From Prorocentrum cordatum (Eukaryota): DNA of 44,116 bases. The stretch spans positions 620,001-664,116 of the forward strand of contig CAUYUJ010000214.1 in NCBI GenBank assembly GCA_963575745.1, written 5' to 3'. The position numbers and the translations under genes were made by a program. Each line of letters opens with the position of its first letter. Position 1 is the stretch's first letter. This document shows, one piece after another, positions 1-44,116 of the stretch. Under the pieces are notes generated by a model. The model saw nothing but the letters and a program-made list of their open reading frames with translations. It was not told the DNA's origin and searched no databases.

Positions 1-293
1 GGAGGAGGAGGAGGAGCAGGAGTAGGAGTAGAAGGAGGAGGATGAGGAAGACGACGCGGAGAAGAGGGAGGGGGAGGAGGATGGGAAGGAGGATGGGGAG
101 GGGGAGGAGGAGGAGGAGGAGGAGGAGGAGGAGGAGGAGGAGGAGGAGGCGGAGTACCAATGTAAACTCTAGACCCATCAACGATCTTGTAGTACACTCT
201 CCCTCTAAGCTCCTTCGTCATATGCCCCTAGAAAGTTTCATTTCCACTGAGGGAAGAGCCCCGTCTGGGGACAACCGTCTGAAGGTCCTCAAG

Positions 294-740
294 CGTGCCA
301 GGACACCATTCTCAAGACTTCGACGCCACGAGTCAACCAGGACGGTTGCATCCTGACGATCCCCGAATCGTGCCAGTACACTATTCCTGGGACTTCAACA
401 TAACGTTCGCGCCCTGGCAATCCTGACTCGTTCCAAGAATTAGCTCTGGTTCGTCGACCGTGAACACCATTGGCAATCCTGCAATTGTGTGCAACGAACG
501 TGCGCGAAGCTTAGGCGATAACCATGTGTTTTGAACAGTGGTCGCCCTCAATCCGTGAAGCTCCTAGCAAGTGTACAGACGAGTGTGCGAAGCGCAAGGG
601 CGAAAGCTACATTTTGAGAATGACCTGCCCTCAACCCGTGCAGTTCTTGCAAGCTTTAAGACGAGTGTTCGCGGCACTACGGCGAGAACCACAGTTTGAA
701 CACAGCCCGCCCTCAACCCATCAAATTGTGACCAGGCTTT
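294..740. repeat. Degenerate ~75-80-bp tandem repeats
   Basis: Recurring GCCCTCAA(C/T)CC and ACGAGTGT motifs, and CGTGCCAG.ACAC.ATTC motifs; related piece near 1855-1885. Confidence 0.55.
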
Positions 741-1120
741 CAGCTTCAGGCTCACGAGTGGGACCCAAGGTCCATGCGAAACGCCCAGCCCGCCCGTCCG
801 ACTGGCCCTGAGGCGCGAAGGGGAAGGAGTGGTGGACGAAGAGGAGGGAGGAGGAGACGGAGGAGGCACGAGTAGGAAGGAGGAGTGAACGGTGACGAGG
901 AAGAGCGGGAGGAGGTGGAGGAGGAGGAGGGACGTCGAGCCAGGAAGGCGGAGGAGGGCTTTCGAGGAAGGGGGAGGACAGACGATGCGGAGAAGGAGGA
1001 GGAGGAAGGACGAGGAGGAGGGAAGAGGACGAGGACGAAGACCATAACAAACCCAAGGTGCATCAGAGATGCTGCAACACACACTCCCGTTCGAAGCTTC
1101 TGTCTCGGAAGTCCCTGCAG

Positions 1121-1159
1121 GCCTTCCTGCTTACTGCAAGAGCAGCGCCTCCTAGAGAG
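1121..1159 (+). CDS. Candidate micro-exon of the gene ending at 16566
   Basis: cag|G acceptor; PSCLLQEQRLLE(R); AG|gc donor; phase fits the 3378 exon. Confidence 0.2.
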
Positions 1160-2639
1160 GCCAGCACCAGGTGGCCCTTCCGTTCATGCGAGAGCACCGT
1201 TTTGAAATGGAGCTAGCTCCTCCTCCGCCTCCTCCTCCTCCTCCTCCTCCTCCTCCTCCTCCTCCCTGCTCACTCTCGTCCTCCTTCTCCTCCTCCTCCT
1301 CCACCTCCTCCTCCTGCGCCCCTTTCTTCCATCCTTTCAGGGACGCACAGGGAGATCGTGTTTTTTTGTTTTAAATGAATAGAAAAAAGAGACCGCCACC
1401 CAGTCGGTTGTTTGCACAACTTTTCACACATTGCCATGGACTTCCTGGAAGTTCCAAGCGAGAGCCCATTTTGAGAAGCGATGTTGGCAAGCTGTACCAC
1501 ATGTTCAAGCTGGCAGTCCTCAAGTCGACAGGAGTCTGTGCATGGCACTAAGGCGAAAAACTTTGATTGGAAGCGGCTCCCTCTCCGTAGCCTTGAAGCT
1601 GCGGCAGATATCTGAAGACGAGCGCGCGCGGCGCCACATGCTGAACACGATCCCACCGCCGTCCTTGAAGTGGTCGCAAGTCCTTTAAGGTAGATTCGTA
1701 CCTTGCGCCGTCTTGTTTCCTTTTGTTCCTCCTCCTCCTCCTGTTCCTCCTCTTACTTAGTTCTTGGCCCTGGTGTGGACATTGTGGCAGTCTCTCCCCA
1801 CGGGCTGCGGCCTGATCTCCTCCCTTGCTCTCGGCTTGCGTGGAGAAAAAGTGGTAGCAAGTTTTCAAGACGAGGGTACGCGGCGAGATCGCGAAGGGTC
1901 GCGAGGAACGGTGAGGAGGGATCACCAGGAGGACGGACGGGGATGAGAATGGCCGAGGAGGAGGACGAAGAACGAGGAAGAGGAGGAGGAGGAGGGCCGA
2001 GGAGGAGGGCCGAGGAGGCGGGACCAGGAGGAGGGACGAGGAGGAGGGACGGAGCGGAGGAGGAGGAGGAGGAGGAGGAGGAGAAGGAGGGGGAGGGAGG
2101 AGGAGGGAGGCAGAGGCAGGGCCTAAGAGGGGCGCAGGGGCGATGACCACGACGCCGAGGCGCCGGCCTCGTGGAGGCCGCCGCGCGCCACGTGGGCGGC
2201 AGGCGCCCCGCCGCCGCCGCCGCCCGCGGCTCCCTCGGCGGCGCCCGCGGCCCTCGCCGCCCGCCGCCGTGCGCCGCCGTTGGCCGCAGCGCCGCCGTGT
2301 CGCCGCCGGCGTCGCGAGGCTCGGCGCCGCGAGGCTCGTCGTCGTCGCTGCCGTCGTCGGTCGTCGGTCGCGGAGGCCGGTCGGTCGGCGGGGGAGGAGG
2401 CTGCGAGGATGGGAGGAGGAGCCGGCGGTGGACCCGGGAGGAGGAGGGGGGGGGATCGAGGGATGGTCGAGGCAGGAGGCGCAGGAGGAGGAGGAGGAGG
2501 AGGAAGAGGAGGAGGAGGAGGAGGAGGAGGAGGAGGGAGGAGGGAGGAGGAGGAGGAGGAGGAGGAGGACGATGAGGGGGGAGGACGAGAAGGAGGAGGA
2601 GGAGGAGGAGGAGGAGGAGGAGGGAGGAGAGGGGAGGGC

Positions 2640-2704
2640 GATGATGATGATGATGCTGATGATGATGATGATGCTGATGCTGATGCTGATGATGATGATG
2701 ATGA

Positions 2705-2735
<31 letters not shown>

Positions 2736-2883
2736 CATGGATGATGATGCTGATGATGCTGATGATGCTGATGCTGATGCTGATGCTGATGCTGATGCTG
2801 ATGCTGATGCTGCTGATGCTGATGCTGATGCTGATGCTGATGCTGATGCTGATGCTGATGATGCTGATGATGATGATGCTGCT

Positions 2884-2938
<55 letters not shown>

Positions 2939-2960
2939 TCGATCATGACGATGATAAAGA
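2640..2960. repeat. (GAT)n/(GCTGAT)n compound microsatellite
   Basis: Seen directly. Confidence 0.95.
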
Positions 2961-3377
2961 GGAGGAGGAAGACACGGTGTTGAAGGAGAAGGAGGTGGAG
3001 GACTCGGAGGAATGAGAAGAAGGAGGTGCGCGGCAAGTGAGAAGAGGAGAAGGGATGATTAGGATTGTCGGAGGATGAGAGAAAGGAGAGGATGTTGAAG
3101 CTTGATTGGACAGGGCAGGAGCAGAAAGTAGAATGCAAGATGATGAGGGGAGGGGGGGGTTCTAGGAGGAGGCAGGAGGAAGAGGAGGAGAAGGAAGGGG
3201 GGAAGAGGAGGATGCCAGGAATGGGGCGGCAGACTAGGCTGCTGGTGGAGGAGGAGGAGGCGGCGGAGGCGGAGGAGGAGGAGGAGGAGGAGGAGGAGGA
3301 GGAGGAGTCACTCAGAAGGAGGAGGAGGATTAGCAGCAGTGGCAGCAGTGGCAGCAGTGGCAGCGGCCCCCGCTCAG

Positions 3378-3406
3378 GAACCTGCGCGAGGTCCTCGGGC
3401 ACGCAG
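3378..3406 (+). CDS. Candidate micro-exon of the gene ending at 16566
   Basis: cag|G acceptor; GC3-rich NLREVLGHA(G); AG|gc donor; unique island between GGA and CCT tracts. Confidence 0.4.
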
Positions 3407-3537
3407 GCGCCCCGCACTCTCGCTGCGCCGCCCTCGTGCCCTCCTACAGGATGGGGTGGGCCGGCTCCTCCTCCTGCTCCTCCTCCTTCCTTCCCCTCCT
3501 CTCCTCCTCCTCCTCCTTCCTCCTCCTTCCTCCTCCT

Positions 3538-3568
<31 letters not shown>

Positions 3569-4935
3569 TCCCCTCCTCCTCCTCCTCCTCCTCCTCCTCC
3601 TCCTCCTCTTCCTCCTCCTCCTCCTCCTCCTCCTGCTCCTCCTCCTCCTGCTCCTCCTCCTTCTCCTCCTGCTCCTCCTGCTCCTCCTCCTGCTCCTCCT
3701 CCTCCTTCTGCTCCTCCTCCTCCTCTTCCCTCGGCTCTTCTTCCTCCTGCTCTTCGTCCTGCTATCTCTCTGGGTGGCGGGGCGGGTGAGAGCGTGGTCT
3801 TGGCATCTCGCCGTCGTCAGGTCCCCCCACCGTTCAGGATCGTGCCCGTCGGCGTGGGGGGACGACGCCGAGCCCGTGCGGTCACATCATGCGGGCGGGT
3901 GAGACGGTGCGCCCGCGAACTAAAGCGTAACGAAGAGGACGAGGAGGACAATGGTTAGGAGGAGGACGACGAGGACAAAGGGTTAGGAGGAGGAGGAGGA
4001 GGAGGAGGAGGAGGAGGAGGAGGAGGCAGGAGGACACGCGCTTTGTCTCTGAGTGATTGTTTTTTTTCTGCTGACGCCAGGCCGCCCTACCAGACGCTGC
4101 ACCCGTGTCACGCTGAACGGTGCGGAGGATACAGGTCAGCTCTGCCGACGGCCTGCATGGCACAGCACGCGCCAACGCTTCGATGATAGCGCACGCCCGC
4201 CCACGGGCCGTGAGCAGGCCCCACGTCTTGTTCGGGGCCACTTCCTCACAAGCAAAGCGACTTCCTGCTTGGAGCCTGCACGCTGGAAAGGAACGCCACT
4301 CTCCAGGCTTGTTCTGTTCAAGCATGTGCTGCTCAGCGCTGTTGCGCATAACGTGCGTCCTGACATGCATAGTTTTGGCACGTGCCCAACGTAGTGCCGC
4401 ACAATGACGCGTCGCGTGAAATAGTCATGAGGGCGCGCTTTTCGTAGAATGTCGGCGCCATGCTAGCCAGCAACGTGCTGCAGTCGACCCCAAATGACTT
4501 GTCGCTCAAAGGCTTGGTTTGAGTTTTGCGTGCGCTTCACAGCGTGGCGCCGCTTTCTCACGCACTGAATGCCGTACAACGGGCAGACGCAATTCTTGCA
4601 AAATTCGGTTCAACGTCGTGCTCGTCAACGACGTGCCCCACCTACGAACACCTGCTGCAAGAAGTCGTACACGCCGGCACTTGATGTCTCAACGCCAGTT
4701 TGTTTCGAAGCGAACTTCTGGGCGATGTGCTGGTCAACAACGCGCTGTCCAACGAAGTTCCAGCCGTACCCACAGCCTTGGAGAACTTCGGAAGGCCGCG
4801 TTGCCCAGCGTCATGTGGCACCGCACCGTGCTGCTCCATGTTCCAGCCGTGGTTGGCGGCCTGCTGCCCGCCACGTGGATGTCCTGCCCAAGCTGGGCGC
4901 CGTGGGCCAGAACACCTGACCAGGCTGCGGGACGG

Positions 4936-5114
4936 GAAAATGACCACAGCCACTGCGTCTTGTTTGCGCCGCCTTCCAGCCGGCCGAAGAAGAAGCCGTG
5001 GTTGTGGTCATGTCCCTGGTGCCAGAAGCTTAACGAAAATGACCACAGCCACTGCCTTATTTCTGCTGGCTGGAAGGCGGCAACCAAAGAAAAGCAGTGG
5101 CTGTGGTCGTTTTC
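4936..5114. repeat. Nested inverted repeat (two hairpin units in opposite orientation)
   Basis: GAAAATGACCACAGCCACTGC occurs twice forward and twice (imperfectly) inverted; the internal GCCGCCTTCCAGCC is inverted between the units. Confidence 0.8.
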
Positions 5115-5508
5115 ACGCCCAGTACGACAAGGCGTGTAGGGCGACGAGATCGACCGATACGTATCCGCTGCCCCCGGCCAGGAGCGGGCCCTGGAGCGGG
5201 GCAGCGCCCTCCCGGCTGGGGCCAGGGTGGCAAGCGCACCGATCCTGGGCCCGGGGTGGGCCCGACTCTGGCCAGGGAAGCGACGCTCCCAGAGTGAGAT
5301 CGCAGACTGGCGCGCCGCGCATCGCCCACGAATTGAGGGATGAAAAAACGGCCCTACCCTGGGTTACAAGTGCGTGGTCTGTAAACCTCCTGGGAACTTG
5401 TCGAGCTGAACAGCGTCTCCCACCAAGCTGGGAGTAGCCAGCGCCAGCCAGCGGCCACCGCCCTCGCGGCGGCCCGGTGCCCCAGCTCGAGGCGAGCCGA
5501 GGGCCCAG

Positions 5509-5549
5509 GCACACTGACCTACGAGGGCTTGACCCCAACTTGCTACGGG
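5509..5549 (+). CDS. Candidate micro-exon of the gene ending at 16566
   Basis: cag|G acceptor; (G)TLTYEGLTPTCYG; GT donor at 5550 (alternatively the exon ends at 5525); phases fit its neighbours. Confidence 0.35.
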
Positions 5550-8113
5550 GTGGGAGGAGGAGGAGGAGGAGGAGGAGGAGGAGGAGGAGGAGGAGGAGGA
5601 GGAGGAGGATGAAGAGGAGGAGGAGGAGGAGGAGGAGGAGGAGGAGGAGGAGGAGGAGGAGGAGGAGGAGGAGGAGGGGGGTTGGAGAGGTTGGAGGGGG
5701 ATCCGGACGGGGGCGAAGATTGCCTCACCTGCAGCTACGGGGCGAGCCCGCGTGCCTTTTCTGGGGCACCCCTCACACGCGTCGTGCTCCCGTGGGGCGT
5801 CCCACCTCCTGGCGGTCAGGACTGCGTCGTGTTAAAAATGTCGGCTCAAAATGTTTCAGGGGAGCCTGGGTCCCCGCAGGGTCCCATACAGGACCCCGAA
5901 CGGTTCCGACGCATCCTTCCATATCCTTCAGGATTTCGCAGGGCTCCCAAGGAACACCCACGTTCCGTCACGATGCAGTCTCGCAAATTCTCACTGATGC
6001 CTCGGGACCCCAACGGATTCCCACAACATTCCCCGAGATTCCTCTGGATTCCTGAAGACTCTCAAGTGTTCCTCTGGAGTTTTACCCACTCTTTCAAGGT
6101 TTCCCCACATTTGATAGGTTTATTCAGGACCCTCCATGTGCGCAAGGATTTTTTTGGGAGTTGAATGATTCACGGTTCTGTCGGATTCCGAAAGATTGCC
6201 GGGGATCCTTCCAGATTCCGAAAGATTCCTGGCGATTCCTTGCTTGTATTTTTCAGGACCCCAAGGATTCCTAAGTACTAATGTGGACTTCTCCAGATCA
6301 TGCAGGACCCCACCCCAGAATTCTCGAGGCCGCACATCTATCTTTAGATTCATGTGGGGCCCATCGAGATCTGAAGGGGTCTTGAATAATATGATGGGAG
6401 ATCGGACCCATCGGGTTCCAGAGGATCCTTTTTAGAATCCTGAGCATGCCTGTGAGACTCTAGAGGATTCTGCATTTACCTGTTCTTTGTTTTATGTCTG
6501 CCAAGGGTTGGCTGGTTGATTGGTGTGGGGGGACGGGGCGGCACAGGTGTGCACAGGGCGACAGGTCCAGCCTACGCAGGGAGGGAAAGCCCGGGACAGG
6601 AACCAGGGGGGATAGGGTTGCAGTCCCGTCTTCTTCCTTGAACTCTCATTCCTGAGAAATGCTGGCTAGTGTCGCCCATTGCGCCTTTTATTTTTCAATT
6701 GAAGTGCCTCTCTCGGGGCTCGCACATAGTCTTTTACCAGGCAGCTAGCTTCTTGATGTTCTGGTTGTGTTTATGCCCCCGGGTCAATAACAACACATGT
6801 TTTGATATTGTTCGGTCTTAGCTGCTGGTGTGCTATTAAACACGTGGTGCCAAACATGTGTAAACAAAAAGTTCCCCCCCTCTCCTCCCCCCTGGATCCC
6901 GACTGTCATGCGCCGTCGAAGAAATATGTGTGAGTTACAAAATTTGTAAAATATCTACAGAGACCGAACGATGCAATTTTGATATACACGTCTGTCTGCT
7001 TGCATACGCAAATATGCGCGCACACGCACCAGTGAAGGTGTGCGCTCTCTGTCCACATCGGGGTCGCAGTGCAAGGCTGGCGCGGCGCTTTCTCGGCACA
7101 GTGAGCATGGGTGTGCATGGAGAGGTTCCTGAGCACGGTCTCGACCCACTCCAGGTCGCAGGGCCTATCAGGTGAAGCAATATCGCGTCCCAGAGAGGGG
7201 GCGCAGGGTTGGTGCCTGAGCGCAGTCTCCATTCACGTCAGGGTCGCAGGGCGTTGCAGGCGTGGGCCTGACGCCAGACAGAGGCTGCGCGGGAATCTGC
7301 CCCTGAACGCGGAGCGCCAGGGCAGTCGCGGGAACGTCCCCCGCGGTCCGGTTGGCCCCGTCTTCCTTCTGCTTCGCACATGCGCGCTACGGCGTTGGGA
7401 GCACCTCTTCGACATTGCTTTTGATCATGTTTCAATACTGTATTTTTTTTTGGCCCGCGGGCAGACCGATCAATACTGTACTTCCCAAGCCATCCGTTGC
7501 TGGCTCCGGGGGTGCCCCTTCTGTGCCTTCGCATGCCCTGCGTGCCCCTCTTGGGGGTATGGCTCCGTTGCTGGCCACGTGTAGTTGCCGCGAGCCCATA
7601 AACAGGGGAAAGGGGGGGAGGAAGGAGGGGACAACGGGATGGAGGAGGCAAGAGCTCGAGAAAAAATTACCAGAAGAAAGGGGATTTTGGCACGAGAGCG
7701 TAAGCGGCAGATTTGGACGGGCGGGTCGGGCGCGCGGGCCCGGATGGCCATGAAACGACGCTGAAACATCGGTCTTGGATGGATCTTGAGGGAGTCTCGA
7801 GCGACAGAACGAGTCCCGAGAAAACCCTGTGGAGAAGTCCAAAACGAGAGTGCGATGCACGATTGTTCGGGGCGGGGAGTTTCGATGAATCGCAATGACA
7901 CACGGCGCGAGACCGCGATCTCTTGATAAGTTGTAAGGAATCCCGTTCGAGACCGCGAGTTGGAACATATAATGAGGAGGTTTCAGGTGGCAGCCCGTTG
8001 TAGCTGTAGTTCGGGGCTTTGGGGGTTAACCGGAGCCTCAACAGCTTCCCTTTGTACAGAACAAGGTGCGAAACGCAGGAAGAACACTTCTCATGAAATT
8101 CGGGACGATCGAC

Positions 8114-8292
8114 ATGGGTACGGAAAGAATGGGCGCAATGCCCAACCGCAATTCCGGTTCATTTTGAACAGGACTCGCTGTCCGCGCCGCTGCGGATATT
8201 GTCAACCAGGGACTGAATGAGAGCCGCCTGCCCAACAGCGGCCTTTGAACAACATCTGCTGTTGGGCATTGTGCCCATTCTCTTTGCACCCC
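8114..8292. mobile_element. MITE family B copy 1
   Basis: Imperfect ~35-bp TIRs (GGGTACGGAAAGAATGGGCGCAATGCCCAAC / GTTGGGCATTGTGCCCATTCTCTTTGCACCC); homologous to 36831-37016. Confidence 0.7.
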
Positions 8293-8468
8293 TGCGGGCA
8301 TCCAAAGAAACGCACTAAGATATCGGAGCGCTCGTCTGTCGCGCGCGCAGAGAACGCCACGAGGAGCCGATGTTCAGCGGCCGCGGCGGCTCCACCAAGC
8401 CAATTTTTGTCGTGGATTGCGAGGACTTTTCGGGCGATAGCGCAAGTGAATTATGAGGAGCACGTTCG

Positions 8469-8717
8469 GGTTGACCCAAAACGGGCTCCAGCGACAAGGA
8501 GGTGGTGCAATAGAAATGGTGCAATAGGTTGGCGGGGTTGCATTAGATTTGGGGTATGCAATACATTCCGGGGCGCAAGTGCTTTGCTGGCTGGGTTTTC
8601 GCGTGCAATACAGCAGATGCAATACAGTGCAATGCAAGTCTCTGGCGCAATACATGTGCAATTCAATTGCCCCAAATCTAGTGCACCACCCCTTTTCAGC
8701 TGGACCACCTTTCGGGT
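8469..8717. mobile_element. MITE family C copy 1
   Basis: Homologous to 25927-26172; inverted ends and internal TGCAATA repeats. Confidence 0.65.
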
Positions 8718-9114
8718 CGCAACGACACATGGGCAAGAACACCATTCCAGAGCGGCGAGACGGCGAATCGGGGATCAATGACCGGAAGGAATGAATGGTT
8801 TTGGGCGAGAGCGCGGTGCGCGTGCCAATCACAGAGGCGTTTCGAGAGGGAGCGCGATGTCTGGATATATCGATACGGCGTCTTGGTCGGGAGCCGCTGT
8901 TGTTGTGGCCTGCGGGGCCATCAGCACTGTCTGAGCCCGAAGGCTGTCTTTGAACCAACAGGATGCGAGAGCGGAGGGGGGGCACTTGATTTGAACGGCA
9001 CAAAGCGCACCATAGAGTGGCGATCAACCGCAACCAGCAACAACGACAGCAATGGTTATCTCACGACCATTTGGTGTAAGAGGCCGATTTGATGTCATGC
9101 GCTAATTCAATATA

Positions 9115-9150
<36 letters not shown>

Positions 9151-9155
<5 letters not shown>

Positions 9156-10354
9156 GAGCGTGTTCTACCGCTGCTGGCGGAAAACCGGGGGGGGTCACTA
9201 CCGGTTCGAACCCCTCCCCCCCCCCCCCCCCCTCGGAAAACCGGGGGGGGTCACTACGGTTCGAACCCCTCCCCCCCCCCCTGTCATCATGAAAAAGGGG
9301 GGGGGTCACTACGGTTCGAACCCCTCCCCCCCCCCCCCTCCCCCTTCCGGATCCGGAAAACCGGGGGGGGTCACTAATTACCGGTTCGAACCCCCCCCTC
9401 CCTCGAAAACCGAGTGGGGGTGCGGACAGTGGTGGGGACGGTGTTGGTGGGGACAGTGGTGAGGGGATAGCGGGACAGTGGTGAGGACAGTGGGACAGTG
9501 GGACAGTGGTGGGGACGGTAGTGGTGGGGACAGCGGTGGGGACAATGGTGGGAACAGGGGGGGGACAGTGGACAGTGGTGGTGACGGTGGTGGTGGGGAC
9601 AGTGGTGTGGGGACAATGGGAATGAGGTGGAAACAGTGGGACAGTGGAGGGTACAATGGTGGTGGGGACAGTGGTGAAGGCGGTGGCGAGGACGGCGGTG
9701 GGACAATGGGACAGAGGTACAGTGGGGACAGTGGTGGGGACAGTGGGGACAGTGGTGGGAACAGTGGGACAGCTCAGTGGGACAGCGGAGGAGTCAGTGG
9801 GACAGTGGGGACAGTGGGGATAGTCGGGCAGTGGTTGGGGCCGTGGAGACAGTGGGGAGAGTGGAACCGTGGTGGGAACAGTTCTGGGGACAGCGGGGAC
9901 AGTGCGACAGTGGTGGGGCCACTGGTGGGGACAGTAGGGGCGGTGGTGGAACCAGTGGGGACAGCGGTGGTGAGGACAGTGGTGCTGGGAACACCAGTGG
10001 GGGATGTGATGCGGACGGTGGTGGGGACCGGGAGTCGTTTGCTGGCGGTGAGTAAGGGGGGGGGGGGGGGGTTCGAACCGGTAGTGACCCCCCCCGGTTT
10101 TCCGGATCCGGAGGGGGGGGGGGGGGGGGAGGGGTTCGAACCGGTAGTGACCCCCCCCGGTTTTCGAGCGGGAGGGGGGGGGGGGGAGGGGTTAGGGGAA
10201 GGGGGGGTTTTGCGGGGAGGAGGGGGGGGGGGGGGTTAGGGGGTTCCAGCAGGGGGGGGGATTTTCGGAGGGGGGGTGGGGGGCGACCCCCGGGTTCCGG
10301 AGGAAAAGGTTGGCAATTTTCCACAGTAAAGCGGCGGTGGATCACGCTCTCTCA
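9151..10354. mobile_element. Non-autonomous foldback/TIR element (TG...CA ends) inserted in a (TA)n tract
   Basis: Left end TGAAAGAGCGTGTTCTACCGCTGCT versus reverse complement of the right end TGAGAGAGCGTGATCCACCGCCGCT; subterminal ~55-60-bp units (4 left, at least 2 inverted right); internal GGGACAGTGGT satellite; TA runs on both sides. Confidence 0.8.
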
Positions 10355-10659
10355 TATATATACATGTTATGTAAATCTGTATATATATATATATATATAC
10401 ACATATTTACATGTGTATGTATGTATCCATCGCCCCCTCCCTCGCACCCCGCCCTCTGTGTCTCTGGCCGCACACTCTTTTGAGGGGACGGCCCTGCCAG
10501 ATTTGGAACAACAGGCGCGTCGTGCGGGCGCAGCTTCGCGTGCGGGCCCTTGGCGGGCGGTCCCCAGAGGGCGGAGCGCGACGCCTGGGCAGAATGCGAG
10601 GGTGCCTCAGGGCGGGGGAGCGGGATCCGGAACAAACCGCGAGGAAGTCTCAGGCGGGA

Positions 10660-10753
10660 GCCGTCGTTGTTTTTGTTTTTGCTGTTGTTGATGTTGTTGT
10701 TGTTGTTGTGGTTGTTGAGGTTGTTGTTGTTGTTGGTGGTGGTGGTGTTGTGG

Positions 10754-10784
<31 letters not shown>

Positions 10785-10890
10785 GGTTGTTGTGGTTGTT
10801 GTTGATGCTGTTTTTATTGGTGGTGGTGGTGGTGGTGGTGTTGTTGCTGCTGTTGTTGGTGGTGGTGGCGTTGTTGCAGTTGTTGTTGTA
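10660..10890. repeat. (GTT/GGT)n microsatellite
   Basis: Seen directly. Confidence 0.95.
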
Positions 10891-11510
10891 GTCCGGGGCC
10901 AGGGCCTGAGACCTGGAAGGGCGCCCGCCGAAGAGCGTGCCGCGCACGCTGGAGCCGGAGCGCTCTGTCGACCTTCCGTGGATCGGGAGCAGGGCGGATG
11001 GGCATCCGGCGGCGGCGACCACGAGGAGACTGCGCCAGCCGCGGCGGCGACGATGCTCCCCGCGGCCGCCCTGGTCGCAGACCCGCCGCGGGCGCGCGAC
11101 GGAGTGCCCCCCCCGCCCGCGCGCGCGCGCGCCCGCGCGTGGTGGCCTCGCGCGGCGAGGCGGGCGAGGCCGCCCCCTCGCGCGCCGATGACGACGGCGA
11201 TGGCAGCGGCGTCGACCTCGCCTCCTCCCCGTCTCTTCCTGCTCCTCCTCCTCCTCCTCCCTCCTCCTCCTCCCTCCTCCTCTCTCCTCCTCCTCCTCCT
11301 CCTCTCCTCTTCCTCTCTCCCTCCCCCCTCCTCCTCCTTCCTCCTCCTTCTCCTCCTCCTCCTCCTCTCCTTTCTCCTCCTCCTCTCCCTTCTCCGTCCT
11401 CCTCTTCCTCTTCCTCCCCCTCCTCCTCCTCCCCCTCCTCCCCCGCCGCCTCCTCCTCCAGCACTTCTCCGACTCTGCACGTCCCCTTCAAGCTCTCGAT
11501 TGCCGCGCAG

Positions 11511-11553
11511 GGCGCTGCACCCTGGACCTGCGACCTGGGGCGCCACCTGCAGG
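11511..11553 (+). CDS. Candidate micro-exon of the gene ending at 16566
   Basis: cag|G acceptor, GC3-rich GAAPWTCDLGRHLQ(G), G|gt donor. Confidence 0.4.
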
Positions 11554-11612
11554 GTTCGCCTGGCGCCTCCGCCTGGCGCCTCCCCCCGGCCCATGTCGGC
11601 ACCTCCCTCGCA

Positions 11613-11860
11613 CTCAGTGGGCCCCGGAAGCGGCAGGGACGTTTTTTTCACCGTTTCCGCAATAGTGTCTCCTGAAAATGGAAGCGGCAAAAAAGCGGCG
11701 AACGGAAACGGCAGCAAAAGCGGCTCCAGGATTGGAACCGGAGCGGGAGCCCGTAAAAGAACGGCGACGGAACCGGTAAAAAAACGGCGTCGGAACCTTC
11801 GAAAAAAAGCAAAACGGAACCTGTCAAAAAACGGCCTTGCCGTTTCCATGGCCCTCTAAG
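11613..11860. mobile_element. MITE-like element with imperfect TIRs and internal AAAACGG repeats
   Basis: GGGCCCCGGAAGCGGCAGGGACGTTTTTT versus reverse complement of the right end GGGCCATGGAAACGGCAAGGCCGTTTTTT. Confidence 0.55.
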
Positions 11861-14047
11861 CCCTCGCACGCGTCGTGCGCCACAGGGAGTGGCATTTACA
11901 CCTTAAGATACGGGGTTTACCGTTTCTCTTGACCGACCGTGACATATCATAAGCAGTCGATCGGCAGCACAATGCCATTCCATCGCCATCCCTCCGTCTC
12001 GTCACAGGTCGAGAGACAGTCGTCAGGAAGCAGAGCTAAGGATGTAGGAGCGTGCAGTCTTCCCTCATTTGGATTCCCCCTCGCCCCTAGCAGCGCGCAG
12101 AGATAGCAAGAGAGAGAGAGAGAGAGATCAGGGGACTGCATTGACGCACGTGCTCCTTCCTCTGCTCACGACCTCCTCCGTGGCCGTTTTGGGCCCCAGC
12201 AGTTGTTGCTCTTCTGCTTTCCCCATTTTGAACCCTCACCCTCCGTGGGACCGGTCTTCACCGGGTGAGAAGGGCCACATGTTGTCCGTTTTGGGGATGC
12301 TATTTGCGTTGGCCGCTCGGTGGGCACATCCACCCCAAGGGGGGGGATCTTGTGTGCCGCGGTCATGGCGCGGACAGAGCACCTGTGTGTTGGGTCGGCG
12401 CATCCTTCCTTCCCAGGTGGAGTTCCGCACGGGCAACACACACGTCGGCGCATCCCTCGTACGCACCGTGCCCCACAGGGAGCTCCACGTGCGCTCCCAG
12501 ATCTGTCTGGGGGGTCGCATGCCGCCCACGCGCCCATGTCGTCCATCCCTTGCACGTGCCGTACAGTCGGGCCGCTGCAGAAGGAACCCTTATCGTTCGG
12601 GAGGGGCTCAGTGTTCCTTAGTCGTTCCACAGTGCTCCTTAGGTTCCCCTGAGGTATCCCATGGAAAGTCGGAGTTGAAAACGTATGGGAAAAAGGGACC
12701 TCGTTCCTCATTCGTCGTTCCTGAGGTCAGCGCCCCGACTGCACCTCACAGACGGGTCCACCCAGAATTGCGACCCCCCCAGGGCAAGGGCTCGCAGGAC
12801 ATGGCGTCACGCCCCTCGCACGGATCGTGCCCCACGAGGTATCCAGGAGGAGGGGGAGGAGGAGGAGGAGGAGGAGGAGGAGGAGGAGGAGGAGGAGGAG
12901 GAACGGAGGAGGAGGAGGAGGAGGAAAACGGAGGGGGAGGAGGAGGAGGGGAGGAGGAGGAGGAGGAGGAGGAGGAGGGAGGAGGAGGAGGAGGAACACG
13001 GGGTATCCCACCCATGGCCCCGGAGGCGGGGCTCGCACGCCCCTCCCGCGCCCATGGCGGCGCACGCCTCGCAGCTCCACTGAGAGGCGCGCGCGTGTCC
13101 AAGTCCAGTTCGCGCTGCGTGCCCCACAGGGAGCTTCTCACGCGGTCCCCAGCGCAGGGTTTGCAGCATGCCCGCCCCCCCCCCCCCCGCCAATGTCGGC
13201 ACGCCCCCATCCGCTGCGTCGTGCCCCCCCCGTGGCCCCAGTAGAGCTCCACGAGCGGCCCGAGGAGCAGGGCTTGCAGGGGCCCCCCAGCCCATTCCGC
13301 CTTGGTTGCATCCCCTGCGGAACGATGGGCAACGCGCACCCTGGAGGAGGTCAGAGGGTCGTCGCCACCGCCACCCCCGCCGCCCTCGTCGTCGTCGTCG
13401 TCATTTCTATTCTCCCACGTCGTCGCCGTCGATCGTCGTCGCCGCCGGGGCGTGGCGCCTGAGATGCTCAGACCTCCCACGTCGAGGCACGTGGCGACGG
13501 GTCCGCCGCCCGATGCGCTTCGGCACACCCCTCGCACGCGTCCTGCTGCCGCCGGGGAGCTCCCCGCCCACGGCTCGAGGTGCAGGGCTCGCCTGCCCCC
13601 CGCCAATGTTTGGCGCACCCCTCACGCGTGCCGCGCCCTCGCACAGCGCCCTCTCCCCTTCATTCGGGCGAAGAGAACTGTGCGCATGCACCGATCCTGG
13701 CAAGGCCCATCCTTGACCCAGGATCGGTGCACATGCCTTCCTGGCCAAGGCAGGAGGGCGCATGCACCGATCCTCGGCTCCGGGTGGGCCTGGCCAGAAT
13801 CGGTATATGTGCGTAGTTATCATTCCTCTATTCATTCCTCTCCCCTCGTCCTCTTCCTGCTCCCTCTTCCTCGTGTACTTTCCCGCGCCAGTTGCCCTGA
13901 CGCTCTTCAGTAGCACGTGGGGGCGCAGCTCTGCTGTGGTGATCCGCTTCGCTTTTGAATCATGGTGTCGTCGTCGCTTGCGGTTGATGAATCACACGTG
14001 CCGTGCCCCAAAGGTGCTCCTCCTACGACCCGTGGCCCCACATATAC

Positions 14048-14313
14048 GTAAGTTGGACTCGTCCCTCTACAGGAGGAATGTTCAAAAATAGTCAGAACTA
14101 GTCTGGGGACAATTTTGGTGAGTATTTTTTAAATGACCAACAATGGCAAATTTGCAAACATTTCGACTACTTTGGAAACAACTATTTTTGAATATTTTGG
14201 AAATAATCAAAATAGTAAAAACAAATCACATGTTTTGACCATGTTGGAGTATGTGTTGGGTATTGTTTATGTTTCGTCGAAAATCCTTCTGTAGGGGGAC
14301 ACGCCCGACTTAA
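14048..14313. mobile_element. MITE family A copy (longer internal region)
   Basis: Same termini and core; flanks ACATATAC/AGATGTAC (6/8). Confidence 0.75.
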
Positions 14314-14447
14314 AGATGTACGGGGGCTCGCCTCGCGCTCCCCCGCCCACAGTCCGGCACACCTCTGCAGCGCCGTCGCGCCCCACGGACAGCTTCCCAG
14401 ACGTGCGACGTCCAATTTTTGTTTGGGACGGCGTCCCTGGAATCCCG

Positions 14448-14602
14448 CTAGGGGGCCACATGCGAACCCTACCCCTACCCCCACGATTTCTGAGGGGGAG
14501 GGGGGGGGTCACTTCGTTCGGGAGCTCTCGAGCGAAGTGACCCCCCCCCTCCCCCTCAGAAATCGTGGGGGGTAGGGGTAGGGTTCGCATGTGGCCCCCT
14601 AG
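14448..14602. repeat. Near-perfect 155-bp palindrome (foldback MITE-like)
   Basis: CTAGGGGGCCACATGCGAACCCTACCCC... mirrored around a central AGCT with only a few mismatches. Confidence 0.9.
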
Positions 14603-14999
14603 ACGTCAAATTTTTTTCGGGACGGCGTCCCTGGAAGCCCGCTTCGCTCCCCAGGACCGGCGTTTCGTCCCGAGTCGTGCTCTTTCACGGCCCCGAGGCC
14701 CGGAGAGGGCCCCGCGAGGCCGAAAGTGGCCAAACGCCTCCCCTCCGGAGTTTTCCTAAGACGCGATCGTGTCTGGGTTCCACTATTCATGGCGGCAACA
14801 TCGCAGAGCGGATCTTGTTCGGAAAAGACTGGGATGGGCCCGGTATTTGAGAATCTCGGGGTCGGATCAGCGCTGCGAACATGGCCGGGTGATTGGCTGG
14901 CCGAGTGATTGGATCAGCGTTGCTAACACCCGGGGGGTGAGTGGTTGGGGGGCTGCGACGGAACATCGGAGAGGAAGGAAGATCTGGAACGAAAGAAAA

Positions 15000-15670
15000 G
15001 GGGAGGAGGAGGAGGAGGAGGAGGAGGAGGAGGAGGAGGAGGACGAGTCCTGGTGGAAGGTCCTCGTCCTGGAGGAGGGGCCCTGGAGGAGGAGGAGGAG
15101 GAGGAGGAGGAGGAGGAGGAGGAGGAGAGAGGAGGAGGAGGAGGAGGAGGAGGGGAGGGGGAGGGGAGGGGGAGGGGGGGAGGAGGGGGAGGAGGAGGAG
15201 GAGGAGGAGGAGGAGGAGGAGGAGGAGGAGGAGGAGGAGGAGGAGGAGGAGGAGGAGGAGGAGCAGCAGGGGGTGGGGGAGGGGGAGGAGGTGAGGAGGA
15301 GAGGAGGAGGAGGGAGGAGGAGGAGGAGGAGGAGGAGGAGGAGGGAGGAGGAGGAGGAGGAGGAGAGGAGGAGGAGGAGGAGGAGGAGGGAGGAGGAGGA
15401 GGAGGAGGAGGAGGAAGGAGGAGGTGAGGGAGGAGGAGGAGGAGGAGGAGGAGGAGGAGGAGGAGGAGAGGAGAGGAGGAGGAGGAGGAGGCGGAGGAGG
15501 AGAGGAGGAGGAGGAGGAGGAGGAGGAGGAGGAGGAGGAGGAGGAGGGGAGGAGGAGGAGGAGGAGGAGGAGGAGGAGGAGGAGGAGGAGGAGGAGAGAG
15601 GGGAGGAGGAGGAGGAGGAGGAGGAGGAGGAGGAGGAGGAGGATCAGGAGGAGGAGGAGGAGGAGGAGGA
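15000..15670. repeat. (GGA)n tract, representative of many GGA/CCT tracts in the window
   Basis: Seen directly; similar tracts at 1-149, 2470-2640, 3465-3760, 5553-5680, 12845-12993, 19330-19540, 36040-36680, 37620-37860 and 42233-42365. Confidence 0.95.
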
Positions 15671-16139
15671 GTCCTGGTGGAATGGTCCTCGATCCTGGGG
15701 CACTCTTTGAGATCCCCTTCTCATGCTGAGGGCCTCGGCAGCCCAGCCCGAAACCGCCAGACGACCCCAAGACCGCCCCCCCAGACCTCTCGGGGGGCAC
15801 GCCTTCCCTCCCTCCTCCTCCTCTCCTCCTCCCCTCCCCCTCCTCCTCCTCGTCCTCCTTCTACCCCTCTCTGCGCTCGCCTCATTCACCTCCTCCTCCT
15901 CCCTCCTGCTCCTCCTCCTCCTCCCTCCTCCTCCTCCTCCTCAACCTCCTCCCTTTCTCCCCTCTCTCCTCGCCTGGTCCGTCCATGTCCCCGCGATTGA
16001 CCAAGGGCTGCCTCCCAGGCCAGACTGCTGGCCGCTCCCAGGCCACGTTCGAGAGGGAGCGTGGTGCTGCATCCGAGGGTAGGGCCCCGAGATCCGACGC
16101 TCCAGCAAAGATTGGAGCGGGCGGCTGCTGGCTGTCTTT

Positions 16140-16290
16140 TGCCTCCCGGAGCCCTCTCCGGGTCTCGGGAGCGCCGAACAGCGACTTCAGGATGCAGAAG
16201 AAGACAAAAGCAGACATCGGCCTCCCGGAGCCCTCTCTGAGTCTCGGGAGCGTCGAAAAGCGACTTCAGGCTGCAAAAGCAGACAGGTGG
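16140..16290. repeat. ~79-bp tandem duplication
   Basis: GCCTCCCGGAGCCCTCTC.G.GTCTCGGGAGCG.CGAA.AGCGACTTCAGG.TGCA occurs twice. Confidence 0.85.
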
Positions 16291-16351
16291 TCCAGACCTC
16301 TGGGGCCGACGCATCGAACAAATTGGAGCGGCCGGATGTCTGGGGCGGAAG

Positions 16352-16566
16352 GAGAGTTCGCGCTGCCAGTGGATGGTGTTCGCTTTCTTGGGATAGCGGG
16401 ATACGAACACGACCCTCGCCTTCCAAGACTCGGACTTCGCATTCTTGAGGAGCGACCTCGCCTGCTGGACTTTACGGCCGATTCCGCTTTCTGGCATACG
16501 AACCTATATTTCCGGCGCTCGGACACCGACCAGGGAAAAAGCGATTTGGATGAGAGAATCGTTTGA
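16352..16566 (+). CDS. Probable terminal exon of an upstream gene (uncharacterised, possibly SAM-methyltransferase-like)
   Basis: Non-repetitive, protein-like (G)EFALPVDGVRFLGIAGYEHDPRLPRLGLRILEERPRLLDFTADSAFWHTNLYFRRSD...IV*; ag|G acceptor at 16350-16351; phase fits candidate exon 11511-11553. Confidence 0.5.
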
Positions 16567-16596
16567 ACCGCCCATACCCAGAGAGCTGGTGTGCTT

Positions 16597-16618
16597 TCCG
16601 TAGACATGCCAGCTCAAG
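16597..16618 (+). other. Relic dinoflagellate spliced leader (DinoSL) upstream of the GT31 gene
   Basis: TCCGTAGACATGCCAGCTCAAG matches DinoSL DCCGTAGCCATTTTGGCTCAAG at 17/22 positions without gaps, ending 58 nt before the ATG. Confidence 0.75.
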
Positions 16619-16676
16619 AGCGGTAGCTTCCGATGTTGATATCAAGCGCTGGTCAAAGCAATCAGTGTTTCCGATC

Positions 16677-17156
16677 ATGCAGTTGTTTCGCATGATTTGC
16701 ATGACGTTACCCGCGATAGCGATTTGCAGTGACCTCCATGATACGGCATGTCTCATACAGGCTCAGCGGTCGCACACATACAGTGGCATACAGTATGTCA
16801 TTCAAACAGGGGCGTCGTCAGTTTGGAGGGCAGCGCTGATGCAGTCGACTTGGATGCAAACTCAGCTGCGTGACGGCGATGGTGCTATACATGTCTGTGG
16901 CCCAGGGGACTGCGATAATGCCACGTTGAAGTCGAAGGTAGTAATCGACGAAGATTTTGAGGGTTGCGAGAAGAACCAGTGTAATGATTACATGAAGTCC
17001 GGTGTCAAGCTCCCAGCAGGCTTAACATACATGCACCAGCAGTTGGAACATCGCAAGATGCCGATGCCGGCATGGTGGGTGATGAAGGATGACGATACGT
17101 GGATTGACGCTCGTAACCTGAATACGTATCTCGAGCGGTATGACCCTGCAGACCCT
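16677..17156 (+). CDS. Fringe-like / GT31 glycosyltransferase, exon 1 (signal/anchor-like N-terminus, DDD motif)
   Basis: ATG at 16677 gives MQLFRMICMTLPAIAICS..., then IQYVIQTG..RAALMQSTW (Fringe 'hxhKT..R...TW' type) and WWVMKDDDTWIDARNLNTYLERYDPADP (GT31 DxD region). The 3' end is uncertain: 17147 if a GC donor is used, or 17156-17158 at the parsimonious junction. Confidence 0.88.
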
Positions 17157-17649
17157 ATCCAGCTGCCTGTTGGAAGTCCCGCCACAGTGCCAGCCCACCA
17201 TTCTGGGTGGCGAACAGGATGCCGTCGCGCGAGACACCTCGTGTCCCCAGGTTTCGGGGGGCCGCGATGAGGATGATGGAGATGATGCGCATGATGGGGA
17301 TGACGACGAGAAGGAGGGTGAGGAGGAGGAGGAGCAGGAGCAGGAGGAGAAGAAGGAGGACAAGGAAGGCCGTCACATGTGACACCCCACGTCTTCACTT
17401 CGTGAGGAGCCTTCATGAAGCTCACTTGGGCCGTCTTTGGGCTCACTTGGGCTTCTCCAGGGCAGTTTTGGGGGTCCCTTGGGCCCGCCTTTGGCCGCTT
17501 TGGGGCCCTCTTAGGCCGTGTTGGTTCTCTCGAGGGCCGTCTTGGGGCCCTCTGGGGGGGGGGATGTTTGAGCCAGCATGGGGCCGTCTTGGGCCGTTGA
17601 GGGGCTTCGTGAGGCCGCTGTGTGATGGCCGAAAGAAGGATATCTAAGG

Positions 17650-17810
17650 TTAAGTCGGGCCTGTCCCTCTACAGGTGGAATATTCAAAAATAGTGAAAAA
17701 ATAGTCTGGGGGCTATTATTTGACCATGTTTGAGCAGTTTTTAAGGTATTGTTTGGGTATTTTTTATTTTTCGCCCCAAATCGGCCTGTAAGGGGACAGG
17801 CACGACTTAA
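17650..17810. mobile_element. MITE family A (hAT-like, 8-bp TSD), copy within the GT31 insertion
   Basis: TIRs TTAAGTCGGGCCTGTCCC...GGGACAGGCACGACTTAA; perfect flanking duplication ATCTAAGG at 17642-17649 and 17811-17818. Confidence 0.85.
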
Positions 17811-19553
17811 ATCTAAGGCTGCCTTGCGTCCCTCCACATGCTCTCCTGGGCCGTCTCGGGGCAGACCCGGAGGCCTCCTGGGCAAGCGTGGGGTCAGCTC
17901 CGCTGTGGGTCATCGCGGGGCCCTCTCGAGGGCCTCTTAGTAGGGCCATCTTGGGGCCGGGTTGCAGGTCTCTTGGGCCGCGCGAGGCGAACGGACTCCC
18001 GAACAGGACAGAACGCGAAAGCAGATCACCAATTCAAGGAACAGCAGCGTTGTCGACGTGTCTAGGGGACTTGGTTGGGGGCCCTCGTGGGCCCCCTTTC
18101 AAAGCCTCTTATGCCTGCTTCAGGTGACCTTGGGCCGCCTCCGGGCAATCCTGGGGCGGCCTGAAGGCGTCTCTGGTCACCTTGGCGGCCCGGGTTGCCT
18201 GCCTGGGCCGTCTTGGACGTCCACGGGCGCGCGGCTCCCCCGCGTCTGTCATTCGCAAGGCTTGTGGCCAAGAGGGGCGCAGGCTCCCTGATTTCTTGCA
18301 AGGGGCCTTCGCCTCTCGAGGGGGGCGGTGCACGCGGCATCCTGCCCGAGGGGGGGCCCCACGGCAGGTTCGTGCGACGAGGGCACGCCAGCGAAGGCGT
18401 TCAAGGCCGGCTTCTGCACCGTGGGAGCACCGAGGGACACGGTGACGGCACGGGACCCGGCGGAATTCAATCCTGAACGATCGGGGCCGCGATCGGGGGT
18501 TGAACGATCGACGCGGTGTCAAAAACCTACCGAACGAAGGATTCAGAATTTACCCAACGAAGGTTTCAGAAATGCTGCCATGAAGCACTTGGAATCCTAC
18601 GGTCGGGAACTTTGGATATCGTGTCGCTCGTCATCGAGGATCGAATATTTTAATATCACCTGATACCTAACCCTAATACCTTAAGATAACGGTGAAGATG
18701 TAGCCTCACTCAGGGTCCCCGTCTTTGCATCAGGGATATTACCTCTGGGCGGTTTGACTCGATGCATCTGCAGAACAGGCAGCCTACCCCTAATCGTCGA
18801 CTCCCAGGAAAAGAAGGGGAAACTATGGGAGGTGGGGGGGAAGACGAAAACCCAGAAGATATGGGAAAACATTGGGAATCCTGTTATCTGTGTCTATTGA
18901 TTTGTGTGTCCCAGGGCCGCCAGCGCGGTATGCTACATTACGCGTCACCTGACGCGGGAAGTTTACGCGCGCATGTCGGCGCAGACGACTCAACTCGTTG
19001 TTGCGTCGCTAGGGTGTCCTCCTCTTCCTCCTCCTCCTCCTCCTCCCTCCTCCTCCGTTTCCTCCTCCTCCTCCTCCTTCTCCTCCTCCTCCTCCTCCTC
19101 CTCCCTCCTCCTCCTCCTTCCTCCCTCTTCATCCTCCTCCTCCCTCCGGGGTCCGAGCCTCTGCGGAGCCTCTCTCGACGCCCCGCGGGGGAGCGGGGCG
19201 GCAGGCCGCCTACGCGCACAAAGAGGAGCAGAGCGCGTCGCCCGGGCGCGGCGGCGGGCCGGCGCGGCGTCCAGACGTTCCGCGGCCGTGCCACGCCTCA
19301 AAGTGCCAGGTGGCACGGTGTCGGGCAAGGACGAGGAGGAGGAGGAGCAGGAGGAGCAGGAGGAGCAGGAGGAGGATGGGGATGGGGAGGGGGAGGGGGA
19401 GTGGGGGAGGCGGAGGAGGAGGAGGAGGAGGAGGAGGAGGAGGAGAAGGAGGAGCAGGAGCCGGAGGAGGAGCAGGAGGACGAGGAGGAGGAGGAGGAGG
19501 AGGACGAGGAGGAGGAGGAGGAGGCGGACGAGGAGGAAGCAACGTGCCAAGAG

Positions 19554-19973
19554 GCACGGTGTCGGATTATGATCGGGGGGAACGTCGGGGGATGCCCCGG
19601 GCTGTGTGGTGGAGCTGGTGTGGTTGTCAGCTGGCGCTTGGCGGCAGCGTTGGCCTCCCACGGTCGACAGTGGGTGGATGGAATAAGACATAGCGTCATC
19701 CGTGGATCGGGCGATTGGTACTGGGACTTGCAGTTGCCGGCGATGGCCAAGCACATCGAACCACGTACAGAAGTGATTTACGACAAGTCTTTCCACACAT
19801 GGGGACCCTATGACGAGCCTTGTCTCAGTGGTGCAAAACCTTCACAATATGCGGAAATCTCTTGCTATACAACTGCAGCATGCAAGTGTGCATTTGCAGC
19901 TAAACCAATTTCCTTTCATATCAAGGTCAATTTCAACGACTCCATCCAGAAGCTGACGGAGACTGGCTGTTGA
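19554..19973 (+). CDS. Fringe-like / GT31 glycosyltransferase, exon 2
   Basis: Same frame as exon 1: (ARCR)IMIGGNVGGCPGLCGGAGVVVSWRLA...WYWDLQL...KPISFHIK...GC*. It contains the GGAG-x-h-S motif, an acidic residue at the D-x-x-L position and the C-terminal SFH typical of the Fringe/C1GALT group. AG|G acceptor at 19552-19553. The joined protein is about 295 aa. Confidence 0.88.
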   Translation, partial: ARCRIMIGGNVGGCPGLCGGAGVVVSWRLAAALASHGRQWVDGIRHSVIRGSGDWYWDLQLPAMAKHIEPRTEVIYDKSFHTWGPYDEPCLSGAKPSQYAEISCYTTAACKCAFAAKPISFHIKVNFNDSIQKLTETGC

Positions 19974-21355
19974 AACGGATACATGTGTTTGCGGCCGCCA
20001 TCACATGCCGAGTTTGTGCGTACAATTGTTATCTTCCCAATGAAATTTGTCGCTGCAAGATGTTCCCGATTGATGCTCGGCCTGTGCGGCGCCGGCGCCG
20101 GCTTGCGCCGCCAGCGGCACTGTGTTGTTTAGTCGATGCCTCTTACTGAAAAATCCCCGCCTTCGGCAGGCAGCTGTGTTCGGTTGGGACGTCGCACGCC
20201 CAGGGGAACCCCTCGCTTTTGTAAGCGTCTGCCAGGGCCAGGGCTCTCGCAACACGCTTCTGCGCAAGTAAGAGCCATCCCCCCCGCTTGAGCCCCACTG
20301 CGCTGGGCCTCTAAGTGCGACCCTTTGCTTGTACGGTTATGACACGGATGTTTGAGTACACGTCTAGTCACCAATCAGCATCACCATCACAGTCGGCATC
20401 ACCATCCTATTTCTAGTCGGCACCACCATCATCATAACCATCACCGTCGCACTATCGCCCTCACCACCAGAACTGTTGGTGGCCTAGCGTACGTAATCGG
20501 TTCGTTTTGCGACGGCCTTGCGAAATTATTCCATTGGATGAATATACATTGTGTTATTATGGTAAATCCGTCGGTCAATACCAAGGAGACCCTCACGACC
20601 ATTGCCCCCCTGGTCTACGATGCGTACAGGTGCATCAACTACCGACGTCACGCCCAGATCCCCCTGCCGACAGCAGCCCTCTTCGACACAATGACACAAT
20701 GGGTCCGTGAAAGTGTGCGTAAACACGATCCTTCCACCCGCGTCCTTATCCGACGTTGGATTCCGGGCGCCTCCCATCCGCTCCCGTGGGCGCCATGATA
20801 CCCTTACCACTTCTAGTCCCACCAACCCTCCGACTTCCCACCCTAACCACCTATCGACCTCCAGCCACCACCGACTTGGCACTCCGACGTCCAGCTTTTA
20901 GCAACCGACTCCCCCCCCTCCGCCACCCATCGCCCTCCACCACCCGTCGCACACCGGCCTCCGCCGACCCGCGGCTTTCGACCTCCAGCCTCAATCAGCT
21001 CGGCTCCAGCCTCCAGCACCCGACCTGCCACCCCCACCACCCCCAATCGACATGCAGACTTTACCACAGCTCTATTGGCCACACGTCCTAGACAAGCATC
21101 AGCCTTCCACGAGGGTTCAACCTCAACGGGCAATGTCGCCAGGACGATCCGACACCAGCTCTGGCGACCTCGACATGGACCAGCACCGACGCCGACTCCT
21201 ACGCTAGATCGGCCACGCAACTCCGACTCTCCCACCTGCTCGGGCTCCAGCTCCGGCGCCCTCCCGGCGCTACCTCCGGCTCCGACCCCGGCCTCGGCTC
21301 CAGCTCCAGGCCCCGCAGGTCTTCTCCGGCTCCCGGCGTCCCCTAGAATCCGACA

Positions 21356-21508
21356 AAGGCGTCTGTACATCACCGCCGTGCAAGGCCAGGGCCATTCTGG
21401 GCCCTAGGATGGTGTATGGACCCTCCTGGCCTCGGCCAGGAGGGCGTATACACCATGCCAGGGCCAGGATGGCCCTGGCTTGGCAAGGTGGTGGTGCATA
21501 GAGGCCTC
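21356..21508. repeat. Imperfect ~150-bp palindrome, family D
   Basis: Arms centred on CCTCCTGGCC-TC-GGCCAGGAGG; related sequences at ~5150-5280, 13687-13808 and 23200-23412. Confidence 0.7.
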
Positions 21509-21529
21509 TTGCGGATAGAATCACCCCCA

Positions 21530-21770
21530 CCCGCGGCCGCCGCGTGGCCACCCTTGGCCGCCCGTGGCCGCCCCGCGACCGCCCCGTGGCCGCCCCGTGG
21601 CCGCCCCGTGGCCGCCCCGTGCTCGAGCGCCGAGTAGCTTTGGGGGCCGTCGCCCCGTGGCCGCCACGTGGCCGCCACGTGACCGCCACGTGGCCGCCAC
21701 GTGGCCGCCCCGTGGCCGCCCCGTGGCCGCCCCGTGGCCGCCCTTGGCGGCCCCGCGGCCGCCCCGCGTA
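21530..21770. repeat. 11-bp minisatellite (GTGGCCGCCCC / GTGGCCGCCAC)
   Basis: Seen directly. Confidence 0.9.
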
Positions 21771-21796
21771 GCTTCTTGCATCACATGTGCTGCGTT

Positions 21797-21958
21797 TTGA
21801 GTCGGGCGTCTCCCTCTGCAGGAGGGATACTCAAACATAGTTAACAAAAATACTCTGGGGACTATCTGTTGCGACTGTGTGCGCATCTGGGCATGTGTTT
21901 GGCTAGTTTTGATTTTTCGTCCAAAAAATCCGCCTGCAAGGGGACATGCCCGACCTGA
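21797..21958. mobile_element. MITE family A copy
   Basis: Same TIRs and core; TSD not recognisable. Confidence 0.75.
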
Positions 21959-22794
21959 ATGTTGCACTGCGTAGCTTTCACCGCACAGCGAGCACCACGC
22001 AGACTGCGCCACGGAGCTAGCACCACGCAGCTTCCACTGTACAGCCTGCACCTCCTAGCTCGCACCACATCCCTTGCACCACGCGGCTTGCTTGCATCAC
22101 CTGGTTGGCCCCACGTAGCTTACACCACAAAACTCGCACCACATAGCTTACACATCCACAGTGCAACAACTTACGCCTTACCACGGGATTGGCAGGATTT
22201 CGGGAAACTTTCACGGTGCCGCCCGTGCCCGCCTCTTGGCCGCCTCGTGCGTTGGGTGTGTCCGGCCGGGTTTCGCAACGTCGCCGCTCGACATAGTTTA
22301 CACCACAGAGTTTGCACCATGCACATCCACAACGCAACAATTTGCGTCATGTGAAGGGGTTGGTTGGGTGTGTCAAGGGGTTGCCATGGGGCCGCCCGTG
22401 GACGCCTCGTGGCCGTCCCGTGCGCTTGGTGTACCAGGCGAGGTTTCTCGCGTTGCCGCCCGTTGCCGCTTCGCTGCCGCCTCTGGAGAGCACCGCTGTT
22501 CAGCATAGCTTTTACCACACATATTGCACCATGATGTGCTGTTTGGGGTCCACGCTGGCGAACACATCGTCAGCTTACGCCAGTATAGGAAACCCAAACA
22601 GCTACGCTGCACAAGAAGCCACACGGTGAGTCGACACCGAACTGCGCGTGCACGTCACGGCACGCGGGCATGGCACGGCACGCTAGCACGGCACGGCCCG
22701 GGGGGGCACGGAACGAGCACGGCAAGGCACGCCGCGGCACACGGGCGGCACCTCTCTTTGCTTCCTGCAAGCTGGGCACGTCAAGGATAGAAGA

Positions 22795-23023
22795 ACCACC
22801 CCGACCCCGACAATTCGCGTTTCCTAAACGGCCCTGGGCGTTTACTAAACAGCCCTGCCCTGTTCGATTCATTCCATGGGTGCGTTTACGAAACGGCGTT
22901 GCTTGACGGGGTGCTTCTTATGGGGGTGGATTTCCTGCTGGAGGAAAAAACCACCTGGAACGGACAATTGGTGTTTACTAAACGGCCCTGGGCGTTTACT
23001 AAAAAGCCCTGCCCTGTTCGATT
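22795..23023. repeat. ~75-bp direct repeat pair
   Basis: GACAATT.G.GTTT.CTAAACGGCCCTGGGCGTTTACTAAA.AGCCCTGCCCTGTTCGATT occurs twice, ~155 bp apart. Confidence 0.85.
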
Positions 23024-23248
23024 ACTTCTTTGGGCGCGTTTGGTGTATGCTATTTGGGGCAAGCTATGGGGTGCAAGCTATGTTGTGCAGGCTGCGTGGT
23101 GAAAACTGTGTTGTGCAAGTTCTGTACAGGTGGAAACGAGAAGACCCCGAGCTTACGAGGAGCGCCAGAGATTGCCAGAGAAGTTTCGGTCGACGCACAC
23201 TGTTCACCTACACTGGTCCTGGTCAGGCCGATCCTGGGACCGGGATCG

Positions 23249-23249
23249 G

Positions 23250-23330
<81 letters not shown>
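23249..23330. repeat. (GT)n microsatellite
   Basis: Seen directly. Confidence 0.95.
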
Positions 23331-23332
<2 letters not shown>

Positions 23333-23619
23333 GTCTTCATGGGCCAGCCGGGTGGGCGTATACGCTGACCTTTGGCCCAGGACGGGCTTGGCCAGGATCG
23401 GTGTCGGTGCATACCCAGAAACCCGGCGATGTGTGTTGTTTCCCAGCGCTCCTGCGTTGGGTTCTCGTTTTGAATCGAGAGTTGCTCTCTTCAACCTCCT
23501 TTCCTTTCCCCTCCCCATTTTCCTCCTCCTCCTCCTCCTCCTCTTGCTCCTTGCTTTCCTTCTCCAACCTCCTACCTCCTACTGGAGGGCTGCCGCGTCT
23601 CCTTGTTGGGCTGCCACCT

Positions 23620-24130
23620 GCCCCACCGTCGCCATGCCTGTGGCCTCCAGGGAGGTCCTGCGGAGTGGGTGCCTACGCACATGCAGACTCGACCACGCGT
23701 GTCTCTGGCGTCCAGTCGCATGTGCAGCTGTCGCCACCTTCGTGGGCTCCTGCGGGGCCCGGAGGAGTGGCGGCCTACGCGCACGCGGACTAGACCTCGC
23801 GGCTCCCTGGGTGTTTGCCAATTGTGCAACATGCCGCCACTCTCGTGAGCTCTTGGGCGGTCCAGCGGAGTGGTGACCGATGCACATCCAAACTGGGCCT
23901 CGCGGCTCCCTGGGTGGCTGCCGATTGTGCAACGTGCCGCCACTTTCGTGGGCTCTTGGGAGGTCCAGCGGAGCGGTGCCCTACGCACACCCAAACTACT
24001 ACACCTCTCGGCGCCCTCGGTGGCTGCCGCTTGTGCAGTGTGCCGCCCCTTGTCGTGAGCTCCTGGGAGGCCCAGCGGAGTGATGCCACGCACACACACA
24101 CACATCCAGTCGAGGCCTCGCAGCGCCCTC
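23620..24130. repeat. ~105-bp tandem satellite, about 5 diverged units
   Basis: Recurring CTCGCGGCTCCCTGGGTG..GCC.ATTGTGCAAC.TGCCGCCAC..TCGTG.GCTC.TGGG.GGTCCAGCGGAG. Confidence 0.85.
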
Positions 24131-25338
24131 GGTGTGCCGCCGCCCGCGCCACTGCTTCCTCCTGCGCCGGGCGGCCCTACTGAGAGCCGCCTCGCGTCTG
24201 GGAAAGAGTTGGGCGCGCCTCGGGTAGCTCTTCCGTGCGCGCCCCCCGAGCAAGGCCCCGAGGATTGCGCTGGCCAGCCGAGCTCGAGGCAGCGCACCGC
24301 CGGTGCCCACGTCGGACCGCCGGCAGTGCTGGCGCACCTCCCCGAGAGCGCAGACGCGGAGAGCCTCGAGCCCAGAGCCTCCCTCGACCTGCCGCCGCGC
24401 CCCCGCTGCAGGCCCTCAGATGGCACGTGGCCCGGGCGCCCGAGGGGGGGGCAGCCCCTGGGACAGCGACCTCGTCGCCGGCGTCGCCTTCCACCCGAGG
24501 AGCCGCCCGTGCCACCTCCGGCCGACGCCGCCGCCGGTGCCCTCGTCGTCGCTGCCGCCGTTCCCGTCGTCGTCGCCAGCGTCGTCTTCGCCTCCGTGGT
24601 CGTCGTTGGCGTCACCGGCGCCCCTGCCGCCGTCGTCGCGTTTGTCGCCGACGCCGCCGTCGTCGTTGTGGCCATCGTCGTCGTCGTCGTCGGCGGTGCC
24701 GTCGCCGTCTGCGGCTCCGTCGTTGCTGTAGTCGTCGCCTTGGTCGTTGTCGCCGATTCCGTCGCCGTCGTCGTTGTCCATGCCGCCGGCGTCGTCGTCG
24801 TCGTCGTTCGAGGTTCGAGGGTCGGAGAGAGAAAGGTGACGAGGCAGGAGGCGGGAGGGAAGAGTTCGAGGGGATGGAGGCGTCCCCTCTTGACCCTCCT
24901 CATCATCCTCCGCCTCTACCCCCTCCTCCTCTCCTCTTCTTCCTCCTCCTCCTCATCCACCTCCTGGCCCTGTCGCCTTTCCGACGACCAAGTTGGCGAC
25001 GAAGCGGACGAGAACAACGGCGGCGGCGGCGAAAGCGACGTTTTGCCTCCGCGAGGAGGTGCGAGCCGCGGTCCAACGAGGACGGCATTCGAGGTGGGGA
25101 TCCCAGCGGCGGCTGGACCGTTCGTCAGCGTCGTTCTCGTTGACGTGGTCGCGCTTTTTGGTGTCGTCCGTCTCTCTCCCTCATCCTCTGTCCCCCCCCC
25201 TCCTCTCATCTTCCTTTTTCCCACTCTTGCCCCTTCCGCAAACTGTAACTTGCTTCGAGCAGCTTCGGCTGACATCGGCATGCAGGTGCGATTGGCATTT
25301 GATGCGTGTTGTGCTATTTGCGCTCCTTCTCCTAGTTC

Positions 25339-25360
25339 TCCGTGGCAATTTAGGCTCAAG
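25339..25360 (+). other. Relic dinoflagellate spliced leader (DinoSL)
   Basis: TCCGTGGCAATTTAGGCTCAAG matches DinoSL at 19/22 positions without gaps and is followed 3 nt later by ATGATG. Confidence 0.85.
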
Positions 25361-25926
25361 ACTATGATGTCCCCGCGGAGTAGAGTTGAGACATCTGGTC
25401 CGAGGCGGGCGAGGCAGGTCTGCCTGGCGGTGATTGTCGGCCTCCGCTGTGGGATCTAGGCTCCTACATCTGCCCCTCTCCCTTCTCCCACTCTCAGAGC
25501 ATCGTCGCTGGGAATTTCCACATCCTGTAGGTGCGACTGCGATGCCTGGAGATGCCCGCTTGAGCAGGCAGGAGAAGCAAGACAACGGAATAGTTCAGAA
25601 GGGCTCCGAGGGCGATCTGGACACCCCATCGAAGAGATCGAGGCGCACGGCGGTGTCCCCGATCAAGGCCCTTCCGACGTCTCCTGCTGAGTCGCCCATC
25701 TCCTGTTGAGTCGCCTCTGCCAGAGCTGGGAGACGGGGGCGGGCCGCGCAACGGCGTGACCAGGAACGGGCTGCCGCAGCCGCTGCTGCTGCCCCCGTCG
25801 GACAGCATCGCTCTCGGAGCGGACCACGCAGTCCTGGGTACGATGATGCACTCCTCCAGGCCCTGGCGTGCGCCGCCACGTCTCCACCGCAGGAGCTCGC
25901 GCATGCTGGACCCGTCCATCACCACT

Positions 25927-26172
25927 GGTTGACCCAAAAGGGGGTCCAGCCACAAGGGGGTGGTGCAATAGATTTGGTGCAATAGATTTGTGGGGTTGCA
26001 AGACATTTGGGGCGTGCAGTGCGTTCCGGGGCGCAAATGTATTGCTGGACGTTCGCGTGCAATACATTACTTGCAATACAATGTAATACAATTCCCTGGC
26101 GCAGTACATTTGCAATACACTTGTCCCGCATCTATTGCACCACCCCCTTTCAGCTGGACCCCCTCTTGGGCC
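25927..26172. mobile_element. MITE family C copy 2
   Basis: ~40-bp imperfect TIRs GACCCAAAAGGGGGTCCAGC...GGGGGTGGTGCAATAGAT / ATCTATTGCACCACCCCC...GCTGGACCCCCTCTTGGGCC. Confidence 0.7.
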
Positions 26173-26505
26173 ACCCAACACCGCGTCGCTGGCCAGCTGG
26201 CGAGGGGGCGAAGCGCAGGTCCACCTCTGCGGAGGTGGGAGGGATGCCGGCCTGCTGCTCCCGGCACGGCGCGGCGCCCGCCGAGGCGCCGAGGCGGCCT
26301 GGCGCCCCGAGCCGGCGTCGGCGGAGCCAGCGGAGTGGCTGCTCGCAGCCAGGGCATGGAGCGGTGATCGACCTGATCACTTAACTGACCCAGGCGCTCG
26401 CCGAGCTACACGATAGACGGCATCAAGATCCGCAGATTTTGTCGTAACGCTCCTCCTTCTCCTCCTCCTCCTCCTCCTCCTCCTCCTCCTCCTCCTCCTG
26501 GGCCG

Positions 26506-26538
<33 letters not shown>

Positions 26539-26969
26539 CCCGTGCGCTTGCGATGCTCGTGGACAGAAGCGTAGCGACGCACGCTGGCCATGGCATGCTC
26601 GCCAACATGGAGAACAGGCGGGGCGCCTCGGCAGAGCGCCAGCGGCTTGGTCGGCCAGATGCCGGCAGGCCGAGCAGGGTCCTTGCGGGGTGTTCTGTAC
26701 CCGCTCCTTCGCACGAGCTGGTGAGGGAGAGGCGGAGAACGTGGTGCCGCGCCTCACAGTGCCAGGGGGCACGGTGTCGGGCAAGGAGGAGGAGGAGGAG
26801 GAGGAGGAGGAGCAGGAGGAGGAGGAGGAAGAGGAGGAGGAGCACGAGGAGGAGGAGGTGGATGAGGTCAATCAGAGGCAGCGCCCTTGGGGGGGACTCT
26901 ACCCTCTCCCCTCGGACAGCCTCTGGGGACCACCAGCAACCTTTCGGAGCCCCATGTCGAACGCCTCTG

Positions 26970-27261
26970 GGTGATGTCTGACACTTTTTTGGTCTGCGGG
27001 TCGAGAGCGAGCCTCTTCCGGTTAAGAGCTAGGCGGGCCGCTCAAAGCACTAATTGGGGAGACAGAGCGCAGGCGGGCGGGGCCTCAGGCGGCCGGAGGG
27101 CGCGGGGTGCAGGCGGTGCTGAGGAGCTTGCACAGGAAAAGGTACACCTTGGACAGGAGCCGGAGGCGAAGTCCTGGAGGGTGAGCGGTGTGGTGTTGCC
27201 GTCGACGGCGCATCGAAAACACCATCCTCAAGTGCTGCGTGCGGAAGGTGATGTCTGACAC
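26970..27261 (-). mobile_element. Probable 5'-truncated retroposed insertion with 15-bp TSD and short A-tail
   Basis: GGTGATGTCTGACAC repeated exactly at 26970-26984 and 27247-27261; the insert starts with T6 on + (A6 tail on -). Confidence 0.65.
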
Positions 27262-27504
27262 ACGCCTGCTCCTCCTAGTGCCTCCTCCCCCCTCTTCCTG
27301 CTCCCTCCCCCTCTTTCATTTCTGCTTATGGTCTCTCCCTCCCTCCCTGCTCCCTAAGAAGGCCCGCTGGGGTTAGCTCAGACTGCTACATGTCCGCAAC
27401 CCCATGCTTGCCACCTCCCCGCCTTCCTGTCCGCCTCTTCCTTCATCATCATCCTTTTGCTCCTTCTCGCCAGTTCTCCTAGACTGTTTTTGTGCTGTTC
27501 TTGC

Positions 27505-27565
27505 ATGGCCCCGGGCCTCTCGAGCATTTCCCGCGGGCCGGTTTTTCATCCCAGACCGACGACTG
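27505..27565 (+). CDS. Candidate upstream exon of the hydrolase
   Basis: MAPGLSSISRGPVFHPRPTTE; I recall 'I....FHPR' at the N-terminus of related hydrolases. Splice boundaries are unresolved. Confidence 0.3.
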
Positions 27566-28217
27566 AAAGCTGAGGGGCCCGGAACAAGCCTTGTGTGACC
27601 GAGCATGACTGAACTTACGTCAGCATTTGGAACATCACGACGTCGGAGGTCCCTGTTTTTGGAGGAGGTCTCTGGAGGGTCCGAGGCTCAGGTCCCGGGC
27701 AGCTCGCGGAGGCCGCTGTAGGTCTCAGGATGCTCTGGAGGCCTCCCAGATGGGGTCCGAGCAAATGTGGTCGGAGGATTGAGCCGCATCGCCGATGAAA
27801 CAGACGTCCATCAGGAGGAGAAAAAACACACAGACAGAATTCATCGTCGATTTCCTAGAAAGTAGAGGTAGATATGGGAAGTGGGGGGGACGACGAAGTC
27901 CAGATAATAATGAGAACAACAATTAGAGCATCCTTGGATTTGTGTGTCTTTCTTCGTGTGTCCTTGGGCCCCTCGAGTCCAGCGGCGACGCCAGGAGGGA
28001 GAACACCCTGCTCCCGACGGCGCCGCCTCGGCGATGCGGCGCGACCCGCCGACCCGTTCGGCTCCGGCCGCCCGGACGGCCAGAGTGCGGAGGCCCCCCA
28101 AAGGGTGTGGTGACCAACGCCGCGTGGCGGGCGAGTCGGTGGGGATGCGGGGCCTCCGCACGGTCTCTTGCGACTGGGGCTCGGGTCGCTCTCCGAGGAC
28201 TTCTCGGGCGACTGGAG

Positions 28218-28376
28218 TGAAGTCGGGCACGTCCCTCTACGGGAGGAATATTCAAAAAGATGTTAAAATAGCCAGGGGACGATTTTTTGAGCATCGTTGG
28301 ATCATTGTGGGGCATGTTTCTGGTCTTTTTTTTTTGTTGCTCAAAATCCGCCTGCAGGGGGACATGCCCGACCTAA
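28218..28376. mobile_element. MITE family A copy
   Basis: Same TIRs and AT-rich core; flanks GACTGGAG/GACTTGAG (7/8). Confidence 0.85.
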
Positions 28377-28586
28377 GACTTGAGCCTCCAGGGGTCCTCA
28401 GACCGTGCTGTGACGGACCGTGCGCTGTGGATTCCGAGTTCACCGCACGGTCTATGACCACGTCGGTATGGACCCCCACACACGCACATACACACACCAA
28501 AAGAATCATTGCTTTGGGACCCCCAGGGCAGCAGGCAGGCCGACGTCCAACCGCCGCAGTCCTCCTCGTCGCCTCTTCCGCCCCAG

Positions 28587-28718
28587 GATCGACGCCGACA
28601 TTGCCGCCGCCGACGGCGTGAGGCTCGCATACCGGCTGTACGTGGCGCCCCGGTCGTCGCACGACGAGCCCGACGAGTCCTCGACCTCAAGTGCCGCGAT
28701 CGAGGGTCGAGGCGCCAG
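28587..28718 (+). CDS. Alpha/beta-hydrolase (ABHD13/ABHD17/BEM46-like), internal exon A
   Basis: Pyrimidine tract and cag|G acceptor. Translates (R)IDADIAAADGVRLAYRLYVAPR...GA(R), where 'DGVRLAYRLY' is a typical hydrolase N-terminal strand. AG|ga donor; phase matches exon B. Confidence 0.8.
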
Positions 28719-29338
28719 GACTTACAAGCGCCCGTCGGTCCTGCGACGCTCGGTCGGTAACCGTGGTGCTCATGTGTGTTCGGCGGCTGCGGGCCCCCCG
28801 CCTGTGCCTCGGGTCGTCGTCGCCGCCGCCGCTGCCGCCGCCCGCCGCCGCCGCCGTCGTTTTCGTCGTTGGTCGCCATGGGACGCTCACGGCCCGCCTG
28901 TGGATCTCCAGGGGCCGCGGCCGGATCCGCCCCGAGTTCTTGGCCAGGGTGGGCTCCGAGGCGGGTCCGCGTGGCACCCCATACGGGACCCAAACAAATA
29001 CACCACCACCACCTCCCTCACCCCGTCCCTCTCCCAGGAAAGAGGACAGGAATGGGAGGGTAGAGGAGGGAGGAGGGCGGAGCGCGGAACTCAGCGTGGG
29101 GGACCATTCACGCCAAGCGGCGAAGTCGGAGAGAGTGACCGGGCTGGCGCGTTTAGGCGTCGGTGGAGGCCGCCGAGGTAATCGGCCAGCGCGGAGATCG
29201 TCGGCCTCGGCGGCGGCGGCGGGCGCTGCGGCGTCCTCGGCTTCGCCCTCGTCGGCGACCTCGTCAGCGACGGCGGCGTTCTCGTCGTCACCTCGTCATC
29301 GCCGTCGTCGGCGGCGTGATGCTCCACCAAACGCGGAG

Positions 29339-29387
29339 GTCCTTGTGCGTGCTGGTTTATTTCCACGCCAACGCCGAGCTGTGTACG
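29339..29387 (+). CDS. Alpha/beta-hydrolase, exon B (FH[G/A]NAE oxyanion motif)
   Basis: gag|G acceptor; translates SLCVLVYFHANAELCT; GA donor at 29388. Confidence 0.85.
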
Positions 29388-32169
29388 GACGCCGCACTTG
29401 CCGCTGTGCCCCTCCTCTTCTTGCTCGTGTTCTGTCCACTTGATCTTCTCGGCCTCCCAACGTCTCCCCCGTCTTCCCTCTACACGCCTGCTCGCGTCCT
29501 GTCCATCCTCCGTCCCCATTCCCCCCTGGCTCTCCCCCCTTGTCCTCCTTGCTCCTCCCTCGTCCTCCCTCCTCGTTCTCTCCCCTCGTCCTCCTTACTC
29601 CTCCCTCGCCCCCTTCGTTCCCCCCCCCTCGTTTTCCCCCCGCGTCCTCCTTGCTCCCCCCCTTCGCCCCCCCTTTCCCCCCCCCACCCACCCGTTCTCC
29701 CCCGTCGTCCTCCTTGCCCCCTGCCCCTCCCCCCTCCCCCCCGCTCCTCCTCCTCCTCCTCCTCTCCTCCTCCTCCTCCCCTCCCTCCTCCTCCTCCTCC
29801 TCCTCCTCCTCCCCGAAGTTCCTCCGTGCTGCGTGTCGTCACCCCATCCCACCCCCGTTGTCCTCCTCCCCCCCCCCCTCTCCGTCCCTCAGCTCGTCCT
29901 CCCGCTCTGCTCCTCCCCCTCTCCTCCTTCCCTCCATCCTGTTCCACCCCATGCTCCCTCGTGTCCCACCCCATTAGAGTTCCCTCCCCCCCCTCCGTCT
30001 CCCCGCTCATTTTCCCGCATCTCCTCCTCCCGTTCCTCCAGCCCTCCCTTCCTGCCCCACCTCGGTCCTCCCCTCTCCTGCCCCATGTCCCTCCTCCGCC
30101 GCCCTCGCTCCTCCCGCATGGCGACCCCCTCCTCCCGACGTGCCTGCGTCCTGCAGGTGTCCACCCGCACCCCGTCCTTCTTCTGCCCTTTCCCTCCGTG
30201 TCCACCCGCATCCCCTCCTTGGCCTGCCCCTGCCCTCGCTCCAAGGAGGGGGGGGGATGGGGGGGGGGGGAAGCAGGGAAGCGGGAGGGGCTGGGAGGAT
30301 GGAGCGCGAGGAGGCAGGAGGCAGCAGGAGGCAGGAGGCAGCAGGGAGGCAGTTGAGGGGGGACAGGAAGCAGGGAGGCAGCAGGGGGGACAGCGAGGAG
30401 CCAGGAGGAAGCAGGGTTGAGGAAGGGGGGGCGGGAGCGACCCGGGGTAGCCCGGACACGACGAATCAGATGCACATGGTTTCGCGAGATGGTGCTGTGT
30501 CGCCGGACGACTCGGAGGTTCCATCGACAGCCTTTCATCGGGGGTTTTCTCGAGGTGGTGCTGGGGAGCGGTCCCAGCTGGATGCTCCCGTTTAACGCGT
30601 TTCCTTCTTCCAGGGGCCGTTCGGACTGATTTTCCCTCCAACTCCTCCTTTGCCCTTTGCCTCTACCCTACCTGTGTGCCCCCTCGATTTTACAGCCTTG
30701 GGACATGGATTGCTTGACCCGTTACATCTGCCGACGCCTCACGCACTCCATCAGCACCCCTCTGCCACCGGACCACCGCTCTCAACACGCCACAACCATT
30801 GGATGAGCGCCCGCACGAGAGGTTGTGTCGCAACACTCCATGTAAAATGCATCATGGCTCCATATCTGCCAAGTCTGCCAGGAGGCGGGAGAGTGCGGAG
30901 GAGGTGGAAAAGGAAAAGGTGGAGGAACGGGGAGGAGGGGTGTACATGACCTTGTGATTCCTGGTCTCCGCCCTCTGCCCCCCCCCGTGTCGCCGCGGCG
31001 CCCATGTAAATTCGAAGGCCAAGATGGCCATGCAAAGTGCCAGGCTGAGGCACTTCGCTATGACCCATGTAGAGTTCGAGGCCGCGGTGCTCGTGTAGAT
31101 TCCAAGATTGAGGGACCCATGTAAGTCCTTTTGCCAGCGTGCCCCAAGAAGCCTGCAATACAGTCCCGCGGCAGCTTGAGGATCGAAGAGGGCGCGATTG
31201 GACTCTGAGTGTCCGTCGGCTAGAACTTCGGCGCGCGCGATGGTTCTAGCGTGTGTGTATGTATACAGACGTGTGCGTATCAGTTACCTGTGTTGTGGAT
31301 TGTCTCTCTCTCTCTCTCACTCTTTCTCCCCCTATCGCTTGCGTTTTTGTTTGGCATCTCTGTCTCTCTCTCTCTCTCTCCCCCCATGTAGCATATACCT
31401 GTAACTTGTCCAGCATGGACCACAAACTGTGCGTTTCGATATATCTACGGTGTGCTATATGTATATTAATGTATGTTGATGTACCAATGTGTTGCCATAC
31501 AACTGTTCGCGACACGGTTGCGCAATCCGTGTTATGTAACCTTTATCGTCCAATCTATGCGGTGCAGTCTACGTTGTGAGGTCTCCGTGGCGTTATATAT
31601 GTACGACAGTTTATGTGGAACAGCCGATGCCATTCCATCCACATTGGGCTTCTGAGTGGTAAAACCTAGGTGGTACAATCCAGGTTGTGCAACCTATGTT
31701 GTGCAATCTACGGTGGGCAATCTATGTGGTGCGATGTACGCAGTGCAATCTAAGGTGAGCAACCTATAAGGTGCAACCAACGCGGTGCAATTGGCAATCT
31801 GGCACCGCGCCTAACCACCTCGATTGTTCGCGCAACCGTCCCACCCACCCAACAGCAACTCGGTTCGCAAAATCCATGTGGTGGCGATTGCGATGAGTGT
31901 TTGACGTTGGCTGGTCAAGCACGCGCGCGCCGCGGCCAGCTAGTGTGGCGCGACCGATGCGGCCGCGGTTGCGCTGACCGTTGGGCACATCCCAGCGGGA
32001 ATGTCAGTGCGAGTCGGCGACTTGGCCGGGCGCGGTATCATGGCAACGTCGACAACGGCAGACACGATGGTGATAGTCGCGATGTTGGTGACCAGATTGA
32101 CAGCAACGACGGCGCGGCCATTGCGGGCGCCGATGCTGATCACGCCGACGACGAAGACGGCGTCCTCGC

Positions 32170-33450
32170 GTCGGTGATGGAGGTTTTGGAAAGAGTTCGG
32201 CATGCGTGCGCGGCCGACGCGCACAAGTGGCCCGCATGGCGTTCTTTGACACGGATCGTGCCCCCCCCCCCCAGCACGCGCGCAACGGCGTTCGAATGAT
32301 GCCGGCATGCGACAGAATTCCATGCCCCCCTTGAGAAACCGATGGGGTTTGTAAGAGCTCGCAAGAGCGCGAGCGCACGCTTTTTTGTCAATTCATGTTG
32401 CGACTCCATGTGTTGTTGTTATGATGTTTGCTCGGACACTCGGTTTTGACACTGTTACACAAAAGACGGTTTTTGACGGATTTCGGCATGCGCGCGCGAC
32501 GACGCGGGCGCGCGCACTTCGTCCCATTGCTTGCAAGGGATTCTCGCGACGGCACGCTCGCACTGGCGTTCGAACGATTTCAACATGCGTGCGTGCGAAT
32601 CCCGCTTGGTGGTCTTGTATGGAGATTTTGAATATATGTGTGTGTACATATATATATATATATATGTATTGCGTAAGGATTTGCGAACGCGCGCGCAACC
32701 TTCTTATGAATATGCAAGTTGCGAAACCTCGTGTGCACATATGTGTATGTGTATATATATATGCATGTTTCGGGGGCTCGGTTTTGAAACATGTACGGCA
32801 TTGAAGGTTTTGGAAAGATTCTGGCCTGCGGCGCGAGGGCCTCGTTTGGCACAATTCCATGAAAATGTTGGAAAACCTATGTTATCGCTAACTCGCAAGA
32901 GCGTGAACGCTGGCTTGTTTCCAAACTGACGTTTCGATTTCATGCTTGTGGTTACTATTGTTTCGGGATGCTCGGTTTTGACATCCGTTCGAAACCACAG
33001 TTGTTGTTCAGGATTGCGGCCTGCACGCGCGACGTCGCTCGCTTAAGCATCTCGTCCCAATGTGTGCAACGGGTGCTTGCGACAACACGCGCGCCAGGGC
33101 TTTCGAACGATTTCGACATGCGCGTGCGAAGTCCGTTTGGTAGCACATTATGTACATGTTGAAAACAATGTTTTTCAAACGTTTGCAAGAACGCCCGCGC
33201 AAGTTCTTCTGTTGTTTTTGAAAACCCGTGTTGCGCAACCATTTGTTTGCATTTGTCTGTGTTTGATTAATGATTTTTTTTTTTTTTTTTTTTAAATGGA
33301 TACGCAACCAAAGGTTTGTGAGCAATTCTGGCATGCGCGCGACGACGCGCGCGTGTGCACTTCGTCCTATTGTTGTCCAAGGGGTTATTGACAACGGATG
33401 GCTTTTGATCAACAAGTACGCGCGCATAGTTCGGTATGCAAAAAGTGGCA
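32170..33450. repeat. Degenerate satellite within a hydrolase intron
   Basis: Recurring GGCATGCGCGCG..GACGCG.GCG.G.GCACTTCGTCC.ATTG and TTCGAACGATTTC.ACATGCG.G.G motifs. Confidence 0.7.
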
Positions 33451-33815
33451 AGGTGTTTCGCCGGGGGTAGTTTCTAATTCATGTCATGACAGGAACAGTA
33501 TCAAGAACCTTACATCCAAGTATTGCTTGGGGAACATGGTCTACATTCCTCCATCTGGCCTACATTCCTCCATCTCTCTCTCCCTCTCTCCCTCTCTCTC
33601 TCTCCCTAGCTCTGGACATGCGAGGCGCGTTCAGCGAAACGGCTTCCTGACATCACAGAGTTTCCCCTCACAATGTGTGTGTGTGTTGTTGTTGGAGGTT
33701 TGCCAAGCGTGCTGGATGGGTTGGGCACTGCGTTGGTAGCTTTTTGCGGCGCATGCTGTCTGGGTTTGACGCTGCCTCCAGAAGGCGGCGGTGTCGTGAT
33801 AGCGCCCGGCGCGAG

Positions 33816-33895
33816 GACCTGGAGGTCGACCGGCGGTCGATCCTCAACTGCGGCTTCCACGCCATACTGTGCCCAGAGTTCCGGGGCTTCGCCTG
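33816..33895 (+). CDS. Alpha/beta-hydrolase, exon C ([DE]YRGYG-like motif)
   Basis: gag|G acceptor in phase 0; translates DLEVDRRSILNCGFHAILCPEFRGFA(W); GA donor at 33896. Confidence 0.85.
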
Positions 33896-34408
33896 GAGCA
33901 GCCGGGGATGGGGAGAAGCAGGAAAATTCGAGGGCGGCCAAGTGGGGGGTGACTAGGGGGGGGATATCATCGCGGGAGCCATGATATCTCCCTAGATTGC
34001 ATGGCGCCCCTTCTTAGTTCCATACGTCCCTGCCCCCCCCCTGGGCCACGCACGTGACGCCAACCATAATTTGGCTACACCCCCGTCTTGGGCGCCCCCC
34101 TCTTGGCCGACACCGAAAGATGAGGACTAGAGATCGACATTGCTCTCTCTCTCTCTCTCTCTTGTCTCTTTGGCCCTCTCAACTCCTGCCGTGCGCAAAG
34201 AGGGGTCGTCGGAAGGTGCCAGTGCAGATGGGAGCAGAGAGTAACAGGTGAGCAATCGTTTGAACTATGTGCAGGCTTCGGATTCGTCATCGATGCCGCT
34301 GGAATGGGACAGGAGGAACAGAGGAAGCCCAGACTGCATCAGCGATGCACACATCCCACCTTCATGCGTCCTTGCAGGGACTCCTTGCCGCTACTGTGTG
34401 CGCCAGGG

Positions 34409-35100
34409 CCCACACGTGGCCAACATTTTTTCTTGTAAAATCAATGGGTTATCATTGTCGCCGAGGCCTCTTGGAGCGTCTTGGGTGCCTATGGGGGGGC
34501 CTCTTGGGGGTCTCTTGGGACCCTCTTGGAGGCCCCTTGGGCGCCTGTTGGGGCCTCATGGTGCCTCGCGGGCGCCCCTTCGTGCCCACTTGAAGCGCTC
34601 TTGGGCGCCGTGGGCGCGCTCTTGGAGCCCTCTTGGGCCACATTGGAGCCATCTTGAGGCCTCGGATGGCCATCGGAAGCGAACATGCGAGAAAGCCAAA
34701 CACATTGATTCCCCCAAGGTTTTGGAATGATTTTGGCATCTTCGGGGCCTCCTGGGGGAGCTCTTTGGTCACTTCGAGCCGTCTTGGAGCGGTCCTGATG
34801 CCTCTTGGAGCATCGTAGGAGCCATCTTGAGGCACCTTGGGATTTCTTGAGCCATCTTGGACGTCATATTGGGCTCTCTCATGCGCTCTTGGAGTCATCC
34901 TAAGCAGTGCCCCTCCCCAGGGTGCCCATATGCGGCCAACATTTTTCTCTGGTAAAATCAATGAGGTTGTCATTGTCGCCGAGGCCTCTTGGAGCGTATT
35001 GGGTGCCTATGGGGGGGCCTCTTGGGTGTCTCTTGGGAGTTGGGGCCTGGCCGCCTCGTGGGGCATCCTTGGGAGCATGGGGAGCGCTTTTGGGGCCATC
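34409..35100. repeat. Duplicated ~110-bp block plus CTTGG(G)-periodic satellite
   Basis: GGCCAACATTTTT.CT.GTAAAATCAATG.G.TT.TCATTGTCGCCGAGGCCTCTTGGAGCGT.TTGGGTGCCTATGG at ~34418 and ~34934; same family as 17425-18220. Confidence 0.8.
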
Positions 35101-35417
35101 TCGGAGGAGATCGACGACAGAAGGGGGGTCCCTCAATTTGCGTAGCCCCACCAAGAGGCCAACACGGGGCCGAAACCCTAGTACAACCATTGTTTTTGGC
35201 TTCCTCGCCGAGGCCATTTTGGACGCTCCGACGACTCGCGGAACGCCCCGTCCAGGTCCAGGGCAGGGGGCAGGGGGAGGGGTCAAGACTCCCTCCCCGC
35301 CCACAAGCCGTCTCGTTCAGTCCCACGCGCCCTCCCAACACGTACGTAGCACCCGAGCTTGGCCCGAACCGCAGCATATTCAGCAGTCGTCTTTGCATGG
35401 GCAGCTACTGGGGGCCA

Positions 35418-35745
35418 ATCCGCCGCCGCCGCCTCCGCCGCCGCCGCCGCCGCCCGCCGCCCGCCGCCGCCGCCGCCGCGCCGCCGCCGCCGCCGCCGCA
35501 GTCCGCCGCCGCCGCCGCACGCGCCCCAGCCGCCCGCCGCCGCAGCGCCGCTGGCCGATCGCCGCAGCGCTGCCGCCGCAGCCGCACCGCCACCCGCCGC
35601 CGCCGCCGCCGAGCCGCCGCCGCCGCCGCCGACGCCCCCGCCGCCGCCGCCGCCGCCGCCGCCGATGCCCCCGCCGCCACCACCGCCGCAGCCGCCGCAG
35701 CCGCTGCCCCCGCCGCAGCCGCCGCAGCCGCCGCTGCCGCCGCCA
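35418..35745. repeat. (GCC)n tract
   Basis: Seen directly. Confidence 0.95.
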
Positions 35746-36690
35746 AGTGCATGTTGTATTGTTTTTTGCCAGGGATGGTGGGGGAAGGCCGCATCGGGTT
35801 CGCTGCGCATGCTCCGAACTTGGAGGCAGCGTGTGTTTTGCATTTGTTTACGAGGATGGTGGGGGGGCGCAATGGTCCCGGGTTGGCTCCCAGTCGCCTG
35901 GGGAGGGGTGGTATACTAATAGGAGGCAGTGATAATTTCCCCCCCCCCCCCCCCCGAAGGGAAAGAAGGGGACGGACGAGGAAACACCCTAAACCAGCTG
36001 TGCCCTAAAGGGCTGGTGGGGTTCTCTTCCTCGCTCCTCAACCCTCCTCTTTCTCCTCCTCCTCCTCCTGCTTCTGCTCCTCCTCTTCCTCCTCCTCCTC
36101 CTCCTCTTCCTCCTCCTCCTCCTCCTCCTCCTCTTCCCCTTTCCCCTTTCCCCACCCCTCCCCCTCCTCCACCTCTCCTCCTCCTCCTCCTCCCACCTCT
36201 TCCGCCTCCTCCTCTACCTCCTCCTCCTCCTCCTCCTCCTCCTCCTCCTCGTCCTCCTCCTCCTCCTCCTTCCTCCTCCTCCTCCCTCCACCTCCTCCTC
36301 CTCCTCCTCCTCCTCCCCCCCTCCTCCTCCTCCTCCTCCCTCCTCCCCTCCTCCTCCTCCTCCTCCTCCTCTCCTCCTCCTCTTCCTCCTCACCTCCTCC
36401 TCCTCCTCCTCCTCCTCCTCCTCCTCCTCCTCCTACCTCCTCCTCCTCCTCCTCCTCCTCCTCCCCCTCCTCCTCCTCCTCCTCCTCCTCCTCTTCCTCC
36501 TCCTCCTCCTCCTTCCTCCTCCTCCTCCTCCTCCTCCTCCTCCTCCTCCTCCTCCTCCTCCTCCTCCCCACCTCCTACCTCCTCCTCCTCCTCCTCCTCC
36601 TCCTCCTCCCTCCTCCTCCTCTCCTCCTCCTCCTCCTCCTCCTCCCCTCCTCCTCCTCCTCCCCCCCCCCCCCTCCTCTGCCGCCAACAG

Positions 36691-36784
36691 GAGCGGGGGG
36701 AAGCCGCAGCTCGGGAAGCTCTGCCCCGACGCGGGCGACTTCCTGGGGGCCCTGCCGGGGATCCTGCGCGGGGCGGGGCTGCAG
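36691..36784 (+). CDS. Alpha/beta-hydrolase, exon D
   Basis: cag|G acceptor completes TGG; translates SGGKPQLGKLCPDAGDFLGALPGILRGAGLQ (S-x-G-x-P...D helix following the EFRGF motif); CAG|gc donor. The nucleophile exon (G-R-S-x-G) was not found in the window. Confidence 0.8.
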
Positions 36785-36830
36785 GCCGGGAGCCGCCCAG
36801 GGAGGGGGGGCCCTCTCTCAGCACGAGCGG

Positions 36831-37016
36831 AATGGGTACGGAAAGAATGGGCATGATGCCCAACAGCAGGTCTTGTTCATTTTGAACAGGACTCGCTGTC
36901 CGTGCCGCCGCGGCCTGTGTCCATTTGAGACAGAAGGCCGCCTGCCCAACAGCGCCCGCTGTTGGTTTTGGGCAACATTTGTTGTTGGGCATTGTTCCCT
37001 TTTTTCCGTGCCCATT
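36831..37016. mobile_element. MITE family B copy 2
   Basis: Shares the TIRs and the internal TTCATTTTGAACAGGACTCGCTGTCCG with copy 1. Confidence 0.7.
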
Positions 37017-38684
37017 TCGGGCGTCCAAACTCTCGTGGAGGGCGGCGGGCTCGGGCTGCGGACGACGATCAGTGGAGACGAGGCATGTTGCCAAAGAGTT
37101 CCCAGATGTCTAGAACATGGTTTGAACATGCTTAAAGCATCTCAATGTATGTGTTTGCTTATTCCATGTTTACAGCATTTTCAATCCAATGGTCGGATGG
37201 TTAGAGTGTCCATTGCCATGCTATCCACAAGGCTCGGGTGTCGAGGGCCGAGAGCGTCTGTGCGCGTTTGGCTCTTGAGTTCAGTCGGGCATGTCCCCCC
37301 GACGGTCAAGTCGTCACGTTTAACGTGCACGGCCCCCCTTGAGGGACAAGAAGTGATTCGATTTCCATGCCCGCGATACGCCGACTCCCCTGGTCAAAAC
37401 CAGCTTGGAGAACAGTCAAAGCGTGCGTGCACGCTACACGTAGTCCATGTCTCAGAGCGCACCTGCACGCTAAACGTTTTTATGTTGGCGATATGTTTAC
37501 ATTGCCACGTGCACTCCATACGATTACTCTTCGGCTCACCTCTCCACTCCGTCCCCTACTCCCCCCATCCATCCCCGCTTTGCCTTTGGTATCGCGTCGG
37601 CTGCCCCTACGCACCTAGGAGGTAGAGGAAGAGGAAGAGGAGGAGGAGGAGGAGGAGGAGGAGGAGGGGAGGAGGAGGAGGAGGAGCAGGAGGAGGAGGG
37701 GGGGAGGAGGAGGAGGAGCAGGAGGTAGAGAAGGAGGGTGAGGGTGAGGAGGAGGGGGGAGGAAAGCAGGAGGAGGAGGAGGATCGGGAGAAGGAGAAGG
37801 AAGATGAGGCGGAGAAGGAAGAGGAGGATGAGGAGGCGACGGAGGAGGAGGAGGAGGAGGCAGAAGTGGCACGGGCCTGCGGAGGTCGACAGGCCAAGTG
37901 TGGTTCCGGGGACTGCTGAGCCAGATCGGCAGTGAAAACATAGGAGCACTCCAAACGTTGATATGCTTGAGACATCCGACGTGCACGCTAAACGCGGCAC
38001 AACCGCGTATAGAGTGCAGTGATTTTTCGGAAGTGCACTCTATACGACCCCCGAACTGCGCGCACATCAAAGTCACCACGTGCACTCGATCTGTGGCGAC
38101 TTGACCATACAGGAGGCATGCTCAAAAAGACTTCAAAGATAGTCTGGGGGACGATTGTTTCACATACTTGTTGGCAACTATTTGAATATGTATTAAACAT
38201 AGTTGCATATTTTGACAAGTGTTCACGCTTCCTCCAAAGCTCGGGCCGAACGAACGGGAGGGATAGGGAAAGGGGGTGTCACGACATCTGCTGCACGCAG
38301 CGTGTTCCGGCCCCGCCGCCGGGCCCACTCCTCGACACATGGGCGCCTCCTGGCGCCGGGAGGCGCTTGGAACATCAGCTTTCGTGAGCTGATTCTCTAC
38401 CCTGCCCTTTGCTGTCCCCCCTGTGATTTGTGGGGGGTCAAGACCCGCTTTCCTTTGTTTCACTGGACTGACATGCTTACCTGCAGCGCCGGCGTTTGCG
38501 CCCAAGCAAAAAGAGCGCCTATCCCCCAGAGCAGCTGCAGCGGGAGATTGGCAGCAATAGCAGGGCATCGGTCGATTCGATCGAGTTCTCCGAGCTGAGC
38601 CCATCCCGACACGCTGAGGGTGATCGAGGGAGGGAGCACGAGCGAGAACGAGTTTGGTGGCGGGACTAGCCATCCCGACGAGCC

Positions 38685-40700
38685 ATGGCGAGTGGAGATA
38701 CCTACAACAGCGCGGTGGATCCAAATATACCGGGTCTGAAGGGCGAGACCCTGGAATACTTCACCAGGTACAAGAGGGCAGTGCAGGCGGCTGAGCTTGG
38801 ATGCGAAACAAAGGAACAGCGCACCGCTTTAGGCCCGAAACTGCATCGGACCCCCCTCGGCGCGGACAACTCGATTAGCGTGCTGATCGAGCGGACGGAT
38901 CCGAGAGACTACGCTGTCGAGGACGGCGCGAAAGTGCTGCTCAAGTTCCTCGAGACTGAGCGCTTCGCGAAGAGCAGTTTCCGCGAGTTGCCGAAGGCTT
39001 TCGACGCGTTCTTCGACTTGACGCACTTCCAGAGGAACGGCGAGGAGCCCATGGCGGCAGTTTGCACAGCCATGGAGGTGGCGAGGCGGAACTGAGAGGA
39101 AGTGGACCCGGACATGGAGATCAGTTCGAACGAGCTCGGGTACCACGCGCTGGTTTAAGGACGAGCGCAAGCTGGTGATCGCGAGGGCGGACGAAACTTT
39201 CAATGTCATGAAGTTTTCAACGCTGAAGAACCTCTTCCGTCGCGGTTGGGGCAGGCGCCGAGGACGAGGCACGAAGACGGGCTGGAAATGGACGATGCAC
39301 ACGCACGACCCGTGGACTGGACAAGCTAATGACACAGACCCGCACAACGGGGAGTACTGGGTCCCGGACGACGACGGGTACTGGTACAAGTGGGGCGACG
39401 ATCGAGGAGTCTACACGCGCACAGACGAAAGACGAGGGAGTCGACTGGGACCACAGTCGCCTGTTCTACCTCGAGGACGAAGCTGACGCATTCCTGGCTG
39501 GAGAAGACGACGACTATCACCAGACTCTGGTCACGATGCGAGAGAGCCGCCTCAAGATGAACAAACTACGGGCGGCGAGGGGATTCTTCCAGGCAAGGAT
39601 CGACGGCGTTTTGGACGAGAGCGCGGCACGGGGCGGTCACGCAGTTGGCAAGAATCCCGGGAACGGAAATGGCAAGGGCAAGGACGGCGGCATGCCGAAG
39701 GACAAGCGATGCAGCAGGTGCGGCGGGATGGACCAGAACGCATCGGAGCGCCCGGCCAGCGGACCATCGGGGAAGCCAACCAAGGGCAAGGGCCGCGGCA
39801 AGGGGTCGTAGTCATCCCCTCTTCCACGACGGCTTGGTTTCTGGGCGATGGGCGCCCTGGCGTGTGCAGCGCCATCCTGGGTTGGCGTCCGACGCCAGAT
39901 GCGAGGCCCGAACCTTGATTACATCTACACGCAGCCCGAGAAAGATTGTATACGACAGCATGAGTGTGAATCTGGACAGCGATCCGATCGTGCGGGACAG
40001 GCCCGAGCTCGAGGTGATGATCCCAAGCGACGTCCTGCTGGCTTCCTTGGTGGACAGCGGGGCCTCGATTGCAGTTGCAGGACGCGGATGGCATGATCGC
40101 GTCGAGGCAGAGTTCGCGTACGGTCTCAAGCCCATCAGGGTGGAGGCTCGCCAGAAGTTCAAGGGACTCGGTGGAGCTCGACGCGAGTCGAAGCAGGAGT
40201 GGGTCATCCACGTTGGCATCGGCAAGAAGCATGTGCTGCAGGAGTATTTTGAAATCCCTGGCGACATGATCGGCCTGGCGAGCAGTCAGGACGTCGCCGA
40301 GTGGAAGACGAACCTCTACATGCGCGAGGACGGCCAGTGGGCGGACTTACAGGAGCTCGGGGTGCATGGCAAGGAGCTGGTGAAGCTACCTGGTGAGCAT
40401 GCCGGCCTCGACCTCTTCGATTACGACCTCGAGTTGCCCGAGTCGGAGCCCCTCTTCTAGAGGTTCCGCGTGGTCGAGATGCAGCTCGAGCCGGGCGCGT
40501 CCCTGGTCGCGGAGACGCTGCAGGAGTTCGGGCCGGGCTTCCAGGTGAAGGAGCAGGCCGAGTCGCGGGTCGCAGAGGCTCTGAAGAACGGTAGCAAGGG
40601 CATATCCAAGAAGGGCGCGCACAAACGGACCGACAAGCTGGTGAAGGAATATTCGGTAATCTTCGAAGTACTGCTCGGCATCCAGGAGACCTTCCTGTGG
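38685..40700 (+). mobile_element. Decayed LTR-retrotransposon fragment (gag, degenerate zinc knuckle, aspartic protease), Copia-like
   Basis: Gag-like ORF 38685-39095 (LGPKL...DGAKVLLKFLE...FDAFF...RNGEEPM), RLKMNKLRAARGFF, GKGK-rich linker, eroded knuckle CSRCGGMDQNASERP, protease LVDSGASIAVAG...FKGLGG. Several frameshifts and stops (~39095, ~39157, ~39811, 40460). No integrase, RT or LTR pair seen. Confidence 0.8.
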
Positions 40701-40724
40701 GAGACCTTCCTGTGGGAGCACACC

Positions 40725-41830
40725 CTTACGCGCTTCGTGGACCCATAGGGAACTCCACCACATGCCTCAGTGGCACAGTTCACATGCGCTCTCCCACTCA
40801 CGTCGGCACACCCCTCACAAGCCGCGCCCCGCCGCGCCTCGCCGCCGCGCCGCGCGCGTCGAGCATCGAGGAGGACTGAGGGTCGAGGAGGGTCGAGGGT
40901 CGAGGAGCATCGAGGGTCGAGGGGGATCGAGGGGGTCGAGGAGGATCGGGAGGGTGGATGAGGATCGAGGGCCGAGGAGGATGGAGGAGGATCGAGGAGG
41001 ATCGAGGGCCCCTGAGCCCATATATGCCACGCGTCTTCGCCCCATCGGGAGCTCCACCGAACTTCCCAATGTCGCAGTTTTTGCGCGTCCATCCCGTCCA
41101 TCTCGGCACACGATTCGTACATTTCGTGGCTCCACAGGGGACTCCACTCCAAATCCCAGGGGCGCAGCTCGCGCGCGTCTCCCCCGGCCCATTCCTGCAC
41201 AACCTTAACACGCTTCGTGGCAAACTGGGGCCTACCCTGATGATGTTCCAACCTACTTTAGCCTTGACCACCAGAAAGAATTTCGAGCGCCAAAAAAAAG
41301 CACCGAACCTCCAGGTTTTTCCAAGGGTCGGGCCCTGGGAGACACTCGCCCGACAGTCTTTCGACACTCTTTCGACACTCTTTTGACAGTTTTCCGGGTG
41401 CTCGAAATTATCTCTCGGATGTGGCTACTAAGTAGGATGGGAACAACATAAGCCTACCTCAGATCCAAGTGGCAGAGTTCGCATGCGTTTTCCCGCCCAT
41501 TTCGGCACACACCTTGGGCGTTCTGTGGCCCAGTAGGGAGCTCCACCGAATGACCCGGTGGTGCAGCTCGCATGCGCCCCCCCCCCCCCCCCCGCCCATT
41601 TTGGCACATCCCTAACACATTTCGTAGCCCCATAGGGAGCTCCACTCAAGATCCCAGTGGCACAGTTCGCATGCATCTCCCCCGCCCGTTTCAGCACGCT
41701 TCTCACATGCTTCGCGGCCAATCGGGAGCTCCACCCAAGGTCCCAGAGGCACAATTCGCATGCGCCCCCCAACCCATGCCGGCACAGCGCTCACACGCGT
41801 CTTGGCCCCATTGTCCATAGGGAGTTCCAT
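40725..41830. repeat. ~90-100-bp diverged satellite (CCCATAGGGAGCTCCAC...GTGGCACAGTTCGCATGC)
   Basis: At least 7 units; related motifs at 12468, 13120 and 13234. Confidence 0.8.
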
Positions 41831-43124
41831 CGAAGACGAGATTCAGAACTGCGTTACTGACAGCTGCATTTGGATGGGTCCCTCTACAGGATAGTTATTC
41901 TGCACGTCCATTTGTAATGCGTGATATCCCTCTTCTTGGCTGCTTTCTTTCTTCTTCGCTTCCTCCTTCTGCTCCGCCCGGAGTTCTCGGCTTCGGACGG
42001 TCTTTCAGTGAAGACCAGTTGAGCCTGCACTCACTTGACATTGGTCTGCGAGCCAGCTGCCATCATGCAAGCTGCCGTGCGCACGGGAAGATCGGCTAAG
42101 GGATGGCACACTTCGATCTCCGCACGACCCAGTGGAGCAACACCTCAGACCGATCTTCGAGGTTTGAACTTCCACGCATTTCCAGCGCACCCACTTCAGC
42201 AGTCCTGGAGAATTGTGCGCGCATCATCGCCGCTCCTCCTCCTCCTCCTCCTCCTCCTCCTCCTCCTCCGTCCTCCTCCTCCTCCGCCTCCTCCTCCTCC
42301 TCCTCCCTCCTCCTCCTCCTCCTCCTCCTCCTCCTCCTCCTCCTCCTCCTCCTCCTCCTCCTCTCCCTCATCTCCCTCCTTGCCGTCAGGCGCCGGCGGA
42401 GGTCTGGATAATCCAGACATCCAGGCGTCCCAGACGCTTCCGAGACCGCGGCCCCAGATCCTCGATCCTCCTCCCATGTCCCATTCCTCTCTACCCCTCC
42501 TCGCCCTGCTCCTCCTCCCCCGCCCGCCCCCTCTGCAGCTCGCTGGCCAACTCCATTTCCAAGTTCACCGTGCGCAGCAGGTTGCCACCTGCGGTGCATG
42601 ATGAAACTGTTCTCCACCAACACGATCATAAGTTGGAGGGGGAAAGGAGGAGGAGGAGGAGGAGCAGGAGGAGGAGGAGGAGGACTCCCTCCCCCTCCAA
42701 CTTATGGCGGTGGTGGTGGAAAACAGGCCCATCAGTCTAATGTCCACGCTGGTCTGCACTGTGCCACAGTCCTGTACGGCCTGCCTCCCTCCAGGGCGCC
42801 GCTTTGCTTTTTCGGTGCTGTCCGACGGATCCCGCCCTTCTCTCTGTGGCCAGTGTCGCTTCCGCACCCCCTCCCTCGGCCTCGACCGACGATGACGACC
42901 ACGACGACGACGGTGCTGACTTGGACGACGTCGCTGACGACGATCACCACCGCAACCGCCACGGCCACAGCCACTATGGCCACGATGGCCACGACAACGA
43001 CTGCGACCCCGGCGATGACCCCACGGCGATGTCCACTGCGACGACGGCGACGACGGCCACGATGACCGCAGTGACCACGGCGACGACCACGGCCACGATG
43101 ACCACAACGACCACGGCGACGACC

Positions 43125-43161
<37 letters not shown>

Positions 43162-43344
43162 CGACGGCGAGCCGAACCAGGCGCCGACCATCCGCGTCGC
43201 CCTGCACGGCCGCAGCCTCGGCAGCGCCTGCGCCACGCACGTGGCAGCGCAGGCGTCGGCGCGGCGGGCAGGACCGCGGCCCCGCCGCCGCAGAGTGTCG
43301 GCCCCTGCGGGGCGGCCTCGGGGGCGCCCTCGCGGCGCGCCCTC

Positions 43345-43582
43345 GTGGATCCCCCCCCCCGAAGTCCAACGCATTCAAAAACTCAGGACGGCGGTTTTTC
43401 GCAAACTTCGGCCCCTGGGGGCCCTCGCCGGGCCTCGGGGCCGTCAAGAAACGACTCAGGATGACGTGGATCCCCCCCAGAAGCCCAACGCATTCAAAAA
43501 CTCAGGACGGAGGTTTTTCGCTAACTTCGGCCCCTGGGGCCCTCCCAGGGCCTCGGGGCCGTCAAGAAACGACTCGGGATGA
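43345..43582. repeat. ~120-bp tandem duplication with a dispersed inverted relative at 14660-14755
   Basis: CGTGGATCCCCCC...CAACGCATTCAAAAACTCAGGACGG.GGTTTTTCGC.AACTTCGGCCCCTGGGG...GGGCCTCGGGGCCGTCAAGAAACGACTC.GGATGA occurs twice. Confidence 0.85.
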
Positions 43583-44116
43583 AAAGCCGGTCCTGGGGAA
43601 TGGGTCGAGACTTCCGGGGACCCCGCATTGAAAAAATCACGACGTCGGATCTTGGGGCCTTTGGGCGCCCTCGTGGACCAAGGATCCAGGCTCGAGGATC
43701 GAGGCTCCGCGCGGGAGGGCCCAGGTCCTGAGCGCTTTGCGCCCTCTCCCTGTGCCTCAGGGCGGAGCTCCTGGCCACAGCGCGAGCTGAGAGGTGTGGG
43801 GGTGTGTGTTACTGCGGGTCACCACCACCCACCCCACCCCAACCCAACCCGAAGGCCCCGATTTGCCCTCCATTTCTGGTGGGGGCGGGCCGGGAACCAT
43901 TGATGAAAAAGAACAGCTGGAACCCGTCCCCCCCCCAACCCGAAATTCGGGTCTTCGGGTTGGACTGGGGTGGTCTGGTAGGTAGTCAGTGGGGGGGCGA
44001 TTTGGGAAGGCCCTCAGCGACCGCCGGCGCCCTCTGGCGTTCTTCGGCTCGGTGCCCTCAAGGAGGCCCCCCCCCGGGCGGACCCGGAGGAGGAGGAGGG
44101 GGAGGAGGAGGAGGAG

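What the first reader, a model, noticed from the sequence alone, without database searches (positions are those of the whole stretch)
17148..19570. Intron gain apparently caught in progress: 2.4-kb insertion in a GT31 retrogene with shifted splice sites
Seen: deleting 17157-19565 (2409 nt) joins the halves in frame as YDPADP-IMIGG, which fits the Fringe/GT31 consensus D-P-x-x-P-h-h-h-G. At that junction the insert reads AT|CC...GG|AT, has no usable splice dinucleotides, and its ends share a weak inverted core (TGCCTGTTGG versus reverse-complement TGCCTCTTGG). The nearest dinoflagellate-type sites are a GC donor at 17148 (or GA at 17151) and an AG|G acceptor at 19553. These would give YDP-ARCR-IMIGG. 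The RCR codons come from a repeat motif (GGCACGGTGTCGG) also found at 19312 and 26768. Both halves are otherwise free of stops and frameshifts. Inference: a mobile element inserted into an intronless retrogene and became a spliceable intron, trading ancestral residues for exonised element sequence, then accumulated nested repeats. The alternatives are precise non-canonical removal or a recently killed gene.
Basis: partly seen in the sequence, partly recalled or inferred. Interest (0 to 1): 0.75.

Follow-up and report, generated by a model that had tools for sequence, protein, structure and literature searches.

The report
Odd-ended intron in dinoflagellate retrogene
A 2.4-kb repeat-filled insert splits a sugar-transferase gene of a dinoflagellate, has none of the usual splice signals, and is nevertheless missing to the exact base from the messenger RNA, so the cell probably removes it in an unusual way.

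Summary
Two open halves (16677-17156 and 19566-19973) are in the same frame and are separated by 2409 nt (3 x 803). They form one Fringe-like/GT31 gene with a relic spliced leader 59 nt upstream of the ATG, which marks a retrogene.

That reading was shifted GC-AG splicing giving YDP-ARCR-IMIGG. In 4 of 4 runs laid, one contig each joins 17156 directly to 19566. The skipped part ends AT..GG, with a 2-nt ambiguity, and the product reads YDPADP-IMIGG. Three of the four contigs have 0 mismatches, over 667 to 1357 nt. No contig runs from either exon into the insert.

The exact join also gives the spacing seen in the three closest homologues (44 residues). The GC-AG reading would give 45.

My best reading (0.6) is a non-canonical intron, gained after retroposition and removed exactly from the RNA. 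It resembles the non-canonical introns of Amoebophrya, but it is far longer and has only weak end repeats. The main rival (0.3) is an insert-free identical copy or allele that is the one expressed. No DNA run or genome was available to decide between them.

This scan had already noted similar exact-removal introns on other pieces of the same genome (unchecked notes).

The parts
16598..16618 (+). Relic dinoflagellate spliced leader (DinoSL), the mark of a retrogene. The AG at 16602-16603 is the likely present-day trans-splice acceptor.
   Evidence: It matches the DinoSL printed in PMC6050394 at 16 of 21 positions. It is one of only two + strand sites in the window with 16 or more matches, and 4 of 20 shuffles give one such site on either strand. 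Its local alignment score is 22, against a null 99th percentile of 16. The X1 contig starts at 16602 and is preceded by adapter plus CA, which fits ...CAAG of the leader. That is only a 2-letter hint.
16604..16676 (+). 5' untranslated region.
   Evidence: RNA contigs cover it with 0 mismatches: X1 from 16602, X17 from 16637, X14 from 16649.
16677..17156 (+). Exon 1 coding part, 160 aa. It has a hydrophobic N-terminus and the DDD (DxD) motif at residues 138-140, and it ends in YDPADP.
   Evidence: Translation. Pfam Fringe PF02434 at E 0.004 (0.00073 for the longer ORF), below the curated cut-off. The representatives search gave 24 relatives, the best at E 3.4e-21. DDD position.
17157..19565 (+). 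2409-nt intervening sequence, missing exactly from the mRNA. Its ends are AT..GG. Because AT repeats at 19566-67, the cut may lie 1 or 2 nt to the right, giving TC..GA or CC..AT.
   Evidence: In one search, 4 of 4 runs carry one contig each with the joint 17156 to 19566, 'skips 2409', both=2. If the insert were retained, an in-frame stop follows at 17268. The three frames of the insert hold 22, 12 and 14 stops. GC is 0.616, against 0.517 and 0.532 in the exons.
17164..17173 (+). 5' arm of the weak inverted core (TGCCTGTTGG), 7 nt inside the insert.
   Evidence: Read. It is 9 of 10 complementary to 19547-19556, a level reached by 1.7% of random pairs. The duplex energy is not significant.
17650..17810 (+). 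Nested 161-nt MITE. Its terminal inverted repeats begin TTAAGTCG. It is flanked by the 8-nt duplication ATCTAAGG at 17642-17649 and 17811-17818.
   Evidence: Sequence. Other copies lie at 28217-28376 (75%), 14049-14114 (82%) and 38108-38163. Many RNA contigs from other loci match 17645-17698 and break at 17650.
19017..19143 (+). (TCC)n array, complementary to the (GAG)n arrays at 17308-17366 and 19328-19537.
19328..19537 (+). (GAG)n / (AGGAGG)n array.
19544..19565 (+). Last 22 nt of the insert: a small hairpin motif (GTGCC..GGCAC) followed by GGTGTCGG.
   Evidence: It matches 19303-19324 and 26759-26780 at 20 of 22 positions. The likeness stops exactly at the insert/exon border.
19566..19973 (+). 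Exon 2 coding part, 135 aa plus stop. It starts with IMIGG.
   Evidence: Translation. In alignment A1 it starts in the column directly after the last residue of exon 1, with no gap and no overlap.
19974..20367 (+). 3' untranslated region.
   Evidence: The X1 contig runs to 20367 and is then followed by adapter. X8 runs to 20356.

Best explanation
A single-copy-looking dinoflagellate gene for a Fringe-like (GT31) glycosyltransferase arose by retroposition of a spliced-leader-capped mRNA. It later acquired a 2409-nt piece of repeat-rich DNA inside the conserved YDPxxP-hhhG stretch. The gene is still expressed. The whole insert is taken out of the transcript to the exact base, and the ancestral reading YDPADP-IMIGG is restored. 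This happens although the borders (AT..GG, or TC..GA / CC..AT within the 2-nt ambiguity) fit neither the GT/GC/GA...AG|G rule of dinoflagellate spliceosomal introns nor AT-AC.

It therefore behaves as a non-canonical intron of the kind described in Amoebophrya. Removal must depend on something other than the usual border dinucleotides. Candidates are a relaxed or altered spliceosome, a separate pathway, or help from pairing or small hairpins at the two ends.

Shown: the anatomy, the retrogene mark, the exact absence from mRNA, and the fit to homologues. Inferred: that the RNA comes from this very locus, that removal happens at the RNA level, and the way the borders are recognised.
For: (1): 4 of 4 runs laid carry one contig each that joins 17156 to 19566. 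X14 and X17 are on record as polyA RNA-seq. X1 and X8 have no recorded kind but cover only the exons.
- X1: 1406-nt contig, 16602-17156 plus 19566-20367, 0 other letters, 0 gaps.
- X14: 1078 nt, 0 other letters.
- X17: 667 nt, 0 other letters.
- X8: 1519 nt, 4 other letters.

(2) Same call: unique parts of the insert (bins 17338-17605, 17874-18409, 18544-18811) have depth 0 in all four runs. The upstream bin 16400-16533 has depth 0 in three of the four runs; X8 covers it, because its transcript contig runs up to 16429. DNA carry-over therefore does not explain the cover. No contig runs from an exon into the insert.

(3) The contigs match the untranslated parts too. X8's contig includes the relic leader and 170 nt upstream of it. 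The transcripts therefore come from this locus or from a copy that shares its flanks, not from a dispersed parent gene.

(4) No shift of the cut gives GY..AG. Only 2 nt (AT) repeat across the border.

(5) The exact join gives a KDDx-to-xSW spacing of 44 residues, the same as the three closest homologues (P0003, P0004, P0006). The other six of the nine examined have 42, 42, 42, 43, 43 and 60. The GC-AG, GA-AG and GT17169-AG readings would give 45, 46 and 52. In alignment A1, exon 1 ends and exon 2 starts in adjacent columns.

(6) A relic DinoSL 59 nt before the ATG dates the insert as later than retroposition.

(7) A precedent is in print. In Amoebophrya A25 and A120 more than 60% of introns are non-canonical and RNA-supported (PMC7789003, passages read). 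The Prorocentrum cordatum genome paper reports introns rich in 'introner elements', but it modelled only GT/GC/GA donors (PMC10666404, passages read).
Against: - All RNA evidence consists of assembled contigs. They cannot show unspliced precursors, rare isoforms, or which gene copy they came from.
- No DNA run holding half or more of the stretch was found: 0 of 24 rows listed, of which 20 hold some part. No genome is held. The insert is therefore known from this assembly alone, and an insert-free copy cannot be excluded.
- The end complementarity is weak. It is 9 of 10 nt with p about 0.017, and the duplex energy is ordinary.
- The border repeat is only 2 nt, which arises by chance 7% of the time.
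- No bulge-helix-bulge-like or other telling structure was seen at the borders. No mechanism is visible in the sequence.
Confidence: 0.6

Rival explanations
1. The mRNA comes from an insert-free copy. This would be a second, near-identical duplicate or another allele or cell line in the culture that carries the uninterrupted gene and is the one transcribed. The copy in the window would be a freshly disrupted pseudogene or insertion allele whose transcripts are rare or absent.
For: - The borders have no splice signals at all.
- A 2-nt microhomology (AT) at the border is what end-joining capture of filler DNA would leave.
- Dinoflagellate genomes are rich in recent duplicates (PMC10666404 and PMC11453091, passages read).
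- Contigs cannot tell copies apart.
- No DNA run confirms or denies a second copy.
Against: - There are 0 mismatches over 1357 nt in X1, over 1078 nt in X14 and over 667 nt in X17, untranslated regions included. The insert-free copy would have to be identical and share the flanks.
- The insert is a composite with a nested MITE that is only 75-82% like its relatives, which does not look like a one-step very recent event. A composite piece could still have been copied in at once.
- Both exon halves are intact.
- As a lead only, not as support: unchecked notes of this scan report the same exact removal in several other genes of the same genome. Under this rival, each of those genes would need its own insert-free twin.
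Confidence: 0.3
2. The insert is spliced as an ordinary dinoflagellate intron from the GC donor at 17148 (or GA at 17151) to the AG|G acceptor at 19552-54. The protein would then read YDP-ARCR-IMIGG, with exonised repeat sequence.
For: The sites exist and keep the frame. GC and GA donors with AG|G acceptors are the rule in dinoflagellates (10.1101/2020.10.14.339549 and PMC10666404, passages read).
Against: - 0 of 4 laid runs show this joint, and all 4 show 17156|19566.
- It would give a spacing of 45 or 46 residues, seen in 0 of 9 homologues, and would lose the conserved proline.
- It remains possible only as a rare isoform that contigs would drop.
Confidence: 0.03
3. Assembly artefact: the 2.4-kb repeat-rich piece was wrongly placed inside the gene during assembly, and the real locus is uninterrupted.
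For: The insert is known only from this assembly. No public DNA run holding it was found, and two metagenome scans found nothing. The piece is rich in low-complexity repeats.
Against: - The borders are clean to the base.
- The insert's last 22 nt are a motif that recurs in the window.
- The insert carries a MITE with its own target duplication, as real genomic DNA does.
- A chimeric insertion that leaves both flanks perfectly collinear is an unusual error.
Confidence: 0.05

Closest known systems
Non-canonical introns and 'introner elements' of Amoebophrya strains A25 and A120 (Farhat et al. 2021, PMC7789003; passages read)
   Same: The host is a dinoflagellate. The intron is supported by RNA yet has no GT-AG or any fixed border dinucleotides. 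A short direct repeat makes the cut ambiguous. There is an inverted repeat near the two ends and no transposase inside.
   Different: - The Amoebophrya set was analysed only between 40 and 1000 nt; this one is 2409 nt.
- Their elements have an 8-20-nt inverted repeat and a 3-5-nt direct repeat and form repeated families. Here the inverted core is 9 of 10 nt, the direct repeat is only 2 nt, and no second copy of the ends is seen in the window.
- The host here is not the parasite lineage. Unchecked notes of this scan call it a free-living core dinoflagellate.
Introner-like elements of Symbiodinium and Polarella glacialis (Roy et al., preprint 10.1101/2020.10.14.339549; passages read)
   Same: Intron gain by inserted DNA in dinoflagellate genes. 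The gained piece is removed from the mRNA.
   Different: Those elements bring or recruit GH...AG sites from the element end and the target duplication (4-8 nt), and they occur in families of 100 or more copies. Here the RNA junction uses no GH or AG, although such sites lie 9 and 12 nt away and are ignored.
Identical repeated intron boundary (IRIB) of Crypthecodinium cohnii and other dinoflagellates (Mendez et al. 2015, PMC5032977; abstract and sections 11 and 15 read)
   Same: A short sequence (2-9 nt there, 2 nt here) stands at both borders and only once in the mRNA.
   Different: IRIB repeats contain the conserved (A)GG of the spliceosomal sites. Here the repeat is AT and there is no AGG at the cut.
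Nonconventional introns of euglenids (as summarised in PMC11282704; passages read)
   Same: Variable borders, lengths up to several kb, ends thought to pair, TSD-like border repeats, and an unknown and possibly non-spliceosomal removal.
   Different: The lineage is different. The usual CAG at +4..+6 is present here (17160-17162), but its partner CTG at -8..-6 is not (GGT). The pyrimidine|purine border holds only at the 5' side.
DinoSL-tagged retrogenes of dinoflagellates (PMC6050394, passages read; PMC5585692 and PMC12014239, search listing only)
   Same: A relic leader lies 59-79 nt upstream of the start codon, within the typical 50-100-nt zone named in PMC6050394.
   Different: Only one relic is present. 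This retrogene carries a later-gained intervening sequence.

Membership tests
Dinoflagellate spliceosomal intron (GT/GC/GA ... AG|G) | The 5' border begins with G followed by T, C or A. | tested here: not met
   The RNA joint is 17156|19566. The skipped part begins AT, or TC or CC within the 2-nt ambiguity.
Dinoflagellate spliceosomal intron (GT/GC/GA ... AG|G) | The 3' border ends with AG, usually followed by G. | tested here: not met
   The skipped part ends GG, or GA or AT. The AG|G at 19552-54 is not used in any of the 4 runs.
U12-type AT-AC intron | 5' ATATCC... and a 3' AC (consensus recalled, not from a call). | tested here: not met
   The insert starts ATCCAGC and ends ...TCGG. PMC7789003 (passages) notes that the minor spliceosome is reported absent in other alveolates.
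Amoebophrya-type non-canonical intron (NCI) | RNA-supported removal with borders other than GT-AG. | tested here: met
   4 of 4 runs. This is contig evidence only.
Amoebophrya-type introner element (IE) | An 8-20-nt inverted repeat between the 5' and 3' ends of the intron (within 30 nt, as applied in PMC10666404). | tested here: inconclusive
   The 10-nt core is complementary at 9 of 10 positions and lies 7 and 9 nt from the ends. That level is reached by 1.7% of 3000 random pairs. The duplex energy is ordinary.
Amoebophrya-type introner element (IE) | A 3-5-nt direct repeat overlapping the exon/intron borders. | tested here: not met
   Only AT (2 nt) repeats. The third base differs, C17159 against T19568.
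Amoebophrya-type introner element (IE) / introner family | Many similar copies in other genes of the genome. | not testable with these tools
   No genome is held. Within the window, only the last 22 nt and internal pieces recur.
Introner-like element of Symbiodinium/Polarella | A target duplication of 4-8 nt that supplies a GH 5' site, with the element end supplying AG. | tested here: not met
   There is no such duplication and no GH/AG at the RNA joint.
DinoSL-tagged retrogene | A relic of the 22-nt spliced leader encoded in the DNA upstream of the coding sequence. | tested here: met
   16 of 21 matches at 16598-16618, on the right strand, 59 nt before the ATG. Alignment score 22 against a null 99th percentile of 16.
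Fringe-like / GT31 glycosyltransferase | Match to Pfam PF02434 or to GT31 enzymes around the DxD motif. | tested here: met
   Exon 1 alone scores 17-19.4 bits, below the 21-bit cut-off. 8 of the 10 members of alignment A1 match PF02434, best E 3.1e-10. The family profile hits B3GLCT (E 2.2e-08), C1GALT1 (2.2e-05) and chondroitin sulfate synthase 3 in the PDB. DDD lies at residues 138-140.
Fringe-like / GT31 glycosyltransferase | GT-A fold and transferase activity. | not tested

The most novel reading that the evidence does not exclude
Free-living core dinoflagellates, not only the parasite Amoebophrya, would have a way to cut kilobase-sized inserts of arbitrary sequence out of transcripts to the exact base, without GY-AG signals. 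Almost any DNA that lands in a coding exon could then become an intron at once, with no change to the protein. The relic spliced leader dates this case as such a gain after retroposition.
Probability: 0.4. Interest if true: 0.8.

Novelty: new variant of a known kind. Interest (0 to 1): 0.6.

Why it matters
If the RNA-level reading is right, three things follow.

- Intron gain in this lineage would not need splice sites to be supplied by the inserted DNA or by a target duplication. That bears directly on the long-standing question of how new introns arise.
- Gene models built with GT/GC/GA-AG rules only, as in the published pipeline read, would mis-join or split such genes. Here they would yield ARCR in place of ADP.
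- The retrogene mark gives the gain a clear polarity, which is rare for single intron-gain cases.

The claim is cheap to test with one genomic PCR and one RT-PCR.

Tried and rejected
- Search of the window's own genome: none is held.
- The search for homologous proteins with exon 1, longer proteins: 288 candidates, none scored.
- Two metagenome scans, one with exon 1 peptides and one with the first 44 nt of exon 2: nothing found. This leaves no independent DNA evidence for or against the insert.
- Second and third relic leaders between 16619 and 16678: alignment scores of 10, at the null mean, so rejected.
- Pairing of the insert ends as a strong guide. The duplex energy is -24.0 kcal/mol, no better than shuffles (mean -25.4), and is matched by 24% of random pairs. 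I rejected it as evidence. The 9-of-10 core stays a weak hint.
- Cofold of both borders for a bulge-helix-bulge or IRE1-like pair of loops: none seen, only small local hairpins at +2..+18 and -22..-9.
- Recursive or nested canonical splicing: rejected on reading. The base after exon 1 is A, so no GY 5' site can be regenerated at 17157.
- Opposite-strand reading of the joint: CC..AT, also not canonical.
- Transposase or other gene inside the insert: 7 ORFs overlapping the insert were scanned and gave only low-complexity matches below cut-off.
- Rfam over the whole window: 0 matches.
- Pfam over 150 of 152 non-low-complexity ORFs of the window: no other recognisable gene.
- Earlier notes by sequence and by place: nothing.
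- Homologues as a test for an intron at this site in other species: not usable, because they come from 0.9-2.4-kb contigs that are probably transcripts.
- Parts of the insert without RNA cover: no weight is put on them beyond the silent-stretch control.
Full report
**What is in the sequence**

The + strand holds an open frame from the ATG at 16677 to 17156 (160 aa, ending YDPADP). A second open stretch in the same frame runs from 19566 to the stop at 19971-19973 (135 aa, starting IMIGG). Between them lie 2409 nt (3 x 803). Read through, this insert would stop translation at 17268. Its three frames carry 22, 12 and 14 stops.

- GC at 17148-49 and GA at 17151-52
- AG at 19552-53 followed by G
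- the cores TGCCTGTTGG (17164-73) and CCAAGAGGCA (19547-56)

The motif GGCACGGTGTCGG occurs three times, against 0.15 expected.

**The gene**

Exon 1 alone gives a sub-threshold Pfam Fringe match: 17 bits, or 19.4 for the longer ORF, against a cut-off of 21. A scan of 1.84 billion representative proteins found 24 relatives at E of 0.001 or better, 5 of them at 1e-10 or better. The best is 41% identical at E 3.4e-21.

I aligned eight of these relatives with the two halves as alignment A1.
- 8 of the 10 rows match PF02434, best E 3.1e-10.
- The profile of A1 hits beta-1,3-glucosyltransferase (E 2.2e-08), C1GALT1 (2.2e-05) and chondroitin sulfate synthase 3 among solved structures.
- The DxD motif is DDD at residues 138-140.

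I file the gene as Fringe-like/GT31 on sequence grounds. Fold and activity were not tested.

The relatives come from contigs of 0.9-2.4 kb, probably transcripts. They show what the mature protein looks like but say nothing about introns in their genes. No other Pfam-recognisable gene was found among 150 of the 152 non-low-complexity ORFs of 90 aa or more in the window. Rfam found nothing.

**Retrogene**

The dinoflagellate spliced leader, as printed in PMC6050394, matches 16598-16618 at 16 of 21 positions. The match is on the coding strand and ends 59 nt before the ATG. Only one other + strand site in the window reaches 16 or more matches, and 4 of 20 shuffles give a single such site on either strand. 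The local alignment score is 22, against a null 99th percentile of 16. Two further candidate relics downstream score at the null mean and are rejected.

The X1 contig starts at 16602, at the AG inside the relic, and is preceded by adapter plus CA. That fits the leader's ...CAAG, but it is only a two-letter hint.

A gene copied back from a spliced mRNA should start without introns, so the insert is most simply later than the retroposition. PMC6050394 warns that incompletely spliced templates are possible.

**What the RNA shows**

A run search found 20 of 24 listed rows, from 8 studies, that hold about a third or less of the sampled words. That is about the share expected for the exons. No row holds half or more.

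I laid four runs from four studies. X14 and X17 are on record as polyA RNA-seq. X1 and X8 have no recorded kind. All are assembled contigs. In 4 of 4 runs, one contig joins 17156 directly to 19566 ('skips 2409', ends AT..GG, 2 letters fit either side):

| Run | Contig length | Covers | Other letters |
|---|---|---|---|
| X1 | 1406 nt | 16602-17156 + 19566-20367 | 0 |
| X14 | 1078 nt | 16649-17156 + 19566-20135 | 0 |
| X17 | 667 nt | 17090-17156 + 19566-20165 | 0 |
| X8 | 1519 nt | 16429-17156 + 19566-20356 | 4 |

No other joint was listed, so there is no hidden exon and no 17147|19554 joint.

Unique parts of the insert have depth 0 in all four runs. The bin upstream of the gene has depth 0 in three of them; X8 covers it, because its transcript contig runs up to 16429. 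This serves as the silent-stretch control against DNA carry-over. The only cover inside the insert comes from repeats, chiefly the MITE end at 17645-17698. Those pieces carry 1-4 mismatches and loose ends on both sides, so they come from other loci.

The limits of this evidence are that contigs drop rare forms, cannot show precursors, and cannot say which gene copy they stem from.

**Which join fits the family**

In alignment A1, exon 1 ends and exon 2 begins in adjacent columns, without gap or overlap. The distance from KDDx to xS[W/N] is 44 residues with the exact join. The three closest relatives (P0003, P0004, P0006) also have 44. The other six of the nine examined have 42, 42, 42, 43, 43 and 60. 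The GC-AG, GA-AG and GT(17169)-AG readings would give 45, 46 and 52, and the first two lose the conserved proline.

**The borders**

Only AT repeats across the border (17157-58 and 19566-67). The neighbouring letters differ on both sides. The skipped piece is therefore AT..GG, TC..GA or CC..AT, and none of these is GY..AG or AT..AC on either strand.

The 9-of-10 inverted core lies 7 and 9 nt inside the ends. Complementarity that good occurs in 1.7% of 3000 random same-spacing pairs. The duplex energy of the ends (-24.0 kcal/mol) is matched by 24% of random pairs and by the average shuffle at -25.4. A 2-nt border repeat arises by chance 7% of the time. A two-strand fold of both borders shows only small local hairpins and nothing like a bulge-helix-bulge.

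The sequence itself thus offers no convincing guide for the cut.

**The insert**

The insert is a composite:
- a GAG-rich stretch (17308-17366)
- degenerate GGGCCGTCTTGGGGCC-like repeats (17407-18147)
- a 161-nt MITE with an 8-nt target duplication (17650-17810), interrupting those repeats
- a unique GC-rich part
- (TCC)n at 19017-19143
- a 123-nt repeat shared with 26744-26867 at 85%
- (GAG)n at 19328-19537

The last 22 nt of the insert are a copy (20 of 22) of a hairpin motif at 19303-19324 and 26759-26780, and the likeness ends exactly at the exon border. The 5' end has no relative in the window.

There is no transposase ORF. 'Mobile element' is therefore not shown. Capture of a piece of repeat-rich DNA at a break, with 2-nt microhomology, is at least as likely. 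This is an inference.

**Explanations**

My best reading is a true non-canonical intron, gained after retroposition and removed exactly at the RNA level (0.6).

The main rival is that an insert-free identical copy or allele is the expressed one and the window's copy is a fresh insertion allele (0.3).
- Against it: 0 mismatches over up to 1357 nt including the untranslated regions, the shared flanks in X8, and the composite, aged look of the insert.
- For it: the total lack of signals at the borders, and the absence of any DNA evidence.

Assembly error gets 0.05. Shifted GC-AG splicing as the main form gets 0.03.

Unchecked notes of this scan report the same exact removal of signal-less inserts in several other genes on other pieces of the same genome, which they name Prorocentrum cordatum. 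I could not test those notes or the species name. They are leads, not support. They did make me keep the RNA-level reading ahead of the rival.

**Comparison with what is known**

- Closest are the non-canonical introns of Amoebophrya A25 and A120. More than 60% of their introns are non-canonical, and a subset has 8-20-nt inverted repeats and 3-5-nt direct repeats (PMC7789003, passages). This case meets the first criterion. It is inconclusive on the inverted repeat, fails the 3-5-nt direct repeat, and is longer than the 40-1000-nt range studied there.
- Introner-like elements of Symbiodinium and Polarella supply GH..AG sites (preprint 10.1101/2020.10.14.339549, passages). That is not met here.
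- IRIB repeats contain AGG (PMC5032977, sections 11 and 15). That is not met here.
- Euglenid nonconventional introns share the general picture but not the consensus: CAG at +4..+6 is present, CTG at -8..-6 is absent (PMC11282704, passages).
- The P. cordatum genome paper reports introner-rich long introns but modelled only GT/GC/GA donors (PMC10666404, passages).
- Two full-text searches found no paper that describes non-canonical introns in Prorocentrum or 'nonconventional introns' in core dinoflagellates. One search gave 1 paper, a review that uses the phrase for Amoebophrya. One search gave 4 papers, none on core dinoflagellates. The library lacks most subscription journals.

**Verdict**

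I class it as a new variant of a known kind, with interest 0.6. The decisive test is a genomic PCR plus an RT-PCR across the junction in the sequenced strain.

Noticed in passing
window 25340-25360 (+) and 5548-5528 (-): Two more spliced-leader-like relics, with 18 of 21 and 17 of 21 matches to the DinoSL. They may mark further retrogenes. The ORFs next to them have no Pfam match.
   Followed up: partly
window 17650-17810; also 28217-28376, 14049-14114, 38108-38163, 14313-14289: A MITE family of about 160 nt, with ends starting TTAAGTCG and an 8-nt target duplication at the copy inside the insert. Its 5' end is present in many RNA contigs of all four runs, with summed depth up to 1812 in X1, so copies sit in many transcripts.
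   Followed up: partly
window 19288-19410 and 26744-26867: A 123-nt repeat at 85% identity, made of a GTGCC..GGCAC hairpin, GGTGTCGG, and then a (GAG)n run. A third, partial copy forms the very 3' end of the insert.
   Followed up: partly
window 16429-16602: The X8 contig (organism B, 4 differences) runs 170 nt upstream through the relic leader, while X1 starts at 16602. This could be an untrimmed leader or precursor, or a different 5' end in that strain.
   Followed up: no
window 16141-16206 and 16220-16285: A 66-nt direct repeat (89%), 79 nt apart, just upstream of the gene.
   Followed up: no
window 14760-15860: More than 1 kb of GAG/GGA/GGC low-complexity arrays, open in several frames on both strands. 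Similar arrays lie inside the insert.
   Followed up: no
window 16677-17156 and 19566-19973: The exons are less GC-rich (0.517 and 0.532) than the insert (0.616) and than most 1-kb bins of the window.
   Followed up: no
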